NCBI GenBank assembly: GCA_964460855.1
Contig: CAYWQH010000004.1
Span: forward strand, 39,015 to 103,014
Origin: an uncultured Candidatus Saccharibacteria bacterium
Lineage (GTDB): Bacteria > Patescibacteriota > Saccharimonadia > Saccharimonadales > UBA10212
Length of the DNA: 64,000 bases
Direction: 5' to 3'
The translations under genes and the position numbers were made by a program. Below, one piece after another: positions 1 to 64,000 of this stretch (position 1 is the first letter of the stretch; the number at the start of each line of letters is the position of its first letter). The notes under the pieces were generated by a model. That model worked only from the letters and a program-made list of their open reading frames with translations. It made no database searches and was not told the DNA's origin.

Positions 1-2326
1 TAACGTAGCCGAAATGAAAACCGGCGAAGGTAAAACGCTGGTGGCCACGCTGGCCATGTATTTGAACGCCCTGGAAGGCAAAGGCGCCCACCTGGTGACG
101 GTTAACGATTACCTGGCACAACGCGATGCCGGCTGGATGGGCCAGGTATACGACTATTTAAACCTTAGCTGCGGCGTTATTATCCCCGATGAGTCATATA
201 TATATGACCCGGAGTTCGAAAACAAAGACCATATCGACCCGCGTTTCCAACACTTGCGGCCGTGCAGCCGCCAAGAGGCCTACCAGGCCGACATTACTTA
301 TGGCACCAACAACGAATTCGGCTTTGACTACTTGCGCGACAACATGGTGCGCGAAACCGACCAGCTTCGCCAGCGGGCGCTGCACTACGCTATCGTTGAC
401 GAAGTAGACTCGATATTAATCGACGAAGCCCGCACGCCGCTGATTATTTCGGCCCCGGCCACGGCCAGTGGCGCGGCCTATAACCAGTTCGCCAAAATCG
501 TCCGCCAGCTTAAAAAAGAAGAGCACTACACCGTAGACGAAAAACGCCGCGAAGTGGCCTTAACCGACGAAGGCATCGACCGGGTCGAAAAAATCCTGGG
601 CGTCGAAAACCTATACTCCACCGAAAATATCCGCACGCTGTACCACCTCGACCAATCGCTGAAAGCCCAGGCGCTGTTCCACCGCGATAAAGACTATGTT
701 GTTACCAGCGACGGCGAAGTGGTAATTGTCGACGACTTTACCGGCCGCCTGCTAAAAGGCCGGCGCTATAACGAAGGCCTGCACCAAGCTATCGAAGCCA
801 AAGAAGGCGTAGAAGTACAAGAAGAATCAATGACGCTGGCTACTATCAGCTTCCAAAACCTTTTCCGCCTATACGACAAGCTGTCAGGCATGACTGGAAC
901 GGCCATGACCGAAAGCGAAGAATTCCACCAAATTTATAAAATTGACGTAGTAGAAATACCGCCCAACCGCAAAATCGTGCGCAAAGACCTGCCGGACCGG
1001 ATTTATAAAACCGAGAAGGGCAAAATTGCGGCCATTGCCAAGGATGTTAAAGCTATGCACGCTAAAGGCCAGCCGGTTTTAATCGGTACAGTCAGCGTCG
1101 AAAAGAACGAACTAATTTCGGCCGCTTTAAAGAAGGCCGGCGTGCCGCACGAAATACTTAACGCCAAAAATAACGAACGCGAAGCCGTCATTGTCTCTAA
1201 AGCCGGCCAAAAAGGCGCCGTTACCCTGGCTACCAACATTGCCGGCCGCGGAACCGACATTGTTTTAGGCGAAGACGTCAAGAAAGAACTCGGCGGCCTA
1301 TTCGTTTTGGGCAGCGAACGCCACGAATCGCGGCGCATCGACAACCAGCTGCGCGGCCGGGCCGGGCGCCAGGGCGACCCGGGCGGCACCCAGTTTTACG
1401 TATCTTGCGAAGACGAGCTGATGCGGGTATTCGGCGGCGACCGTATTAAATCGATTATGGAACGCCTGCAAGTAGACGACGAAACGCCAATAGAAAACCG
1501 AGTGATCAGCCGCAGCCTGGAAGGCGCCCAAAAGAAAGTAGAAGGCTTCAATTTTGATACCCGCAAAAACGTCGTTAAGTACGACGACGTCATGAACCGC
1601 CACCGCCGCGCTATATACTCCTTGCGCAAAGAAATCCTCAACCAGGCCGAAATTACCAACCGCGTCAAAACATTTATTCAAGAAGAGGCAACTTTTTTCG
1701 CCAACCATCCGGACTCAACCAGCGAAGAATTCGAATCGATGTTAACCGATGTATTTCCGCTGGATGATAAGACATTAGACAAGTTATTTGATACCGAAGC
1801 GTCTAAATTCGAGGCCGAACTGGCCAAAGCCGGCGAAAAATTATATAGCGAAAAAGAAGAATCTTTCGGCGCCGAAACCATGCGCAAAATCGAGCGCGAC
1901 ATATATTTACAGATATTGGATAACTTATGGATGCAGCATTTGGAAAACATGGACCATTTGCGCCAAGGTATCCACTGGGTGGGCGTCGGACAGCGCGACC
2001 CGCTGGTAGAATACCGCCGCCAGGGCCAAAAGCTTTTTGATACTTTCCAGGAAACACTGCGCCACGACATTATCCGGACTATCTTCCACGCCCAGCCGGT
2101 AGACATACAACGGCTCGACCAGGCCATTGATACCGAACTGACCAGGGCAGCCCAATCTTCCGTAGACAACGCCGATTCGATAACCAGGGCAGAGCACTTC
2201 GACGAAAGTGACTTCAGCCCCAAAAAAATCGCCGTGGAAGTTAAAAAGAGCCAGAATACCGTCCGCAAAAAAGCCCGCAAAGCCGAACGGCAGCGCCGCG
2301 CCGCCGCTAAAAAGCGCCGTAAGTAG
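1..2326 (+). CDS. secA: Preprotein translocase ATPase SecA (5' end cut by window edge)
   Basis: The ORF is open to the window start. Motifs VAEMKTGEGKT (Walker A) and TNIAGRGTDI are present. The tail is Lys/Arg-rich and no terminal Cys-rich Zn motif is seen. Confidence 0.97.
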   Translation, partial: NVAEMKTGEGKTLVATLAMYLNALEGKGAHLVTVNDYLAQRDAGWMGQVYDYLNLSCGVIIPDESYIYDPEFENKDHIDPRFQHLRPCSRQEAYQADITYGTNNEFGFDYLRDNMVRETDQLRQRALHYAIVDEVDSILIDEARTPLIISAPATASGAAYNQFAKIVRQLKKEEHYTVDEKRREVALTDEGIDRVEKILGVENLYSTENIRTLYHLDQSLKAQALFHRDKDYVVTSDGEVVIVDDFTGRLLKGRRYNEGLHQAIEAKEGVEVQEESMTLATISFQNLFRLYDKLSGMTGTAMTESEEFHQIYKIDVVEIPPNRKIVRKDLPDRIYKTEKGKIAAIAKDVKAMHAKGQPVLIGTVSVEKNELISAALKKAGVPHEILNAKNNEREAVIVSKAGQKGAVTLATNIAGRGTDIVLGEDVKKELGGLFVLGSERHESRRIDNQLRGRAGRQGDPGGTQFYVSCEDELMRVFGGDRIKSIMERLQVDDETPIENRVISRSLEGAQKKVEGFNFDTRKNVVKYDDVMNRHRRAIYSLRKEILNQAEITNRVKTFIQEEATFFANHPDSTSEEFESMLTDVFPLDDKTLDKLFDTEASKFEAELAKAGEKLYSEKEESFGAETMRKIERDIYLQILDNLWMQHLENMDHLRQGIHWVGVGQRDPLVEYRRQGQKLFDTFQETLRHDIIRTIFHAQPVDIQRLDQAIDTELTRAAQSSVDNADSITRAEHFDESDFSPKKIAVEVKKSQNTVRKKARKAERQRRAAAKKRRK

Positions 2327-2332
2327 CCAGCA

Positions 2333-3616
2333 GTGAAACATACAGTCTCTGAAGTGGTATTAGATAATGGCGCCAAAGGCCTGCTGATAGATATCCCAGA
2401 CGCCAGCGTCATGAGTTTTGAATTCAATTTTAGGGCCGGCGAATACCTGGTGGAGCGCGATAAATGGGAAACCCCCCATTTAATGGAGCACGTTGTACTG
2501 GGGGCCAACCAGCTAATACCCAAAGCCCGGGCGTTCCAGGCCGAGTTCGAAAAAAACGGGGCTTACAGTAATGCCAGCACAAGTGTTTATAACATCAACT
2601 ATGAAGCCGAAAGCGCCGAATTCGAATGGGAAAGGGTATTGGAGCTTTTGCTGGTAGCTATCAGTAAACCGCTGTTTTTAAAGGATGAATTCGACGCCGA
2701 ATTCGGCAACGTCCGCGACGAGCTGGTCAGCCGCAGCAACAACCATTTCCGCCACTTAAACCTGGCCTTGCGCCAAGCTTACGGTTTGCTGGCCTTAACT
2801 GACCAGCAGCGGCTGCGGCTAATGCGCAACGTCAACCGCGAAGACATAGCCAACCATTTTAAAAAGACCCATATAACCCGTAATATGCGTTTCGTCGTAG
2901 CCGGCAACCTAAAAGGCCGGAAGCAAATTATCCGTCGGATGATTGGCGAAATTAAACTGCCCCGTGGCCGACAGCGCTTCGAGCTGCCCGCCGAAATCCC
3001 GACCAACCCGGTTAAACCGGTGTTCATTCCAAATAAATCCGTCGAAAATATTTATTTTTATATCGACACATATGCCGTCCACCGTTTCGCGAAAAACGAA
3101 TGGGACGCGCTTCAGCTGGTAAATACCATGCTGACGGAAACGCTATATTCCCGGATGCTAGGCGAAGCCCGGGAACGCGGTTTGGTGTACTCGATGGGCT
3201 CAGACCTGGGCTATACCCGCAGCGCTTCGTCCTGGTGGTTCGGCGCCCAGGTTTTGCCGGAAAACGCTCCGCCGCTGTTTGAAATAATTATCCGTGAATT
3301 AAACCGGGTGCGGCAGGGAGATTTTACGGCCGAAGAACTCGATGCCTCCAAGCAATACTTGCTGGGCCGCTACCAGCGCAGCGCCCAAACGGTCGGCGGT
3401 ACGGCCGCCGGCTACAGTAACGCATATTATTTTGACGAAGAAATCGAAGATTATTACGCCATTCCGGCCCGCATAAAAGCTGTTACCAAAAACCGCATAA
3501 TCGAAGCGGCCGAGCGGATGTTTACTGATAAGATCGGCGGCGTCGGTATACTGGGCAGCGCCAGCCGCGAAGCCGTAGAGTATTTGAATAACCAGGTAGG
3601 GGAACTGTGGCGCTAA
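2333..3616 (+). CDS. M16 (pitrilysin/insulinase-like) zinc peptidase
   Basis: GTG start 6 nt after secA. HLMEH (HxxEH zinc site) lies near the N-terminus. The 427-aa length fits a two-lobe M16 protein. Confidence 0.8.
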   Translation: MKHTVSEVVLDNGAKGLLIDIPDASVMSFEFNFRAGEYLVERDKWETPHLMEHVVLGANQLIPKARAFQAEFEKNGAYSNASTSVYNINYEAESAEFEWERVLELLLVAISKPLFLKDEFDAEFGNVRDELVSRSNNHFRHLNLALRQAYGLLALTDQQRLRLMRNVNREDIANHFKKTHITRNMRFVVAGNLKGRKQIIRRMIGEIKLPRGRQRFELPAEIPTNPVKPVFIPNKSVENIYFYIDTYAVHRFAKNEWDALQLVNTMLTETLYSRMLGEARERGLVYSMGSDLGYTRSASSWWFGAQVLPENAPPLFEIIIRELNRVRQGDFTAEELDASKQYLLGRYQRSAQTVGGTAAGYSNAYYFDEEIEDYYAIPARIKAVTKNRIIEAAERMFTDKIGGVGILGSASREAVEYLNNQVGELWR

Positions 3617-3631
3617 GCGCCGGCCAATGCC

Positions 3632-4720
3632 ATGAAACCCATCCAAGACCGCATAAACGCCTTAACCGCCGACGCCGAGGCGACCATATACAAATTGCAG
3701 CTACATAAAAAAGAATCGGAAATCGACCGTTTATCTAATTTAATGTTGCAGCCCGATTTTTGGCAAACCAACTCCGACGCCCAGGCTATCAGCATCCAGC
3801 TTTCAAAACTTGAGCAACAGGTTTTGCCGTGGCAGGACTTGCAGCGCGGCCTGCAGGAAATACAAGAACTGGCCGCTTTAAACGACACATCGATGGCCGA
3901 AGAACTGCAAAAAACGGCCGATAAATATTCCAGGCAGCTGGATAAACTAAAAGAAGATCTAAAGTTTAACGGGCCATACGACAACCACGACGTAATCGTA
4001 GCTTTGTTTGCCGGTGCCGGCGGCACGGATGCCCAGGACTGGACCGAAATGATGATGCGGATGTATATCCGCTGGGCCGAATCGGAAAGGCTGCCGGTAA
4101 AAGTTATAGAACAGATGCCAGGCGACGAAGCCGGCCTTAAAAGCGCTACGTTTGAGATTGACGGGCCGTATGCATATGGCAAGTTAAAAGGCGAAAACGG
4201 CGTACACCGCTTAGTGCGCCTCAGCCCGTTTAACTCCGACAACTTAAGGCAAACCAGTTTTGCACGCGTCGAAGTTTTGCCCAAAATCGACCGCCCCGGC
4301 GACCTGGAAATTAACGACAAAGACCTTAAAATCGATACTTACCGGGCCAGCGGGCACGGCGGCCAGAGCGTTAATACCACCGATTCGGCCGTCAGGATTA
4401 CGCACCTGCCAACCGGCATAACCGTCGCCATTCAAAACGAACGCAGCCAGCTGCAAAATAAAGAGCTGGCCATGACGATATTGCGCTCCCGGCTGGCGGC
4501 CATGCAGATAGAGCAGCACGCCAAAAATATCGAACAGCTAAAAGGCCCAAGCAAGTCGGCCGAATGGGGCAACCAGATTCGCAGTTACGTACTGCATCCC
4601 TACAAGCAAGTAAAAGACCTGCGCAGCAAATACGAAAGCAGCGACGCCCAGGCGGTGCTAGACGGCCAGCTCAACCCGCTGATAAGCGCCTACCTGGACC
4701 ACACCCTGGGCGACACCTAA
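3632..4720 (+). CDS. prfB: Peptide chain release factor 2
   Basis: SPF stop-recognition tripeptide and GGQ (HGGQSVNTT) are present. The ORF is a single uninterrupted frame. Confidence 0.95.
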   Translation: MKPIQDRINALTADAEATIYKLQLHKKESEIDRLSNLMLQPDFWQTNSDAQAISIQLSKLEQQVLPWQDLQRGLQEIQELAALNDTSMAEELQKTADKYSRQLDKLKEDLKFNGPYDNHDVIVALFAGAGGTDAQDWTEMMMRMYIRWAESERLPVKVIEQMPGDEAGLKSATFEIDGPYAYGKLKGENGVHRLVRLSPFNSDNLRQTSFARVEVLPKIDRPGDLEINDKDLKIDTYRASGHGGQSVNTTDSAVRITHLPTGITVAIQNERSQLQNKELAMTILRSRLAAMQIEQHAKNIEQLKGPSKSAEWGNQIRSYVLHPYKQVKDLRSKYESSDAQAVLDGQLNPLISAYLDHTLGDT

Positions 4721-4750
4721 GGCGCTGGTGCTTATCTGCTATACTAGCTA

Positions 4751-5437
4751 TTGATGATTTTACTCGATAGAGTAACCAAAGTTTACAACCGAAAAGGCGC
4801 GGCTATAGAGCGCATTAGCCTTCATGTTGAACCCAAAGAATTCGTGATAATCGTTGGCGCCAGCGGGGCCGGAAAATCCACTTTGCTAAAGCTGCTGACG
4901 CGCGAAGAAAAACCAACCAGCGGCAAAATAATCGTCGGCGGCATCGATTATGAACGGCTCAAAGACAAAGACGTGCCGTACCTGCGGCGTAAAATCGGCG
5001 TCGTTTTCCAAGACTTTAAACTCTTGCCCAATAAGACGGTATTCGAAAACGTGGCCTTCGCGCTGGAGATAGTCGGTTTGAGCAACCGCGAAATCCGCCA
5101 TACAGTGCCAAAAGTTTTAGATATAGTCGGGCTAAAGGGCAAAGAGGAGCGTTATCCTTTGGAATTGTCCGGCGGCGAACGCCAGCGGGTGGCTATCGCC
5201 CGGGCTGTCGTGCGCCAGCCTAAAATTTTAATAGCCGACGAACCTACCGGCAACTTAGACCCTAAACATGCCTGGGACGTGGTCCGCGTGCTGGAAAAAA
5301 TCAACCGTTTTGGCACCACCGTGCTGTTAACCACCCATAACCAGGAAATTGTTAACTCATTGCGCCGCCGGGTAGTTACCATAAAAGACGGCCATATTAT
5401 AAGTGATAAGGCCAGCGGCAGTTATAAACAGGCATGA
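4751..5437 (+). CDS. ftsE: Cell-division ABC ATPase FtsE
   Basis: Walker A GASGAGKST, signature LSGGERQR and Walker B ILIADEPT. Overlaps the next gene by 4 nt (ATGA). The start may be TTG 4751 or ATG 4754. Confidence 0.93.
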   Translation: MMILLDRVTKVYNRKGAAIERISLHVEPKEFVIIVGASGAGKSTLLKLLTREEKPTSGKIIVGGIDYERLKDKDVPYLRRKIGVVFQDFKLLPNKTVFENVAFALEIVGLSNREIRHTVPKVLDIVGLKGKEERYPLELSGGERQRVAIARAVVRQPKILIADEPTGNLDPKHAWDVVRVLEKINRFGTTVLLTTHNQEIVNSLRRRVVTIKDGHIISDKASGSYKQA

Positions 5438-6372
5438 AGCGCAAATTTATTACCCTTAACCGTATTCTCGTTGCCGGCACCCAAAATTTTTTCCGCAACG
5501 CCTGGCTCAGCGTAGCGGCCACGGCGGTAATGGTGGTGGCCTTAACTATCATATTACTAGCCGTAGTCTTAAATATTACCGCCCGCAATGCCATTGCCAA
5601 CCTATCCGCTAATTTAAAAGCGTCGATATATTTGAAAGAAAATGTTTCGCAAGACCGGCAAGACCAACTAACCAAAGAACTGTATGCCACCGGCAATGTA
5701 AGTTCGATTAACTTTGTCAGCCAGGACCAGGCCCGCAAAAACTTTACGGCCAGCTTCCAAAATGACGATAAGCTGCTGGAAGGTTTGGCTTTGGCCGGCT
5801 CCGATACTTTGCCGGCATCGCTGGAAGTTAGCGTTAAGGATTTATCCAAAATTTCGGACGTCCAAAGCATAGCACAAAAAGACCAGTACAAAGATATTGT
5901 CGACAGTGTAACGCTAGGTAAAACCGACGTTAAAAAAACCATCGACCGGGCCGCCGGCGCCCAGCATTATATAACTGTAGCCAGCATCGTTTCGGCCAGT
6001 ATCTTTGCTGTTGTATCGATGCTCATTATTTTCAATACCATACGCATGGCTATTTATACGCGTAGCGAAGAAATCCGTATCATGAAATTAATCGGCGCCA
6101 CGCCAAACTATATCCGCGGGCCCTTTTTAGTGGAGTCTTCTATATACGGCATAATTGCTGGCTTAATTGCCAACCTGGCAGTCTTTTCCTTAATCGCCTC
6201 GTTAGGCCCTAAACTATCCACGCAGGAAGAATTCGCCGCGACGTTTCACTTCTTAAACCAAACTTCTACTGTTGTAATATTTTTAATAGGCGGTATTGGT
6301 TTGGGCATGATAGTAGGCATGTTTTCTTCGATGCTGGCAATGGAGCGCTACCTCAATTTCAAACACTGGTAG
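5434..6372 (+). CDS. ftsX: Cell-division permease-like FtsX
   Basis: Translationally coupled to ftsE. One N-terminal TM helix, a large extracytoplasmic loop and three C-terminal TM helices. Confidence 0.85.
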   Translation: MKRKFITLNRILVAGTQNFFRNAWLSVAATAVMVVALTIILLAVVLNITARNAIANLSANLKASIYLKENVSQDRQDQLTKELYATGNVSSINFVSQDQARKNFTASFQNDDKLLEGLALAGSDTLPASLEVSVKDLSKISDVQSIAQKDQYKDIVDSVTLGKTDVKKTIDRAAGAQHYITVASIVSASIFAVVSMLIIFNTIRMAIYTRSEEIRIMKLIGATPNYIRGPFLVESSIYGIIAGLIANLAVFSLIASLGPKLSTQEEFAATFHFLNQTSTVVIFLIGGIGLGMIVGMFSSMLAMERYLNFKHW

Positions 6373-6462
6373 AATTGCTTTTGCCGTGGAATCCGCAACA
6401 CCCTTGAATTGCTATTAGGGCAAGCATATACTGTTATTACGCGTAAAGTATAATAAAAAAGC

Positions 6463-7599
6463 ATGTCAAAAATTAACCGCGCCCGACAAATTTATAATTT
6501 CTCTGTAATATTTGCCTCTTTGGCGGCTATGATTTTTTGTTATGGCACCATGACACCCAAGGTAGCCAAAGCTGCCTCCAGCGGCGAACTCCGGGCCCAG
6601 GTTAATAATCTCCAGGCCCAAATAGACGCCAGCAAAGCCAAACTTGCCGACTTGGGGGCCCAGGAAGATTCCCTAAAAAAGACTATTGGCGCCTTGGACG
6701 AACAGATTAACCAGGCTGTAATCCAAATCCAACTTTACGACGCCAAAATTGCCGAACTGCAAGATAAACTCGACCAAACCCAAAAAGAGCTGGACCGCCA
6801 AAAGGATTTATTAAAAGAAAGCATGCGTACTTTATATAAGAAAAAGGGCGCATCCACTGTCGAGCTGCTGGCTAGCAGCGATTCTTTTTCGCAATTTATC
6901 GACCAACAGGAGTACCTCGAACGCTTAAAGGGCAGCATCCAAACTTCGGCCGAGCAGGTGATTGACCTTAAAAAACAGATCGAAACCGAGCAAGACCAGC
7001 AAAAACAACTGCGCCAGCAGCAAGAAGACCAAAAGCGTGACCTCGATGCCAAACGGGCCGACCGGGCTAATGTTTTGGCCCAAACCCAGGGCGACGAAGC
7101 CAACTACCATTCAATGTTGGAAAATTTGAAAGCGCAGCAGCTTAAAGTAAACCAACAGCTAGCCGCCCAGATGGTTCTGGAAAGCGGCAATGGCACAAAC
7201 GGCGGTTATCCGTATAACAACTGGCCGTTTAGTATGGCTGGTCCCGGCTGTGTTGCCGGCGACGGTCCGGACCGTTGGGGTTATTGCACCCGCCAATGTG
7301 TAAGTTATGCCGCCTGGGCCGTAGAACGTTCCGGCCGCCACGCGCCAATGTATTACGGCAATGCTAACATGTGGGTCGGTTCGGCCCGGGCCGATGGCAT
7401 ACCGGTCGACACTACACCCCGTACCGGCGACGTAGCGATCTTTACTGGTGGTAACTGGGGCCATGCCCAGTATGTGGACGCCGTGTATGGCGATGGAACT
7501 ATGCGCATCAGCCAGTATAATATTTTGCTGGACGGCCGCTACAGCGAAGCTACTGTATCGACATCACGTTCTGGCTGGTATTACATCCATTTTCCTTGA
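6463..7599 (+). CDS. Secreted coiled-coil + C-terminal CHAP peptidoglycan hydrolase (PcsB-like)
   Basis: N-terminal TM/signal, then about 200 aa of heptad-like Q/K/E/L-rich sequence. The C-terminal CHAP domain has Cys (CTRQCVSYAAW) and His (GHAQYVDAV). TATAAT lies at 6449-6454, 8 nt before the ATG. Confidence 0.8.
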   Translation: MSKINRARQIYNFSVIFASLAAMIFCYGTMTPKVAKAASSGELRAQVNNLQAQIDASKAKLADLGAQEDSLKKTIGALDEQINQAVIQIQLYDAKIAELQDKLDQTQKELDRQKDLLKESMRTLYKKKGASTVELLASSDSFSQFIDQQEYLERLKGSIQTSAEQVIDLKKQIETEQDQQKQLRQQQEDQKRDLDAKRADRANVLAQTQGDEANYHSMLENLKAQQLKVNQQLAAQMVLESGNGTNGGYPYNNWPFSMAGPGCVAGDGPDRWGYCTRQCVSYAAWAVERSGRHAPMYYGNANMWVGSARADGIPVDTTPRTGDVAIFTGGNWGHAQYVDAVYGDGTMRISQYNILLDGRYSEATVSTSRSGWYYIHFP

Positions 7600-7624
7600 A
7601 ATTCCTAGCAAAATTCCTGCACCA

Positions 7625-7668
7625 CCCCGAAAAAGGCCGGGCATAGCCCGATCTTTCTCGGGGTTTTT
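7625..7668 (+). terminator. Intrinsic terminator after the CHAP gene
   Basis: Arms CCCCGAAAAAG and CTTTCTCGGGG with an inner CGGGC/GCCCG stem, followed by TTTTT. Confidence 0.75.
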
Positions 7669-7889
7669 GGCGCATTACTGCGTCAAAAGTTCCAGTGCTC
7701 CTTCACCGTACATTCCCGTACGGCTCAGTCCGCGCTTCACTTTTTCCTTGTACTGCATCCAAATGCAGAAATTTTCTTTAGGAATTCAAGTTTCAGCTGA
7801 TGCTCAGTTTTAAAAACTAGAATATATTAATTGAAGCGTTAAAGCTTAACTTGCTATACTATTAGGGATTTTTAGAGGGGTATTTTAGA

Positions 7890-9134
7890 TTGTCCGCAAA
7901 AAAAGAAATACCTGTTGACCCGACTGCCCAAAACCAAAGCAGCCAGCTCAGCAGCCGCAATATATATGTAAAAATACTGGTGTTAGTATTAATTTTTGCC
8001 GCCGGTTATATTTTGGGCCATGGTAAGTGGCAATTGGGCAGTAATTTCGCCTCCAGCAACAAGAACTTGCCCAACTCGCTGGATTATTCATCCGTAAATG
8101 ACGCTTATAACATTTTAAAGCGCGATTATGACGGCCAGTTATCGCAAGATCAGATTCTGGACGGCCTTAAAGAGGGCCTGGCCAAAGCCACCGGCGACCC
8201 TTATACAGAGTATTTCAACAAAGCTGACGCCCAGGGATTTAACGACCAATTGACCGGTTCGTTCGAAGGTATTGGCGCCGAACTCGGCAAAGACAGCAGC
8301 GACAATATCATAATCGTCTCGCCGCTGGCCGGCTTTCCAGCCGACAAAGCCGGGCTGCGACCCAAGGATATTATTTACAAGATTAATGACAAACCGACAA
8401 CCGGTATGACCATTAATGACGCGGTAAAACAAATCCGCGGGCCTAAAGGTACCAGCGTTAAGCTTACGATAGTGCGCGGCACCCAAAGCCCGCTCGAAAT
8501 CAACGTTACCCGCGATACAATTTCGATACCCAGCGTAACCAGCAAAATAGACGGCAACGTCGGCTACTTAAAAATCAGCCAATTCGGCAACGATACCGTA
8601 GATCTTGCCCAAAAAGCGGCCGCCGATTTTAAGGCCAAAGGCGTTAAAGCAGTGGTGCTGGACTTACGTAATAACCCCGGCGGTTACCTCGACGGGGCCG
8701 TAGACGTATCGAGCCTATGGCTTAACCCCAACCAAAAAGTGGTTTCCGAAAAACGGGGCAGTACAACGATTGATACTAAATATGCCCGGGGCACGGCAAC
8801 ACTAGCCGGATTGCCTACGGTAGTGCTCATTAACGACGGCAGCGCCAGTGCCAGCGAAATTACCGCCGGCGCCCTAAAAGATAACGGCGCGGCCACTTTG
8901 CTGGGCATAAAAAGCTTCGGCAAAGGCAGCGTCCAGCAGGTTGAGCAATTAGCCGGCGGGGCAGAGATAAAAGTTACCATCGCCCGCTGGTATACGCCGG
9001 CCGGTAAGAATATCGATAAAGCCGGCATCACCCCGGATGTTGTTATCCAATTATCGGACGACGATATTAAAAACAGCCGCGACCCGCAAAAAGATAAGGC
9101 CTACGAAATTCTCAACCAAAAAATCGGCGGCTAA
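7890..9134 (+). CDS. ctpA: C-terminal processing (S41, PDZ-containing) peptidase
   Basis: TTG start after a GAGGGG SD. N-terminal TM anchor, a PDZ-like region, and S41 core motifs (NPGGYL, GSASASEI). Confidence 0.85.
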   Translation: MSAKKEIPVDPTAQNQSSQLSSRNIYVKILVLVLIFAAGYILGHGKWQLGSNFASSNKNLPNSLDYSSVNDAYNILKRDYDGQLSQDQILDGLKEGLAKATGDPYTEYFNKADAQGFNDQLTGSFEGIGAELGKDSSDNIIIVSPLAGFPADKAGLRPKDIIYKINDKPTTGMTINDAVKQIRGPKGTSVKLTIVRGTQSPLEINVTRDTISIPSVTSKIDGNVGYLKISQFGNDTVDLAQKAAADFKAKGVKAVVLDLRNNPGGYLDGAVDVSSLWLNPNQKVVSEKRGSTTIDTKYARGTATLAGLPTVVLINDGSASASEITAGALKDNGAATLLGIKSFGKGSVQQVEQLAGGAEIKVTIARWYTPAGKNIDKAGITPDVVIQLSDDDIKNSRDPQKDKAYEILNQKIGG

Positions 9135-9224
9135 TCCCAGCATGAGCTGGTTGTGATAAAAACCTTGCCCGCTGGGCTAGCTTTAGCGTAGTATCAATTA
9201 AGATTTTGATTTTTAAGGAGGCAA

Positions 9225-10829
9225 ATGTCAGCCAAGCCTGATACAAAGTTCATATTTGTCACAGGCGGCGTCCTCTCGGGCGTCGGCAAAGGCATCACCG
9301 CCGCTTCCATCGGCGCTATCCTTAAAGCCCGCGGGCTAAATGTAAACATCCAAAAGTGCGACCCTTATATTAATGTAGATGCCGGCACGCTGAACCCGGC
9401 GGAGCACGGCGAGTGCTTTGTTACGGCCGACGGCGCCGAAACCGACCTGGACCTAGGGCATTACGAACGATTTTTAGATATTGAGTTAACCCGGGCCGGC
9501 AGTTTAATGAGCGGGCGGGTGCTGAGCCAAGTTATAGAAGATGAACGCGCCGGCAAATACCTGGGCAAAACTGTCCAGATTATCCCGCATGTAACAAATG
9601 CCATTAAAGGCGGTATCCTGAATACTGCCGAAGGATTCGACGTCCATATCGTCGAAATTGGCGGTACGGTTGGCGATTACGAAAGCCTGGCCTTTATAGA
9701 AGCTATCCGCGAACTTAGCTTGCAATTGGGCAAGCAGCGGTGCTTATTCGTGCATGTAGTTTACCTGCCATATCTAGGGGCCAGCCGCGAGTTTAAGACC
9801 AAACCGGCCCAAAATGCCGTGCGCGAATTGCGGGGCTTGGGCATCGTGCCGGATATGCTAATTGCCCGCAGCGAATTACCGGCACCCGAAGAAGTTATTC
9901 CAAAATTGAGCTTATATAGCGGCGTCGAGCAAAGCAGCGTATTTTTGATGCCCAACGCCGCAACTATTTACGAAGTTCCGCTGTCGCTTTACGAAGCCGG
10001 CATGTCCGAAAAAGTCGCCCAAATACTGCAGCTGGCCCACAAACAGCCCGACATGAAAGTTTGGCAGCAGGTTGTTAAAAATGCCAGCAGCCAATACCCA
10101 AAAACGGTAAATGTCGGCGTTGTAGCCAAATACCTGCATAACCAGGACACTTATATGTCTGTGTTCGAAGCATTGCGCTCTGCCGCTTGGGCCGGAAAGG
10201 TAAATATTAATATCGAATGGGTGGACGCCGAAAAAATTTCAGCCCGAAACGCAAAAGCGGCATTAAGTAAATTAGATGGCATTATTGTGCCCGGCGGATT
10301 TGGCCAGCGCGGCCTGGAAGGTAAAATTGCCGCTGCCGGTTATGCTTTGGATAGTAAAAAGCCATACCTGGGCTTGTGCTTAGGCTTGCAAATGGCCGTG
10401 GTAGCCGCCGCCCGGCGGGCCGGCTTAAAACAAGCCAATACCACCGAAGCCGATCCTAAGACCCCGCACCCGGTAATCGCCACCATGGCCGACCAGGTCG
10501 GTAAAGAAAATACCGGCGGCTCAATGCGGCTGGGTAACTATCCGTGCGAACTCACAACCGGCAGCTTAGCGGCTAAAACTTATAAGGAATTAAATATTAC
10601 CGAACGCCACCGCCACCGTTATGAAGCCAATAACTTTTACCGGCCGCAATATAAAGAGTGGGGCATTACTGACAGCGGCCAATCGCCCGACGGATCACTT
10701 GTAGAAATGATCGAAGGGATAGGGCATCCTTACTTTATAGCAACCCAGGCCCACCCCGAATTTAAATCGCGGCCCAACCGCGCCCATCCCTTGTTTGCCG
10801 GCTTCATTGAGGCTTGCAAAAAAGCATAA
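9225..10829 (+). CDS. pyrG: CTP synthase
   Basis: AAGGAGG SD. Synthase domain motif GGVLSGVGKGI and glutaminase domain motifs GLCLGLQ and HPEF. Confidence 0.97.
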   Translation: MSAKPDTKFIFVTGGVLSGVGKGITAASIGAILKARGLNVNIQKCDPYINVDAGTLNPAEHGECFVTADGAETDLDLGHYERFLDIELTRAGSLMSGRVLSQVIEDERAGKYLGKTVQIIPHVTNAIKGGILNTAEGFDVHIVEIGGTVGDYESLAFIEAIRELSLQLGKQRCLFVHVVYLPYLGASREFKTKPAQNAVRELRGLGIVPDMLIARSELPAPEEVIPKLSLYSGVEQSSVFLMPNAATIYEVPLSLYEAGMSEKVAQILQLAHKQPDMKVWQQVVKNASSQYPKTVNVGVVAKYLHNQDTYMSVFEALRSAAWAGKVNINIEWVDAEKISARNAKAALSKLDGIIVPGGFGQRGLEGKIAAAGYALDSKKPYLGLCLGLQMAVVAAARRAGLKQANTTEADPKTPHPVIATMADQVGKENTGGSMRLGNYPCELTTGSLAAKTYKELNITERHRHRYEANNFYRPQYKEWGITDSGQSPDGSLVEMIEGIGHPYFIATQAHPEFKSRPNRAHPLFAGFIEACKKA

Positions 10830-10849
10830 ACTGCCTTAGCATAAGCCAT

Positions 10850-11446
10850 ATGGATACAGATCAGCCACACGATAACGCCGGCGACCCAATGCCAGCCAAC
10901 CCGCAGCCGGCAGCGCCCCAGCCAACCGAACTTCCAGGTGCTAACGGCGACCATATGCTGCCGCCCGACCAGGAACACCACGACCAGCCGCCAGCCGCGC
11001 AACCGGCCGCGCCCGCTAACCAGTTTGCCGAACCAATGCCCACGCCTCCGCCGGCAGCGCCAGCCAAAAGCGGCGGCCAAAAGAAAATTCTACTAGTCGA
11101 AGACGACGACGCATTGGCAAACGTTTATCAAATGCGCCTGGAGAACGAAGGCTTTGATATCCGCCGTGTGCCAAATGGCGAAGATGCCTTGCAGGCAGCC
11201 ATCGAATACAAACCGGACTTAATCCTGCTGGATGTTATGATGCCCAAAGTCAGCGGTTTTGACGTGCTCGATATCTTACGAAATACCCCCGAAACAGCCA
11301 AAGTTAAAGTTGTTATGCTAACCGCTTTGAGCCAGGAAACCGACCAGCAGCGCGCCAAAGAACTCGGCGTTAATGATTACTTGGTGAAATCCCAAGTTGT
11401 CATTGCCGACGTCGTCGACCGAATCAAATACAACCTTGGCATGTAA
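10850..11446 (+). CDS. Receiver-only response regulator with Pro/Gln-rich N-terminal extension
   Basis: ATG 10850 is preferred over the track TTG 10814, which overlaps pyrG. About 85 aa of low complexity is followed by a REC domain (VEDDD, DLILLDVMMP, conserved K). There is no output domain. Confidence 0.8.
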   Translation: MDTDQPHDNAGDPMPANPQPAAPQPTELPGANGDHMLPPDQEHHDQPPAAQPAAPANQFAEPMPTPPPAAPAKSGGQKKILLVEDDDALANVYQMRLENEGFDIRRVPNGEDALQAAIEYKPDLILLDVMMPKVSGFDVLDILRNTPETAKVKVVMLTALSQETDQQRAKELGVNDYLVKSQVVIADVVDRIKYNLGM

Positions 11447-11633
11447 CAAACCAACAGCAATCTCGGGACGATACGAAAACTAGAAGTTCGCTCAATCATA
11501 AAAGCAGGTGAAGCTGCGGAACTCGCAGCCTTTTATAGATTGAACTGCTCAAACATCCTCGCTTCTGCCAGCTTTTATAATTTCACTCTCTCTGTTTTCT
11601 CAAGTCCCTCGAAACGCTGTTGGTTTGTTACAT
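11441..11633. repeat. Long imperfect-palindrome element, copy 1
   Basis: A perfect 18-bp outer stem pairs 11441-11458 with 11616-11633. Inner arms are partly complementary. Core blocks GCTGCGGAACTCGC (11513-11526) and CTCAAACATCCTCGC (11548-11562) are shared with 62391-62560. Confidence 0.7.
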
Positions 11634-11663
11634 TAAATAACTAAAATGCGTTTAATACGTAAC

Positions 11664-11999
11664 TTAACCACTGAAACCGAAGTTAAACCAGCCGGCAATT
11701 GCACCAATAATAAATGCAGCAATAAGGGCAACAAATGGTACTGCCAGGTTAAGATATTTATTGCTTTTCTTTTGAATAAACAGGCCGCTACTGATAAAAA
11801 TCGCCGAAACCAAAATCACCATATTGTGGTCTCTATTTAGAAGTTGTTGGTTAAAATCGTAAGCGTTGCCATGGTAAACCAAATAATAATTATCTCCCCG
11901 CAAGAACCATAAAACACCGTTGTGGCTACCCTCTAAAATTATTAGCAATAAAGGAAGGGCAATGCCTATGGCTAGCAAAGTCCAGCCAAAATACTTCAT
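11664..11999 (-). CDS. Small multi-pass membrane protein, AT-rich, unknown function
   Basis: Three to four hydrophobic segments. ATG 11999 is preferred over the track TTG 12005. TATAGT ends 7 nt upstream of the ATG. Confidence 0.5.
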   Translation of the reverse strand: MKYFGWTLLAIGIALPLLLIILEGSHNGVLWFLRGDNYYLVYHGNAYDFNQQLLNRDHNMVILVSAIFISSGLFIQKKSNKYLNLAVPFVALIAAFIIGAIAGWFNFGFSG

Positions 12000-12042
12000 A
12001 GCCAAAACTATACTATAGCGTTAGCGTGTTGTACATTTACGG

Positions 12043-12315
12043 CTATTTAACGGTGACTTCTTTGCGCATCTCGCTGCGGCCGCTGTAGCGCTTGACGCGC
12101 CGGGTATTGAATTCAACAATGCCGTCTTTGGCGGCATGAATGGTAAAATCACGGCTGATGAAAGTGCCGGTACCGGGGCGCTTGGTCATGCCGATTTGGC
12201 GTACGATAACCTGGCCGGTCTTAACTTTTTGGCCGCCATAAATCTTAACCCCTAACCGCTGGCCGGGGCTGTCATGGACGTTTTTGCTGGAACCGCCAGC
12301 CTTAACTTTACTCAT
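12043..12315 (-). CDS. rpmA: 50S ribosomal protein L27
   Basis: GGSSKNVHDSPGQRLGVK and the overall L27 pattern, 90 aa. Confidence 0.93.
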   Translation of the reverse strand: MSKVKAGGSSKNVHDSPGQRLGVKIYGGQKVKTGQVIVRQIGMTKRPGTGTFISRDFTIHAAKDGIVEFNTRRVKRYSGRSEMRKEVTVK

Positions 12316-12321
12316 GTCGCG

Positions 12322-13512
12322 CTACTTTCTTTGTAATAATACTAATTCACGGGCCACGAATTGTTGCGGCCGGTGGTAAATTAACCCACTGTTTTCAACG
12401 TGAACAAAACTTAAACGATTATAGCCTATATCTGTTAATTTATCAATATTTAAAGCCGGCAAACGTTCGAAATTATTTCCGGAGCGCCAAGCCGGCACAG
12501 CCAGGCAAAGCCGGGTGCCTTTATTAAGTTGGCCATGTATGTTGGCCAAAAAGCCGGTTAATAAATCATTAACTTCAGCGGCAATAGTTCGCAGCTGTTC
12601 GCCGGGCAGCTGGCGGTGCAGGGGAGCGCCCAAAAATATTTCGCTGGCAATCAGGTTTATTGGCTCCGGCCAGCGGTGGCTGCGGGCGTCGCCGGTTTCG
12701 AATTTGGCCGGCAGGTTGGGGCCGAGCTGGCTTTTTTGGGCAAGCCAACTGATATTTTGTTCGCTGTATTGGACCATTCGCGGGTCAATATCGGTTCCGG
12801 TAACGCCGTAACCCATTAGCAGGGCTTCTTGCATAATTACGCCGGTGCCGCAAAACGGGTCAAGTAATATTGCCGGCGGTTTTAGGCTGCCGGCAGCCAG
12901 GTTAATAATTATTTGCGCCAATTTAGGCGGCAGCATGCCGACTTTAGCATCGCGGTGGGGGCGCAGCTGGTCGCGGGCGGTATAGGCGTCTATATCTTGA
13001 ACAAAAAGGGTTTGGGCTAAAACCGTTTGGTTTTTATGCCTAATGGCCAACAATTCCCAAGCTCCGCGGCTGGTCAGGCGGTTATGCAGCACCTGGGCGC
13101 TGTTTAAATCGGCAGATTTATTAGGTACGATCCTTACCGGCCGCCCGGATTTTCTTATAAGTTTTTTAAGCTTTAAGAGCGATATGTTAACGGTTTGGGC
13201 GCCGGCCAGGCCGCCGTAAGCGCTCAATCCGAGGGTAAATTTGCCGTCCGGCAAATGCGTTAGGTGCCTGGGAATATTTTCGGCCAGGTAGGCTTCGATA
13301 TCCGCCCATTTGGTGGTGGGCAGGTAAGTTAAAACTTTGGCTAATTTAATTGTGCCGCCCAGCCGCTTGAAGTCTATTTGCTCGCAAGGCAGTTTACTAA
13401 GCAACCCATGCTCTATGGGCAGAATAGAATCGGCGCCGTACAGGCTTTCAAATTCCGCCACTCCTAGCCCCGGTTGCCGGCCCAGGATGGCCACCGCCTT
13501 AAATTGTTCCAT
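12322..13512 (-). CDS. Putative SAM-dependent methyltransferase (Trm11/UPF0020-like)
   Basis: Motif I DPFCGTGVIMQEA sits in the C-terminal half after an N-terminal non-catalytic domain. The substrate cannot be assigned. Confidence 0.65.
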   Translation of the reverse strand: MEQFKAVAILGRQPGLGVAEFESLYGADSILPIEHGLLSKLPCEQIDFKRLGGTIKLAKVLTYLPTTKWADIEAYLAENIPRHLTHLPDGKFTLGLSAYGGLAGAQTVNISLLKLKKLIRKSGRPVRIVPNKSADLNSAQVLHNRLTSRGAWELLAIRHKNQTVLAQTLFVQDIDAYTARDQLRPHRDAKVGMLPPKLAQIIINLAAGSLKPPAILLDPFCGTGVIMQEALLMGYGVTGTDIDPRMVQYSEQNISWLAQKSQLGPNLPAKFETGDARSHRWPEPINLIASEIFLGAPLHRQLPGEQLRTIAAEVNDLLTGFLANIHGQLNKGTRLCLAVPAWRSGNNFERLPALNIDKLTDIGYNRLSFVHVENSGLIYHRPQQFVARELVLLQRK

Positions 13513-13558
13513 AGCGTAAGTATACCGTTTTGGGCCAGTCTTTCGATATAATTAGGGA

Positions 13559-14629
13559 ATGCTTGAAGATACCATCCCGCAACAGTCGGGCCCCAGCTCA
13601 CGGTGGAAAAAAATCCTAACGGTTGTAACACTTCTGGCGATGGCCGCTTTAGCCTTTACGCTGCGCGGCCAAATTGCCGACGTAATTGATAATTTCCGTA
13701 AAGTTAACTTATATTTTTTGTGGCTGATGATTCCGCTGCAAATATTAAATTACGATGCTTACGCCAGGCTTTACCGGGAATTCTTTAAGATATTAGGCTC
13801 CAAAGTTAAATACAGCGACATGTTCAAGCTCAGCCTGGAGTTAAATATGGTGAACCACCTGCTGCCTAGCGGCGGCGTTAGCGGCATCAGTTATTTCAGC
13901 CTGCGGATGAAGTCTTTCGGCGTCAGTACCGCCCGCTCTACGCTTGCCCAGGTTATGAAATTCGCCCTGGTGTTTGTCAGCTTCCAAATACTTCTGGCTT
14001 TTGGCTTGCTGGCTTTGGCTATCCGCGGCCACGCCAGTAACTTAATGATATTAATCGCCGGGTCGTTGTCGACACTACTATTTGTGGGTACCGGCATTAG
14101 TATTTATGTGATAGAAGATAAAAAGCGCATCAAATCGTTTTTATTGGCCGTTACCCGGCTGCTTAACCGCATACTTCATGTTTTCCGGCGCAAAAATCCC
14201 GAAACGTTTAATGTCAGCCGGGCCCAGGACGTTTTTGAAGAGCTGCACGATAATTACGTTTTAATGAAACATAGATGGACCGAGCTGCGCCGGCCGTTGT
14301 TTTTCTCTTTGGTAGCTAATATTACCGAGGTACTCACCGTTTATGTAGTCTTTTTGGCATTCGGCGAAAAAGTTAATATCGGGGCCGTTATAATCGCCTA
14401 TGCCATAGCAAATTTTGCCGGCCTGCTGTCTGTGCTGCCGGGCGGCATCGGAGTTTACGAAGCCTTAATGACGGCCACGCTGGCGGCAACTGGCGTCGAA
14501 GCGTCTCTCAGCATCCCGGTAATAATAATGTATAGGGTATTAAACATCGGCCTGCAGCTGCCGCCGGGGTATTACTATTACCATAAAGCGATCCAGAGCG
14601 GCGGTTTCGAAGTCCAAAAAAATGCCTGA
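13559..14629 (+). CDS. Flippase-like / lysyl-phosphatidylglycerol-synthase-TM-type (UPF0104) membrane protein
   Basis: About 8 TM helices and a conserved PGGIGVYE-type motif near the C-terminus. TATAAT at 13547-13552 lies 6 nt before the ATG. Confidence 0.7.
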   Translation: MLEDTIPQQSGPSSRWKKILTVVTLLAMAALAFTLRGQIADVIDNFRKVNLYFLWLMIPLQILNYDAYARLYREFFKILGSKVKYSDMFKLSLELNMVNHLLPSGGVSGISYFSLRMKSFGVSTARSTLAQVMKFALVFVSFQILLAFGLLALAIRGHASNLMILIAGSLSTLLFVGTGISIYVIEDKKRIKSFLLAVTRLLNRILHVFRRKNPETFNVSRAQDVFEELHDNYVLMKHRWTELRRPLFFSLVANITEVLTVYVVFLAFGEKVNIGAVIIAYAIANFAGLLSVLPGGIGVYEALMTATLAATGVEASLSIPVIIMYRVLNIGLQLPPGYYYYHKAIQSGGFEVQKNA

Positions 14630-15731
14630 TATTATCTACACTCCATCGCTGTTCGTCGGCGCATTTAACCAGGTAGCCGAAGCCAGTTTCGGATCGGTAA
14701 TTTTAGAAGGTGAGATCGCCAATTTTAAGATCAGCAAGAACCGCTGGGTGTATTTTGATTTAAAAGACGAATCGGCCAGCTTACGGTGTTTTGGCGCGGT
14801 ATATATGCTGCCGGGCCCTCTGCAGGATGGACTTAGCGTAAGGCTGCGCGGCCAACCCCGGCTGCATGCCCAGTTCGGATTTAGCATTAACTTGCAGGCC
14901 ATTGTGCCGGTTGGTGAAGGTTCGCTTCGCAAAGCGGCCCAACTGCTTTTCGAAATGCTGCAAAAAGAAGGCTTATTTGCGGCGGAACGCAAGCGTACTT
15001 TGCCAACGGCGCCCGAAACAATCGCATTAATTACTTCGGCCGAATCGGCCGCCTTTGCTGATTTTATTAAAATTCTCAATGAGCGCTGGGGCGGGGTACA
15101 GGTTAGCTTGCTCGATGTCCAGGTACAGGGCGAATCGGCGCCGGCCCAAATTGAGGCCGCCATAAATTATTTCAACCGGCACGGGGCCGACGAAGAAGTG
15201 CTGGTAATTACCCGCGGCGGCGGCAGCGCAGACGATTTGGCAGCTTTTAGCGACGAGCGGGTGGTGAGGGCGATAGCCGCTAGCCGCATCCCAACATTGG
15301 TTGCTATCGGCCATGAAGTGGACGAAAGCCTGGCTGAGCTGGCTGCAGACGCCCGGGCCAGCACACCCAGCAATGCCGCCCAAATATTAGTGCCGGACAA
15401 ACAGCACGTTCGGGTCCAACTGCAATTGCTGGCCGAAAATTTAGATAATAAGATAACCCAGCAAATATTTGACTTGCGGCGCGAGGCTGGTTTGGCGGCG
15501 AATGATACCGACCATCTTATACTGGAAATTCTCGAAAATTACCGCCGGCAAATGTCACAAAGCAGCCGCTTATTAGATGTTTTAGACCCCCGGGCCGCAC
15601 TATTGCGGGGCTACGCGCTGGTAAGGGACGGCAACCGCCAGTTAATCCGCAGCGCCGGACAAGTTGGCGCCGGGCAAGACATAACAATCAGCTGGCACGA
15701 TGGTACAATACATGCCAAAGCAGGGAAGTAA
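14622..15731 (+). CDS. xseA: Exodeoxyribonuclease VII large subunit
   Basis: N-terminal OB fold and catalytic core motifs ITRGGGS and GHEVD. Overlaps the upstream gene by 8 nt. Confidence 0.9.
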   Translation: MPDIIYTPSLFVGAFNQVAEASFGSVILEGEIANFKISKNRWVYFDLKDESASLRCFGAVYMLPGPLQDGLSVRLRGQPRLHAQFGFSINLQAIVPVGEGSLRKAAQLLFEMLQKEGLFAAERKRTLPTAPETIALITSAESAAFADFIKILNERWGGVQVSLLDVQVQGESAPAQIEAAINYFNRHGADEEVLVITRGGGSADDLAAFSDERVVRAIAASRIPTLVAIGHEVDESLAELAADARASTPSNAAQILVPDKQHVRVQLQLLAENLDNKITQQIFDLRREAGLAANDTDHLILEILENYRRQMSQSSRLLDVLDPRAALLRGYALVRDGNRQLIRSAGQVGAGQDITISWHDGTIHAKAGK

Positions 15732-15940
15732 TGGCTAAAAAACCCACACCGTTTAAGAGTTATAAAATACTGCGCGCCGAACTGGATGAGATATTAATGT
15801 GGTTCGAAACTGAAAACATCGACCTCGACGAAGCCGTAGTTAAATACCAGCAGGCCAGGCAACTGGTGGCCGAAATAGAAAAGTACCTGGACCATACCGA
15901 GAATAAGGTAAAAAGCATCAAAGCCAAATTTGAGTTATGA
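15731..15940 (+). CDS. xseB: Exodeoxyribonuclease VII small subunit
   Basis: A 69-aa helical protein immediately after xseA, with the characteristic EE..LEEIV..LE-like pattern. Confidence 0.85.
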   Translation: MAKKPTPFKSYKILRAELDEILMWFETENIDLDEAVVKYQQARQLVAEIEKYLDHTENKVKSIKAKFEL

Positions 15941-16428
15941 GCTGGCTGTTTATTGCCGCCGGTTTAATTATTTTTTGCTTTGGGTTCGTAATTTTCTTTG
16001 GCGCGCCATATTTGCCAACTTTAAAACCGCAGCAGCAAGCGGCGCTGGACTTGCTCGATTTAAAGCCGGGCGACTTGCTGCTGGAGTTTGGCAGCGGTGA
16101 CGGCCGGATGCTGGCCGCCGCCGCCCGCCGTGATATCCGCTGCGTTGGCTACGAGCTTAACCCGCTGCTCTTTCTCATAAGCTGGGTCAGGCTGTGGCGT
16201 TGGCGCCGACTGGCCAGAGTTAAGCTGGCAAGTTTTTGGCGGGCAGATATCACCCAAGCCGACGCTATTTTTGTGTTTTTGCTGGATAAGTACATGCCCA
16301 AATTAGACGCTATGCTAGACCGGCAAAAACACCGGCCCGGGCTTAAGCTCGCCAGCTATACTTTTCAAATTACCAACCGTAAAGTTAAAAAAAGCCGGCT
16401 GGGCGTATTTCTATACGAATACAAGTAA
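15937..16428 (+). CDS. Membrane-anchored class I SAM-dependent methyltransferase
   Basis: ATGA overlap with xseB. N-terminal TM helix followed by motif I LLEFGSGDGR. Confidence 0.65.
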   Translation: MSWLFIAAGLIIFCFGFVIFFGAPYLPTLKPQQQAALDLLDLKPGDLLLEFGSGDGRMLAAAARRDIRCVGYELNPLLFLISWVRLWRWRRLARVKLASFWRADITQADAIFVFLLDKYMPKLDAMLDRQKHRPGLKLASYTFQITNRKVKKSRLGVFLYEYK

Positions 16429-16467
16429 ATTTGCGCCGCAATAGCCTATAAGTTAGCATAAGCATAT

Positions 16468-17139
16468 ATGAAAAATAACCAATCCGGTTCATCGGTTGTT
16501 GTAGTGGTGATGCTGGTGGCGATGACTTTGCTGTTTATCGTGGCTGCCGGGCTAGCCGGCTGGGCTTACTCGCAGCGCAGCGATTATAAAAATAACAGCG
16601 ACCAGAAAGCCCAGGCCGCGGTAGCCGCCGCTACAGCCGCCCAAAAAGTAAAGCTGGATAAAGATTATGCCGAGCAGGCCAAATCGCCGGTTAAAACTTA
16701 CGTTTCACCAGAAGAATACGGTACTGTAACTTTTAGCTACCCCAAAACGTGGAGCGCCTATATAGATGATTCCGGTACAAATTCCGGGATACCGGTCAAC
16801 GGATATTTATACCCTAATGTGGTACCTGAGTTACTGCATACCTCGTTCGCGCTGCGCGTACAAGTAATACCCAATAGCTACGACCAGGAAATCAAGCAAT
16901 ACGACAATTTAATTAAATCTGGCAAGTCCAGGGCCATGGCCTATAAACCTGCCAAACTGGCCAGCAACGCCAAGTTGCTGCCCGGCACCCGCATAGAAGG
17001 CCAGATAGAATCGGACAAACAGGGGATATTAATCATCGTACCAGTGCGCGACAAAACGCTTAAAGTCTGGACCGAAGCCAAAGACTTCTACAACGACTTC
17101 AACAACATAGTATTACCTAGTCTTACCTATACTCCGTAG
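16468..17139 (+). CDS. Membrane-anchored extracytoplasmic protein, unknown function
   Basis: A single N-terminal TM helix (VVVVMLVAMTLLFIVAAGLAGWAY). No motif recognised. Confidence 0.5.
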   Translation: MKNNQSGSSVVVVVMLVAMTLLFIVAAGLAGWAYSQRSDYKNNSDQKAQAAVAAATAAQKVKLDKDYAEQAKSPVKTYVSPEEYGTVTFSYPKTWSAYIDDSGTNSGIPVNGYLYPNVVPELLHTSFALRVQVIPNSYDQEIKQYDNLIKSGKSRAMAYKPAKLASNAKLLPGTRIEGQIESDKQGILIIVPVRDKTLKVWTEAKDFYNDFNNIVLPSLTYTP

Positions 17140-17219
17140 TGATTAGCGCAATATGCTAAGCCGTTGCCGGTTGGTATACTGGAAGTAATTGACATAATTC
17201 GGGGGAAATTTAGGGGTTG

Positions 17220-17942
17220 ATGGAGACCATGCCGGATAAATACCAACAAGCATTATTAATCGGCCTGGCCCACGACCTTAAACTGCCTTTTTTGCAGCTG
17301 CAAAACCAGCTCGAACTTCTGCAGCAATCCGATCCACGGCTGGCCGGTAATTTGGATTCATTAGAATCCAGCGTGCAATATGGGCTACAGCTGCTGGACA
17401 GTTACGCCCTGGCGTTGGAGCTGCAAAAAAACGGCCGCCAGATGTTGCTGGAGCCTTATGGCACCGGGGCAGTATTGCAGGATGCCGCCCAGCTGCTGGA
17501 CAGTTACGCCAAACAGTACCAAACCCAAATTCAAATTGATAATACGGCCATCGCCCGGCCGGTAATGCTGCACCGCCAAAGCTTTACGGCGGCGCTATAT
17601 TGCCTGGGCATGAGTTTGATACGAGCCCAGATTAGCCAGGGAATCAAAACCAAAGACAGAATCATAGTGATCGGCGCCCACGACCTGCACGGCGGCCGGC
17701 TGGCGGCCGGGGTATTCGGCTCAGCCGAGGGTATAAATAAAGCTGCTTTGCGTACGGCCCGGCATTTGCAGGGCCTGGCCCGCCAGCCGCTGCAAAGCAT
17801 CGGCGCCGGTTCGGCTAGCGGCATATTCGTAGCCGAGCAGTTAATAAAAGCCATGCACGACCGGCTGCATGCCGCGCACCACAATAATCGCCCGGGCCTG
17901 GCCGCCCATCTTATTATCAGCCACCAAACCCAATTATTTTAG
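17220..17942 (+). CDS. Soluble histidine-kinase-like protein with degenerate ATP-binding domain
   Basis: H-box LAHDLKLP is present and there is no TM segment. The region where N, G1 (DxGxG) and G2 boxes are expected is degenerate (GVFGSAEGI, SIGAGSASGIF). ATG 17220 follows an AGGGG SD. Confidence 0.6.
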   Translation: METMPDKYQQALLIGLAHDLKLPFLQLQNQLELLQQSDPRLAGNLDSLESSVQYGLQLLDSYALALELQKNGRQMLLEPYGTGAVLQDAAQLLDSYAKQYQTQIQIDNTAIARPVMLHRQSFTAALYCLGMSLIRAQISQGIKTKDRIIVIGAHDLHGGRLAAGVFGSAEGINKAALRTARHLQGLARQPLQSIGAGSASGIFVAEQLIKAMHDRLHAAHHNNRPGLAAHLIISHQTQLF

Positions 17943-17952
17943 CGAGGCAAAC

Positions 17953-18339
17953 TTGGCCCAAATACTGTTAATCGAACCGGACTTAATCCTAGCCATGACG
18001 GCCAGGAAGTTTTTAGAAAATCTTGGGCATGAGGTCCATTGGCGGGCCGATGCCCAGTCGGCCATCAATAGCGCCGACGAAACGGCGCCTGATGTAGTGG
18101 TTATGGAGCTGCAGCTGGCCCAGCACAGCGGCATGGAGTTTTTGTTTGAATTCCGCAGTTACCCCGAATGGCAGCGGGTACCTATAATTGTTATTAGTGA
18201 TTTGCCGCCCAAACAATTAAACATTAGCAGCCCGGCCTGGAAGCAGCTCGACATTGCCGCTTATTTTTATAAACCAAAAGCCAAGCTGGTACATATTGCC
18301 AACGCCATAGACAAAGCCGTAGAACAGCCCAGCCGATGA
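17953..18339 (+). CDS. Receiver-like (pseudo-receiver) protein
   Basis: TTG 17953 after a GAGG SD is preferred over track start 17869, which overlaps the upstream gene by 74 nt. REC fold pattern, but Glu sits at the expected phospho-Asp position (VVVMELQL) and the acidic pocket reads EPD. Confidence 0.55.
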   Translation: MAQILLIEPDLILAMTARKFLENLGHEVHWRADAQSAINSADETAPDVVVMELQLAQHSGMEFLFEFRSYPEWQRVPIIVISDLPPKQLNISSPAWKQLDIAAYFYKPKAKLVHIANAIDKAVEQPSR

Positions 18340-19022
18340 ACAGCATCGTTACGACCGGCATTATCCTAACCCGGGTGGATTATGCCGAAACCGACCGCAT
18401 TATATCTTTTATAACCCCCGACCAGGGCAAAATAAGCGCCATGGTGCGCGGCGCCCGCAAAACCCAAAGCAAAATGGCCGGCGGCATAGAACTATTTTGT
18501 ATTTCGGAAATCACCTATATTAAAGGCCGCAAAGAACTGGACACTTTAATATCGGCCAGGCTAAAGACCCATTTCGGCAATATTAACAAAGACTACGAGC
18601 GGACCATGTTGGGGTATGAAATGCTAAAGGCCATCCAAAAAGTAACCGAACAGCACGCCGAGCCGGGGCATTTTGAATTAATACAGCAGGCGCTAGGAGC
18701 CTTAAACGATACGTCGCTTAGCCGCGAGCTAGCTGGCGCCTGGTTTTATACCCGTCTATTAAAGTTAGAAGGCCGGTTGCCGCAGCTGCAATTATCGGCT
18801 GATGGCCGCAAGTTAGAGGCTGCCGACCATTTTTCGTTTGATTTTACGAAAATGTCGTTTGCCGAAACCGGCGATGGCCAGTTCGGCGTAAACCACATAA
18901 AGTTTTTGCGCCTAGCTGCCGGCCAGCCTTGGCAAAAATTAAGCCAAGTAAAAACCGACAACCGTTTATTAACCGATGTTTACGAGCTGGCTAAGCAAAT
19001 CCACCAGTTCGCCGGCACTTAA
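18336..19022 (+). CDS. recO: DNA repair protein RecO
   Basis: ATGA-coupled to the upstream gene. N-terminal OB-fold pattern (GIILTRVDYAETDRII) and typical length. Confidence 0.85.
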   Translation: MNSIVTTGIILTRVDYAETDRIISFITPDQGKISAMVRGARKTQSKMAGGIELFCISEITYIKGRKELDTLISARLKTHFGNINKDYERTMLGYEMLKAIQKVTEQHAEPGHFELIQQALGALNDTSLSRELAGAWFYTRLLKLEGRLPQLQLSADGRKLEAADHFSFDFTKMSFAETGDGQFGVNHIKFLRLAAGQPWQKLSQVKTDNRLLTDVYELAKQIHQFAGT

Positions 19023-19073
19023 TGCCGCGGCTTGGGTTATAATGGCACCAAGAAGTTATGAGGGAAAATCAAA

Positions 19074-19739
19074 ATGGTTAGCTTAATAGTCGGAGGCACA
19101 TCGGGGCTTGGTTTAGAGATCGCCAAAAAACTGCGCGACAGCGGCGACGAAGTGCATGTTACCGGCAGGCGCGAAACGGTGGAGCAGGGCCTGCAATTCC
19201 ATTATCTGGAAATTAACCTTGACCCTAATTTGCCGGGCATTATTGCCAGCCTGGTGCGCAAACTGCCGAGCGTAGACCGGCTTTTTTACGCCGCCGGTTA
19301 TTACCAGGAAGGCACTATTACAGACCTTAGCAACGACGATATACAGCATATGATCGCCGTAGGTTTGGAAGCGCCCGTTTGGTTCGTGCGCGAATTACTT
19401 TTGCATAACGGCAAAATTGCCGAATTCGTAGCAATTACCTCTTCCAGCCAATGGACGCCGCGGCTTCAGGAGCCGATTTATACGGCCACCAAGGCATCGC
19501 TGGGCCAGTTAGCTAATTCGCTTAGTTTGGACAAAAGGATTGAAAAGACTTTAGTTGTAGCGCCGGCCGGTATGAAAACAAATTTTTGGCACGGTTCCGG
19601 CCAGAACATGGAAAAATACAATAATGCCGACTGGGTGGCCGGAGAAACCATTGAAGCCTTAAAGCCTGATTTTATGTACGCTTTCGTTAAAATCTTGCGC
19701 GACCCGCCGCGCCGCGAAATCGCCGAACTAAGAACCTGA
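19074..19739 (+). CDS. Short-chain dehydrogenase/reductase family oxidoreductase
   Basis: GGTSGLGLEIA (TGxxxGxG) and catalytic YTATKAS (YxxxK). Confidence 0.8.
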   Translation: MVSLIVGGTSGLGLEIAKKLRDSGDEVHVTGRRETVEQGLQFHYLEINLDPNLPGIIASLVRKLPSVDRLFYAAGYYQEGTITDLSNDDIQHMIAVGLEAPVWFVRELLLHNGKIAEFVAITSSSQWTPRLQEPIYTATKASLGQLANSLSLDKRIEKTLVVAPAGMKTNFWHGSGQNMEKYNNADWVAGETIEALKPDFMYAFVKILRDPPRREIAELRT

Positions 19740-19760
19740 AACAGATAAAATTATGCTAAA

Positions 19761-21068
19761 ATGGCGCTAATGGATGCGCCTAAACTCGAGGATATTGTCA
19801 GCCTGGCCAAACGCCGCGGTTTTATTTTCCAAGGCTCCGAACTTTATGGCGGCCTGGCCGGTACTTGGGACTACGGCCCGCTCGGCGCCCAGCTTAAAAG
19901 CAACATTATAAATGCCTGGCTAAAGTATTTCGTTGATGGCTGGGACGACATGTATTTGGTCGATACGACCATATTAATGAACCCCAAAGTTTGGCAGGCG
20001 AGCGGCCATGTCGATACGTTTACTGATCCGATAGCGGAGTGCGGTAACTGCCACGCCCGTTTCAGGGCCGATAAGATCGATACGGCTAAATGCCCGAACT
20101 GCGGCCAGGAACATACATTCGGCGAGCCGCGCCAGTTTAACATGATGTTTAAAACCAATGTCGGACCAATTGAGGATGAAAATTCCATTTCATACCTTCG
20201 GCCCGAAACCGCACAGGGCATGTTTACCAATTATAAAAACATTCTTGATGTGTTTTACCCGGATTTGCCTTTCGGTATTGCCCAAGTTGGCCGGGCTTTC
20301 CGAAACGAAATCAGCCCGCGTGATTTTATTTTCCGCAGCCGCGAATTCGAAATCATGGAATTCGAATTTTTCGTACAGCCAGACAAATGGCAGGAGTCGT
20401 TCGATAAATGGCACCAGTGCATGTACAGCTGGTTTGAAAGCATCGGCTTGCCGAAGGAAAAGATTAAAGAAATAGAAGTGCCCGAAAACGACCGGGCCCA
20501 TTACAGCCAGCGAACCGTTGATTTTCATTTTGATTATCCCAGCTTAGGTTTTGAAGAAATAGCCGGACTGGCATACCGTACAGATTTTGACCTGAAAAAC
20601 CACCAGGAAAAATCCGGCCGCAATTTAGAGTACCGGCCCAAAGCGGGCGGGGAACCATTTATCCCACATGTAGTGGAACCGACTTTTGGCGTTGACCGCC
20701 ACGTAATGGCCGTGCTATCCGCTGCTTATACCCAAGATGAAGTAAATGGTGAAAAGCGGAATTTCTTAAAGCTGCCGCACAACATGGCGCCGATAAAAGT
20801 CGCCGTCAGCCCGCTGCTAAAAAATAAGTCCGAACTGGTAGGCAAGGCCAGGGAAGTATACGATATGCTCAAAAAAGATATCAGCAACGTAATGTGGGAC
20901 GACAACGGCAACATAGGCAAGCGCTACCGCCGCCAGGATGAGATCGGCACGCCGTGGTGCGTCACCATAGATTTCGATTCGCTCAACGACAACACCGTAA
21001 CTTTAAGAAACCGCGACTCAACCCAGCAGGAACGTGTCAAAATAGAGGAGTTGTTAAATAAAATTTAG
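19761..21068 (+). CDS. glyQS: Glycine--tRNA ligase (class II, alpha2 type)
   Basis: Motifs FRNEISPR, a Cys-rich insertion (CGNCHARF, CPNCG) and a C-terminal anticodon-binding domain. Confidence 0.95.
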   Translation: MALMDAPKLEDIVSLAKRRGFIFQGSELYGGLAGTWDYGPLGAQLKSNIINAWLKYFVDGWDDMYLVDTTILMNPKVWQASGHVDTFTDPIAECGNCHARFRADKIDTAKCPNCGQEHTFGEPRQFNMMFKTNVGPIEDENSISYLRPETAQGMFTNYKNILDVFYPDLPFGIAQVGRAFRNEISPRDFIFRSREFEIMEFEFFVQPDKWQESFDKWHQCMYSWFESIGLPKEKIKEIEVPENDRAHYSQRTVDFHFDYPSLGFEEIAGLAYRTDFDLKNHQEKSGRNLEYRPKAGGEPFIPHVVEPTFGVDRHVMAVLSAAYTQDEVNGEKRNFLKLPHNMAPIKVAVSPLLKNKSELVGKAREVYDMLKKDISNVMWDDNGNIGKRYRRQDEIGTPWCVTIDFDSLNDNTVTLRNRDSTQQERVKIEELLNKI

Positions 21069-21077
21069 GAGCAGGTT

Positions 21078-21455
21078 ATGTTAAAAGATGTCGAAGTACT
21101 AGCCAATGTAGCGGTCAGCGACCGGGCCAAGGCTAAAGAATTTTACAGCGACAAACTAGGTTTAAATTTAGCTGATGAAAGCATGGCGGGGCTAACCTAC
21201 CAGTGCGGGCCGGGCAAACTTTTTGTTTATGAATCAGCCAATTCGGCCGGTAAGGGCGAAGCTACTTGCGCCACCTGGACAGTTACGGATTTAGAACCAA
21301 TCGTTAACGATCTTAAAAGCAAGGGCGTGGAATTTAACCACTTTGAAATGCCCCAAGGCGAATGGCAGGGCGACATGCTGGTTATGGGCGGCATGAAAGC
21401 AGCCTGGATGAAGGACCCCGACGGCAACACTCTCGGCCTCGTCCAAATGGCTTAA
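21078..21455 (+). CDS. VOC/glyoxalase-family protein
   Basis: A 125-aa beta-alpha-beta-beta-beta pattern ending in KDPDGNTLGL. Confidence 0.75.
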   Translation: MLKDVEVLANVAVSDRAKAKEFYSDKLGLNLADESMAGLTYQCGPGKLFVYESANSAGKGEATCATWTVTDLEPIVNDLKSKGVEFNHFEMPQGEWQGDMLVMGGMKAAWMKDPDGNTLGLVQMA

Positions 21456-21889
21456 ATTAATTCTGTATCTCTAACCAGAAGATTAAGACCGCTCATCTTA
21501 TCGTTAGTATGTATTGGGCGCGCTTCAGGAATAAAACCGGTTTCTTCTGCCACTACCCAGTAGGGCCGTACTCTAATAGCTAGATCGCCAATTCTATTAA
21601 AAATATACCTGTTACTTTGCAGGGTTCTATGTCTTTCCATGGCCTCCGGAGTTATATCGTCAAACCTGCTTTCTGATAATCGTGCCACCCAAATAGATCC
21701 GCGCTGAATGTCCGGGGCTATTTCTCTGTACTTGTTATAAAGTTTTTCAATAGCTCCTAAAATGAATTCTCGGCCATCAACCAAAACTTCCCGGAGAAAT
21801 TCCGGGTCATCAGCCTGTAAATACTCGCCATTAACCAGCAAGATATTGTCAAACGCCATATCATTACAACAGGATAGCGCGAGTTTCAT
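21452..21889 (-). CDS. Hypothetical protein, AT-rich orphan
   Basis: 145-aa ORF with no recognised motif. TATAAT (plus-strand 21898-21903) ends 8 nt before the ATG and there is no SD. Its stop overlaps the VOC stop within TTAA. Confidence 0.5.
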   Translation of the reverse strand: MKLALSCCNDMAFDNILLVNGEYLQADDPEFLREVLVDGREFILGAIEKLYNKYREIAPDIQRGSIWVARLSESRFDDITPEAMERHRTLQSNRYIFNRIGDLAIRVRPYWVVAEETGFIPEARPIHTNDKMSGLNLLVRDTELI

Positions 21890-21940
21890 AAAAGCTAATT
21901 ATAAAATAAAACATGACTATAAACAATTTTTAACAGATAC

Positions 21941-21970
21941 CAAAACCCCGCGGTTTTAAGGCCGCGGGGT
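21941..21970 (-). terminator. Intrinsic terminator downstream of the Rpf-like gene
   Basis: On the minus strand, ACCCCGCGG / CCGCGGGGT form a 9-bp stem followed by TTTTGG. Confidence 0.7.
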
Positions 21971-21999
21971 CCATTCAAGCAACTCTATTTAATGTGCGT

Positions 22000-22671
<672 letters not shown>

Positions 22672-22886
22672 CTAATCGCCCCTTGTTTTGTCACCAGATA
22701 GCTTAGTTAATATTAATTTATGACCATGGGTGACAGGGGTCGATTTGCAATGTACGTGCTCCAAAAAATTGAAACACAAATACCAGCCTAGCAAACGCGT
22801 AAATGCAGGTCAAGCATTACACCTTTCAACCCGGTGCCCGAACCGGCCGGGCATAGTAAAATTGATATATAACGTGGAGGACGGCA

Positions 22887-23489
22887 ATGAAGGTAACCAG
22901 GTATTTCCAAAGCTGCTTATTAATCGAAGACGGCAAAACCCGGCTGGTGATTGACCCCAGCGGCGCCGAAGCCGATACCGATTTCGGCAAACTTGACGCC
23001 GTAATTTATACCCACGAGCACGGCGACCATTTTGATGCTGATTTAGCCGAAAAACTAAAAACAGCCGGGGCCGCAGTATATACAAACCAGAGTACTGCCA
23101 AACATATGAAAAGCCAGCCTAACGTAGTCAGCGACAACCAGGAATTTAAAATCGGCAGTTTATCAATCAAGGCCAGGGAATTGCCCCATTGTTTGATGTG
23201 GGACGGCAGCCCGGGGCCGCAAAATACCGGTTATGTGATTGAAAATAAACTTTTCCACTCGGGCGACGGGGTAGTGCTCGAAGGATTAGCTATAGATACA
23301 GTAGCTTTGCCGATAACCGGCCCGGACGTGTCGCTAAAAGACGCAATCGCATTTGCCAAGCAATTATCGGCCAAACAAATTATTCCAGTGCATTACGACT
23401 ATATTGGTACCAAACCGGACGTTTTTGCCAGTGTGGCCGGCGGTTTTGATGTTCATGTGCTGGCCAATGGCGAGAGCGCAGATATATAA
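22887..23489 (+). CDS. MBL-fold metallo-hydrolase
   Basis: GGAGGA SD and HEHGDH (HxHxDH). Confidence 0.8.
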   Translation: MKVTRYFQSCLLIEDGKTRLVIDPSGAEADTDFGKLDAVIYTHEHGDHFDADLAEKLKTAGAAVYTNQSTAKHMKSQPNVVSDNQEFKIGSLSIKARELPHCLMWDGSPGPQNTGYVIENKLFHSGDGVVLEGLAIDTVALPITGPDVSLKDAIAFAKQLSAKQIIPVHYDYIGTKPDVFASVAGGFDVHVLANGESADI

Positions 23490-23717
23490 ATGCGGCAATT
23501 CGCAATTTATGTAAAGCCGGGCAGTAAATTGGGCCCCTTAATCGAAGCCGATATTAGCGGCGATATGACGATTTATTTGCGCGAACGGCCAGTCGATACC
23601 CAGGCCAACCCGCAAATAGTCAGAATGATAGCCGAGCATTTAATGGTGCCCAAAAACAAAGTTCAAATTATCCGCGGCGAAAAAACCCGCCAAAAGCTGA
23701 TACGCGTCAACGATTAG
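23490..23717 (+). CDS. DUF167/YggU-family small protein
   Basis: 75 aa, starting directly after the MBL stop. Pattern V.V.PG....I........I.L...P..G.AN..L reads YVKPGSKLG...YLRERPVDTQANPQIV. Confidence 0.65.
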   Translation: MRQFAIYVKPGSKLGPLIEADISGDMTIYLRERPVDTQANPQIVRMIAEHLMVPKNKVQIIRGEKTRQKLIRVND

Positions 23718-23840
23718 CATAAGCGTTACCCTTGTGGCACCAAAAATGTTATGATTAACACCGTCAGGTTGGCCGCCGCAAGCCGGCACAACAGGGAAGG
23801 GCACAATTTTTAACCAGCTTGCAGATTATAAAGGAAATTT

Positions 23841-24407
23841 ATGAACCAACCACCCAAGCCAAAGCGCGGGAATTACGCATTCATTGATAACCAAAATTTA
23901 AATCTAGGTATCCAAAAGCTGGGCTGGAAACTCAGCTGGCGCAAGTTTCATGACTACTTGCGCAAAAATTACGGCGTCGACAAAGCTTTTATGTTTATCG
24001 GCTACATGCCTGACCACGAAGAGCTCTATACCCATATGCACGACTTAGGCTATTTTGTAGTGCTTAAGCCAACGCTTGATATGCGCAAGATGCCTATTGA
24101 GGGTGCGCCGGAGCCCGAACCGGAGCAGCCCGGCGACGATAAAAAACCGGCCGTTAAGGGCAATGTAGACGCCGAGCTAGTGTTGTATGCAATTAAAGAA
24201 ATGCCAAACTACAACAAAGCCATTGTAGTTTCCGGCGACGGAGACTTTTTTAGCCTGGTGGAGTATTTGGCGCAGCAGGGCAAACTGCAAAACATCATGG
24301 CGCCAAACTGGCAATACTCCAGTTTGCTTAAGCCCTTTGACGAATATATTATCCGGCTGGACAAATTCCGCCGGCAGCTGAGCTACATCGACAGGCCTAA
24401 GAAATAA
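23841..24407 (+). CDS. NYN/LabA-like domain protein (putative RNase)
   Basis: N-terminal YAFIDNQNL and the VSGDGDF motif. Confidence 0.8.
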   Translation: MNQPPKPKRGNYAFIDNQNLNLGIQKLGWKLSWRKFHDYLRKNYGVDKAFMFIGYMPDHEELYTHMHDLGYFVVLKPTLDMRKMPIEGAPEPEPEQPGDDKKPAVKGNVDAELVLYAIKEMPNYNKAIVVSGDGDFFSLVEYLAQQGKLQNIMAPNWQYSSLLKPFDEYIIRLDKFRRQLSYIDRPKK

Positions 24408-24437
24408 AAAAAGCCCCCTCAATCGGGGGCTTTTTTT
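24406..24437. terminator. Bidirectional intrinsic terminator
   Basis: AAAAAAA-GCCCCC-TCAATC-GGGGGC-TTTTTTT lies between the convergent NYN and repeat-protein genes. Confidence 0.8.
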
Positions 24438-24456
24438 GAGCAGCCGGTAGAACAGG

Positions 24457-25491
24457 TTAGTTGGTGATAGACAGGGAAACGTCGGTGCTATTGTAGTTGC
24501 TGGCATCGCCGCTGGAAGCATCGCCGCCAATGGTGTTGCCGCTTACCGTAGCGTTGCCGGTGCGGGCAGTTTGGAAGTTGGAGTTTCGGATAGTTACAGT
24601 GTTGCGGTTGGTAACCGTAATGTTGCTTCGGTTGTTGAAGTCCCTGTGCATGTCACCGACGTTGTTGTGGTGGCTGGGATAGCTTGGCTGGTAATTGTTG
24701 TTACCGTAACTCATCATATGGCTGTCGTAGTTTTGATTGTGGGAAGGCTGGTAGTTATTCTGCATATGGTAATTGGCCATGTAGCTGTTGTGGTAGTCGT
24801 TCATATGGCTGTCGTAGTTCTGCTGGTAGCGGGGTTGCATGTTGTTATTGTGGCTGACAAAACCTGCACTACTAATTACATTGTGCGAGCCGGCGCCGGT
24901 TAGCGAAATCGATCCGCCGCCGCGTCCGCTGATGATGTTGGTAGAGCCGGGGCCGGTCAAGGTAATTGATCCGCCGCCGCGTCCGCCGTTGATGAAGTTA
25001 AATGAATCCGGACCAGTCAAGAAGATATTGCCGCCATGGCTGCTGCTGATTACATTGCGCGAACCGGGGCCGGTTAAGTGGATGCTGGCACTCATCATGC
25101 CCCCGCCGTAACCGCTATTGCTGTGCATGCTGTTAAAGCAGCCGCTATTGCCGCCATTGTTCATATTGCCGTAGTTGTTGTTATGCGAATAATTCATAAC
25201 ATAAACCGCCGGCCTGAAATAATTATCGTGTTTTTGATAATTACTTGATTGGTAATTGTTCATATTTTTGTGGTGTTTGAGGTGCTTTTTATTTTGGTGG
25301 TCGTCTTTATCTTTATGATGGTTGTTTTGGTAATTGTTATTTTGGTAGGTACTCATCTGGTAATCCCAGTTATGCTGCCAGTATTGAGAGTTTCCGCCGT
25401 AGCTACCTGCCGCCGCCACGCCAGTCAAACCCACGCAAGCCACAATCGATGCCGCGGAAACACTGACAGCTTTAAATAAAGCCTTTCTCAC
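24457..25491 (-). CDS. Secreted His/Asn/Tyr/Gln-rich protein with Gly-rich ~20-aa solenoid-like repeats
   Basis: GTG 25491 after a GGGGGAG SD is preferred over track ATG 25566. Signal peptide (ALFKAVSVSAASIVACVGLTGVAAA). Four repeats of the type I(S/T/F/H)LTG(P/A)(G/D)S.N.I(S/N).(G/S)...GG. Confidence 0.7.
   Translation of the reverse strand: MRKALFKAVSVSAASIVACVGLTGVAAAGSYGGNSQYWQHNWDYQMSTYQNNNYQNNHHKDKDDHQNKKHLKHHKNMNNYQSSNYQKHDNYFRPAVYVMNYSHNNNYGNMNNGGNSGCFNSMHSNSGYGGGMMSASIHLTGPGSRNVISSSHGGNIFLTGPDSFNFINGGRGGGSITLTGPGSTNIISGRGGGSISLTGAGSHNVISSAGFVSHNNNMQPRYQQNYDSHMNDYHNSYMANYHMQNNYQPSHNQNYDSHMMSYGNNNYQPSYPSHHNNVGDMHRDFNNRSNITVTNRNTVTIRNSNFQTARTGNATVSGNTIGGDASSGDASNYNSTDVSLSITN
24896..25100 (-). 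repeat. Tandem ~57-66-bp coding repeats inside the repeat-protein gene
   Basis: Plus-strand units such as CCGGTYARGGWAATYGATCCGCCGCCGCGTCCGC recur. Two adjacent copies are nearly identical over about 30 nt. Confidence 0.6.
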
Positions 25492-25622
25492 AATCGCTCC
25501 CCCTAATATTAATAAGTTCACCCACTCTATAAGGGTAAGCGGCATAACGGCAGTATCTTTTTTCACACTTGTCTTTAAGCGTTGGCGTCAAAGCGGTTAC
25601 GTTGTGTACAATATGTAGCGAT

Positions 25623-26885
25623 ATGGCGAGTAAAAAAGGTTATTTTCCGCCGGATTTCCTATGGGGGGCCAGCACATCAAGCCACCAGGTAGAGGGCAAT
25701 AATTACAACCAGTGGACGGTCTGGGAAGTTGACAATGCGCAGCGGCTGGCCGGACTGGCCAAAGACCGCTATGGCCAGCTGCCTAATTGGAAACAAATCT
25801 ACAAAGCAGCCCAAGAACCCGAAAACTATATCAGCGGCCAGGCCATCGACCATTTCCACCGTTATAAAGAAGATTTTGATATAGCCAAAAGCTTAAACCT
25901 TAATTCGCTGCGTTTCGGACTAGAATGGTCGCGGCTGGAACCCGAAGAAGGCCAGTGGGAGCTGGAGGCCTTCGAACACTACAGGCAATACATCAATGAA
26001 CTTAAAAAACGGGGCCTGGAGCCCATCATGAATATCTGGCATTGGACTATGCCGGTTTGGTTTGCCGATAAAGGGGGATTTGCCAAGCGCGGCAACGTTA
26101 AATATTTTAAGCGCTTCGTCCAAAAACTAACCGAAGAGTTGGATTTTAAAGAATTTAAATACGTAATTACTATTAACGAGCCGAATGTATATATAACTAA
26201 CAGTTACGGTATCGGCGAATGGCCGCCGCAGCATAAAAACTGGCTACGGGCGCTGTGGGTGTTGCGTAACCTTACGATTGCCCATATACAGGCCTACGAT
26301 GTACTTAAACGGGCCGCGCCGCACCTGCAGGTGGGCATAGCCAGCCAGCTGGCTAATATCCAAGCCAAGCACCCCCATGACGTCGGCGACGAGCTAAGCA
26401 CCGAATCGATGCGCTTTTTTTGGAACTGGTGGTTTTTAAACCGGGTTAAGCGCAAACAGGATTTCGTTGGTTTTAACTACTATTTTTCAGATTACTACCA
26501 CGAATTTAGGCGGGCCAGCCCTAAAGTGCCGGTTAGCGACCTGGGCTGGTATATGGAGCCATCCGGATTGTACTTGATAATGCTAAGGGTCTGGGACCGC
26601 TACAAAAAGCCGATTATAGTTACTGAAAACGGCGTGGCAGATGCCAACGACGAGTTTCGCGGCTGGTGGCTGAGCGAAACCATGTTGGCCCTGGCTAAGG
26701 CGGCCAGCGAAGGCGTTCAAATTAAAGGCTATTTGCATTGGAGTTTGCTGGATAATTTCGAATGGAGCAGCGGCTGGTGGCCAAAATTCGGCCTGGTCGA
26801 AGTTGACCGCGCCCGCGGCAATAAGCGCAAAGTCCGTCAAAGCGCCAAAAACTGGGCTAAATGGATAGCCGAACAAAACAAATAG
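25623..26885 (+). CDS. Glycoside hydrolase family 1 (beta-glucosidase-type)
   Basis: ATG 25623 is preferred over track TTG 25569. Motifs FLWGASTSSHQVEG, acid/base ITINEPN and nucleophile IVTENG. Confidence 0.9.
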   Translation: MASKKGYFPPDFLWGASTSSHQVEGNNYNQWTVWEVDNAQRLAGLAKDRYGQLPNWKQIYKAAQEPENYISGQAIDHFHRYKEDFDIAKSLNLNSLRFGLEWSRLEPEEGQWELEAFEHYRQYINELKKRGLEPIMNIWHWTMPVWFADKGGFAKRGNVKYFKRFVQKLTEELDFKEFKYVITINEPNVYITNSYGIGEWPPQHKNWLRALWVLRNLTIAHIQAYDVLKRAAPHLQVGIASQLANIQAKHPHDVGDELSTESMRFFWNWWFLNRVKRKQDFVGFNYYFSDYYHEFRRASPKVPVSDLGWYMEPSGLYLIMLRVWDRYKKPIIVTENGVADANDEFRGWWLSETMLALAKAASEGVQIKGYLHWSLLDNFEWSSGWWPKFGLVEVDRARGNKRKVRQSAKNWAKWIAEQNK

Positions 26886-26971
26886 TTGGTGCCGGCGTTT
26901 AAAATTGCCTAGTGTTTGAATATCTAACCAAACGCTATATAGCGCGACGAGTAAGAAATGCCATACACTTC

Positions 26972-26980
26972 TGTGGATAA
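26972..26980 (+). promoter_or_regulatory. Perfect DnaA-box 9-mer (TGTGGATAA) upstream of mraZ
   Basis: Exact match to the reverse complement of TTATCCACA. The 13-mer CTGTGGATAACTA is identical to 35531-35543. Confidence 0.35.
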
Positions 26981-27015
26981 CTATTAAGCATATCCGGCTT
27001 TTTGATAAAAAAGCC

Positions 27016-27068
27016 TTGCGCGTGGGTAAGAGTGGGTAGTATATTCATGGCAGTGGGTAAAAGTGGGT
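27016..27068 (+). promoter_or_regulatory. dcw promoter with four phased MraZ-type GTGGGT boxes
   Basis: GTGGGT at 27022, 27032, 27053 and 27063 (offsets 0, 10, 31, 41). A TATATT -10 (27040-27045) and a TTGCGC -35 (27016-27021) lie between and around the boxes. Confidence 0.65.
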
Positions 27069-27122
27069 GACCTAAAAAAGGACGCCCAGCATTAAAACAA
27101 AAACCACTAGCAGATCAAAAAT

Positions 27123-27485
27123 ATGGCATCGGTAGACTACTTTGAACGCAAGCTTGATGACAAGCGGCGGTTAACAATACCGACCGAACTTCATGCTGAG
27201 TTCGCAGACGGAGTAGTCATAACAAGAGGCTTCAAAAAATATCTGCATATCTACCCAAAGAAGGTCTGGAATGAGGAGGTCGAACCAGCTCTGAAAGGAA
27301 ATATCCTTGACGAGCGGACGGCCGATTTAAACGTTCAGATCAGAAGAGGTAAAACCGAGGGTGAACTCGACGCCAAACAGGGCCGGATCACCATCGAACA
27401 GCATTTACTCGACTACGCGGGCATTAACCGCGAAGTAGAGGCGACCAGGGCAGGGAACTTCTGGCGGCTGGAAAGTAAAATTTAA
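27123..27485 (+). CDS. mraZ: Transcriptional regulator MraZ
   Basis: Two SpoVT/AbrB-like halves, with DDKRRLTIP and DAKQGRITI. Confidence 0.9.
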   Translation: MASVDYFERKLDDKRRLTIPTELHAEFADGVVITRGFKKYLHIYPKKVWNEEVEPALKGNILDERTADLNVQIRRGKTEGELDAKQGRITIEQHLLDYAGINREVEATRAGNFWRLESKI

Positions 27486-27831
27486 TCCAGTTCCTTAACA
27501 ACCAGGGATAACCAACAGCAACAAACATAGCTCCAATAGGCTAATTCGAGATATCACGCTCGAGGTCAGCTATTTGGCAGCCAGCCGGTGGGTCTGGGGC
27601 ACCACCGTTAAAAAAACCCTCGCACCTTATTCATATATAACACCTCCCAAAACTCCACCTCACACAAAGTCTCTCACAAGAAACTTCGGGTTAGGCAAGA
27701 AGGGCATGTGGCTTTCTACTGGCCCGCCTTTCACTTCGTGCCTAGCCCAAACAAAAACAAAAACTACAAAAAAAACAAAAAGCTGGCTGCTGAATAGGTG
27801 ACCTTGCAAAAACAAAAATGAACATGCAATA

Positions 27832-28722
27832 ATGCACCAAAACAACCAAAAACAAAAACAAAAACATATTCCGGTTCTAACCGGCGAAGTCCTCGATTAT
27901 CTTTCTCCAAAAGAAGGCGATTCTTACCTCGACCTAACGGCGGGGTACGGGGGACATGCCGCGTTAATTCTGGAACGTACCTTACAGCCCCAACGGGCGA
28001 CTCTTGTCGATCGCGATCAAGCCGCATGGCGGCACCTGACTGCACTTTTCGGCAAGACAGGCGCCAATATAATGCACGCCGATTATATGGGCGCCAGCCA
28101 AAAGCTGCTTGCCGAGAAGGTACAGTTTAATTTGATTTTGGCTGATTTGGGCGTTTCGTCACCGCACTTCGATAATACTGAGCGTGGCTTTGCCATCTCC
28201 CAAGATGGCCCCCTCGATATGCGTATGGACCAAAGCCAAGAGCTAACCGCCTTCACAATTGTGAATAATTGGGGTCAGGCGGAGCTCGAGGACATACTCC
28301 GGCGTTATGGCGAGGAGCCAAAAGCCAAAACCATCGCTAGGCTAATTGCCAGCAACCGGCCGGTCCAAACAACCGGCCAACTCGCTCAGATTGTGGCCCA
28401 TGCTTGGCCGGGGCATAGCAAAATCCATCCGGCGACCAGGACGTTTCAAGCGCTCCGGATCGCCGTCAACGATGAGCTCGGACAATTGTCCAACAGCTTA
28501 CCGTTATGGTTGGATCTGCTTGCTCCGGGAGGGCGTTTAGCTATCATCAGCTTCCATAGCCTGGAAGATGGCATTGTAAAACGGTTTTTCGCCGAACACA
28601 GCCATGGCTACGAAGCCAGCCTAAACATCCTCACCCCCAAACCTGTTACGGGTTCACCAGACGAATTAGTTTTTAACCCGCGTGCCCGCAGCGCCCGCTT
28701 GCGAGCCGCAGTAAAAAAATAA
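27832..28722 (+). CDS. rsmH: 16S rRNA (cytosine1402-N4)-methyltransferase
   Basis: Motifs HIPVL, TAGYGGHA, DLGVSS and SFHSLEDGIVK. The first 12 codons are encoded by an A/C tract. Confidence 0.93.
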   Translation: MHQNNQKQKQKHIPVLTGEVLDYLSPKEGDSYLDLTAGYGGHAALILERTLQPQRATLVDRDQAAWRHLTALFGKTGANIMHADYMGASQKLLAEKVQFNLILADLGVSSPHFDNTERGFAISQDGPLDMRMDQSQELTAFTIVNNWGQAELEDILRRYGEEPKAKTIARLIASNRPVQTTGQLAQIVAHAWPGHSKIHPATRTFQALRIAVNDELGQLSNSLPLWLDLLAPGGRLAIISFHSLEDGIVKRFFAEHSHGYEASLNILTPKPVTGSPDELVFNPRARSARLRAAVKK

Positions 28723-28894
28723 AAACAAAAACAAACAGAAAGGTACTTACCGATGCCCATCCCAGTCAAAGGCATGAGCCGCAGCTACAAAGTTCGCGTC
28801 AAAGTCCTGTAGTATAGTATTCCGAGCGGGTGCCGCCTGATACAAGCGGTGCCCCTCCCAAAACAAAAACAAAAAGAAAAGCAAAAACACACCT

Positions 28895-29242
28895 ATGACT
28901 TACTCAAGTTCTGTACTTATGAGCCGCCGCCAATACGCCAAGCGCAACCAAAACGTCGTTGCTTACCGCGAGAAAGAACGCGTTTTAGGGCCGGTCAGTA
29001 ATACGATTATGTTAATCGTATTAGCCTGTTTGATCGGCTTGCTGTATTTGACGCAGGTTACAAAAACCAATTCGTACGGCTATAAGATTGACGCCTTGCA
29101 GCGCCAACAACAACAGCTGCAGGACCAAAAGGATAACCTGGAAGTTTCGGCCGCCCGCCTGCAATCGCTGGACCGGGTCAAAAATAGTGGTGTTGCCAAG
29201 AACTTAACTCCGGCCACGCCCAGCCAGACCATCCAAAACTGA
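28895..29242 (+). CDS. FtsL-like single-pass division protein
   Basis: Assigned by position between rsmH and ftsI. One TM helix followed by a Gln/Leu-rich coiled coil. Confidence 0.6.
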   Translation: MTYSSSVLMSRRQYAKRNQNVVAYREKERVLGPVSNTIMLIVLACLIGLLYLTQVTKTNSYGYKIDALQRQQQQLQDQKDNLEVSAARLQSLDRVKNSGVAKNLTPATPSQTIQN

Positions 29243-29251
29243 TATTTAGAT

Positions 29252-31018
29252 ATGACAGATAAGCCGCCTGCCAAGGTAGCCCGCTACGGCGGAGCTAATA
29301 AGCGCGTCCAAGTTTGGTACGCGCTGCTTTTGCTTATCTCGGCAATTTTTATAGCCCGGCTGTTTTACCTGCAGGTTATCAAACACGACTATTACACCAA
29401 GCAGGCGCTGGCCGACCAGTTAAAACAATATTCCATTCCGGCCCGCCGGGGCGAAATCAAAGTCCACGATGGTTCCAACGTAGTGCCGATCGTTTTAAAC
29501 CAAAAATTATATACCTTGTTTGCCGACCCGACGTTTATTAAACAGCCAGATGATTATGCTACTAAACTGGCGGCTATCACCGGTGGTTATGCGCCGGATT
29601 ATGCTAGCGCCATGCGCTCTAAAGATACGCGTTACGTCGTGTTGGCTAAAAAGCTGCCGCCGGAACAGCAGCAAAAAATCGACGATCTAAAGCTAAAAGG
29701 CATTGGTACCCGCGAAACTACCTACCGTACTTACCCCCAAGGCGACCTAGCTGCCCAACTGCTGGGTTTTGTAGACGATGACCGCCAGGGACGTTACGGC
29801 CTGGAACAAGCCTTAAACGACGAGCTAAAGGGCAAAGACGGCCAGCTCAAAGCCATTACCGATGCCGGCGGCGTGCCGCTGGTAGCGAACCGCGATAATA
29901 TAGACATCCAGCCCCAGGATGGCAAAGATGTAACTCTTACGGTAGACGAGGTTATGCAGCGCCAGCTGGAAGACATCTTAAAACAAGGCCTGCAAAACGC
30001 TAAAAGCGATTCGGGCAGCGCCTTAATACTGGATCCAACCACCGGCGCCATAAAAGCCATGGCCAACTATCCAACTTATAACCCGTCCGAATTTTATAAA
30101 GTAAGCGACGCCAATACATTTAATGACTCGGCCGTAAGTTCGCCCCTGGAAGTCGGCTCAGTAATGAAGGTCTTTACAGCTGCCGCGGCCGTTAACCAGG
30201 GGGTGGTTAACCCATCCACGACATATTTTGACCCGGCCCAGTACACCGTTAATGGCTTTACAATCCATAACATTGAAGAAGACGGGGGCGGGGGACTGCG
30301 CTCAGTAACCGACATTTTAACTTATTCTTTAAATACCGGCGCCACCTGGCTGCTTATGCAAATGGGCGGCGGCGAGCTAAATGCCAAAGGCCGCACGGTT
30401 TGGCACGATTATTTAACTAACCACTACCAATTTGGCAAGCCAACCGGGGTAGAGCAGGGCAAAGACTCCGAGCCCGGCGGTACAATTCCGGACCCTAACG
30501 ACGGCTATGCGCTAAACTTGACTTTTGCCAATACCACTTTTGGCCAGGCTATGACGGCCACGCCGCTACAGCTGGGCGCGGCGCTATCTGGAGTAGTAAA
30601 CGGCGGCACTTACTACAAGCCGCACCTGGTAGAAAGTCTCGGTAACCAGCTTAAATACCCGGCGCCGCCGATTGTGCGTAAAGACGTCGTATCGGTCGCA
30701 GTCAGCCAGCAGGTCCAGCAGATGATGGAAGCCACCGTAAACCGCAATGTCGGCCCGCATGTGTTTCCGGCCAATTATATAGTAGGCGGTAAAACCGGTA
30801 CGGCCCAAATTGCCAAGCCGGGCGGGGGATATTACGATGACCAGTTTAACGGCACATATATCGGTTTTGTAGGCGGCAACCAGCCCCAGTACGTAATTGT
30901 CGTCAGGGTAAATAAGCCGCATATCAGGGGTTATGCCGGCCACGACGCCGCCCAGCCGATATTTGTCAGCCTCGCCCAGAACCTGATCAACAATTCGGAA
31001 GTAAATCCTAAAAATTAG
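29252..31018 (+). CDS. ftsI: Class B penicillin-binding protein / FtsI-type transpeptidase
   Basis: N-terminal TM helix, SxxK (SVMK), SxN (SLN) and KTG (GKTGTA). Confidence 0.9.
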   Translation: MTDKPPAKVARYGGANKRVQVWYALLLLISAIFIARLFYLQVIKHDYYTKQALADQLKQYSIPARRGEIKVHDGSNVVPIVLNQKLYTLFADPTFIKQPDDYATKLAAITGGYAPDYASAMRSKDTRYVVLAKKLPPEQQQKIDDLKLKGIGTRETTYRTYPQGDLAAQLLGFVDDDRQGRYGLEQALNDELKGKDGQLKAITDAGGVPLVANRDNIDIQPQDGKDVTLTVDEVMQRQLEDILKQGLQNAKSDSGSALILDPTTGAIKAMANYPTYNPSEFYKVSDANTFNDSAVSSPLEVGSVMKVFTAAAAVNQGVVNPSTTYFDPAQYTVNGFTIHNIEEDGGGGLRSVTDILTYSLNTGATWLLMQMGGGELNAKGRTVWHDYLTNHYQFGKPTGVEQGKDSEPGGTIPDPNDGYALNLTFANTTFGQAMTATPLQLGAALSGVVNGGTYYKPHLVESLGNQLKYPAPPIVRKDVVSVAVSQQVQQMMEATVNRNVGPHVFPANYIVGGKTGTAQIAKPGGGYYDDQFNGTYIGFVGGNQPQYVIVVRVNKPHIRGYAGHDAAQPIFVSLAQNLINNSEVNPKN

Positions 31019-31060
31019 CTTAAGCAGTGATATAATCTAAAAACAAAAGGAAATACCCAA

Positions 31061-32101
31061 ATGACATCCTTGCAAATCTCGGCCGACTCCGGCACTATCG
31101 TCCAAATCTTTCTGCTCAGCTTTTTAGGCTTCGCCGTCAGCATGGCGCTTACTCCGCTTTATACTACGGCAGCATATAAGTGGGAATGGTGGAAGAAACA
31201 ACGGACAACGGCTATCAGCGGCGAGAAAGCCAAAGTCTACCAAAAACTGCATGCCGCCAAACACCGCGGCAATATTCCTACGATGGCCGGAATGATATTC
31301 GTATTGGCAACTACACTAGTGACCGTAAGCGGAAATTTGAGCCGCAGCGAAACTTGGTTGCCACTGGCCGCCATGGTTGGGGCAGGGGCTATCGGTTTAA
31401 TTGATGACGTTATTAACATCAAAAGCCTGGGCGCCGGCATAGCCGGTATGCGGGCCAAGATGAAAACGCTGCTACTTGTTACAATTTCGATAATTGGCGG
31501 CTGGTGGTTTTACGCTAAACTCGATGTTACTACTATCCAGGTGCCTTTTTGGGGAACCTGGCACCTGGGGTGGCTGGTTATCCCACTGTTTGTTTTGGTG
31601 GTATATGCCACGGCTAACGCCGTTAATATCACCGACGGCCTGGACGGCCTGGCCGGCGGCCTTGCAGCTATCGCTTTTGGGGCTTACGCTGTAATTGCTA
31701 TTATCGAACAGCGTTACGGTGTTGCCGGTTTTTGTATGACGATAGTCGGGGCATTACTTAGCTACACCTGGTTTAATATTTTTCCGGCCCGGTTTTTTAT
31801 GGGCGATGTCGGTTCATTCGCGCTTGGAACAGCTTTAGGCGTTGTGGCCTTATTAACCGACACGGTATTTTTATTACCGGTTATCGGCCTGGTGTTCGTG
31901 GGCGAAACCGGATCGGTAATTATCCAAAACATCAGTAAGCGTTTCAGGGGTAAAAAGATTTGGCTGTCGACTCCCATCCACCATCATTTTGAAGCTATCG
32001 GCTGGCCGGAAACCAAAGTTACCATGCGTTTTTGGGTTATCGGGCAGGTTGCCGCGTTTATCGGCGTTATTTTGTTTATCTTAGGCCATAACGTTAATTA
32101 G
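31061..32101 (+). CDS. mraY: Phospho-N-acetylmuramoyl-pentapeptide transferase
   Basis: NAVNITDGLDGLAGG, about 10 TM helices, and HHHFE. Confidence 0.95.
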   Translation: MTSLQISADSGTIVQIFLLSFLGFAVSMALTPLYTTAAYKWEWWKKQRTTAISGEKAKVYQKLHAAKHRGNIPTMAGMIFVLATTLVTVSGNLSRSETWLPLAAMVGAGAIGLIDDVINIKSLGAGIAGMRAKMKTLLLVTISIIGGWWFYAKLDVTTIQVPFWGTWHLGWLVIPLFVLVVYATANAVNITDGLDGLAGGLAAIAFGAYAVIAIIEQRYGVAGFCMTIVGALLSYTWFNIFPARFFMGDVGSFALGTALGVVALLTDTVFLLPVIGLVFVGETGSVIIQNISKRFRGKKIWLSTPIHHHFEAIGWPETKVTMRFWVIGQVAAFIGVILFILGHNVN

Positions 32102-32110
32102 GCCGGACGC

Positions 32111-33391
32111 ATGCATTTAAGCGGCCGGGAAAGACGACCAGCGGCATTAGGCCGCGATAATGCCAGCGGTGAGCTGGCTATGCGCCGGCATAGGCCTGAT
32201 TATTGGATTATGATTATCGCCGCTATTTTGATGGCGATTGGCATAATCGTGGTGTATTCGATCAGCCCGGGGCTAGCGGCCAGCCGGGGAGTCAGCGAAG
32301 GCTATTATATCTCCAAGCAATTGATCGCCGTGGGGCTGGGAATTTTATCATTTTTCGCCGCCGCTTATATTCCAGTTAACTGGTGGAAGAAAGCCGGCCT
32401 GGTGCTTATCGTCGCGGCTATATTGGCTTCGATTGTAGCCATGGCAACGCCGCTTAACGACGTATACCGGGCCCACCGCTGGGTGCGCTTTAGCGGCCTG
32501 TCGTTTCAGGTAGCCGAGCTGATCAAGCTGGCATTACTGGTGTGGGCCGCCGGATTTTTAACAATGCGATGGCGGCAGGGCCAGCTGAACGATGCCAATG
32601 CCACCCAAAAACCGTTGTTGATACTGATATTGGTTGCGGGAGTAATCGTAGCAAAGCTACAAAGCGACTTAGGATCGATGGCGGTAATCGTGGCAATGCT
32701 GGTAGCTATGGGCTACGCCGTTGGCATACCCCTTAAAAGAGTGGCGCTGGTTTTCGGGGTAATACTAATTGGCGGTATTTTAGCCATATCAACCAGTTCT
32801 TACCGGCGCGAGCGCTTACTTACTTTTACGCATCCCGAAAAAGACTGCCAAGCAGCCGGCTACCAGGCCTGCCAGGCTTTGATTGCGGTAGGCTCGGGCG
32901 GTTTGGTTGGCAAAGGCCTGGGCCACGGCGTACAAGCTTACGGCTACCTGCCGGAGGCTAGCAATGACTCGATTTTTGCCGTCATGGCCGAAAAATTCGG
33001 CTTTTTTGGCTCTTCGATTATCGTTACGCTAATTGTTATACTGTTTGCCAGGATTAAAAGGGTTATCGAGCATACCTCAGACCAGTTCAGCAGGCTGCTG
33101 GCCGTAGGGGTGCTGGCCTGGCTGAGTACCCAGGCGATTATCAACATCGGGGCGATGATCGGGCTGCTGCCGCTAAAAGGGATAACTTTGCCGCTAATCA
33201 GTTACGGCGGCACCAGTTTATTATTCGTAACGGCTGCCCTGGGAATTGTTTACCAGGTTTCAAGGTATACTAGTTACAGTGTAATTGAGCCAGAAACTCT
33301 AGAATATGAAAACGAAAATAACGGCCGTGCTGTGCGGCGGGGGATCGGGCGGGCATATAACCCCAAACTTGTCAGTCGCCCACGAACTTAA
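32111..33391 (+). CDS. ftsW: SEDS-family peptidoglycan polymerase FtsW
   Basis: Ten-TM SEDS pattern (LQPSE-like FQVAELIKL, PEASNDSIFA, GITLPLISYGG). The start may be 32111 or 32180. The 3' end overlaps murG by 86 nt. Confidence 0.9.
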   Translation: MHLSGRERRPAALGRDNASGELAMRRHRPDYWIMIIAAILMAIGIIVVYSISPGLAASRGVSEGYYISKQLIAVGLGILSFFAAAYIPVNWWKKAGLVLIVAAILASIVAMATPLNDVYRAHRWVRFSGLSFQVAELIKLALLVWAAGFLTMRWRQGQLNDANATQKPLLILILVAGVIVAKLQSDLGSMAVIVAMLVAMGYAVGIPLKRVALVFGVILIGGILAISTSSYRRERLLTFTHPEKDCQAAGYQACQALIAVGSGGLVGKGLGHGVQAYGYLPEASNDSIFAVMAEKFGFFGSSIIVTLIVILFARIKRVIEHTSDQFSRLLAVGVLAWLSTQAIINIGAMIGLLPLKGITLPLISYGGTSLLFVTAALGIVYQVSRYTSYSVIEPETLEYENENNGRAVRRGIGRAYNPKLVSRPRT

Positions 33392-34493
33392 ACAGCTGGC
33401 CCCGGATTGCGAAATTATATATATCGGCGACAAAGGCGATAAATTCGGCGATTTAACTAAAAATAACCGGGATATCGACCAGTTAAAACTGATTAGAGCC
33501 GGAAAACTGCGGCGCTACCACGGGGAAACCATGTGGCAGCACATAAGCGATTGGCGGACACTACTACTTAATTTCCGCGATGCTTTTTACGTGCTAGCAG
33601 GCACGTTGCAAAGCTTCAGGCTGCTGGGCCGGGTTAAACCGGACGTAGTTTTTATAAAAGGCGGATATGTTGGCTTGCCGGTAGGAATGGCGGCGCGGTT
33701 GCGGCGAGTGCCTATAATTACCCACGACTCCGACGCTATTCAGGGGTTAACCACTAAAATCGTCGGCCGCTGGGCGGTGATCCATGCCACTGGCATGCCG
33801 GCCAGCTATTATGCTTACCCCAAAGACAAAGTAGTGTTTACCGGCATACCAATTGCCAAACAGTACCAGCTGGTCAGCCCTGACGCCCAAAAGGCTGCCA
33901 AAAAACTAGCCGGCGTAAAATCCGACGAGCAGTTGCTGCTAATATCCGGCGGCGGCCTGGGTTCGCAGCGGGTCAACTACCATATGCTGGCCGTCGTGCC
34001 CCAGTTGCTGGCCGGCAACGCCAAGCTGCATATTATCCACCTGGCCGGCCGCGACCACGAAGCGGCGCTTAAGCAGCAGTATGAAGCGGCGGTAGATAAG
34101 GCCAGCCAAAAGCGCCTAACTGTACTAGGCTTTACCGATAAGCTGTACGATTACAGCGCGGCGGCCGATTTAATAATCGCCAGGGCGGGGGCCACTACCA
34201 TGGCCGAATTCGCCGCCCAGGGCAAGGCCTGCGTTATTATACCCAACCCCTTATTAACCGGCGGCCACCAGCTGCAAAACGCCAAAGCTTGGGCCGATAA
34301 AGGGGCAGTGGCGGTATTTTACGAAAACCAAAACAGCCAGCAGCTGATTACGGAAATCGACCATTTGCTGGACAGTAAGCAGGAGCGCCAGAAGTTGGCT
34401 TCCAACTTGGCAAAATTCGCCAAAACCGATGCTGCCAAACAGATTGCCGAACTCATTATTAAAACCGCCGGAAATGTCGCTGCTAAAGCGTAA
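33306..34493 (+). CDS. murG: UDP-GlcNAc:lipid I GlcNAc transferase MurG
   Basis: N-terminal GGGSGGHITP loop and a C-terminal GT28 domain (ARAGATTMAEF). Confidence 0.92.
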   Translation: MKTKITAVLCGGGSGGHITPNLSVAHELKQLAPDCEIIYIGDKGDKFGDLTKNNRDIDQLKLIRAGKLRRYHGETMWQHISDWRTLLLNFRDAFYVLAGTLQSFRLLGRVKPDVVFIKGGYVGLPVGMAARLRRVPIITHDSDAIQGLTTKIVGRWAVIHATGMPASYYAYPKDKVVFTGIPIAKQYQLVSPDAQKAAKKLAGVKSDEQLLLISGGGLGSQRVNYHMLAVVPQLLAGNAKLHIIHLAGRDHEAALKQQYEAAVDKASQKRLTVLGFTDKLYDYSAAADLIIARAGATTMAEFAAQGKACVIIPNPLLTGGHQLQNAKAWADKGAVAVFYENQNSQQLITEIDHLLDSKQERQKLASNLAKFAKTDAAKQIAELIIKTAGNVAAKA

Positions 34494-35355
34494 TAAGGGC
34501 AGGGAAACGCCGCCAGCCGGACGCCGTCCGGTTAACAGCCAACCGGATAAATCTGCCGGCTATACCCAATATTACCGGGCCCAGCGCCGGGCAGAGGACC
34601 CCGATGCTGCAAAGAAACCTAAAAGCCGGTGGGTTAGGCGGACGGGTAATATAATACTGTTGGCCGGCGGAATGTATTTGCTATGGCAATGCCTAACCCT
34701 GTCGCCCCATGCTTATGTTAAAACTTCCAGCGAACAGTTTCACAGCAAACAGCAGTACCAGCAAGCCGCCTCCAAGCTATTGACAGGCTGGCAGGCTAAA
34801 AGCAAGCTTACGGTTGATACCAACAAACTAGTAAACGACTTTCAGGGACAGTTCCCGGAAGCTGAAAGCGCCCAGCTGAGTTTGCCATTGTTCGGCAAGC
34901 GGCCAACACTGGATATTCAGGTAGCCGTACCGGCCTTGCGGCTGCAATCGGGCTTATCCCAATACATTATCGATAATGAGGGCAAAGTGATTTCCGGTGA
35001 TGCCAGCGACGCCCAATTTTCGGCGGTACCGCTGGTAAAAGACACCACGAACTTCCAGCCGCAAATCGGAAAAACGGCGCTGACAGGGAAGGAAGTAGCA
35101 TTTATTACAACATTATTGCAACAGGCTAAGTTAAAGAACTTCAGTGTTGATTCTATGGAGCTGGTAGACCAGGCCGAGGAACTACATGTACGGACCAGCG
35201 ACCAGCCAGGGTATTACGTAAAATTCTTTATGGGCGGGGACGCCCTGCAATCGATAGGGGATTATCTTGCGGTTAAGCAGCGGCTGCACGACGATAACAT
35301 CCAGCCGCATGAATATATAGATGCCCGGGTGCCCGAAAAGGTCTATTACAAATAA
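34474..35355 (+). CDS. FtsQ-like (POTRA-type) division protein
   Basis: Assigned by position after murG. Basic cytoplasmic N-terminus, one TM helix and an extracytoplasmic domain. ATG 34474 is preferred over track start 34429. Confidence 0.6.
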   Translation: MSLLKRNKGRETPPAGRRPVNSQPDKSAGYTQYYRAQRRAEDPDAAKKPKSRWVRRTGNIILLAGGMYLLWQCLTLSPHAYVKTSSEQFHSKQQYQQAASKLLTGWQAKSKLTVDTNKLVNDFQGQFPEAESAQLSLPLFGKRPTLDIQVAVPALRLQSGLSQYIIDNEGKVISGDASDAQFSAVPLVKDTTNFQPQIGKTALTGKEVAFITTLLQQAKLKNFSVDSMELVDQAEELHVRTSDQPGYYVKFFMGGDALQSIGDYLAVKQRLHDDNIQPHEYIDARVPEKVYYK

Positions 35356-35532
35356 AACCCCCTCGCTCTTGCCCGTGTTCGAAATTTGTTCTTTTTAATT
35401 TTTAACATTTGGCGGGCTAGGCAAAAACATATTAGCCTGCTCATGACGTAAAATGTCAAATTACCGTTGTGGGCAGGGCAAAAATAAAAAAATATATTCG
35501 GGAAGCATAGCAATCAAAAGTCAAATATAAAC

Positions 35533-35541
35533 TGTGGATAA
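35533..35541 (+). promoter_or_regulatory. Perfect DnaA-box 9-mer (TGTGGATAA) in the ftsQ-distal gene-free zone
   Basis: Exact 9-mer, in the same 13-mer context as at 26970-26982. Confidence 0.3.
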
Positions 35542-35943
35542 CTAGGTGGCCGGGATAATTCTCAGGCAAGCAATTGGAATAGCATAAGCAATTGAAAAAC
35601 ACATGGTATAAACAGCACGGCACGGTACTAATATAAGCCGCGCAGTGTCATTCGGGTTAATGCTTACCCTGCCGGGATGTATTGGTATTCATCTTTAACT
35701 CCAATAAACGAGTCGCAAAATATGCATTGTACGACGTATTGGCTATGGACGGATTTGGATGTTCCCTCACTGCCGCCGCCCGGATTTTTACGCCCCGCGC
35801 TTTTAAATTTTTTTATAATTCCGCCCTGTCCGCCCGCTGCCCGGTTTTGGCATTATTAAGGCTCTGTCATTCATGCCTTTCCGGCTGCTATTAATGTTCG
35901 AAAAATGTTCTATAAAAATCGAACATTTAAAACTAGAACAAAA

Positions 35944-36174
35944 TTAGAACTTTTCGATTGGCAGGACTACACCCTGCTGCTTGGAGCTATTGGTGTTTAT
36001 TTGCGGAACGTTTTGTGTGGTAACGGTTTTCTTAAAAAATAAGCTGCCTGTGCCGCTAAAACCAGCTAAGGCTACGCCAATACAAACGCCTATAACAATC
36101 AGGCTGACGTAATCTATCCAGCGCTGCCATTTAGGCGGGTCTAAAATCCGGTAATACACCTGCTCGTTTTCCAT
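35944..36174 (-). CDS. Small single-TM protein
   Basis: 76 aa with one hydrophobic helix (IDYVSLIVIGVCIGVALAGF). Lies 52 nt downstream of the ATPase gene on the same strand. Confidence 0.45.
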   Translation of the reverse strand: MENEQVYYRILDPPKWQRWIDYVSLIVIGVCIGVALAGFSGTGSLFFKKTVTTQNVPQINTNSSKQQGVVLPIEKF

Positions 36175-36226
36175 AACGGCAAATATAATACCACAAACTA
36201 GTAATTAAGTCAATTGCTTAAGCGTT

Positions 36227-38905
36227 TTAGCGGAGCTTAATTTCGTGCTCGCCGGAAGTCATTTGGTTAGTCTTAACAGGGGTAATAACCTGCCCTGCCG
36301 GGGCAGTGTCTGCAGATTTATTCTTGCGCCGGCGCGAGCGCGAGCGTTTGCGCTTGGGCTTGTCGGCGTCCTGGTTGGCCGGGGCTGGCTGTTGCTGTTG
36401 GCTTGGCTTATGGTCTTCGGCGGCCCTCATTATCAGGCTGGCGGCGCCTTGCAGTTTATTCGGCGAATTAGCTGCGGTCCGCTGTGCAGCGGGGGTGGCC
36501 GGTTGGTTGGCTTCGATCTTTTTTAAGTCTTTGGCGGTAGTCATGCTGGGCCTTTGGGGTGGTTTTTGGGCGGAGTTTACATTCGGGGTGTGGGTTTGGC
36601 GGATAATGTCTTCTACCACCGACCGGTCCTGGGAGTAGCGTTCGCGGCTTAAGCGGATGATTTCGGCAGTATGGTCGGCCGGCGCCGGCGGTATTTGCAG
36701 CGTTTTGGCCGAAAATGCCGGGGCTTTTTCGCCGTGGATCATCATGGTAGTTACGAAAAAGCGGCTGTGCTGCTGGATTAAGTCGCCGGCTTCGAATTGC
36801 GGCTCAAAGTATTTTTGCAAAAACGGGGCGTCATCGGGGCTGATCCTGAAACAAACTATAGAGCCGACATTACCGAACACGGCATTTCGGACCGGCTCGC
36901 TCATCTGTGATATATACTGGTTGGCTACCGTTAAGTTGAGGGCGTATTTACGGGCTTCGCTTAAAATAACGGCGAACGAATCGGTAGCGAAGTTCTGGAA
37001 TTCATCGACGTACAAGTAAAACGGCCGGCGCTGGTCTTCGGGCACATCGGCACGGCTCATAGCCGACAGCTGGATTTTGGTAACCATTAAGGCGCCCAAA
37101 ATGGCAGCATTATCTTCGCCCACCAGTCCGCGGCTTAAGTTGACGATCAATATTTTGCCCTCGTCCATGATTTTACGGATATTAAACGTGCCCTTGGGCT
37201 GGCCGATAATGTTGCGGATCATCGGGTTGGCCGTAAATGCCCCCACTTTGTTTAATACCGGCGCCACGGCTTCGGTGGCAAACTTCTCGTTCCAGCTGGC
37301 GAACTCGGTAATCCAAAAGTTTTTAACTACCGGGTCGTCGATATAGCTTATGACGTCGTTTCTAAAGGCTTTTTCGGTTAACATACGGGTTATGTCCAAC
37401 ATCGTGGAGTTCGGGTAGTCCAGCAGCGCCAGGAGCGTGTAGCGCAGGATGTATTCCAGCCGCGGCCCCCAGCTTTCGAACATCCGCTTCATAACACCTA
37501 CAATTTCCGAGCTAATATGGTTTTTGAGTGTCGGGTCGGTTACTTCCAGCGGATTAAAGCCAACCGGGTAAGCGCCGTCGGACGGGTTAAAGTAAACGAC
37601 GTCATCGATCCTTCTTTCGGGAATGAACGATAAGATGTGCTGGGCGTAGTCGCCGTGGGGGTCGATTACCGCGAAACCCTGGTCGTAATAAATATCCGAT
37701 AAGGTCAGCAGCTCCAAAGCACCGGATTTACCAGTACCGGTTTGGCCGAGGATGTATATATGGCGGCTGCGGTCCGAGCGGTAAACGCCGTATATGGTGT
37801 TATCGCCGCGGAAATTAGTCACGCCAAACAGGCTGATGTCGGATTCGGCGCCCGGCACTTGCACCGGTATATTGGGCGGCGGTTCGGCCGTTTTGGTTGT
37901 GGCCCACACTATATTAGGGGTTTCCACGGAGGTATGCGGCAGGTGGAAAAGGCTAGCCAGCTCTTCGATATTTAAAATAAAACCGTGGTCGATAAAGAAG
38001 CGGGCCTGGTATTCGATTTGTTTGTCGCGGCCATACGACGGTGACTTAGAAGTAAAACCATTTAAATTGGTAGTATTGTACTGCTTAAAGGCGCCCACCA
38101 TGGCTTGCATCCTTAACCGGGCAGTCGGCTGGTCGTGGCCAGCGTATAAAATCCTGATTTTAACCTGGTAGCCTAGCTTGGTGCTCTTCTCTTCTATGGC
38201 CGAGATGCGGGTTTTATCGCGGTCGCTTAAATCCGGCGCGCCGGTAGCCGTGGCCGAGGCTTCCGGCGGTTTTACCAGGGCGGCGATCATCTGGCCGGTA
38301 AATTGCAGGGTGGCTCCCCCCGCCCCGCTAAAGATGCTGCCTTTGCCCGATTTAATTTTGCTTATCATCTTGGCGCCGCGCTTATGCCAGTCGTCGCCGA
38401 TCGGCCGGGCCATGATCTGGATCCAAACTTCTTCGTCGTCTTTGTCCAGTTTGGCTAAAGTAGCAGTGATGGCCGCCAAGGGGTCAACTTCGAAGCTAGG
38501 GAAAGTTTTAATTGGCAGGGTTTCGTTATCAGTAAGAGCCAGCTCGGCCGTGTGTATTATGCTTTGGCTGAGCTTGCGCTCGGCGTAATCTTCGGTTTGC
38601 TCATATATCTGTACCGTCGGGTATTGGGCGTAAATTTGGCCCTCAACGAAAGGCTGTAAGTGTTTGGGCGTCCATATATAAAACCGGATGCGTTGGCCAA
38701 TGGCGGCAATTTCCAGGCTGATATGTTCTTGCAAATGCCCGGAACTTTTAATCTCCCGTTTGGTCCGCAAAATACCGTGCAAGGCAGCCAGCATTTGTTC
38801 GGCGGCCAATTCTTTTTTATCATTGGCCCGCGGTATTTCAAGCATTAGCAAACAGTGCTCGTGTGAAGCACCGCTTGTTTGACGCTTGTTACCTAATATG
38901 CCCAT
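36227..38905 (-). CDS. Soluble VirD4/TraD(TrwB)-like P-loop ATPase with large N-terminal domain and basic tail
   Basis: Walker A GQTGTGKSG and Walker B FYLYVDEFQNF, with T4CP-like downstream motifs (TVANQY). No N-terminal TM helices. The C-terminal ~140 aa are Pro/Lys/Arg-rich (KPKRKRSRSRRRKNK). Confidence 0.8.
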   Translation of the reverse strand: MGILGNKRQTSGASHEHCLLMLEIPRANDKKELAAEQMLAALHGILRTKREIKSSGHLQEHISLEIAAIGQRIRFYIWTPKHLQPFVEGQIYAQYPTVQIYEQTEDYAERKLSQSIIHTAELALTDNETLPIKTFPSFEVDPLAAITATLAKLDKDDEEVWIQIMARPIGDDWHKRGAKMISKIKSGKGSIFSGAGGATLQFTGQMIAALVKPPEASATATGAPDLSDRDKTRISAIEEKSTKLGYQVKIRILYAGHDQPTARLRMQAMVGAFKQYNTTNLNGFTSKSPSYGRDKQIEYQARFFIDHGFILNIEELASLFHLPHTSVETPNIVWATTKTAEPPPNIPVQVPGAESDISLFGVTNFRGDNTIYGVYRSDRSRHIYILGQTGTGKSGALELLTLSDIYYDQGFAVIDPHGDYAQHILSFIPERRIDDVVYFNPSDGAYPVGFNPLEVTDPTLKNHISSEIVGVMKRMFESWGPRLEYILRYTLLALLDYPNSTMLDITRMLTEKAFRNDVISYIDDPVVKNFWITEFASWNEKFATEAVAPVLNKVGAFTANPMIRNIIGQPKGTFNIRKIMDEGKILIVNLSRGLVGEDNAAILGALMVTKIQLSAMSRADVPEDQRRPFYLYVDEFQNFATDSFAVILSEARKYALNLTVANQYISQMSEPVRNAVFGNVGSIVCFRISPDDAPFLQKYFEPQFEAGDLIQQHSRFFVTTMMIHGEKAPAFSAKTLQIPPAPADHTAEIIRLSRERYSQDRSVVEDIIRQTHTPNVNSAQKPPQRPSMTTAKDLKKIEANQPATPAAQRTAANSPNKLQGAASLIMRAAEDHKPSQQQQPAPANQDADKPKRKRSRSRRRKNKSADTAPAGQVITPVKTNQMTSGEHEIKLR

Positions 38906-38977
38906 ATAAGTTCTCTTTAAAACACAAAAAGCCCCTGTTTAGAGGAGCTTTCGTGTTTAATTATACTACGCTGCTGC

Positions 38978-40015
38978 TTATTCAGCTAGGGCGTAAGTAG
39001 CTTTGGCTACCCGTTTGAACTGCGGTTTGCCTTGTAAATTTAAAAGGATAGTCGTTTCTTTAACCTGGCGCTTTTTAAGCACCCGCTTGACGATTTCGTC
39101 GCGGTGCAGCGGACCGTTTTCTTTGCGCAATACATCGGCGATAACATCGGCGACCGTGCCCTTGGAATAGCCCCATTCGCGCAGGGCGTAAATACCGCGG
39201 CCGATAAGTACGAACCGTTTGTCCTTGATAAGTTCGTTATGGATAGCCTGCGTGGTTACGTCTTTGCGGCGGAAGTCGCTGCCTTTAATGGCATCGGAAA
39301 TTTCGTTAAAGTGCATCGGTTTGCCCTTTTCGCTCAAAATAACGTAAATTTTATCGCGGATATTTTTAGGGTTAACCAGCGGCCACTTTACCAAACCCCA
39401 GCGGCCATTTAAGGTGGCGATATTCTTGGAAATGCCGGCTAGCGCCTGCACGTGTTTAGGGTCGGTATGGTTGATGCGCTGCCGGATGGTATCGATATCC
39501 GTAGGCTGGCCAATAGCTTTTATAGCTTCGATTATGCGGTTAACGAAGTCGCGGATTGCTTTTTCGGTATGGTCGGCGGCAATGCCGACGGCGTGGAAAA
39601 AGTGGTCGTTATCGTCAATTAAGGCAATATTCGGGCTTAGCTGTGCCAGGAATGCAACCCTGGCCTGGTTGATTTTGCTATTATCATCGGTGATTTTAGC
39701 GGTCAGTTCACTTATTCGGGCCACTTTGCCCATCTCGTTTAAATAGCCGATTAATATATCGTCTACCTCTTGCATATGGGGCAAATCGGTAGTGGCGCTG
39801 GCTTTTAGCTTGGCGACAGCCGCTTTTTCCAGCTGGCGGACCCGCTCGCGGGTAATATTAAGCAACTCGCCGATCTGTTCGAGAGTTTCTTTGCGTTCGA
39901 ACAAGCCAAACCGGCGGGCGACAATTTCGCGCTCGCGTTCCCGGTCGATGGTAGCTAAGACGTCATTAATAACCTGTTCCAGGTTGAGTTGGCGCGTTGC
40001 TTCAGCTTGTTCCAT
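38978..40015 (-). CDS. Sigma-70 region-4-like HTH fused to two HARE-HTH-like winged-helix modules
   Basis: The N-terminus EIVARRFGL...TLEQIGELLNITRERVRQLEKAAVAKLK is a region 4.2 pattern. Two later segments resemble the RpoE-delta/HARE-HTH type (KPMHFNEISDAI, GPLHRDEIVKRV). Confidence 0.6.
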   Translation of the reverse strand: MEQAEATRQLNLEQVINDVLATIDREREREIVARRFGLFERKETLEQIGELLNITRERVRQLEKAAVAKLKASATTDLPHMQEVDDILIGYLNEMGKVARISELTAKITDDNSKINQARVAFLAQLSPNIALIDDNDHFFHAVGIAADHTEKAIRDFVNRIIEAIKAIGQPTDIDTIRQRINHTDPKHVQALAGISKNIATLNGRWGLVKWPLVNPKNIRDKIYVILSEKGKPMHFNEISDAIKGSDFRRKDVTTQAIHNELIKDKRFVLIGRGIYALREWGYSKGTVADVIADVLRKENGPLHRDEIVKRVLKKRQVKETTILLNLQGKPQFKRVAKATYALAE

Positions 40016-40178
40016 AAATTAATAATCCTCTCGCTTAGGGAGTCCCTAAATACAAGTTTTATTATGCTTATTATAAAACGTAAATTTTTAAAAGTCAAAC
40101 TTAGGGTTTTACATACTTAATATAACACCAAATAGACGTATTGGCATAATACGTTTATGCTAAATTACTACAAAATAT

Positions 40179-40206
40179 AGTGGATAAGTGATCAAAATGT
40201 GGATAA
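40179..40206 (+). promoter_or_regulatory. Two DnaA-box-like 9-mers in an AT-rich spacer
   Basis: AGTGGATAA (40179-40187, one mismatch) and TGTGGATAA (40198-40206, perfect). They are direct repeats 19 bp apart, just downstream of the topA stop and about 165-190 bp upstream of the sigma-r4/HARE-HTH gene. Confidence 0.35.
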
Positions 40207-40211
40207 GTATA

Positions 40212-42497
40212 TTATTTTGGCGCCCGGCGGCGAAAACTCTTTTTGGCCGGAGCTTCTGCTAATAATTTGGCGGCCGATTTGGCCGTTAGTTTTTTCGGGT
40301 CGGTTTCCTTAGGAATGCGGGCATTCTTTTTGCCATCTGTTACATAAGGTCCATACGGTCCGTTTAAAATTTTGATTTTGCCGAAATCGGCTATATTTTT
40401 ATTGGCTTCCTGCTCCATTTTTTTTGCGTAAAACTCGCGGGCCTCGTCTTCGGTGATAGTAAACGGGTCTTCGGGCTTTATGCTGACGAACTTCTTCTCG
40501 ACTTGGATGTAGGGGCCGAAACGACCGATATTGGCGTGGATTTCTTTGCCGTCGGTAGTTTTGCCGACCAGCCGCGGCAATTTAAACATACTTAATGCTT
40601 CTTCTAAAGTTACCGATTCTAACGTTGCTCCGGTAGGCATTGGGGCAAATTTAGGCTTTTCTTCGTCTTCGGCTTCACCGATCTGCAGCATCGGGCCGTA
40701 GCGGCCGTAGCGGGCTATTACCGGCCGGCCACTGGCCGGGTCTTTGCCCAGCTTGCGGGCCTGGGAGGTTTCGGCCCGGCTGACCGATTCGCTCTTGTGC
40801 AGCAGTGGTACGAAATCCTTATAAAAATCCTGGATCATTGCCTGCCACTCAAGCTTGCCGTCGGCGATATTATCCAGCTCGTCTTCGGCCTTGGCGGTAA
40901 AATCATAATCGACGATGCTGGCAAAATGCTTGGTCAAAAAATCGGTTACCATATCTGCCAGGTATGTCGGCACCAGCTTATTGCGGTCGGCGCCGTACCT
41001 CTCGGTGGCGTTGGATTTCTCGACTTTATCGCCCTTAAGTTCTAACCGGTTTACCTCGCGCTCCTGGCCCTCGAGGTCTTTTTTCTCGATATAACCCCGG
41101 TCTTGGATAACGCTAATGGTCGGGGCGTAGGTGCTGGGCCGGCCAATGCCCATCTCTTCGAGGTTTTTAACCAGGCTGGCTTCGCTATAACGGGCCGGCG
41201 GCCGGCTGAACACTTGCAGGCCTTCGGCCGTATCGAGCCTTAGCTTATCACCGGCTTTAACGGCCGGCAGAATCACGTCATCCTTGCCGCCGCCGTACAC
41301 TTTAAGATAACCGTCAAATATCAGTACTTCGCCTTTGGCCAGGAACTTCTCTTTCCGGTTACTGATATCTATGATTACTTCGGTGCGCTGGACTTTGGCC
41401 GAAGACATTTGGGATGCCAATGCCCGGCGCCAGACTAATTCGTATAAACGTTTTTGCTGGGCATCGGCGCCGGCGCTGAGCTTGTGGAAGTCAGTCGGCC
41501 GGATAGCTTCGTGGGCCTCTTGTGCGGATTCGCTTTTGGTGGCGTATTGTTTAGAGTTGCTATATTCAACTCCGTAATACTTATTAATATATTGTTTGGC
41601 GCTGTCGATGGCGATTTGCGAAATAATGGTGCTGTCGGTACGCATATAAGTAATATGCCCGTTTTCGTACAGGCGTTGGGCCAGCGTCATAGTCTGGCGG
41701 ACACTAAAACCTAGCTTGCGCGAGGCTTCCTGCTGCAAAGTTGAGGTGGTAAACGGCGGGCTGGCCGACTTGGTGCCGGGTTTTTGGTCGAGGCTGGCTA
41801 CTTTAAACTCGGCCTTAACGCAGTCGCTTAAAAACTTAGCGGCCGTATCTTTGCCGGCAAACCGTTCCGGCAGCTCGGCCCTAAGTTCTTGCTTGCCAGC
41901 TTTAAAAACAGCGGTAATTTTATATTTCGAATCGGATTGGTGGTCTTGGATTTCGCGCTCGCGTTCGACAATTAAGCGCACGGCAACACTCTGGACGCGG
42001 CCGGCGCTGAGGCCAGCCTGCACTTTTTTCCATAGTACGGGGCTCAGCTCATAACCAACCAAACGGTCCAGTACCCGGCGGGCCTGCTGGGCGTCTACCA
42101 GGTGTCGGTCTACTTTGCGCGGCGATTCGATGGCTTTTTCTATGGCCGGTTTGGTAATTTCGTGGAAAACAATGCGGTGGGTATCTTTAGGATCGAGATT
42201 TAGCGCTTCGGTTAAATGCCAGGCAATAGCTTCGCCTTCGCGGTCTTCATCGCTGGCCAGCCAAACGGTATGGCCTTTGGCCAGTTTCTTAAGCTCATTA
42301 ACCACCTTTTGCTTGTCGGGACTGATTTCGTAGGTCGGCTCAAAGTTATGGTCTAAATCAACGCCTAAACCTTTTTTTGGCAAGTCGCGGATGTGCCCGA
42401 AACTGCTTTTGACGATATAGTCGTTTCCAAGGTATTTTTCGATAGTTTTGGCTTTTGCCGGGCTTTCAACGATTACTAGGTTCTTTTTTCCTGCCAT
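40212..42497 (-). CDS. topA: DNA topoisomerase I
   Basis: Toprim domain LVIVESPAKAKTIEKYLG, catalytic Tyr context ITYMRTDS, 761 aa. Confidence 0.96.
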   Translation of the reverse strand: MAGKKNLVIVESPAKAKTIEKYLGNDYIVKSSFGHIRDLPKKGLGVDLDHNFEPTYEISPDKQKVVNELKKLAKGHTVWLASDEDREGEAIAWHLTEALNLDPKDTHRIVFHEITKPAIEKAIESPRKVDRHLVDAQQARRVLDRLVGYELSPVLWKKVQAGLSAGRVQSVAVRLIVEREREIQDHQSDSKYKITAVFKAGKQELRAELPERFAGKDTAAKFLSDCVKAEFKVASLDQKPGTKSASPPFTTSTLQQEASRKLGFSVRQTMTLAQRLYENGHITYMRTDSTIISQIAIDSAKQYINKYYGVEYSNSKQYATKSESAQEAHEAIRPTDFHKLSAGADAQQKRLYELVWRRALASQMSSAKVQRTEVIIDISNRKEKFLAKGEVLIFDGYLKVYGGGKDDVILPAVKAGDKLRLDTAEGLQVFSRPPARYSEASLVKNLEEMGIGRPSTYAPTISVIQDRGYIEKKDLEGQEREVNRLELKGDKVEKSNATERYGADRNKLVPTYLADMVTDFLTKHFASIVDYDFTAKAEDELDNIADGKLEWQAMIQDFYKDFVPLLHKSESVSRAETSQARKLGKDPASGRPVIARYGRYGPMLQIGEAEDEEKPKFAPMPTGATLESVTLEEALSMFKLPRLVGKTTDGKEIHANIGRFGPYIQVEKKFVSIKPEDPFTITEDEAREFYAKKMEQEANKNIADFGKIKILNGPYGPYVTDGKKNARIPKETDPKKLTAKSAAKLLAEAPAKKSFRRRAPK

Positions 42498-42542
42498 ATT
42501 CTCGAAGTAGCCTACGATACGCCGGATAATAATGCAAGTGGT

Positions 42543-43412
42543 TTAAGCCGCCAGCGTCCAGTGGCCGGCCCCCAGTGGTTTTATATGGCCTTTTATTTCT
42601 AGCTGGGTCAGCAGCGAATAAAATTGGGCCGGCGGCAGCTGGCAGGCCTGGGCGATTAATTGCTGGTCGCTTATGCCCCCGCGCAAGGCCTCCACAACTG
42701 CTTGTTCGTCTTTGGATAAGCCGGCAATAGCCAGCAATTTGGTTTGCTTTGGCAGTGGCACGCCCAAGGCAAATAGCAGTTCTGTCTCGTTAGTAATCGG
42801 AGTAGCGCCGCTTTTTATAAGGTTATTGCAGCCTTCGCTGCCCGGCTGGTCGATGTTGCCTGGTACGGCTAAAACGCTTTTGCCCAGCTCCAGGGCGAAG
42901 CGGGCGGTGTGCAAGCTGCCACTTTTTAAGGCGGCTTCGGTTATTAAAACGCAGTCCGCCAGGGCGGCCATTATGCGGTTGCGGGCAATAAAAGAAGTTT
43001 TATATATTTCGCTGCCCTCGGGGTACTCGCTTACCAGGCTGCCGCCGCTTTGCAATATTTGCCGCGATAGCCCGTAATGGCTGGCCGGGTAAATATTATC
43101 CAAAGCTGCCGGCAAAACTGCTACGGTTTGGCCGCCGGCGTTGATACAGGCCTGGTGGGCGATTGAGTCTATGCCAAGCGCCAGCCCGCTGATAATTACC
43201 ACCCCGGCCCGGCTGGCTGCCGCCGCTAATTTTTCGGTTGCCGCCCGCCCGTAGCGGCTGGCTTTACGGCTGCCCACCACAGCCAATTTCGGCTTATCGG
43301 CCCACTCTTCGTAGCCGGCGCCCTCAATGTATATCTGGCGCGGCGGCTGAGGCAAATACGTCAGAGGTAACGGCAAGATATCCCCGGTAAGCTTAAGAGT
43401 ATTGACAATCAT
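42543..43412 (-). CDS. dprA: DNA-processing protein DprA
   Basis: Rossmann-like core GLALGIDSIAHQ and a C-terminal winged helix. The dprA-topA adjacency is classic. Confidence 0.9.
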   Translation of the reverse strand: MIVNTLKLTGDILPLPLTYLPQPPRQIYIEGAGYEEWADKPKLAVVGSRKASRYGRAATEKLAAAASRAGVVIISGLALGIDSIAHQACINAGGQTVAVLPAALDNIYPASHYGLSRQILQSGGSLVSEYPEGSEIYKTSFIARNRIMAALADCVLITEAALKSGSLHTARFALELGKSVLAVPGNIDQPGSEGCNNLIKSGATPITNETELLFALGVPLPKQTKLLAIAGLSKDEQAVVEALRGGISDQQLIAQACQLPPAQFYSLLTQLEIKGHIKPLGAGHWTLAA

Positions 43413-43431
43413 ACTATATTGTTACTTAGTA

Positions 43432-43460
43432 TTGACATAATGCCATGTTTTTGCTAAAAT
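43432..43460 (+). promoter_or_regulatory. Near-consensus sigma70-type promoter facing the gene-free region
   Basis: TTGACA (43432-43437), an exact 17-nt spacer, then TAAAAT (43455-43460). Confidence 0.6.
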
Positions 43461-43466
43461 GACAAT

Positions 43467-43822
43467 CCGTAAGCGTGATTATCGCGTTTTAGCACCTTAT
43501 ACCCCCAACTTTTCTAACTATTAGTTAGATTGTTTTAGAGCGAGCCACTGCAAGTTGTTACCCTCCACTTACTTTGGCGTCCGCTGGACTCGTCCGGCAA
43601 AGACGCTCTAAAACAAACTAACCCCTTTAACCACGCTCTTCCCCTCGTTTTATTTGAGTGTTAGGCAAGAGACGTCCAACCTTTGTGTGGGCCTGCAAGC
43701 ATTTTCTGCTAACAGGAAGGCCTTCAAGGTGGGTTGAAGGGTGTAATTTGGGCTTGAGCTTAAGTTCGAGCCCCAAAATGGCTTCCGGCGGTGCCCACCC
43801 CCTCCGGAAGCCTTTTTGGTTT
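43467..43822 (+). ncRNA. Candidate ~350-nt structured non-coding transcript (class unknown)
   Basis: Bounded by the promoter above and the terminator at 43780-43822. Contains a 12-bp stem (43531-43542/43604-43615) and hairpins at 43721-43740 and 43750-43773. No ORF has both an SD and a plausible sequence. Confidence 0.3.
43780..43822 (+). terminator. Intrinsic terminator
   Basis: GGCTTCCGG (43780-43788) pairs with CCGGAAGCC (43804-43812), followed by TTTTTGGTTT. Confidence 0.7.
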
Positions 43823-44048
43823 CATTAATAATATAAGCTAAGCAACTGGTGCCCACCCGCTCGTCATTTTCTGCTGAAAATGCTCGCAGGCCCGCCTCGG
43901 CGCCGTCGCGCCTGCGGCCTTGCGAGATACCCCCGGCATCTCTCACCCTCTGGTGGCTCTTTACATTTATGCACTATTAATTGGTTAATCGAACCACATC
44001 CCACATCACGCTACTCATGTTGCACTTAATTTATTACACGCTCCTAAA

Positions 44049-44077
44049 TTGCTTAATTATTTTTAAGCTGTTATAAA
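44049..44077 (+). promoter_or_regulatory. Promoter of mini-gene 1
   Basis: TTGCTT, 17 nt, TATAAA. Confidence 0.55.
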
Positions 44078-44130
44078 AGTGCGGTGTGGAAGCCTCCACG
44101 CAACCTTCACAACGCAACAGGAGCGGTGGC

Positions 44131-44373
44131 GTGATTAATTCGTTTACGTACTTTTTTGGACGTCTGCTCATCAACAAGTGGTTCCATGGCTGCTACTTGG
44201 CAGTCTGCTTCTGGATCGGCATCGCCTACCCCGGTGAGCTCAGCATGAAATTCATGCTGGAATCGTTCTTCGCCGGGGCCGCATTGCTGTTCGTCCTGGT
44301 CATCGTCGGCTACCGGCTGATGATCGCCAGCGAACGGTACACGCACAAGCGCTACGGGCCCGGGCTATGGTAG
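44131..44373 (+). CDS. Mini-gene 1: 80-aa predicted 2-TM peptide
   Basis: GTG 44131 lies 7 nt after AGGAG (44119-44123). The track start 44086 has no SD. Two hydrophobic helices and a basic tail (ERYTHKRYGPGLW). GC-rich third codon positions. The stop lies inside a GCCCGGGC/GCCCGGGC hairpin (44358-44390). Confidence 0.5.
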   Translation: MINSFTYFFGRLLINKWFHGCYLAVCFWIGIAYPGELSMKFMLESFFAGAALLFVLVIVGYRLMIASERYTHKRYGPGLW

Positions 44374-44425
44374 TAATACCACGCCCGGGCTTCGGCCCTC
44401 TCCTGTTGCGAAATTTATCCTGCTT

Positions 44426-44454
44426 TTGCTAATTACTTAATTTAATGTTATAAC
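44426..44454 (+). promoter_or_regulatory. Promoter of mini-gene 2
   Basis: TTGCTA, 17 nt, TATAAC. Confidence 0.55.
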
Positions 44455-44488
44455 TTTTGGGTCAACAGTTCGTTTTGCCGACGAGGTA

Positions 44489-44689
44489 ATGATGAGCGAT
44501 TCGGAAATGGGTAAGCGCGAGAGCGCAATCTGCTACATCTGCATTTGCGTTGCACTGCCCTTCGCACTGTTCGCGTGCGTAATGCGCAACTGGTCTCCCT
44601 ACGGGTTGATCGCGGCCGTATGCGTGCTGGTGGTGGCAGCAGTCATCGCGAAACCGCTGTGGCGGCCCACCCGCGAAGACACTAGCTAG
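44489..44689 (+). CDS. Mini-gene 2: 65-66-aa predicted 2-TM, Cys-rich peptide
   Basis: GAGG SD, then ATGATG (the start may be 44489 or 44492). Two hydrophobic helices. Followed by a perfect 13-bp hairpin at 44699-44730. Confidence 0.5.
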   Translation: MMSDSEMGKRESAICYICICVALPFALFACVMRNWSPYGLIAAVCVLVVAAVIAKPLWRPTREDTS

Positions 44690-44797
44690 AACTTGGTTGC
44701 GGTAGCGAGGGTTAGTTCCCTCGCTACCGCTCAGCCATCGGACTGTTGACACTTTTCAAAAGTAGCATCGGGTAAGGCAGTTTTTGAAAAGTAAGCA

Positions 44798-44826
44798 TTT
44801 ACAAAATAGTCAATTTATTGTAGAAT
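44798..44826 (+). promoter_or_regulatory. Promoter of mini-gene 3
   Basis: TTTACA, 17 nt, TAGAAT. Confidence 0.6.
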
Positions 44827-44861
44827 ATGCATTAAGTGTTGACCCGCATCTAAGGAGCAGA

Positions 44862-45080
44862 ATGCCCACCATCGTCTCAGTCGATACGATCGAGGCTATC
44901 CTGGCCCACAGACGCCGTCGCGGCCGCATCTACCGCTGGTGGTCCACAATCGGCTGGTACACCGCCGATGACAACCTGAGGAAGAAGCACCAGCGGCGAG
45001 TCGCAAGCCTGGAGGACGAGCGCCTACAGCTCGTTCTCGAGCACCGCCGCGCCGTCGACGAACGGTGTCAGCGCTATTAG
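44862..45080 (+). CDS. Mini-gene 3: 72-aa Arg-rich soluble peptide
   Basis: ATG 44862 lies 4 nt after AAGGAG (44852-44857). The track TTG 44784 would start upstream of the promoter. Sequence is HRRRRGRIYRWW followed by a helical Arg/Glu-rich C-terminus. The stop lies in the loop of an 11-bp hairpin (45065-45089). Confidence 0.5.
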   Translation: MPTIVSVDTIEAILAHRRRRGRIYRWWSTIGWYTADDNLRKKHQRRVASLEDERLQLVLEHRRAVDERCQRY

Positions 45081-45104
45081 CGCTGACACTGCCGCGAAAC
45101 ACTT

Positions 45105-45139
45105 GGGGCCCCGGAGAGATCCGGGGCCCCTTTTGCTTT
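45105..45139 (+). terminator. Intrinsic terminator shared with the 3' end of pth
   Basis: GGGGCCCCGG / CCGGGGCCCC form a perfect 10-bp stem followed by TTTTGCTTT. The pth stop codon (45138-45140, minus strand) lies in the T-tract. Confidence 0.75.
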
Positions 45140-45773
45140 ATAAAACAGACCTTGTGTCGTGGGGGAGTTCGCCCCCAAAGATGTATTCGGTTAGCATGGC
45201 GTTAATTTCGCCCAAAATCTTCCCCATTTCCCCCTGCTCCGCCTTGTTGAATTTATCTAATACAAACTTATCGGAATCAGTTTTGTCAGAGTGTTCATTA
45301 GATATGCCAACACGCAGTCGGCCGAAGTCCTCGCCCATATGCTCAATTAACGATTTTATGCCGTTATGGCCGGCGCTTTCGCCGCCTACCCTGGCCCGGA
45401 TCTGGCCAAACGGCAAAGCCAGCTCGTCGTGGACTACGACGGTCTCCGGGTTATAGACGCGATAATATCGCTGTAGCGCCCCAGCCGCCTGGCCGCTCAT
45501 ATTCATGAAAGTCAGCGGTTTGCATAAAATTACTTTTACCGGCCCCATCATCATGGAAGTTTCCAAACACTGGAGGTCCCTTTTTAAAACCCAGCCCGGA
45601 AAGTCATTTTTTTCGGCAAAACTGTCTAGCGCGGCAAACCCCAGGTTATGGCGGGTGCCGTCGTACTCCTCTCCTGGGTTGCCGAGGCCGATTATCAGGT
45701 ATGTTTTACCGCCGCCAACCGTATAGGCCGGCGCGCTGTTGCCTACTTCTACTCTTCGCTGCAATAATCCCAT
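45138..45773 (-). CDS. pth: Peptidyl-tRNA hydrolase
   Basis: YLIIGLGNPGEEYDGTRHNLGF and GHNGIKS. Confidence 0.93.
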   Translation of the reverse strand: MGLLQRRVEVGNSAPAYTVGGGKTYLIIGLGNPGEEYDGTRHNLGFAALDSFAEKNDFPGWVLKRDLQCLETSMMMGPVKVILCKPLTFMNMSGQAAGALQRYYRVYNPETVVVHDELALPFGQIRARVGGESAGHNGIKSLIEHMGEDFGRLRVGISNEHSDKTDSDKFVLDKFNKAEQGEMGKILGEINAMLTEYIFGGELPHDTRSVL

Positions 45774-45914
45774 TTGGCTTTAGTATTCCGCATTGTACTT
45801 TTTAGCGCAAGCCAACCCCGTTCGGTATGGTAATATTTAATTCCATGCGAAAACCGCGCGCCCGCGGGGCAACATGGTCGTTAACAAGCAGCGCGTCCGA
45901 TTTTAAGGAGAATA

Positions 45915-46103
45915 TTGCTTTCCAAAGAAGACGTCATTTTCCGCGTAATACTAGCGTTTATGACGATTACACTTTTCGTCGTAGGCGTTTACTACTACAA
46001 GTATATAGACCACTACCGGGGGCACCAGATACTTGGGTGCTCCGGAGCCCTGTTCGGGCTCTTAGTCGTGGTGGTTATCTGGGAAAAACCCAAGCGGCTC
46101 TGA
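45915..46103 (+). CDS. Mini-gene 4: 62-aa predicted 2-TM peptide
   Basis: AAGGAG (45905-45910), then TTG. TGGTAATAT extended -10 at 45828-45836. Two hydrophobic helices and a basic end (EKPKRL). Hairpin at 46107-46133. Confidence 0.45.
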   Translation: MLSKEDVIFRVILAFMTITLFVVGVYYYKYIDHYRGHQILGCSGALFGLLVVVVIWEKPKRL

Positions 46104-46184
46104 CAACTCCCCGGGGCCCCAGCCCCTGGGGAGCACCTTCCGCGCTGCTTAAGTCCTAATGATTGCAAATAACGTATAATTTTG

Positions 46185-46213
46185 TTGATAAAAGTTGCTA
46201 AATATTGTACTAT
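46185..46213 (+). promoter_or_regulatory. Promoter of mini-gene 5
   Basis: TTGATA, 17 nt, TACTAT. Confidence 0.55.
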
Positions 46214-46298
46214 ATGTTTTAGCTAAGTGAGCAACGTCTGTTGCCCATCACGCGAACTTTAGCAGTGCGCACACCAATCCGAGGCTTGGAGAATCAAA

Positions 46299-46592
46299 AT
46301 GCGAGAATTGGTACTAACGGCCATTACCGCGGTCTACGGAGTTGGCTGCGTCTGGGGCTACTTCTGGATCAAGGACTTTCTATGGAATGAACGGCACCCG
46401 ATGTACAGTAGCCGGCATTCATTCCCCGGCAGTTCTTACGAGCTGACGGACGGCACTTTCCTGGCGGTGTTCTACTGCCCGGCGTGGCCATTGCTGCTGA
46501 TCGGACTGCCGGTCTACGCCCGCACTAAGAGGCGTGGTGTACTATGGCAACTTACGCCGGCGCGTTTCCGAGACCAGGATCCTGACGCTTAA
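46299..46592 (+). CDS. Mini-gene 5: 97-aa predicted 2-TM peptide
   Basis: GGAG SD 7 nt before the ATG. Two hydrophobic helices separated by a polar loop, with a basic/acidic tail. Confidence 0.5.
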   Translation: MRELVLTAITAVYGVGCVWGYFWIKDFLWNERHPMYSSRHSFPGSSYELTDGTFLAVFYCPAWPLLLIGLPVYARTKRRGVLWQLTPARFRDQDPDA

Positions 46593-46619
46593 GGAGGGGC
46601 CGGGTTAGCCGGCCCCTCC
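46593..46619. terminator. Perfect 11-bp GC hairpin between convergent mini-gene 5 and der
   Basis: GGAGGGGCCGG-GTTAG-CCGGCCCCTCC. There is no U-tract on either side. Confidence 0.5.
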
Positions 46620-46642
46620 CAAGCGCGCTGCTACATTTATTA

Positions 46643-47959
46643 CTAATGTTTTTCGATGAACCAGAATTGGATTGGTGTGCCAACCATGTCCCACTTTTGC
46701 CTGAATTCCCGGTCCATGTAGCGCCGGTAGCTCCAGTGCAAATACTTGGTGTGGGCGCCGAAAATTTTAAATGCCGGAATCGGGTTGTCGTCTTCCTGCA
46801 CCATGTAATTTAGTTTCGGTGCCCTGCCCTTTAAACCGGCCGGCGGGTGGTCGTCGGTTACTTGTTTTAGCCACTGGTTAAGCTCCGGCGTTTTAAACCG
46901 CTGGTCGCGGCGCCGTTTTATGTCAGTTATAAGTTCGAACAGCTTGGTAACATTCTGGCCGGTTACGGCGCTGGTGAAAATTAAAGGAGCCCAGGGTACG
47001 AACTCAAAATTAGCGGTGATTTGCGGCGCTATTTCGTCCCTGGTGAAAGCATCTTTTTCGGCGCTGTCCCATTTGCTGACTACCAGCACCAGGCCTTTGC
47101 CGGCTTCTTTAACCAGCCCGGCTATTTTCTGGTCGAGCTGAACGCTTAATTCGTTTACGTCCATTAATAGCATGCAAATATCCGCCTGCTCTATAGCGGC
47201 TAAAGCCCGCAATACACTAAACTTTTCGACGCCGCGCTCGATTTTGCCGCTACGCCGGATGCCGGCGGTGTCCATAAGCTCAATCTCGCGGTCGCGGAAG
47301 CGAACGGTAATGCGGTTAACGTCGCGGGTGGTGCCGGCCCGGTCGGCCACTAGGGCCTGTTGTTTCTTGGCCAGCGAATTAAACAAACTGGACTTGCCCA
47401 CGTTCGGGCGGCCCAAAATTGCAACCCTGATGCGGTTGGGGTCTTCGTCGATTTTGGCTGGCGTTATGCTGACCGTTACCGACTTTAACAGCTCTGCCAG
47501 CCCTGTTTTTTGGGTGGTGCTGGTAAGAACTACCTGCTTGATGCCTAGTTTTTGGAAATCTTCCGGCTTGGCCTTTTTAGCTTTGTCCGATTTGTTGATA
47601 ACTAAAAAAACCGGCTTGCGGCTTTTGTGGGCCAGGGTTGCCACCCGGCGGTCTTCGTCGGTAAATGGCACGTCGGCTTCGGTTACGACCAGGATAATAT
47701 CGGCCGCATATGTTGCTTCCGTGATTTGCTCCTGGATAGATAGTTCGAAATCGTCTTCGGCGGCCTTCATGCCCGCCGTGTCGACCAGCCAAAAGTCTTT
47801 GCCGCCGTAGCTGGCTTTGGCGGTTATGCTGTCGCGGGTGGTGCCCGGCTCGCGGGCTACCACTGCCTCGCGGCGGCCCAAAACCGCATTGAACAAGCTG
47901 GACTTGCCCACGTTAGCCCGCCCGACAATCGCTACAATCGGAACTTTGGTATTACTCAT
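46643..47959 (-). CDS. der: Ribosome-associated GTPase Der/EngA
   Basis: Two G domains (GRANVGKSS and GRPNVGKSS) plus a C-terminal KH-like domain. Confidence 0.95.
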   Translation of the reverse strand: MSNTKVPIVAIVGRANVGKSSLFNAVLGRREAVVAREPGTTRDSITAKASYGGKDFWLVDTAGMKAAEDDFELSIQEQITEATYAADIILVVTEADVPFTDEDRRVATLAHKSRKPVFLVINKSDKAKKAKPEDFQKLGIKQVVLTSTTQKTGLAELLKSVTVSITPAKIDEDPNRIRVAILGRPNVGKSSLFNSLAKKQQALVADRAGTTRDVNRITVRFRDREIELMDTAGIRRSGKIERGVEKFSVLRALAAIEQADICMLLMDVNELSVQLDQKIAGLVKEAGKGLVLVVSKWDSAEKDAFTRDEIAPQITANFEFVPWAPLIFTSAVTGQNVTKLFELITDIKRRRDQRFKTPELNQWLKQVTDDHPPAGLKGRAPKLNYMVQEDDNPIPAFKIFGAHTKYLHWSYRRYMDREFRQKWDMVGTPIQFWFIEKH

Positions 47960-48033
47960 AATTCACCTGTTATTCTACCAGAAGCACAATTAAAAACATA
48001 GACAAAAGCATACAATTATTATAAAATAAGCAA

Positions 48034-48660
48034 ATGTCAATGGTCGGACAATTTGGTAGGTGGCTTGGTGATTCTTATACCGGGATAAAAGCTCAATCTG
48101 GCGTATTCGATCAAATCTTGTTCGATATGGAGCGCGCTCATTTATCGCCGGACGATTTATTCACAAAATTGGGCAGCTTACCATTGGAACTTATAGTGGC
48201 TACTAACTTCGTACATGACGAAACTGATAAAAATTCACGTAAGCTTGTAAAAGAAAAGCAACAAGCTGAAAAAATAGTATCGGCGGTTTTAGAATTTACA
48301 GGTACTCAGGTAACGGCTATTGGCAGTGACGTGCACGAATTTAGCCACGACGGCTATACAACGCGACATTACCGTACTTCTGACAAATTAATCCATAATG
48401 CCGTAAAAGACGCCGGTATTCCTTATAGACAAACACATATTTCTGCCGGCGAGCATAAAGCAACACCGGACCATCAAGAAACCTATATTTCGGAGGTTTC
48501 GCATCATATAGCAGTCGTTGGTACCCTGTACGCTGATTCGTTATATATACCCGCCGGTTATAAAGAGTTGGTTGATGGCGCTGCCTTTCACTTTGATAAA
48601 ACTGCCGGCGACTGGCACAAAATAGCCGCAAATATCGACAACGTTAAACCCATATCCTGA
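48034..48660 (+). CDS. Hypothetical protein, AT-rich orphan
   Basis: 208-aa ORF with no recognised motif. TATAAA (48020-48025) lies 8 nt before the ATG and there is no SD. Confidence 0.5.
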   Translation: MSMVGQFGRWLGDSYTGIKAQSGVFDQILFDMERAHLSPDDLFTKLGSLPLELIVATNFVHDETDKNSRKLVKEKQQAEKIVSAVLEFTGTQVTAIGSDVHEFSHDGYTTRHYRTSDKLIHNAVKDAGIPYRQTHISAGEHKATPDHQETYISEVSHHIAVVGTLYADSLYIPAGYKELVDGAAFHFDKTAGDWHKIAANIDNVKPIS

Positions 48661-48662
48661 CT

Positions 48663-49325
48663 CTAAATAACTAGTTGCTTGGCATCGCCGGGGGCTAAAT
48701 CGCCCAAATGAAACGGGCCAAAAGTTATGCGGTGAAGTTTTGTAACTTTATAACCCAAACTTTCGAAAGTCCGGCGGATTTGGCGGTTGCGCCCCTCGGC
48801 CATTTTTACTTCGTATAACGTGTCGTCGGCCGACGGCAGCCGCACGACAGTTAAGCGGCTTATGCCATCGTCGAGGCGTACGCCCCTATTCAGCTGTTGT
48901 AAGTCCGGGGCGGCTAGCGCCCGGTCTACTTTTACCTGGTAAATCTTTAGCTTCTTAAATCTAGGATGGGTCAGTTGGTTGGCCAATTTGCCGTCGTTGG
49001 TTAAAAGTATTAATCCGGTAGAATCTTTGTCCAGCCGGCCCACCGGCTTAAGTTTGCGGTATTGTGCCGGCAGTAAGTCATAAATGGTCTGGCCGCCCTG
49101 CCCGGCGCGCGAGCTGATGTAACCTTCCGGTTTATTTAGCATAACTGTCAGCTGCTCACCGGTGCTCAGCAAGATGCCGTCCAGGCGTATTTTGTCCATA
49201 GAGCTGGTTTTAGCGCCCAGGGACGCGCTTTGGCCATTGACAGTTACCTGGCCGCTTTGGATAAGTTTATCGGCTTGCCGGCGCGATATACCGGTTGCCA
49301 AAGCAATATATTGGTTTAGGCGCAT
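48663..49325 (-). CDS. Pseudouridine synthase, RsuA/RluB family
   Basis: N-terminal S4 domain (RLNQYIALATGISRRQADKLI) and catalytic GRLDKDSTGLILLTNDG. Confidence 0.88.
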   Translation of the reverse strand: MRLNQYIALATGISRRQADKLIQSGQVTVNGQSASLGAKTSSMDKIRLDGILLSTGEQLTVMLNKPEGYISSRAGQGGQTIYDLLPAQYRKLKPVGRLDKDSTGLILLTNDGKLANQLTHPRFKKLKIYQVKVDRALAAPDLQQLNRGVRLDDGISRLTVVRLPSADDTLYEVKMAEGRNRQIRRTFESLGYKVTKLHRITFGPFHLGDLAPGDAKQLVI

Positions 49326-49346
49326 ACCATAAACCAGTATATCCGA

Positions 49347-50783
49347 TTACAACGCAATGCTGCTGGGGTCGATGTTTTGGCCCGGCTGGGCGTTATCTGG
49401 AGTAATAAAACCGCTTGCCGGGGGTTGTACCGGTGGTGGGGCTTCTACCTTAAGTTGTACGTCTTTCGGTGCTTCGAATACGTCGCCCGAGGCGTTCTCG
49501 ACATTTATAACAGCACCGGTGGGCAAACTTTGGGCGGCGCGCATCCGGTTTTGTTCGGCCACTTCTTTTTCGACTAAGGCGTTTAGATCCGGAGTTTTAT
49601 TTAAATCATTGATTGGCGATATAACTTTTAAATGAGGCGGGTTAACAACGGTTTTTGGAGTGGACTGGACTTCGGGCTGGGGTGCCGGCTGTGGGGCTGG
49701 AGTTTCTACCGCTGGCGGTGTCTCTACAGGAGCTGGAGCTGTAGATGCTGCTGGCACCGGGCTAGGGGCTGGAGTTGCGGCCTGCGGGACTGGTTCAGCC
49801 GTCTGGGGCGGCACTGGCACTTGTGTGGTAGCTACGGCTGGCGGAGCTTCGGCAGTTGGCGCGGCTGCCGGGGCTACCGGCGCGGAGGTAACTACCATTC
49901 CGCTAGGGCTCAACTGGCCGGCGGCAATTGGAGTAACCGGTGCAGCGACATTCATTGGCGCGGTCGGGGCCGATTCGGAGCTGCCAATTATAGCGTTACT
50001 ATCTATAAAATTATTAATTTGGGCCTCTATGGCCGCCTCTTCTTCGGCGATCGATTGCGGCTGGTTGCTGGGCGGCGGAGTCGGCGCTTCGGCAGCCGGG
50101 GCTGGCGGCGGGTTTGTAGGAGTTACAGGCGGCGCCAGTTCGGGCTGCGCCGGGGCTTCGGTTGCCGGAATGGTGGCCGGCGCGGCTTCTAACTTCGGCG
50201 GGCCATCCGGTTCGGCCAACGGTGCGATCTCGGGCGGGGGTTCCGCAGTTGATGCTGCCGCTGCCGGGCTGGCGGGAGTTTCGGCGGCCGGGGGTTCTGA
50301 CGGCGCCGTTGAATCTATCTTGAGGTCTTTGTTGGGTTCTAAACCGCCTTCACTGGGCGCCGGAGCAGCCGGCGCGGCCGGAGCTTCGGCTGCTTGCAGC
50401 TTAGTGCTAGGCGCGGAGGGAGGCACTATAGACTTGGCGACATTTATATAATCCTGGGTCGAAACCTGCGATTTAACCAGGTATTTGACTACGCCCAGTT
50501 TATCGGCCTGGACTTTATCCTCGGCTTGGTCGAGGGCGGTCATCATAATAACCGGCGTATCTTTAAAGGTCGGAATTTGGCGGATTTTGGTAAGCATATC
50601 AAAACCGCTCATCCGCGGCATCATTGTATCGGTAATAATCAGGTCCGGCTTTTCTTTAGCTAGCAGCTCTAAGGCTTCACCGCCGTTTACAGCTGTTAGC
50701 ACGTCATAGCCGACCGTTTTCAGGTTCTTGCTGTAAATTTCGACTAAGTTGGTGTCATCTTCGACGACTAGGACTGTTGCCAT
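49347..50783 (-). CDS. Response-regulator receiver fused to ~350-aa Pro/Ala-rich low-complexity region
   Basis: REC domain (VEDD, DLIITDTMMP, VKYLVKS) in the first ~120 aa, then PAAPAAPAP-type sequence. No DNA-binding or enzymatic output domain is recognised. Confidence 0.8.
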   Translation of the reverse strand: MATVLVVEDDTNLVEIYSKNLKTVGYDVLTAVNGGEALELLAKEKPDLIITDTMMPRMSGFDMLTKIRQIPTFKDTPVIMMTALDQAEDKVQADKLGVVKYLVKSQVSTQDYINVAKSIVPPSAPSTKLQAAEAPAAPAAPAPSEGGLEPNKDLKIDSTAPSEPPAAETPASPAAAASTAEPPPEIAPLAEPDGPPKLEAAPATIPATEAPAQPELAPPVTPTNPPPAPAAEAPTPPPSNQPQSIAEEEAAIEAQINNFIDSNAIIGSSESAPTAPMNVAAPVTPIAAGQLSPSGMVVTSAPVAPAAAPTAEAPPAVATTQVPVPPQTAEPVPQAATPAPSPVPAASTAPAPVETPPAVETPAPQPAPQPEVQSTPKTVVNPPHLKVISPINDLNKTPDLNALVEKEVAEQNRMRAAQSLPTGAVINVENASGDVFEAPKDVQLKVEAPPPVQPPASGFITPDNAQPGQNIDPSSIAL

Positions 50784-50826
50784 CTGTTAACTTTTCGCTA
50801 TCTTGCTAAAGTTTATTGTAGCACGC

Positions 50827-52107
50827 TTAAGTTTTTTGCTGGGAGTTAGTGGGTTTAATTAAAACACCGGATTTTACCTGGGCATCCTCTGCCTGCACCT
50901 TAGCTACATCGGCGCTGCTGAGGCGGGGTAATTTAACGAAAAATGTACTGCCCTTGCCTAGTGAGCTTTCGCACCATATCCGGCCCTGGTACAGCTCTTC
51001 GATAATTTTACGGGCGATAAACAGGCCCAGCCCTGTACCGCCGACGGTCCTGGTTAAGGAGTTATCTACCCGGTAGAATTTTTGGAAGATATGCGGCAGG
51101 TCTTCGGCCGACATGCCGGGCCCGGTATCGCTGACCCGTATTTGGACGTTTACCTCGTCGCCGGTAACGTGGACGCTAATGCGGCCTTCGTTGGAATATT
51201 TTATGGCGTTGTCCAGCAGGTTTTGAATGACTTCGCGGATACGGTCGGGGTCGGCGTTAACATAAAACAATGGCCGGACCGGGTTTTTATTAACTATGGT
51301 GGGCGAGCCGACCACGTAATCCAGGGCCAGGCCTTTCTTGCCGGCGTTAAACCGGGCCTCGTCGGTTATCGCCTGCAGTAACGCTCCAAGTTCAATAACC
51401 TTCGGGTGGTTTGTTAAGCGGCCGTCATCGGCTTTGGAGCTGGTCAGCAGGTCCTGGAACAAGGTACCTAAGTGGATAGTGGCGGCATGGGCTTTTTCCA
51501 GGTAGCCTTTAGCCACGGCATTAAGGTTGCTGGCCGGATCGTTCATAGCCAGCGTTAAAAAGCCTTCAACTGCGGCGATGGGCGTGCGCATTTCGTGGCT
51601 GGCGGTGCTAATAAAATCGGCCCGCTGCCGCTCCTCTTCTTTTTCGTTGGTAACGTCGCGCAGCACGCCGACAGCTCCGGTAATAGCTTTGGTGCGCTCA
51701 TCAATAACCGGCGACACGATAAGCGATACTGGCATACGTTTATTGCCTTTGGTAACCAGCACTGTGTCGTTATTCCGGACGGTACGGATTTCTTCTATGG
51801 CTTGGGTAAAAGGGTCTTTTTCGGGTTGGTAGGGCTGCTCGTTTTCGTCGAGCAGCTGAAGCACCGAGCGGTATTCCAGGCCCACGGCATCATTAGCCAC
51901 CCAGCCGGTTATACGGGTGGCTGCCGGGTTAAACAATTGGATGACTTTATTGGCGTTAATTAACACCACGCCGTCTTCAATCGAATCAATAATTATTTGC
52001 GAGGCCAAATGTTCGTCCGGCATGCGCGCCAGCGCTGGTTTTGGCCCAGTCGCCGGCGGCGGCGTTTCGGCCGCCGGCTTTTGGCTGTGCTTCTTAAACA
52101 ATGCCAT
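50827..52107 (-). CDS. Cytoplasmic PAS-domain sensor histidine kinase
   Basis: PAS region (IIDSIEDGVVLIN...NPAATRITGW), H-box SHEMRTP, G1 DTGPGM and G2 GTGLGL. No TM helix. Confidence 0.88.
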   Translation of the reverse strand: MALFKKHSQKPAAETPPPATGPKPALARMPDEHLASQIIIDSIEDGVVLINANKVIQLFNPAATRITGWVANDAVGLEYRSVLQLLDENEQPYQPEKDPFTQAIEEIRTVRNNDTVLVTKGNKRMPVSLIVSPVIDERTKAITGAVGVLRDVTNEKEEERQRADFISTASHEMRTPIAAVEGFLTLAMNDPASNLNAVAKGYLEKAHAATIHLGTLFQDLLTSSKADDGRLTNHPKVIELGALLQAITDEARFNAGKKGLALDYVVGSPTIVNKNPVRPLFYVNADPDRIREVIQNLLDNAIKYSNEGRISVHVTGDEVNVQIRVSDTGPGMSAEDLPHIFQKFYRVDNSLTRTVGGTGLGLFIARKIIEELYQGRIWCESSLGKGSTFFVKLPRLSSADVAKVQAEDAQVKSGVLIKPTNSQQKT

Positions 52108-52175
52108 ATAGTGCCCTATTAATGCCCCAAATATTGCTATTGCTTATTATGGGCTTGCCCGGGCTTAAATTCAAA

Positions 52176-53285
52176 TCAGCTGGCTTTGGCGGGCGTGAGT
52201 GAGCCGGCAGCCGGCTTGTTAGCCGCTATGCGCTTATGGTGGCGCTCCATCAGCATAATGCTGATGCCGACAGCAGCAACAAAGCATATAACCGTAACGG
52301 CTATGCAAATTTGGCGGAGCTCCCTGGTAACGATGCCAAGGACCGCGACTACGGCCTGCGAAGTATTAGGGTCGGCCCCGTTGAATTTAATGCGCTGGCT
52401 GACTTGCGCCGGGCCTTCGGCAAACATTATGGCAATCAAAAAAGTCGTGAGGCCGGTAAAAATGCTTAGCCGGCGCAGTGCGTGCCAGCGGCGGTTAGAA
52501 ACCAGCAGCATTAAGCCGGTAGAAGTAACCGCCAGCGCTATGGCCGCAACCAGGCCCATCGTCATTTTTTGGTAGACATTTCGCAGCGTTGTAACCGGCT
52601 GGCTGGGGTTAAATATCAAAATGGTTTTGCCCGTATTGGAAGAGTTCTTAATTTCGAACTTGCCCATGTCTTGCGGCAGTTTATCCGGCACTATGAAAGC
52701 AAGCTGGGTTTTTTTGACTTCGCCAATTACGCCTAGAATTAATGGCTGAATATTAACGTTTATCGGCTTGTTTGGGTCAGTTTCTTTGAGCTGTGAAATT
52801 AGTTGCTCGTGGGTACTGGCCATGGTGTCTTGCCAAAGTTTTTCAAATTGCGGGGCGGCCAAGATTTGCTGGATGGAAGTTTGGATAATTTTATTCGACT
52901 GGCTGCGGATCTCTTGGGGCGTGGTAGTGGCCGGTGCCTTAGGCAGGAATTTTTGTTTGAGGTCCGGGGTTGATACGTCTTTGGTTAGCGCCGAAGCGAT
53001 ATTGCCGGCAATGGCCCCTTGTACGCTGCTGTTTTGCTCGACTTGGCCCATTATGGCGGCGAACTGTTTGGAATTGGTCAGGGTGTGGTTCATCCAGTAG
53101 CTGAATACGCAGGCGATAAGGCTGTAAAACGCCAGACTGCCCAGCAGGAACGCCAAAAAGCCGCGCCACCATGGCCCTTTGGTTTTTGCCTCTTTAACTT
53201 CCGGCGCTTTAGCCGGTTTGACTTTGGAATCCGCTGCTTTGTCGGCAGGTTTGTCGGATTTTGATTTGCGAGTATCAAAATTCAT
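52176..53285 (-). CDS. Membrane protein, unknown function
   Basis: Lys-rich N-terminus, one TM helix, an extracytoplasmic domain of about 190 aa, then 3-4 C-terminal TM helices. Confidence 0.55.
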   Translation of the reverse strand: MNFDTRKSKSDKPADKAADSKVKPAKAPEVKEAKTKGPWWRGFLAFLLGSLAFYSLIACVFSYWMNHTLTNSKQFAAIMGQVEQNSSVQGAIAGNIASALTKDVSTPDLKQKFLPKAPATTTPQEIRSQSNKIIQTSIQQILAAPQFEKLWQDTMASTHEQLISQLKETDPNKPINVNIQPLILGVIGEVKKTQLAFIVPDKLPQDMGKFEIKNSSNTGKTILIFNPSQPVTTLRNVYQKMTMGLVAAIALAVTSTGLMLLVSNRRWHALRRLSIFTGLTTFLIAIMFAEGPAQVSQRIKFNGADPNTSQAVVAVLGIVTRELRQICIAVTVICFVAAVGISIMLMERHHKRIAANKPAAGSLTPAKAS

Positions 53286-53345
53286 TTTTTGTTTTCCTAA
53301 TTGTTATAGCTTAATCAAACTAAAGCGTAAGGATAATGTCAATAG

Positions 53346-53942
53346 CTACGGCGAGATATAGACTGAACCGTCATGTTCTTCGAAGTCATAACTTATATAG
53401 GCCAGTAAACTCCAACCGTTTGGGTCTGTTTGAGATTCTGGAATAATGTATTCGAACGCCATTGGCTTGTAACGGCCAGAAATTTGTACGGCAAGCCCTC
53501 TCAAAGCAATTGTATCCGGGATAACAGCAATTCCTGCTCCCACCGATTTGGATATTTCAAACATCCAGATATCTGCGTAGGCGAAGTTCTCGACGTCACG
53601 AATGCTTCTGATATGCTTACTTGCTACTACTTCATAGCCGTCATTTTCCCATATTTCTTCTTGGGCCCTCTCCAAGATAGCTTCTATTAATTCCTCTTCG
53701 GTCGGCTCGATATGCTGCCCCGTAAACATTTCCGTGGCTGAATTTCTGATGATTCGGTCCAGCGGCATATCTTGTAAATGGAAACTTGGCCCATCTATGA
53801 ACGCCTGTTTTAATTCATCTTCTGGCTGCCTGAAAATATCTGGGCCATCGGGCAGTAGGCTTGCCTTTATCGATAACCCCTCAACAGAGGCGTTTGTTCT
53901 AACTATAGGGTATGGCCGGTCGCCATCGATATATATGTTCAT
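53346..53942 (-). CDS. Hypothetical protein, AT-rich orphan
   Basis: 198-aa acidic ORF with no recognised motif. TATAAT (plus-strand 53949-53954) lies 6 nt before the ATG and there is no SD. Confidence 0.5.
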   Translation of the reverse strand: MNIYIDGDRPYPIVRTNASVEGLSIKASLLPDGPDIFRQPEDELKQAFIDGPSFHLQDMPLDRIIRNSATEMFTGQHIEPTEEELIEAILERAQEEIWENDGYEVVASKHIRSIRDVENFAYADIWMFEISKSVGAGIAVIPDTIALRGLAVQISGRYKPMAFEYIIPESQTDPNGWSLLAYISYDFEEHDGSVYISP

Positions 53943-54105
53943 AATGCAATTATACTTGGTGACCTCACGGGGAATATAGCCTCAGGCCGGGGCGAAAGAC
54001 TCGCCTCGGCTTCAGCATATAATTCAATCCAAATAAAGTTAATTTGGCCTGAATTAGCGAACCCGCCATTTCAATCGCGGGTTAACTCGCTTTGCGAGCA
54101 ACCAA

Positions 54106-54130
54106 ATAAAAAAGCCCTCATTTAGAGAGC
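54106..54130 (-). terminator. Intrinsic terminator after tRNA-Glu
   Basis: On the minus strand, GCTCTC-TAAAT-GAGGGC followed by TTTTTTATT. Confidence 0.65.
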
Positions 54131-54138
54131 ATTTTATT

Positions 54139-54215
54139 TGGTGACCCCTGCGGGATTCGAACCCGCGATCTTCTGGATGAGAACCAGATATCCTGGACCA
54201 CTAGACGAAGGGGCC
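54139..54215 (-). tRNA. tRNA-Glu (anticodon CUC), CCA encoded
   Basis: The reverse complement is GGCCCCTTCGTCTAGTGGTCCAGGATATCTGGTTCTCATCCAGAAGATCGCGGGTTCGAATCCCGCAGGGGTCACCA. It folds as a cloverleaf with anticodon loop TT-CTC-AT and T-arm GCGGG-TTCGAAT-CCCGC. Confidence 0.93.
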
Positions 54216-54240
54216 TGATTGGTTACAGGGGTGAATTGTA

Positions 54241-55671
54241 TCAAGTTTTAGGGTGCGAGTCGATGAGTGGCAGCTTGATTACAAATGTACTGCCCTGGCC
54301 TTCGGTGCTGGCGGCGGTGATCGTGCCGCCGTGCTGCTCGATAATCAGCTTGGACGAGTAAAGCCCGATGCCGGTACCCTCGTAATCATAAGTCATAAGG
54401 TCAGTGCCGCGGTGGAATTTGGTAAATAACTTCGGCAATTCTGCCGCCTTAATACCAATGCCATTGTCGGAAATCGACAAGATGGCAAAATGGCCGTCGT
54501 CTTCCAATTTAATAGAAATCTCGCCGTTTTCTTTAGTAAATTTAAGGGCGTTATCCAGGATATTCCAAATGGCGCTGCGCACATGGGCCTCGCTAATGCC
54601 CACCAGGCGCTCTTTGTCATCAATAGCAGAATGGTACTGCTTTTTCTGGTGCTGGCAGATAAGTTTGGCGTCGTCGGATATATCTTTTACCAGTTCGGTA
54701 AAATTCTTTTCCTCGTGCATGATTTTATCGGCGCCTAACTCGAAGCGCGATATGGTCAGCATATCTTCGGCATAGGCGTGCAGCCGCTTGGCGCTGAGCG
54801 TAATGCCTTCCATAGCCTGTTTGTAATCTTCAACTGTTTCGTAGCTGTTAGAGGAGTCTGTGTAGCCGCTGATAACAGTTAATGGCGTCCGTAAGTTATG
54901 CGAAGCTATTACCATGAATTCGCTTTTTACTTTGTCAACTTCTTTTAACTCGGCAATGCTCTTCTTTAAAGATTCGGCCATGGTATTTACAGCTGAACCC
55001 AGCTTGAATATTTCGTCGCTGCCTTTAACCGCGATCTGTTGGTCGAGGTTGCCGGCGCTGATGGCCAGGGCCTGGGTTACCACCTGGCGCACCGGCCTTA
55101 AAATAAAGGCGTTAATTACCCCGTATAAAATAGCGATGGTAAAAGCCAGCGCGGCTATTGATAGATAAACGACCGTGCGGGCTTCTTTATTTATCTGTTG
55201 CTGGATGGCGGTAGCCGAAAAGTCGTAAACGATGCTATAGCGGTGGGCCTGGGACTGCTCGAAATACGGATAAATTATCCGCGAAATCGTGCCGTGCGAA
55301 CCGTCGTTGGCATAAGTCGGGTCAAACGAGCCGGCCACGTCGTTATCGATCGGCGCGGCGGCCATGGCATTGCTGCTGAACTGGACTTGCCCGGAAGCGT
55401 CAACAATAAAAATATTGGCGACGTTTTTATTCAAGCTTAAAAACTTTTTAAATTGCTCGGTAATGTGGTTAGTGCCGGAGTCTTTGTAAACCAGGAAGTC
55501 GTCGCCAATAGGAGTAGTTGCCAAGGTCGCGAATGCTACCGACTCACTGTCTAGGTTGCGGCTTAAGTTATTGACACTGGAGCGTACCAGGTAGGTCGTG
55601 ACAACCGCCACAATGCCTACCAACAGTACGCTTATGAGTATCAGAAACTTGGATCGTAGGCCCAGCCGCAT
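54241..55671 (-). CDS. Membrane sensor histidine kinase (extracytoplasmic domain + HAMP)
   Basis: Two TM helices flank a domain of about 150 aa. HAMP region, H-box SHNLRTPL, DNGIGI and GTGIGL. Confidence 0.9.
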   Translation of the reverse strand: MRLGLRSKFLILISVLLVGIVAVVTTYLVRSSVNNLSRNLDSESVAFATLATTPIGDDFLVYKDSGTNHITEQFKKFLSLNKNVANIFIVDASGQVQFSSNAMAAAPIDNDVAGSFDPTYANDGSHGTISRIIYPYFEQSQAHRYSIVYDFSATAIQQQINKEARTVVYLSIAALAFTIAILYGVINAFILRPVRQVVTQALAISAGNLDQQIAVKGSDEIFKLGSAVNTMAESLKKSIAELKEVDKVKSEFMVIASHNLRTPLTVISGYTDSSNSYETVEDYKQAMEGITLSAKRLHAYAEDMLTISRFELGADKIMHEEKNFTELVKDISDDAKLICQHQKKQYHSAIDDKERLVGISEAHVRSAIWNILDNALKFTKENGEISIKLEDDGHFAILSISDNGIGIKAAELPKLFTKFHRGTDLMTYDYEGTGIGLYSSKLIIEQHGGTITAASTEGQGSTFVIKLPLIDSHPKT

Positions 55672-55677
55672 GACGGC

Positions 55678-57387
55678 CTACTTCATATAGAAGCTGGAAA
55701 GATAGGCGCCGATTGCCCCGTCATGGGTGCCGAATGTTGCTCCGTAATTGGCCCGCATAACGATTTGCTGGGTTGGTACGTAGACCGGAATGGTGGCGAC
55801 GTCGTCGGCCAGAATCTTGTTTATCTGCTGCAGCTCTTGGACGCGGGTGGTAGTATTAAGCTCTTTGGTAACTTTAACCAGCAGCGCGTCTACTTGCGCG
55901 CTGTCGTATGCAGCGCTGTCGCCGCTTTTAGTAAAGATGCTCTGCAAGATATCGGTCTCTTCGGTAAAGTCGCTAAAGTTGGAGATGTAGTTTAAGTCGT
56001 ACTTATTGGTCTTGATATTATTGTCGAATTCCTCGAATGAACTTACTTGGTGGTAGTCCAGCGTAACGCCAATTGCCTTTAGCTGGCGGCCGATTTCTTT
56101 AACCGAATCGGCGGCCGGCGGGCCGTAAAAAATGCTCAGGGTTAGGCCGTTAGGATAACCGGCGTCAGCCAATAGCTTTTTAGCGCCTGCCACATTCAGT
56201 GCCGGCCGGGTAATGGCCGGGTTAAAACCGGCGATGGTATTGGGTACAATCTGGGTGGCCGGTTCGCCGTCTTTGGCCGAGGCTTTAATTACTAATGCGG
56301 GATCGATCGCTTCGTATAGCGCCTGGCGGACTGCCTTCTTTTGCACCGGCGAGCCGGTCTTTAGGGTTAGCGGCTGCAGCTCGTAAGCGCCGCTGATATC
56401 GGAAGTTACGGCTGTAAACGCGCTGCTGGTTTTGCTTATATCGGCAACATGAGACTTGTAAACGTAAAAGGCGAGGTCTACTTTGCCGTCTTTAACGGCT
56501 TTGGCCAGGGCGTCTTCGTCATCGTAAGCAGTACCTTCTATGGCCCGTACATAAGGCCGCTGGCCCCAGTATTTGTCGTAAGCTACCAAATGGATTTGGT
56601 CGTAGTTATTAGTGCTGCCGGCTTTAGTGGTAAACGGCCCGGTGCCGTTATCGGCGCTATTTTTAGTTTTGCTGGTAGTGTCATAGACATAAACTTGCAC
56701 CAACCGGTTAAGAAATAGCGGGTCCGGGCTAGTGGTGGTAATTTTAACCGTTTTGGAATCCGGTGTTTCGATACTTTTAATAATCGTACCAAGGTCGTAG
56801 CCTTCGGTAGCCGGCGTAGAGGCCAATAAGCTGTCTTTAACGATTTGGGCGGTCAGCGGGTGGCCGTTATGGAACGTAACGCCATCCTGCAGCGTAAACA
56901 CCCAAGTGTTGCTGTCGGGGTTGGTCCATTTTTTAGCCAACAGCGGTGAAACCGGTCCGCCACTATAGCTGACCAGGCCTTCGAATACCGCTTTGTTTAG
57001 GGCAATCGAGCTGGTGCTGGTAATCGATTCCGCGCCGGGGTAAAACTCGGTAACCATTCCGTTTTGCGAGCCAAAATGCATAACCGCGATGTCCTTTTTA
57101 ACAACTACGGGCGCGCTGCTGCTGGTTTTGGTATTTGACGAATCATCTTTATTCATCATCCAATATGCCAGGGCGCCGCCGGCAATAACCAGCAACAAAA
57201 CTAAAACGATAATTAATTTTTTCTTGGAACTTTTAGGATGGCCCACATCTTGCGGCTGGACCGGGTTGGGCTGGTCTGTTTTGGGCCGATTGGCAATATC
57301 ACCCGCCGGCGGCATAGCCGGGTCAGGGCTTGGCATGTCGCTTTTAATAGGCTCTTTATTAGGGTCGTTTTCTTTAACAGGTTCCAT
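55678..57387 (-). CDS. Family-5 (peptide/nickel-type) solute-binding protein, TM-anchored
   Basis: Pro-rich N-terminus, a TM anchor (LIIVLVLLLVIAGGALAYWMM), then a typical SBP_bac_5 pattern (GLVSYSGG..SPLLAKKWTNPDSNTWVFTLQDGVTFHNG). No permease or ATPase gene is nearby. Confidence 0.8.
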   Translation of the reverse strand: MEPVKENDPNKEPIKSDMPSPDPAMPPAGDIANRPKTDQPNPVQPQDVGHPKSSKKKLIIVLVLLLVIAGGALAYWMMNKDDSSNTKTSSSAPVVVKKDIAVMHFGSQNGMVTEFYPGAESITSTSSIALNKAVFEGLVSYSGGPVSPLLAKKWTNPDSNTWVFTLQDGVTFHNGHPLTAQIVKDSLLASTPATEGYDLGTIIKSIETPDSKTVKITTTSPDPLFLNRLVQVYVYDTTSKTKNSADNGTGPFTTKAGSTNNYDQIHLVAYDKYWGQRPYVRAIEGTAYDDEDALAKAVKDGKVDLAFYVYKSHVADISKTSSAFTAVTSDISGAYELQPLTLKTGSPVQKKAVRQALYEAIDPALVIKASAKDGEPATQIVPNTIAGFNPAITRPALNVAGAKKLLADAGYPNGLTLSIFYGPPAADSVKEIGRQLKAIGVTLDYHQVSSFEEFDNNIKTNKYDLNYISNFSDFTEETDILQSIFTKSGDSAAYDSAQVDALLVKVTKELNTTTRVQELQQINKILADDVATIPVYVPTQQIVMRANYGATFGTHDGAIGAYLSSFYMK

Positions 57388-57486
57388 TGCGAGTTTCCTT
57401 ATTTTTGAATTGTTAATACTGATAATACAACAGTATTACCTTAAGCAAAATAACCGGCAGCTCCCTTTTGGCAGATTAACCTGTTT

Positions 57487-57873
57487 TTAAGGGGTTAATT
57501 TTTGGATAAATTCTACAAGCTGTTTAGGCGTAATTTCGGCTTTAATCAAATATGCGTCAGCTAAAACTTCCAGTTCGTCGCGGGTTTGCTGCTTAACGTC
57601 TAAATTGGTAGTAATAATAATTTTGGCCCGCAGCGGCGGCGAGCCTTCGCTGCGCAATTGGCGCAGAACGTCCATGCCGGTTATGCCGGGTATCATCAAA
57701 TCTAAAAGGATAATGTCATAATCGTCGGTTTTGGCCTCGGCCAAACCGGTATCGCCGTCTAAAACGACGATTGTCTGGTAGCCGGCTTTGCTTAGGGCGC
57801 GGGCGTACAGTTCACTTATAAAGTGCTCGTCTTCGATACAAAGTATTTTTTTGGGTGGTTGGGAATCTTGCAT
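57487..57873 (-). CDS. Single-domain (CheY-like) response regulator
   Basis: 128 aa with IEDE, DIILLDLMIPG and the conserved K in LIKAE. No output domain. Confidence 0.88.
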   Translation of the reverse strand: MQDSQPPKKILCIEDEHFISELYARALSKAGYQTIVVLDGDTGLAEAKTDDYDIILLDLMIPGITGMDVLRQLRSEGSPPLRAKIIITTNLDVKQQTRDELEVLADAYLIKAEITPKQLVEFIQKLTP

Positions 57874-57874
57874 A

Positions 57875-59416
57875 TTAGCGCTTTACGAATGAATGGTTTT
57901 TGATCCAGCCTTGCCGGTGGCGTTCGATCTGGGCTTTATTATCGCTGTTTTTCAGTTGCCCGGCAACCGCGCTATATGGCGGCAGCGTAAAACCGAAAGT
58001 ACTGCCCTCGCCTTCTTTGCTGCGCACCCATATCTCGCCAAACTGGGCTTCGACTATGGCTTTGCTTAAGTACAGCCCCAGGCCGGTACCGCCCACTTGG
58101 GTGCGGCTGCGGTGGCTGCGGTAAAACTTGTTAAATAGCTGCGGCAAAACGGAATTTGGAATGCCAATACCAAAATCCTGGATATATGTTTCGACCCGGC
58201 CGTCTAAAGATTTTCGGGTCCCTATAATAATTTTTTGGCTTTTAACGCTGTATTTTATGGCGTTATCCAGCAAGTTGGTAATTACCTCATACATACTTAG
58301 TTTGTCGATGGCCACCGTTGGCAAACCTTCTTCAATCTGGTATTCAAAATGCTTGCCGCGGATTTTGGCCCGCAGTTCCATATCGGTGCAGGCTTCTTTA
58401 AGCGTTTCGGCCCAATCGCATTCCTCGATTTGCAAAGAAAGTTGTTCGGCATCAATGCGGGCGACATTTAATATGTTGCTGACAAAACTGTTAAGCTGCT
58501 GGGTGCTGCCGCTTAATTTATGGATGAATTCCTGGTATTCAGGCGGAACTTGCTTGCTGACTTCGTCTTCCAGCACTTCTATGTAGCCGCGCATAATAGT
58601 TAAAGGCGTGCGCAGCTCGTGCACGGCCATGGCAACGTAATCCACGCCTTGATCCTCTTGGCCGTAGTCCTGGCTCTTATCGTAAAACAGCAGAGTAGTT
58701 TCGAAGTTTTCACTGATACCCTCGTTAAAATAGGCAAACAGATCGAATTGGCGCACGACTTTGCGGTTTAGGTCGCTGGAGGTGACCCGCTTCCAGGACT
58801 GCGTATCTACAACCTTATGCCCGCGGTTGCCGTTTAGCCAGGTTTCGTAAGTATTCTTATCTTGGAATTTCATTCGAATTACATCGTTGAGCGGCTGGCC
58901 AGTAAGATTATTGCCGTCGCCGAAGAAACGGTTGGCGGCTTCGTTGGCGAAATAAATATTTTGTTTGGCATCGCAAATAATCAGCGGCATCGGTAAAGTT
59001 TGGACCGACCACAGAACCGCCTGTGTGGCATCCGACTGGCTTTCGGCTGGCTGTGGCTGCTGGCCGCCGGCCAGCGAATATATTTGCAGGGCCATGCTTT
59101 TGGCCAGGGTTTTGCCGAACTTGGCGCGGTCTATATTGGGGGCGGCCTGGCTGTTTTGGCGGCTGGATACATGCATTAGTGCCAGCCAGACGTTCTTCAT
59201 TGGCGACAAGATAGTGTTGCCCAGCCATCGTGACACCAAAAATGAAAAAGCCAGGACCATTAAAACTACGGCAGCGGCCGTTAAGTAAGGGGGTATGTAT
59301 TGGCTAAAAAAGCCATTCGCCAGCCACCAAACGCCCATACCCGCAAAACAACTCAATGCCGTTGATACAAGCAGCAGCACTTGGGTCTCGGACAGCAGCT
59401 TTTTGTAATGGTTCAT
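57875..59416 (-). CDS. Membrane PAS sensor histidine kinase
   Basis: Two N-terminal TM helices, a PAS-like region, H-box VHELRTPL, DFGIGI and GTGLGL. Its stop lies 1 nt from the RR start. Confidence 0.9.
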   Translation of the reverse strand: MNHYKKLLSETQVLLLVSTALSCFAGMGVWWLANGFFSQYIPPYLTAAAVVLMVLAFSFLVSRWLGNTILSPMKNVWLALMHVSSRQNSQAAPNIDRAKFGKTLAKSMALQIYSLAGGQQPQPAESQSDATQAVLWSVQTLPMPLIICDAKQNIYFANEAANRFFGDGNNLTGQPLNDVIRMKFQDKNTYETWLNGNRGHKVVDTQSWKRVTSSDLNRKVVRQFDLFAYFNEGISENFETTLLFYDKSQDYGQEDQGVDYVAMAVHELRTPLTIMRGYIEVLEDEVSKQVPPEYQEFIHKLSGSTQQLNSFVSNILNVARIDAEQLSLQIEECDWAETLKEACTDMELRAKIRGKHFEYQIEEGLPTVAIDKLSMYEVITNLLDNAIKYSVKSQKIIIGTRKSLDGRVETYIQDFGIGIPNSVLPQLFNKFYRSHRSRTQVGGTGLGLYLSKAIVEAQFGEIWVRSKEGEGSTFGFTLPPYSAVAGQLKNSDNKAQIERHRQGWIKNHSFVKR

Positions 59417-59420
59417 TTTT

Positions 59421-60686
59421 TTAAGGGTTGTACTTTAGGTTTCCGGGATCCGACAACATAGTAATCCAGGTTTGGCCGGCATTTAACGGTATCGGCTTAT
59501 TGTCTGAATCGTTAAAGGCAATCTGCGACTTGCGGTCAGCTTTAGCCCAGGTGCCAATTACCAGCCGCCCGTCTTGGAAAACGTAGGCTGCTCCACTACC
59601 GGTGGTACCGTAAGTACTGCGGGCACCGTCATCGGCCGGCCCGTAAGAATACGGCATAATCAATACAATTACCGTTTTGGGGTGTAATTGTTGGGGCGCG
59701 TTATCTTGTGCCGTCAGCACGTCAACGTGCGGCTTGCCGCCTTCGGAACGCATATAGGTATTGGTGGACGGGTCGTACTGATAGTGGACGTTAAAGAAGA
59801 AACCGGAAATGCCAATATCTATGGATTTAGGATCGGGCGTGGCCGACGGCGCGTCCGCTTTTCTCGGCCAGCTGGTAAATTTGCTGCTGGTAAAGCCCTT
59901 GCTTTTATTTAGCTGGTCCAGCCGGTCGAAACTGGTGTAAACGTTATGCGGCGCGTAGCGCTCGGGAATTCTCCAAAAGCTTCCGGCGTTAAAGAACTGG
60001 TCGAGGTCTTTCATGCCTTCGGCCGGGTTCCTGATTTGCTGCAAAGCGTCAAAACTCCCGCCGACATGGGCAATGCCGCCGTCAAACGGCGCGGCCCAAT
60101 CCAGGTAGTATGGCCGGACACTGCGCACCGGCCCGATATAACTTGGCCGGTTTTCCTGGAATAAAGTTAAGAAACGGGTGATGCCGCCTTCGGCGATAGC
60201 CTCGTACACTACTCCGGCATCGCGTAAGCCGGATTGCGGCCGGGCATCGGTACTGTTTTCAATCATAATGGCCGTTATAGGACGGGCAGCTTGCTCGGCC
60301 GTTACTACTGCACCGGTAAGCGGCGAGACAATTGGCGGAGGCGGTTTGGGCGCTTCTTTCTTTTTAACAACCGCAACGGCCTGTTTAGGCGGCGGGGACG
60401 GATTATGGAAAGCGAACCAACCTGCCAGCGCGCAAACTAAAATAAACAGCGCGATGGCCGGAATAAACACCCGCTTTTCTCTTGCCAGGCGCTTAAATTT
60501 GGCCAATCTATGCTTTTCCAGTTTGGCCGGCGACGTTAGCTTGCCTTTGGACTCGGAGATTTTAGGCCCGACCGCCACAATATCTACACCCTTAGTATCG
60601 GGCTCCGGTTCACCTTGAACTTTGTCTTGCCCCTGGGGTTCGGGCAGCTTAATATCATCTTGCATTTCAAACATTGTATCAGGCAT
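59421..60686 (-). CDS. DUF3048-family (YerB-like) membrane-anchored protein
   Basis: TM anchor, then PLTG...RPITAIMIENSTDARPQSGL...GGITRFLTLF. ATG 60686 is preferred over track TTG 60743, which would overlap gltX. Confidence 0.75.
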   Translation of the reverse strand: MPDTMFEMQDDIKLPEPQGQDKVQGEPEPDTKGVDIVAVGPKISESKGKLTSPAKLEKHRLAKFKRLAREKRVFIPAIALFILVCALAGWFAFHNPSPPPKQAVAVVKKKEAPKPPPPIVSPLTGAVVTAEQAARPITAIMIENSTDARPQSGLRDAGVVYEAIAEGGITRFLTLFQENRPSYIGPVRSVRPYYLDWAAPFDGGIAHVGGSFDALQQIRNPAEGMKDLDQFFNAGSFWRIPERYAPHNVYTSFDRLDQLNKSKGFTSSKFTSWPRKADAPSATPDPKSIDIGISGFFFNVHYQYDPSTNTYMRSEGGKPHVDVLTAQDNAPQQLHPKTVIVLIMPYSYGPADDGARSTYGTTGSGAAYVFQDGRLVIGTWAKADRKSQIAFNDSDNKPIPLNAGQTWITMLSDPGNLKYNP

Positions 60687-60734
60687 AAGCTTTATGCAAC
60701 ACGCCTCTTGGCCAGATTGGGTTACAATATTGCC

Positions 60735-62384
60735 ATGAGCCAAGACCTTATCGACCGGATAGTTAGTTTGCTGGCACCCAATGGCTGTATGGACCGCTCC
60801 GAAGCCGAGGCCGGTTATCCGCCCCGCGCCTTAACCGAAGGCGCGCTGGTTACGAGGCTGGCGCCCTCGCCTACCGGCTTTGTCCACATCGGTACCGTCT
60901 ACACTGCCCTTATAAACGAACGGCTAGCACACCAAAGTAACGGCCTTTTTTTACTTCGGATCGAAGACACCGACAAAAGCCGCGAAGTCGAAGGCGGCCG
61001 CGATTTAATTTTAAATGCCCTGCAGCAATTCGCCCTTGCGCCCGACGAAGGCCCCGGAGCGGGCGGAATCTACGGGCCCTACGTGCAGAGCGAAAGGCTG
61101 CCTTTATATACCAGCTTTGCCATAAATTTGTTAAAAAACGGCCGGGCTTATGCCTGTTTTGCCACCGCCGAAGAGCTGGCCTCACAAATTGAAAAGCAAA
61201 AAACTGATGGCGTCCGCCCCGGTTATTATGGCCAATATGCCATCTGGCGCGATAAGCCCGAAGAACTGGTACGGCAAGCTTTAGACGAGAACCGGCCGTT
61301 TATTTTACGCTTCCGCAGCTCCGGCGACCCCGACCGCCGGGTCATGTTCCAGGACTGGCTTAAAGGCTCAATCGAATTGCCCCAAAACGACCTCGATATA
61401 CCGCTATTAAAATCCGACGGTTTCCCTACTTACCACCTGGCCCACGTAGTAGACGACCATTTAATGAAGGTTAATTTAGTGCTGCGGGGCGACGAGTGGC
61501 TTTCCAGCGTACCATTGCACATCGACTTGTGCCAGGCCCTTAAATTGCCCCAATTCCATTATGGCCATATTGCCCCGATTTCTATTTTGGATAACGGCGC
61601 CAAGCGTAAATTAAGCAAGCGCAAAGACGCCGAAGCCGACATCCGATATTGGCTTTCCGCCGGCTACCCCGTGGCTGCCATAAAAGAATATTTGCTTGGG
61701 TTGGCTAATTCCAATTTCGAAGATTGGCGCCGACAAAACCCCGACCAACCGGCCGATAATTTCCAGCTTTCGGTTAAAAAACTGGCCCACAGCCGCGGGC
61801 CATTGCTGGACGTTAATAAGCTCGAAGATGTCAGCCGCGACGTGATAGCCAAAATGGAACAAGCCGACTTTGAGCAGCAAATAATGTCGTGGGTTAACCA
61901 AAATGACTATGAACTGGCCGAAACTTTTGCCGACGATGCCGGCTATACCAGCCGGGTATTAAAAATTGAGCGCGACGGTCCCAAGCCGCGCAAAGACATT
62001 GCCAAATGGTCACAGGCCCGCGACACCTACGCCTACTTTTTTGATAAGTTTTACGAGCAAACTAAAGAGGCGGCTATCACCAACGAATTGGCTAACTTCG
62101 ATTTCCTGGTGCAAAAGGCCGTTACCGATAACTTTTTAAATAAGCTGGATTTTGGCCAGGACCAGCCGGGCTGGCTGGCCGGCATGCGGGCCGCCGCCCA
62201 AGAGTCCGGCTTTGCGGCCGATATGGGAGAATTTAAAAAGAATCCGGCGGCTTTTGCCGGCTCAATAGCCGACTTCGCCAAAATTATCCGGGTGCGCCTG
62301 ACAGGCAAAAACCAAACCCCCGACTTGTACTCGGTAATTCAGACCCTCGGCGAGCAACGCGTCCGCCAGCGCCTAAGTATGTAG
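60735..62384 (+). CDS. gltX: Glutamate--tRNA ligase
   Basis: ATG 60735 is preferred over track start 60615. HIGH-type motif PTGFVHIGT and KMSKS-type motif KLSKR. TACAAT (60723-60728) lies 6 nt before the ATG. Confidence 0.93.
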   Translation: MSQDLIDRIVSLLAPNGCMDRSEAEAGYPPRALTEGALVTRLAPSPTGFVHIGTVYTALINERLAHQSNGLFLLRIEDTDKSREVEGGRDLILNALQQFALAPDEGPGAGGIYGPYVQSERLPLYTSFAINLLKNGRAYACFATAEELASQIEKQKTDGVRPGYYGQYAIWRDKPEELVRQALDENRPFILRFRSSGDPDRRVMFQDWLKGSIELPQNDLDIPLLKSDGFPTYHLAHVVDDHLMKVNLVLRGDEWLSSVPLHIDLCQALKLPQFHYGHIAPISILDNGAKRKLSKRKDAEADIRYWLSAGYPVAAIKEYLLGLANSNFEDWRRQNPDQPADNFQLSVKKLAHSRGPLLDVNKLEDVSRDVIAKMEQADFEQQIMSWVNQNDYELAETFADDAGYTSRVLKIERDGPKPRKDIAKWSQARDTYAYFFDKFYEQTKEAAITNELANFDFLVQKAVTDNFLNKLDFGQDQPGWLAGMRAAAQESGFAADMGEFKKNPAAFAGSIADFAKIIRVRLTGKNQTPDLYSVIQTLGEQRVRQRLSM

Positions 62385-62390
62385 TCACTC

Positions 62391-62560
62391 ACGCAAATAA
62401 ATCTTCAAAAGCTGCCTCGCGCGGTAGTCGTTCAACTTTAAAGTACTCGGATGCTGCGGAACTCGCCTTCGCTAAGCTCAGGCTCAAACATCCTCGCATC
62501 GCGAAGTATTTTAAAGCTTCTCTCCTCCGGTTCGGCAGAGTTTTTCAGATTTAATTGCGT
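62391..62560. repeat. Long imperfect-palindrome element, copy 2
   Basis: The outer arms 62391-62416 and 62534-62560 pair at about 21 of 26 positions. Core blocks GCTGCGGAACTCGC (62453-62466) and CTCAAACATCCTCGC (62483-62497) are identical to copy 1. Confidence 0.7.
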
Positions 62561-62599
62561 TCGTAATACTTAGGCGCTGCTTTATAAAAAATATAAGGG

Positions 62600-63703
62600 C
62601 TACATTGACGCAGCTATCTTTAATAGCTGCTCTGTATTAAGGTCGGCGTTGCTTTCGACGTTGTACCAAATCCCCTGGTTCACCCATGTGGCGTTTTGGC
62701 CGTCATATACAAAGATCGTTTTGCCGTGGTCTAAGAATGTTTGGTACTGGTTGCCGTTAGTCGAAACGAAATTGCTAAGCAATGAAGCCGAATCCCAATC
62801 CGATTTGCGCTGGCTGATTGTATAAGTCCGGCCGCTGTCGGCGTTAGCTGTATAGCGCAAGTTAACCACGCCATCGTTTACGGCCGCGGCGCCCTTAAAA
62901 GCAAACCCAGCCGGCTTATATGTAGGTGCTAAGGCTTTAATGCCGGCTTGTTTAGTTACAATCTTAACGGCCACGCTGGGAACTTTCTGGTAAGCAAAAA
63001 CACTGCCAGCTAAAACAACTACAAACGCAAATACAGCTGCCCCGACTAATTTGCTTTTCCGGGTGAGGCCAAAGCGGTCGCGGGTGCGGTGCGGGGAGTT
63101 TTCGTGGGCTTTGGCATGGGCCAAAGCTTCGTTTACTAATTCTTCTAAGTTGCCATGGGTAGCGCTGGTAATCATGCTGGGCAGCGGCTTGGAAACCGGC
63201 GCCGAAATAGACGCCGCCGGTGCTATGGCGCTGCGGCTGACAATTTCGCCGCTTACCGGCCCGCTGCTAGCCGGCCCGGCCTTGATATCAGTATTTACTG
63301 CCCCGCCAAAGCGGCTAACTTTAACGCTTTTGTGGATTTGCTTTGAGCGGTTTAGGCGCGACAGTTCGTCGGCGCGGGTTAAAGTGTTTTTGACTTGGTT
63401 GAAAGAGTTATTTACGGCTGAAGCTGTTTTGCTGGCAGCCATTGGCGCCAGGCCGGTAATAGTAGCTTTTTTAACCGGTTTGGGTACCGCTTTGCGCATA
63501 AGTGTCTGGCTGCGCTGAACTTTTTTATGGACGATGCTGGATGGCGAAATTTTTGCCAGGGCTTTGCCCGACGGTTTGGCTTTAACTATGCCGTCCATGG
63601 CCCGGCCTACTTTGGCGATTGAAGGTTTGGAGCCGAGCAATTTACCGCTTATAGCATCGTATTGTTTGCCGTTTACATTTATGATGCCAGACGATGTTGC
63701 CAC
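62600..63703 (-). CDS. Single-pass membrane protein with C-terminal beta-rich extracytoplasmic domain (DUF4367-like, tentative)
   Basis: A basic, Ser/Ala/Lys-rich cytoplasmic half, one TM helix (LVGAAVFAFVVVLAGSVFAY), and a C-terminal domain of about 130 aa. Confidence 0.55.
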   Translation of the reverse strand: MATSSGIINVNGKQYDAISGKLLGSKPSIAKVGRAMDGIVKAKPSGKALAKISPSSIVHKKVQRSQTLMRKAVPKPVKKATITGLAPMAASKTASAVNNSFNQVKNTLTRADELSRLNRSKQIHKSVKVSRFGGAVNTDIKAGPASSGPVSGEIVSRSAIAPAASISAPVSKPLPSMITSATHGNLEELVNEALAHAKAHENSPHRTRDRFGLTRKSKLVGAAVFAFVVVLAGSVFAYQKVPSVAVKIVTKQAGIKALAPTYKPAGFAFKGAAAVNDGVVNLRYTANADSGRTYTISQRKSDWDSASLLSNFVSTNGNQYQTFLDHGKTIFVYDGQNATWVNQGIWYNVESNADLNTEQLLKIAASM

Positions 63704-63808
63704 AGTTATCTCACGCCCCCTTAAAGCCTTAATGCTAGAAATAATACTAATGCTGCCAGCTCATTTTAGCAAGAGGCATAAGCGCTCTTGTGCTACTATT
63801 TTCCATAT

Positions 63809-64000
63809 ATGGATTTTGTTGACCCCAAAAAACGCCGGGCGGCTGCTATCAAGTTGTTTATCGGATATGTCCTAATTGCCATAGCTATTGTTTTTGGCAC
63901 AGTAATTTTAGTTTATGAAGCTAATGGCTATAGCGTTGATAAAACTGGCAATGTCGTTCAAAACGGCTTGTTATTCGTAGATGCGAACCGCTCGCCGGCC
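63809..64000 (+). CDS. N-terminus of a membrane-anchored protein (PEGA-domain-protein-like start), 3' truncated by window
   Basis: ATG 63809, open to the window end (64 codons). MDFVDPKKRRAAAIKLFIGYVLIAIAIVFGTVILVY...NGLLFVD resembles the N-termini of CPR PEGA-domain proteins, recalled from memory. Confidence 0.5.
   Translation, partial: MDFVDPKKRRAAAIKLFIGYVLIAIAIVFGTVILVYEANGYSVDKTGNVVQNGLLFVDANRSPA

Follow-up and report, generated by a model that had tools for sequence, protein, structure and literature searches.

Positions 43432-43818 (plus strand) of the 64,000-nucleotide stretch of DNA analysed here (the window) form a single transcription unit, composed of a promoter, a transcript of approximately 355 nt and a terminator hairpin with its U-run. 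There are no expression data and both transcript ends are inferred, the 5′ end from the position of the −10 box and the 3′ end from the U-run. Even without expression data, it is close to certain that this RNA is conserved throughout the Saccharibacteria (class Saccharimonadia) as a stand-alone structured non-coding RNA gene. It belongs to no Rfam 15 family and, as judged from sequence alone, this class-wide structured non-coding RNA looks like a new RNA class. No description of it was found in the literature; the coverage of our search was incomplete and absence is not proven.

Conservation and genomic setting

Relatives of the adjacent DprA place the window in the Saccharibacteria (class Saccharimonadia, TM7, Candidate Phyla Radiation, CPR). 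All 37 Saccharibacteria species with room upstream of dprA carry the RNA, 30 of them detected by nhmmer and 7 more divergent ones by motif and position. Approximately 85 further copies were retrieved from metagenome contigs, and the total of distinct homologues is 116, with lengths of 247-495 nt. None was present in the 42 dprA loci examined outside the Saccharibacteria, a range sampled only via dprA synteny and one sequence pattern. A scan of viral contigs gave seven matches, six of them by chance in unrelated sequence and one a true copy (L207). Within the class, region 43417-43822 keeps about 70-80% nucleotide identity in species whose DprA shares only 40-56% protein identity, a conservation far above that of the flanking protein gene, and several single-stranded blocks of the RNA are almost invariant. 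An earlier sequence-only reading of this DNA had proposed a novel structured RNA beside dprA that possesses a promoter and terminator of its own, and had suggested a search for homologues next to that gene. The homologues lie at this same position in related genomes and, together with the covariation and the lack of an Rfam family described below, they bear the proposal out.

The promoter identified in that reading (TTGACA-17-TAAAAT) matches 11 of 12 consensus positions and includes a TGn extended −10 element, with TG at 43452-53. A promoter of the form TTGAC[AT]-16..18-TAnnnT is present in 120/120 homologues (those with upstream sequence), of which 115 have a 17-nt spacer and 118 keep the TG. 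The nhmmer homologue profile aligns to 43463-43823 (E = 1e-64), the sole copy in the window. Conservation of the locus begins at the promoter and ends at the U-run, and in every homologue the terminal hairpin is succeeded by a run of 3-7 T residues.

The RNA element is non-coding and single-copy. As had been noted from the sequence, no credible ORF is found in 43413-44085. The longest stop-free stretch in the RNA body is 66 aa, compared to 65 aa in shuffled sequences; spacings between conserved anchors are not multiples of three and no frame is preserved. Neither of the two ORFs that overlap this region, 56 and 98 aa long, has a Pfam match. With its own conserved promoter and intrinsic terminator and its non-coding body, the locus meets the criterion for an independent non-coding RNA gene, in the absence of transcription data.

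The chromosomal slot of the gene is fixed: topA-(dprA) lies 5′ of it and is oriented divergently, and pth-der lies 3′ of it in convergent orientation. In the window, the dprA start lies only 20 nt from the −35 box of the RNA promoter. A convergent pth follows the RNA in 58 loci, 12 of which place it less than 60 nt from the RNA 3′ end; elsewhere, downstream content is variable. No conserved gene in the same orientation was found downstream of the RNA. The RNA is neither a leader nor a UTR, since pth converges on its 3′ end; location upstream of a conserved co-oriented target gene, as expected for a riboswitch or leader, was not met at these loci.

Secondary structure, alternative pairings and repeats

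The plus strand of 43461-43830 folds with −131 kcal/mol (z = −6.05 against dinucleotide shuffles), the minus strand with z = −4.9. In an alignment of 31 species, 94.4% of helix pairs were paired versus 81.7% in shuffles and at most 57% in slid controls. Double-change cells amounted to 150 versus 36.9, and pairs with double changes to 23 versus 14.6; for each of these three measures, 0/500 shuffles reached the observed value. Compensatory changes thus exceed those in shuffles and pairing exceeds both shuffled and slid controls, as required of a conserved structure, and per-helix statistics on 116 sequences agree with the 31-species pair count. The sequence-only reading had called for a covariation check, and the signal obtained is strong; it consists of shuffle-controlled counts, based on nhmmer profiles and on anchors, with neither a covariance model nor R-scape. 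Three helices are particularly rich in compensatory changes: the 12-bp stem P3, the long-range P4 and the terminator stem. Coordinates are given in Table 1. The sequence elements listed in the earlier reading are all present where it placed them, and how they behave in homologues is indicated helix by helix below.

Table 1. Features of the RNA locus and of the adjacent downstream module (window coordinates)
Feature	Position	Strand	Basis or detail
Sigma-70-type promoter	43432..43460	+	TTGACA 43432-37, 17-nt spacer, TAAAAT 43455-60
Transcript of RNA gene, ~355 nt	43467..43818	+	inferred; ends not measured
P1, 5′ hairpin AAGCGUGA / UCGCGUUU	43471..43489	+	in MFE fold
C1, near-invariant single-stranded block GCACCUUAUACCCCC	43492..43506	+	homologue conservation
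P2 hairpin UCUAAC/GUUAGA = palindrome CTAACTATTAGTTAG (43515-29)	43513..43529	+	pair counts
P3, 12-bp stem	43531..43542 with 43604..43615	+	covariation
P3a hairpin AAGU/ACUU, C-rich loop UGUUACCCUCC	43552..43570	+	anchored per-sequence test
Junction AACUAAC	43616..43622	+	CUAAC 43618-22, second possible partner for GUUAG 43524-28
P4, long-range 10-bp helix, 5′ strand CCCUUUAACC, 3′ strand GGUUGAAGGG	43623..43632 with 43732..43741	+	covariation
Variable hairpin inside P4 (GGGCCU / AGGCCU)	43687..43722	+	MFE fold; mutual-information pairs 43693-95 with 43719-20
P7, optional hairpin	43750..43773	+	in 20/116 homologues; two G-U pairs
Terminal hairpin and U-run, intrinsic terminator	43780..43817	+	stem 43780-88 with 43804-12; U-run 43813-17
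Downstream second module	43848..43965	+	starts with GGUGCCCAC, ends with CACCCUCUGGUGGCUCUUU; holds inverted-repeat 3′ arm 43873-93

The strand had been considered ambiguous, a view that cannot be maintained. As inferred from the sequences, the RNA is read from the plus strand, because all homologues carry the plus-strand promoter and because the many G-U pairs in the helices would be A-C mismatches on the other strand. Indeed, G-U cells are far more numerous than A-C cells in the helices of the 116 sequences, and P4 contains an invariant U-G pair.

The 5′ domain comprises P1, P2 and the long P3, which encloses P3a displaying the C-rich loop UACCCUCC. At the place of P1, homologues have a hairpin of different sequence, and column-based counts for P1 were only moderate. 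Poor column-based counts for P1, P3a and P7 result from register shifts in the sequence-only alignment; P3a was assessed instead sequence by sequence in an anchored test. P2, first noticed as a palindrome, is conserved and covarying, with 92.7% canonical pairs versus 88.5-89.2% in shuffles and 14 double-change cells versus about 3; other species carry insertions in its loop. The 12-bp stem and its inner hairpin, both previously pointed out, are likewise conserved and covarying. P3 pairs are 91% canonical versus 65% when shuffled (378 double-change cells versus 145, 116 sequences), changes occur on both sides at 10 of the 12 pairs in the 31-species alignment, and a repeat search of the window extends the stem to 19 nt at 95% complementarity. 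Inside it, P3a carries the near-invariant block UACCCUCCAC (43559-68), and its closing stem forms at least 4 of 5 pairs in 108/110 homologues, with variants including UAGU/ACUA, GCGU/ACGC, UCGU/ACGA and GAGU/GCUC. We also considered GUUUUAGAGC as a Cas9 repeat:anti-repeat and dismissed it, as the stem covaries freely, for example to GCGUGCAACG in other species.

The 3′ domain is closed by P4 and is followed by the terminal hairpin. P4, present in the MFE fold of the window, is 98.8% canonical over 1160 cells. Double changes fall in 11 cells at three positions, whereas 500 shuffles averaged 0.45 such cells and never exceeded 3; at a fourth position, only one of the two sides varies. It covaries in at least four lineages. 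A hairpin at 43721-40, proposed earlier, can be formed in the window but is not conserved, its 3′ arm being engaged instead in the covariation-supported P4. The variable hairpin inside P4 is the window counterpart of P6, formed by GYGRGY with GCUUCRC in other clades (pair counts including UA:37, UG:37 and CG:24), and holds the 5′ arm of the inverted repeat discussed below. P7, reported in the earlier reading together with its two G-U pairs, is present and covarying, yet only as a clade-specific insertion, with compensatory changes such as GGCUUGAG...UUCGAGCC versus GGGAUGAG...CUCGUCCC. The predicted intrinsic terminator is conserved and covarying. Its stem (98% canonical versus 73% shuffled, 281 double-change cells versus 88) shows covariation at all nine main-stem pairs in 116 sequences and at 9 of 12 pairs in the 31-species alignment, the additional pairs being 43790/91/93 with 43802/01/00. 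Its loop GCCCACCC is invariant in 116/116 homologues, and the six nucleotides CCCACC (43794-99) never change.

Two strands have more than one conserved complement. The CUAAC of the junction could pair with GUUAG to extend P3 so that it abuts P4, a pairing mutually exclusive with P2; this extension is 76% canonical versus 73% when shuffled, with 32 double-change cells versus 12. Likewise, C1 can form 11 pairs with 43728-41, which are 97% canonical without covariation and compete with P4. RNAalifold, applied to 116 sequences, preferred pairing of C1 with G2/G3 over P4. We kept P4 because changes in L025-type sequences, L033/34 and L037 are compensated in C3, the 5′ strand of P4, and not in C1, and C1 pairing remains a possible alternative fold. 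GUUAG may thus pair with either of two CUAAC copies, and GGUUGAAGGG with C3 or C1. With a choice, for both strands, between two conserved partners that exclude one another, the RNA may switch between folds.

A further contact is inferred for the terminator. A GGUGG(G/A) element lies between the 5′ strand of P4 and the terminal loop in 111/116 homologues, at a place that differs by clade; in the window, GGUGGG (43728-33) begins just upstream of the 3′ strand of P4 and overlaps it. The invariant CCCACC loop would dock on this element. Neither the contact between loop and GGUGGG nor the C1/C3 competition can be tested by covariation, because the nucleotides involved are invariant. Two other pairings were tried and rejected. 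A loop-loop interaction of GUGGG (G1) with UCCAC (C2), suggested by one homologue (L017), was dropped, as C-A mismatches appear in several sequences; the P3a stem accounts for the A-to-G change in C2, and G1 covaries with GCUUCRC, forming P6. Pairing of CACC in C1 with GGUG is uncompensated in L033, L034, L037 and L157.

The 18-nt inverted repeat that had been taken to bracket the hairpins is real and can be lengthened to 21 nt with 90% complementarity (43689-709 with 43873-93), a kind of match not found in 100 shuffles. The RNA is not enclosed by it: the 3′ arm is located past the terminator, outside the transcript, in a separate downstream module, and the repeat pair occurs only in the window and is not conserved in homologues. 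Taken alone, the 11-nt direct repeat GGTGCCCACCC does not exceed chance (2 matches versus 1.24 expected), and GGUGCCCAC is a copy of the terminator-loop motif. Outside the window, the downstream module was recovered only in L006 (88% identity), L152/L114 (80%) and, in part, L115. RNAalifold predicts hairpins in it with few compensatory changes, from only five sequences, and it probably lies outside the core RNA.

Possible functions and relation to known RNAs

The Rfam 15 collection (4227 models) was scanned both at gathering thresholds and at E up to 10, as the sequence-only reading had advised. At gathering thresholds, the whole window contains only a tRNA (54142-54215). In the permissive scan of 43300-44200, 18 homologue loci and the divergent L033, no family recurs at the RNA; matches were scattered, far below threshold and mostly on terminator-like hairpins. 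The earlier statement that tmRNA, RNase P, SRP and 6S signatures are missing also held, for the first three, in ARAGORN and signature-motif scans. ARAGORN detected no tmRNA and only a tRNA-Glu in the window, and no conserved tmRNA tag reading frame was found in the homologues. The RNase P motifs CR-I (GAGGAAAGUCC) and CR-V (ACAGAA..GGCUUA) each occurred in 1/116 homologues with 2-3 mismatches allowed. The tmRNA T-arm and CCACCA end motifs (9/116 and 2/116) and an SRP domain IV GGAAGCAGCC-like motif (7/116, 2 mismatches allowed) were at chance level, and there was no Rfam SRP match. Furthermore, the 5′ and 3′ ends of the RNA are not mutually paired and form separate hairpins, P1 and the terminator. 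Pairing of the ends is required in RNase P RNA (P1), in tmRNA (acceptor stem) and in 6S RNA (closing stem), which counts against all three. The fold is multi-domain, with no RF00013 match, and does not meet the expectation for 6S RNA; a 6S-like function carried out by an RNA of another shape remains possible.

We lean, with slightly better than even confidence, towards this conserved Saccharibacteria RNA gene producing what is most likely a trans-acting protein-binding scaffold or catalyst in a basic process. The RNA would act in trans as an abundant, stable and compactly folded molecule; this function is inferred and the mode of action is a guess. Nothing in the gene neighbourhood points to a partner protein, target or chemistry. 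Invariant nucleotides of the RNA persist while proteins diverge to 40-55% identity, an argument for a basic and possibly essential role. CPR bacteria have genomes of approximately 1 Mb, with scant room for dispensable genes. Such a scaffold or catalyst is more probable than a base-pairing regulator or a cis element. A more far-reaching proposition, which we regard as doubtful, would make it a universal, essential RNA class in Saccharibacteria, a ribozyme or the RNA core of a lineage-specific RNP replacing machinery that these epibionts have lost from their genomes, with a switch between two conserved global folds (the GUUAG and GGUUGAAGGG alternatives above) and a CCCACC-GGUGGG lock.

Instead of binding a protein, the RNA could be a trans-acting base-pairing sRNA whose C-rich elements (the UACCCUCC loop, C1 and CCCACC) pair with the G-rich Shine-Dalgarno regions of mRNAs and control their translation, in the manner of RsaE/RoxS and other sRNAs with C-rich loops. 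Its own promoter and intrinsic terminator are compatible with this, as are conserved C-rich blocks situated in loops or single strands and anti-Shine-Dalgarno cores, CCUCC in C2 and ACCUCC in C1 of divergent homologues. However, with 247-495 nt, long-range helices and many invariant positions, the RNA is larger and more constrained than is typical; C3 is used intramolecularly, as judged by covariation, and each C-rich block has a G-rich complement within the RNA. We consider this reading unlikely, though less so than that of an extremely diverged or analogous RNase P RNA, tmRNA, 6S RNA or SRP RNA, to which we give only a slight chance. Size, class-wide conservation, a strong constitutive-looking promoter and a pseudoknot-prone sequence would fit a housekeeping RNA, and all four are absent elsewhere in the 64-kb window. 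CPR RNase P RNAs falling below Rfam thresholds are known (Lui et al. 2021, PMC8172020). In that same study, however, RF00010 with lowered thresholds detected RNase P RNA in every one of 35 circular CPR genomes, including two from Saccharimonadia (PMC8172020). Moreover, none of these Rfam models was matched in 20 homologues, even though E values up to 10 were admitted and the search spaces were very small, and the negative ARAGORN result, the chance-level motifs and the unpaired ends argue in the same direction.

Equally improbable is a cis-acting role, in which the RNA would serve a gene downstream of it as a long leader or riboswitch, or its promoter or antisense transcript would control dprA. 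Strands with alternative pairings do precede a terminator, in a riboswitch-like manner, but these pairings leave the terminator stem uninvolved, there is no Rfam riboswitch match, and the convergent pth, so close in some loci, leaves no conserved co-oriented target. As to dprA, it is the divergent neighbour in most loci, and a weaker minus-strand promoter-like site (43465 to 43437, 9/12, TG) overlaps the RNA promoter, so that transcription of the RNA and of dprA could interfere; against this, the RNA is intact in nine loci where dprA is absent and topA is the neighbour instead. Finally, the earlier alternative of a decayed palindromic insert for 43432-43818, and with it a MITE-like mobile element or a missed short protein-coding gene, is rejected. 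It could draw on the 21-nt inverted repeat, not expected by chance, on short direct repeats, on the overlapping ORFs and on the resemblance of module 43848-43965 to a partial duplicate of the RNA 3′ end. Yet the 64-kb window contains a single copy, 37/37 species carry the element at this site, its position and orientation agree in at least 37, and it is far more conserved than the flanking protein gene. The inverted repeat is specific to the window, with one arm outside the conserved element, and is not located at the element ends, unlike MITE terminal repeats; MITE criteria are not met. Coding is contradicted by stop-free stretches no longer than in shuffles, by the unpreserved frame and by ORFs without Pfam match. 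The trans-acting scaffold or catalyst remains the reading that we prefer.

Because the RNA is missing from Rfam 15, annotation relying on Rfam likely leaves an empty intergenic region at this locus. Its invariant blocks could serve as a specific marker for the class Saccharimonadia. New large, highly conserved bacterial RNAs are rare, and OLE, GOLLD, ROOL and raiA each launched structural and functional work. The finding is directly testable, since oral Saccharibacteria (N. lyticus TM7x, S. epibionticum) are cultivable and naturally transformable and Tn-seq data exist for them (PMC10633639).

Compared to known systems, the RNA resembles RNase P RNA in its length of about 250-500 nt, its very high class-wide conservation, its variable peripheral helices and a long-range helix closing a domain (the name P4 is used here only by analogy), but lacks CR-I, CR-V, an RF00010/RF00011 match and P1 end pairing. 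It shares with tmRNA a similar length, proximity to the translation-rescue-related pth and complementary G-rich and C-rich segments that suggest several pseudoknots, without the tRNA-like acceptor and T-arm, the CCA end or a conserved tag frame. As with polymerase-binding RNAs of the 6S/Ms1 type, it is stand-alone, has a strong sigma-70 promoter and is presumably abundant; in contrast to 6S RNA, it lacks the rod shape with its paired ends and central bubble, has no Rfam match and is twice the size. sRNAs of the RsaE/RoxS type also combine a promoter, a terminator and conserved C-rich loops complementary to Shine-Dalgarno-like G-rich sequences, whereas the present RNA is 3-5 times longer, with long-range covarying helices and internal G-rich partners for its C-rich blocks.

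The closest parallel in kind is provided by the orphan large or lineage-specific structured non-coding RNAs obtained by comparative genomics, such as the raiA motif RNA, OLE, ROOL, GOLLD, Bacteroidales-1 and Chloroflexi-1. Like the RNA described here, they are stand-alone genes with long-range covarying helices and invariant unpaired nucleotides, restricted to one lineage and of unknown function. None of them matched it in sequence or structure (Rfam 15, E up to 10). The raiA motif RNA tends to lie near the competence gene comFC, a setting comparable to the position of our RNA beside dprA. What sets the latter apart from the RNAs of the raiA/OLE type is its occurrence in a CPR phylum and its intrinsic-terminator hairpin with an invariant loop.

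A conserved non-coding gene beside dprA

With DprA as query, the 38 closest loci were almost all from Candidatus Saccharibacteria / Saccharimonadales, the exceptions by label being L023 (Babeliales) and L004 (Patescibacteria). Despite a DprA identity of only 38-56% to the window's DprA, window positions 43417-43822 could be aligned at ~70-80% nucleotide identity (blastn, nhmmer), and in 30 of the species of these loci the RNA match lay immediately 5′ of dprA, on the other strand. The conserved stretch starts at the promoter and stops at the U-run. Seven more distant Saccharibacteria (L032-L038) carry a shorter RNA (~250-340 nt) at the same position, retaining the promoter type, the loop GCCCACCC and a variant of the covarying long-range helix. 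Counting the 30 aligned species and the 7 short forms, and leaving out L014, which has no room upstream of dprA, the RNA is therefore present in 37/37 testable Saccharibacteria species. It was found in none of 42 non-Saccharibacteria dprA loci; the range outside Saccharibacteria was sampled solely via dprA synteny and one sequence pattern. The Babeliales-labelled contig (DATIIZ010000048.1) carries a full RNA copy with a Saccharibacteria-like dprA (53% identity), and is probably mis-binned or mislabelled.

The pattern GGGTTGAAGGNT...GCCCACCC was matched by at least 120 metagenome contigs, nearly all with the full element, and at least 116 homologues of 247-495 nt remained once identical copies were removed. 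A full-length copy was also observed on a contig of the IMG/VR viral collection (IMGVR_UViG_3300049064_000004, 7973-8369), which probably stems from Saccharibacteria, or from a region with a prophage, and was classed there as viral. Six further pattern matches in that collection were due to chance and are not true copies.

All 120 homologues with upstream sequence display TTGAC[AT], a 16-18-nt spacer and TAnnnT, the spacer being 17 nt in 115 and a TG extension occurring in 118. High-level transcription may be inferred from this consensus extended -10 promoter, in the absence of expression data. A terminal hairpin and a T-run follow in all homologues. The divergent 5′ neighbour is dprA in most loci and topA in nine loci without dprA. 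On the 3′ side, pth and then der are convergent on the RNA (gap <60 nt in 12 loci), leaving therefore no downstream gene for leader-type regulation. The longest stop-free stretch is 66 aa, compared to 65 aa in shuffles, and spacing between invariant blocks varies freely, not in multiples of three. Judged from its sequence, the RNA is not coding, in agreement with the sequence-only reading, which saw no credible ORF. Together these data establish a conserved non-coding gene, single-copy in the window, with its own promoter and terminator, throughout the sampled Saccharibacteria.

Covarying helices, invariant blocks and alternative pairings

The RNAalifold consensus from 31 species contains three helices, P3, P4 and the terminator stem. 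Paired cells amounted to 94.4% versus 81.7% in shuffles (attained by 0/500 shuffles), cells changed on both sides to 150 versus 36.9, and sliding the partner by 1-3 columns left at most 57% paired. With 116 sequences, canonical pairs reached 91% in P3 (65% shuffled; 378 versus 145 double-change cells) and 98% in the terminator stem (73% shuffled; 281 versus 88). For P4 the values were 98.8% and ~97.6%, with 11 double-change cells versus 0.45 (maximum 3). Compensatory changes in P4 arise in separate lineages: the 5′ and 3′ strands are CCCUUUAAC and GUUGAAGGG in most homologues, CUCCUCAAC and GUUGAGGAG in L033 and L034, CUCCUUAAC and GUUAAGGAG in L037, CCCUAUAAC and GUUAUAGGG in L036, and GCCUUUAAC and GUUGAAGGC in five L025-type sequences. 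Within P3, the small hairpin P3a (loop UACCCUCC) keeps its closing stem in 108/110 sequences, with covarying variants. A further helix, P6, pairs GYGRGY with GCUUCRC, one position being UA in 37, UG in 37 and CG in 24. The structure of the RNA is thus supported by covariation, and for 43461-43830 the plus-strand fold scores z = -6.05 relative to dinucleotide shuffles.

The promoter, palindrome, 12-bp stem (P3), hairpins at 43721-43740 and 43750-43773 (P7) and terminator of the sequence-only reading were all recovered at the coordinates it gave; the hairpin at 43721-43740 exists in the window's sub-clade only and rivals P4. The strand, which it had considered ambiguous, is set as plus by the promoter, an invariant U-G pair in P4 and G-U cells far more numerous than A-C cells in all helices.

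Features of the locus (window coordinates)
Feature	Position	Strand	Remarks
dprA	42543-43412	minus	Pfam DNA_processg_A, E = 2e-65
RNA region	43413-44085		between dprA and a 95-aa ORF
RNA promoter	43432-43460	plus	TTGACA-17-TAAAAT, 11/12 positions, TG extension
Promoter-like site	43437-43465	minus	TTGTCA-17-CATTAT with TG, 9/12
Palindrome	43515-43529		
GUUAG	43524-43528		partner CUAAC 43514-43518 (P2) or 43618-43622
P3	43531-43542 / 43604-43615	plus	12 bp, extendable to 19 nt
P4	43623-43632 / 43732-43741	plus	long-range, 10 bp, CCCUUUAACC with GGUUGAAGGG
Inverted duplication	43689-43709 / 43873-43893		21 nt, 2 mismatches
P7	43750-43773		insertion in 20/116 homologues, compensatory changes
Terminator hairpin	43780-43812	plus	followed by UUUUU
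Second module	43848-43965		
Short-ORF stretch	43966-45137		~1.2 kb
Short ORFs	44086-44373; 44462-44752; 44784-45080; 45103-45456	plus; minus; plus; plus	no Pfam match

Between the helices lie the near-invariant blocks GCACCUUAUACCCCC (C1), UACCCUCCAC (C2), AACUAACCCCUUUAAC and GGUGGGUUGAAGGGUG. Terminator hairpins do not usually carry an invariant loop; here the loop, GCCCACCC, is identical in 116/116 homologues. Its CCCACC is complementary to GGUGGG, and 111/116 homologues have a GGUGG(G/A) after the P4 5′ strand and before the terminal loop, at a clade-dependent position: the window's clade has it beside P4, and the short forms carry it in a hairpin loop closed by GUGA...UCAC. A tertiary contact between the two is inferred, the invariance leaving no covariation evidence, and together with P4 it would fold the RNA compactly.

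Two strands have alternative partners. The two pairings of GUUAG are exclusive and both exceed shuffles, the one with the distal CUAAC lengthening P3 until it abuts P4. Likewise, GGUUGAAGGG can pair either with C3, the P4 5′ strand (covariation-supported), or with C1 (11 pairs, without variation). Such alternative conserved partners hint at a conformational switch, for which the evidence is only suggestive.

Neighbouring genes and the downstream module

In the window, topA lies just past dprA, and the 95-aa ORF on the other side has no Pfam match. A distance of 20 nt separates the dprA start codon from the RNA -35 box. The minus-strand promoter-like site, weaker than the RNA promoter, faces dprA and overlaps that promoter back to back; the two may compete for polymerase. 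Short ORFs without Pfam matches separate the RNA from pth; since the gap between pth and the RNA 3′ end is <60 nt in 12 related loci, this stretch is a lineage-specific insertion, of unknown nature. Near topA (36227-40015) are an 892-aa HerA/TrwB/TraG-like coupling ATPase (type IV secretion) and a 345-aa protein with sigma-70 region 4 and HARE-HTH domains. Cumulative GC skew is minimal at ~11000-12000, which may be the replication origin, and rises beyond.

Directly after the RNA terminator, a second module, common only to L006, L152/L114 and part of L115, folds into hairpins. A copy of the terminator-loop motif (GGUGCCCAC) opens the module, which closes with ...CACCCUCUGG(A/U)GGCUCUUU, its end in the window being terminator-like (...CACCCUCUGGUGGCUCUUU). 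It looks like, and could be, a diverged partial tandem duplicate of the RNA 3′ end; alternatively, it could extend the RNA by read-through, or be a small RNA in its own right.

This module also holds the 3′ arm of the inverted repeat noticed earlier at 18 nt. The repeat is real (none expected by chance) and extends to 21 nt, joining the variable loop of the RNA to a hairpin of the module, but its 3′ arm lies past the terminator and is not family-wide. Since the complementary 21-mer is found inside the RNA in the window only, the repeat is a local oddity rather than a family feature; L006 has the downstream arm without the internal one. This distribution suggests a recent local event, either templated or by gene conversion.

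Possible roles and relation to known RNAs

The role of the RNA can only be guessed: we favour an RNA that acts in trans in some basic process, whether structurally, by binding protein or as a catalyst. A regulator that base-pairs through the C-rich loop remains possible, if doubtful. It is improbable that the element acts in cis on dprA through the overlapping divergent promoters. The remnant of a mobile element or palindrome hardly deserves consideration, and neither does a small ORF, which is contradicted by stop-free stretches no longer than shuffled ones. That it is instead a housekeeping RNA, either strongly diverged or only analogous (6S, for example), is unlikely, given RNase P, tmRNA and SRP signature motifs at chance level, the lack of an Rfam family and ends that do not pair with each other.

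Rfam 15 at gathering thresholds gave one tRNA only in the whole window, and with E up to 10 only noise over 43300-44200; at that E no family recurred at the RNA when the window was scanned along with 18 homologue loci and one divergent homologue, so that the RNA is missing from Rfam. No tmRNA was detected by ARAGORN. RNase P CR-I/CR-V, tmRNA T-arm plus CCA end and SRP domain IV motifs stayed at chance level in the homologues, upholding for these three RNAs the sequence-only reading, which had found no such signatures. No description of a Saccharibacteria-specific ncRNA was found in the literature searched, and a Saccharibacteria genetics paper mentions none. Diverged RNase P RNAs do exist in CPR bacteria, and RF00010 with lowered thresholds recovered RNase P RNA in 35/35 circular CPR genomes, including two from Saccharimonadia (Lui et al., PMC8172020). 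The ends of RNase P, tmRNA and 6S RNAs pair, whereas the 5′ and 3′ ends of the RNA described here are unpaired with each other.

Follow-up and report, generated by a model that had tools for sequence, protein, structure and literature searches.

Five small genes on either side of pth

The window, a 64-kb stretch of DNA, is part of a Saccharibacteria (TM7) chromosome. Five plus-strand ORFs of 80, 65/66, 72, 62 and 97 aa (m1 to m5) were present where an earlier note on this DNA had placed them, and gene callers give the identical five products in public assemblies, with lengths of 80, 65, 72, 62 and 97 aa. The second product is better read as 65 aa than as 66, since the second ATG, at 44492, lies at the better distance from the SD. 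An SD lies 4-7 nt ahead of every chosen start, and each stop codon is located inside the gene's own hairpin or within 0-10 nt of one. The features are as follows.

43837-45137, no strand: variable slot A, from the 3' end of an RNA gene to the pth stop codon; contains m1-m3; 23-1343 nt in relatives
44049-44077, plus strand: promoter-like site P1, TTGCTT, 17-nt spacer, TATAAA; TGn extended -10
44131-44373, plus strand: m1, 80 aa; GTG start, SD AGGAG 7 nt upstream; predicted 2-TM protein with basic tail; GC3 0.82
44358-44390, plus strand: m1 hairpin, with the stop codon in its loop and without T-tail; -29.4 kcal/mol, z -2.6
44426-44454, plus strand: promoter-like site P2, TTGCTA, 17-nt spacer, TATAAC; TGn extended -10
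44492-44689, plus strand: m2, 65 aa; other ATG at 44489 (66 aa); predicted 2-TM protein; GC3 0.76
44699-44730, plus strand: m2 hairpin, perfect 13-bp stem; -33.3 kcal/mol, z -6.6
44798-44826, plus strand: promoter-like site P3, TTTACA, 17-nt spacer, TAGAAT; 10/12 consensus positions
44862-45080, plus strand: m3, 72 aa; basic (16 K+R), predicted non-membrane protein with one long helix; GC3 0.81
45065-45089 and 45105-45130, no strand: tandem hairpins between convergent m3 and pth, the second with a T-tail; -54.9 kcal/mol, z -8.9
45138-45773, minus strand: pth (peptidyl-tRNA hydrolase), core gene that parts slots A and B; PF01195, E 2e-51
45774-46642, no strand: variable slot B, between der and pth; contains m4-m5; gap of 16-2713 bp in relatives
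45828-45836, plus strand: promoter-like site P4, extended -10 only, TGGTAATAT; without -35
45915-46103, plus strand: m4, 62 aa; TTG start, SD AAGGAG; predicted 2-TM protein with GCSGALFG in TM2; GC3 0.64
46107-46133, plus strand: m4 hairpin; -26.7 kcal/mol, z -2.4
46185-46213, plus strand: promoter-like site P5, TTGATA, 17-nt spacer, TACTAT
46299-46592, plus strand: m5, 97 aa; predicted 2-TM protein, loop of 28 aa, basic/acidic tail; GC3 0.67
46593-46619, no strand: m5 hairpin, perfect 11-bp stem, 24 nt past the stop of der on the opposite strand; -33.5 kcal/mol, z -4.1

The promoter hexamers could be read directly at the positions that had been proposed for them, and their quality is moderate. 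Only P3 and P5 passed the consensus scan, and P1, P2 and P4 are sub-consensus. The extended -10 of P1 and that of P2 are both TGTTATAA, and neither -10 hexamer has the conserved final T, which is why P1 falls under the scan threshold. A perfect TATAAT is also found beside P5, at 46175. In the region 43000-47500, nine promoter-like sites were observed in the consensus scan, compared with 3.8 ± 2.1 expected.

That a very stable GC hairpin closes each mini-gene was borne out by folding energies of about -27 to -33 kcal/mol, and -55 kcal/mol for the tandem pair, with z-scores from -2.4 to -8.9. The whole window contains nine perfect GC-rich hairpins of 8 bp or more, and four of these fall in this 2.6-kb stretch, 4% of the window's length. 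A T-tail was found only at the hairpin 45105-45130, and the tandem hairpins 45065-45130 are probably the terminator for both m3 and pth. As four of the five final hairpins have no T-tail, termination at the m1-m5 hairpins is an assumption. The hairpins after m3 and m4 have a 14/15-nt core in common, and when the perfect short GC stems were compared no core common to all was found.

Coding potential, predicted products and homology searches

With a codon model trained on the host, the annotated frame was the top of six in all five ORFs, and in each of these frames GC3 was above both GC1 and GC2, which was not the case in antisense or alternative frames. These two results support the claim of five separate small-protein genes, and by their sequence m1-m5 look like real, separately transcribed ones. 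The codon-model scores of m2 (0.08) and m5 (0.04) lie between host coding sequence (0.40 ± 0.16) and wrong frames (-0.12 ± 0.17), and for m1 an antisense frame scored 0.18 versus 0.20 for the annotated frame. Chance ORFs of the observed length occurred in 2-11% of shuffles per unit, with a joint product of ~5e-7. The GC3 of m1-m3 (0.76-0.82) lies above the host mean of 0.59 ± 0.03 and the host maximum of 0.65, and therefore a foreign origin is indicated for these genes; m4 and m5 are only marginally off the host mean. The two composition classes, m1-m3 and m4-m5, suggest separate origins.

Hydropathy analysis gave two hydrophobic segments each in m1, m4 and m5 and zero in m3. In m2 it gave a single long hydrophobic run (residues 10-58), which is interrupted by RNWSP and was read as two helices. 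The architectures claimed in the earlier note, four 2-TM peptides and one basic-helix peptide, match these profiles, and m1, m2, m4 and m5 display a coherent TM-loop-TM pattern with charged flanks. Single-sequence AlphaFold2 modelled m3 as one long helix and, at low confidence, m5 with helices at 2-30, 51-59 and 62-82; neither model merited a fold search. The five products have no mutual sequence similarity, as had been proposed for four of them, and m1-m5 have no paralogues within the window.

Searches of 5.8 billion protein clusters identified no homologue of m1, m3 or m4, and for m5 no real homologue was found among 1.84 billion representatives; the m5 hit P0006 is an artefact, a translated tandem repeat that matched 29 times by chance. 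The searches with m2 were narrower, covering an exact-cluster look-up, IMG/VR and the PLSDB plasmids, and gave no hits. All five proteins were singletons in an exact-cluster look-up and had no significant match in IMG/VR, and a DNA search of the INPHARED phages (50,697 phage records) returned nothing similar. The statement that the products belong to no known family held in searches against Pfam, PHROGs, PADLOC and NCBIfam, where nothing was significant: m3 has a marginal match to phrog_22701 (E 0.003), the best match among the holin families was Holin-X (PF07332) with m2, below significance at E 0.13, and the PADLOC defence-protein models gave zero matches at E <= 1. Nothing relevant was found in literature searches. 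A reading of m4 as a fragment of a rhomboid protease was rejected and kept as a weak lead: the GCSGALFG motif alone agrees, and the Pfam score of 18.8 bits is below the cut-off of 22.6. A rhomboid protease has six TM helices, of which TM4 carries the GxSG serine and TM6 a histidine, whereas m4 has only 62 aa and two TM helices; m4 had no PDB match and its flanking DNA no extended rhomboid similarity.

Two variable slots in a conserved gene order

The order rluB-der-pth-dprA-topA is kept in 16 relatives. In the comparison with related genomes that the earlier note had proposed, m1-m5 were absent from all 16 (L005-L020) when searched by tblastn, and DNA similarity to the relatives was found neither right of 43837 nor in slots A and B. 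In the most compact relatives the der-pth gap measures 16-42 bp and the distance from the conserved RNA gene to pth 23-116 nt, and in other relatives both slots contain unrelated ORFs. The slots of the relatives are without GC hairpins and have few promoter-like sites, which indicates that the insulated design is specific to the present genome and not clade-wide. In four other assemblies the locus belongs to the same strain, with identical coding regions and one intergenic SNP, and metagenomes scanned with Pth gave relatives of at most 61% identity. A functional tie to pth, to which the earlier note had drawn attention, was not found; the mini-genes lie around pth because the otherwise conserved gene order has two hypervariable slots there.

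Just upstream of the mini-genes lies a conserved, unannotated structured RNA gene, whose 3' end bounds slot A at 43837. Its terminal hairpin carries a motif with a 17-nt top that is common to ~50 phage contigs (the 17-mer occurs in 53 viral contigs). A reading of slot A as a place where DNA integrates at this RNA gene's 3' end was rejected: the flanks of the viral 17-mer are unrelated self-complementary stems, and among 93 proteins neighbouring it none is an integrase or recombinase. The structured RNA and its phage-shared hairpin module may merit a separate follow-up.

Origin and possible role of the mini-genes

That the units do not code for protein, but are RNAs (structured or antisense) or inert foreign DNA in which GC-rich sequence leaves frames open by chance, is quite unlikely. 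This reading would fit the complete lack of homologues, the long antisense ORFs across from m1 (79 aa) and m2 (96 aa), single-ORF length p values of only 0.02-0.11, the weak codon scores of m2 and m5 and the strong structure of the m1 RNA (z -4.7 against shuffles). However, the annotated frame is the best in all five ORFs with strong GC3 periodicity, SD sequences and stop codons are placed regularly relative to starts and hairpins, four of the five products have TM-loop-TM patterns with charged flanks, the RNAs of m2 and m5 are at shuffle level (z -0.4 and -0.7) and Rfam gave no match. Very unlikely are type I toxin-antitoxin-like modules, in which small hydrophobic membrane-depolarising toxins would be curbed by a small RNA, either antisense or overlapping. 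Small membrane proteins that each have their own promoter and a strong hairpin would suit such modules, as would the 5' leaders of ~47-79 nt of m1, m4 and m5, the structured transcripts of m1 and m4 (the latter with z -3.1) and the weak minus-strand -10 boxes (TACAAT) that a relaxed scan placed at 44822 and 46209, antisense into m2 and m4. Typical type I toxins, however, are shorter than ~60 aa with one TM helix, whereas the products here have 62-97 aa and two TM helices, and m3 is not hydrophobic. Moreover, no minus-strand promoter within the units reaches the scan threshold of 9/12 consensus positions, Rfam antitoxin and small-RNA families gave no match and paralogous copies are absent.

A decayed prophage or mobile element, of which only cargo such as class II-type holins, superinfection-exclusion proteins or morons would have survived the deletion of the remainder, is an unlikely source. 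Promoter-gene-terminator units of atypical composition are a hallmark of morons, 2-TM proteins with charged C-terminal tails resemble class II holins, and the marginal PHROG match of m3 points in the same direction; yet the phage-record and IMG/VR searches gave nothing similar, no PHROG or holin family was significant, integrase, endolysin, att repeats and other phage genes were absent from slots and flanks, and the phage-shared 17-mer of the RNA gene does not adjoin integrases in phages. Hardly any weight is given to one coordinated small-protein system, in which a membrane complex and m3 as nucleic-acid-binding regulator would be functionally tied to pth. Five genes of similar unit design lie within 2.6 kb on one strand, and the core common to the hairpins after m3 and m4 and the -10 common to P1 and P2 would also agree with it. 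Separate promoters and terminators, on the other hand, lack the logic of an operon, the split into two compositional classes speaks for different origins, co-occurrence is found nowhere because no homologues exist, the pth flanks of relatives are variable and occupied by unrelated material, and PADLOC defence-system models gave no match. An array or system of five, as the earlier note had it, is thus unsupported: m1-m5 are unrelated and fall into two composition groups (GC3 0.76-0.82 versus 0.64-0.67).

With moderate confidence, m1-m5 are read as separate lineage-specific orphan protein-coding genes that were inserted in two insertion-tolerant intergenic slots of the rluB-der-pth-dprA-topA cluster. 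Each unit would be autonomous, with a sigma-70-type promoter ahead of its SD and short ORF and a highly stable GC hairpin behind them. The units are probably cassettes acquired horizontally, m1-m3 from a GC-richer source; since no donor sequence was found, composition is the basis for this proposed origin. Saccharibacteria are naturally competent. The palindromic hairpins may stop transcription both ways and so shield the mini-genes on the plus strand from der, pth and dprA transcripts on the minus strand. They may also break the co-transcription of der and pth, which is implied for relatives by the gap of 16-42 bp. If the hairpins do act on the opposite strand, the insertion rewired the transcription of the essential der-pth pair.

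The products of m1, m2, m4 and m5 are predicted to be helical hairpins in the cytoplasmic membrane, with N- and C-ends both cytoplasmic because the termini are basic, and m3 a cytoplasmic basic helical protein that possibly binds nucleic acid. Our guess is a role at the membrane, with the products probably acting individually rather than as one machine; the likeliest would be a strain-specific accessory membrane function, e.g., exclusion, immunity or modulation of envelope proteins. We also give a little credence to a chromosomal counterpart of morons in an ultra-small episymbiont, where foreign expression-ready mini-genes, each with promoter, SD, ORF and a hairpin that insulates in both directions, would be captured in permissive slots of the core genome; they would be kept because the small membrane proteins and the Arg-rich m3 take part in the phage arms race or in the interaction with the host bacterium. 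If m1-m5 are expressed, they join the many small membrane proteins of CPR/Patescibacteria that have no assigned function, and they would be evidence that compact episymbiont genomes acquire foreign mini-genes in ready-to-express form and accommodate them between essential genes, an uptake that bears on the adaptation of episymbionts to hosts and phages. As the orphan genes of a single strain, with no functional lead testable from sequence, m1-m5 are of limited value.

Phage morons are independent promoter-gene-terminator insertions defined for lambdoid phages. Their architecture is matched by m1-m5, in each of which a separate promoter-like site, a single short gene and a stem-loop as putative terminator are set between otherwise adjacent genes, and atypical nucleotide composition is shared by m1-m3 and marginally by m4 and m5. 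Unlike morons, the units are in the chromosome, in a bacterial core-gene cluster (der, pth, dprA and the conserved RNA gene) and not in a prophage, without phage genes or phage similarity. Type I toxins of the Hok, TisB, Fst and Ibs/Ldr classes are likewise small hydrophobic membrane proteins in stand-alone units, but the mini-gene products are longer and have two TM helices, repeated copies and an antisense RNA gene were not detected, and m3 is soluble. Class II holins and pinholins resemble m1, m2, m4 and m5 in size (~60-100 aa), two TM helices, probably cytoplasmic ends and a charged C-terminal tail. Unlike them, the mini-genes do not adjoin an endolysin or lysis cassette, match none of the holin families and lie outside any phage context; no muramidase, amidase or phage gene was found within 43400-46650. 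Integron cassette arrays also consist of serial small, unrelated and often orphan genes with a hairpin-forming element after each. Integron cassettes are promoterless, end in attC sites and have an integrase gene adjacent, whereas every mini-gene has a promoter-like site and is followed by short perfect GC stems, and an integrase ORF is absent. What defines class II holins, type I toxins and integron cassettes by their context was either not found at the locus or does not agree with it. Tiny inner-membrane regulators of the AcrZ, MgtS and KdpF type bind larger membrane proteins, are conserved in the lineages that have them and mostly contain one TM helix. The mini-gene products differ from these in being strain-specific, in having two TM helices and in having no known partner, but m1, m2, m4 and m5 are predicted to be very small membrane proteins as well and could plausibly act by binding a partner.

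Five mini-genes on the two sides of pth

The window is part of a Saccharibacteria (TM7) chromosome, in which five plus-strand mini-genes, m1 to m5, flank the peptidyl-tRNA hydrolase gene pth. Mini-genes m1 to m3 lie in slot A, which runs from the 3' terminus of a conserved RNA gene to the pth stop codon, and m4 and m5 in slot B, between der and pth. The surrounding core genes are:

40212-42497, minus strand, topA
42543-43412, minus strand, dprA
45138-45773, minus strand, pth (PF01195, E 2e-51)
46643-47959, minus strand, der/engA
48663-49325, minus strand, rluB-like gene

All five ORFs are present where the earlier note had placed them, and the gene callers of public assemblies give the same five (80, 65, 72, 62 and 97 aa). 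Each ORF has a Shine-Dalgarno sequence, as had been claimed, and it is found 4-7 nt 5' of the preferred start; its spacing favours the ATG at 44492 as the start of m2. The hexamers quoted for the promoter-like sites ahead of m1 to m5 (P1 to P5) could be read as described, but only P3 and P5 passed a consensus scan. P1 and P2 failed because their -10 elements lack the last T; both carry a TGn extended -10 (TGTTATAA), and P4 is an extended -10 on its own. Between 43000 and 47500 the scan gave 9 promoter-like sites, compared with 3.8 ± 2.1 in shuffled sequences.

The GC hairpins are the most striking feature of the five units, and the earlier description of them holds. Their energies are -27 to -33 kcal/mol, and -55 kcal/mol for the tandem pair 3' of m3; the z-scores of the whole set span -2.4 to -8.9. 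The full 64-kb window has nine perfect GC-rich hairpins, of which four fall in the 2.6 kb of the mini-genes, and each mini-gene has its stop codon within its own hairpin or at most 10 nt ahead of it. Among these hairpins, a T-tail is present at 45105-45130 only. The hairpins after m3 and m4 have a 14/15-nt core in common, in inverted orientation (TGGGGCCCCGGAGAG, 45104-45118; CTCCCCGGGGCCCCA, 46107-46121), and its two copies enclose pth and m4. This core could be due to chance among GC-rich palindromes or could be a vestige of a shared origin.

Third-position GC content (GC3) is the highest of the three codon positions in all annotated frames (0.64-0.82) and is not the highest in the antisense or overlapping frames. 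A codon model was trained on 40 host genes and used to rank the six frames of each ORF. The annotated frame came first in all five cases, scoring 0.04-0.37 per codon, compared with 0.40 ± 0.16 for host genes and -0.12 ± 0.17 for wrong frames; m2 and m5 were weak, and an antisense frame of m1 was a close second. When the promoter-to-hairpin units were shuffled, ORFs of the observed length arose in 2-11% for each unit (product about 5e-7). Compared with shuffles, the RNA of m2 (z -0.4) and m5 (z -0.7) has no structure in excess, that of m3 (z -2.4) and m4 (z -3.1) has a moderate excess, and that of m1 (z -4.7) a marked one; no Rfam family was matched by the units. Judged by intrinsic signals alone, m1 to m5 are probably genuine genes.

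Four of the products had been proposed to be peptides with two transmembrane (TM) segments. Hydropathy analysis bears this out for m1, m4 and m5, each with two charge-flanked hydrophobic segments, while m2 contains a single long run (residues 10-58), which is broken by RNWSP and is read as two helices. The remaining peptide, m3, which had been described as Arg-rich, has no hydrophobic segment and contains 16 K+R. AlphaFold2, run without an alignment, predicted a single long helix for m3 and, at low confidence, helices 2-30, 51-59 and 62-82 for m5.

Variable slots and the origin of the mini-genes

A scan with the Der protein, using one genome per species, gave 17 loci, of which 16 are on Saccharibacteria-type contigs (Der identity 51-71%). 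In these 16 the gene order rluB-der-pth-dprA-topA is retained as far as each locus reaches. By tblastn, none of m1 to m5 was detected in any syntenic relative, and no DNA similarity to the relatives was found right of 43837 or from pth to der. The gap between der and pth is 16-42 bp in three relatives (L005, L008 and L009) and reaches 2713 bp in others. Likewise, the distance from the 3' end of the RNA gene to the pth stop codon is as short as 23 nt (L007) and 53 nt (L005) and reaches 1343 nt (L013); in the window it is 1334 nt. The ORFs that some relatives carry in these slots are unlike one another and unlike m1 to m5, and GC hairpins and clear promoters were not found with them. For these reasons, the compact slot arrangement is most simply read as ancestral and the m1 to m5 cassettes as lineage-specific insertions. 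The link to pth, which had been called curious, is reduced to a positional association.

The slot between rluB and der is also variable in length, from 186 to about 2560 bp among relatives, so that variable slots part several core genes of the cluster. In the window it holds an opposite-strand gene of 208 aa (48034-48660, plus strand) without a family match, whose GC3 of 0.38 is well under the host value of 0.59.

The absence of a known family, as claimed before, was upheld by searches of phage, plasmid and IMG/VR sequences and of four HMM libraries, none of which gave a significant match. Each of m1 to m5 forms a singleton cluster; they have no mutual similarity and no paralogues within the window, and m1, m3 and m4 have zero homologues among 5.8 billion clusters. 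The sole other match of m5 among 1.84 billion representatives was rejected as a translated satellite repeat. All four of the other assemblies with the locus are of the same strain (0 coding differences, one intergenic SNP), and a closer strain was not found in a metagenome scan.

The GC3 of m1, m2 and m3 is 0.82, 0.76 and 0.81, respectively, compared with a host mean of 0.59 ± 0.03 and a maximum of 0.65 among about 50 host genes. Since this excess amounts to 3-4 sampling standard deviations, with the shortness of the genes allowed for, m1 to m3 are likely to come from a foreign, GC-richer source. In contrast, m4 (0.64) and m5 (0.67) are near the host value, and the two slots therefore seem to differ in history, which argues against a single acquired system. 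The small-protein system envisaged in the earlier note is not supported.

A conserved RNA gene at the boundary of slot A

Directly left of the mini-genes lies an unannotated conserved structured RNA gene (43428-43825, plus strand; promoter 43432-43460, RNA about 43467-43825), which is divergent from dprA and forms the left boundary of the variable slot with m1 to m3. Its near-consensus promoter is invariant (AGTATTGACA, 17 nt, TGCTAAAAT), and the gene contains several invariant sequence blocks, a 19-bp long-range helix (GUUAGAUUGUUUUAGAGCG / CGCUCUAAAACAAACUAAC) and a 3'-terminal hairpin with an invariant top (GCGGUGCCCACCCCCUC). In the predicted long-range helices, double changes keep pairing in 27 of 73 pairs across six species. 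No Rfam, tRNA or tmRNA matches were found. Two promoter-like sites on opposite strands overlap fully in a block (43432-43465) that is kept in relatives:

plus strand, promoter-like TTGACA-17-TAAAAT, for the RNA gene
minus strand, promoter-like TTGTCA-17-CATTAT, toward dprA

Just 3' of the RNA gene, 43848-43893 contains two partial copies of it: a degenerate second loop motif without a stem (GGTGCCCACCCGCTC, 43848-43862) and, at 43873-43893, a stretch of 21 nt in inverted orientation that is 90% complementary to the internal segment 43689-43709. The two copies may be the scar of a rearrangement at the edge of the insertion, or may belong to a 3' extension that the RNA has in this species.

The 17-nt top of the terminal hairpin (GCGGTGCCCACCCCCTC, 43788-43804) has exact matches in 53 phage contigs of IMG/VR, of which only one (L080) carries the whole RNA gene. 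In 44 of 50 distinct viral contexts it is directly flanked by a self-complementary stem of at least 5 bp (mean 8.1 bp), compared with 0.8% of random positions (mean 0.6 bp), and the stems are of 48 different kinds. The contexts are varied, for example between tRNA genes or upstream of structural genes, and adjoin terminase, portal, capsid and lysin genes; no integrases were found beside the 17-mer. Neither a local complementary partner of the 17-mer nor an Rfam family for its hairpin was found. The hairpin looks like a free-standing module, putatively recognised in trans, and has no relation to the hairpins of m1 to m5.

Proposed function and comparison with known systems

Five autonomous, moron-like cassettes are the best-supported picture of the locus. 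Being perfect palindromes, the hairpins are expected to form in minus-strand transcripts too; those at 46593-46619 and 45105-45130 lie 24 nt past the der stop and 8 nt past the pth stop, respectively. They would plausibly insulate the opposing transcription units, and they may have broken up an operon of der and pth, which is contiguous in relatives. Each of the four 2-TM products is most likely a protein of the cytoplasmic membrane whose N- and C-termini both face inward, and m3 would be a basic helical protein of the cytoplasm. For the products of m1 to m5, a role as accessory membrane proteins that act singly, in exclusion, immunity or modulation, is preferred purely by analogy.

Among known kinds, type I toxins differ from m1 to m5 in size and TM number; weak TACAAT boxes on the minus strand at 44822 and 46209 are candidate antisense promoters in this comparison. 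Class II holins have a matching architecture, but neither their lysis-cassette context nor a family match is found here. The features of integron cassettes are not shared, and no PADLOC defence model was matched. In TM2 of m4 (46023-46079, residues 39-57) the sequence GCSGALFG resembles GxSGxxFG, the catalytic motif of rhomboid proteases. The match of m4 to the Pfam Rhomboid model is sub-threshold (E 0.002; 18.8 versus a cut-off of 22.6 bits), and across 24 residues m4 shares 50% identity with a rhomboid found in two viral contigs; no agreement was seen outside the motif, and the resemblance is a weak lead. The phage context of morons is missing here, but their unit design is matched by m1 to m5 and their atypical composition by m1 to m3. 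The five mini-genes are new orphans within a well-known class, small accessory genes that are specific to a strain and occupy variable slots.
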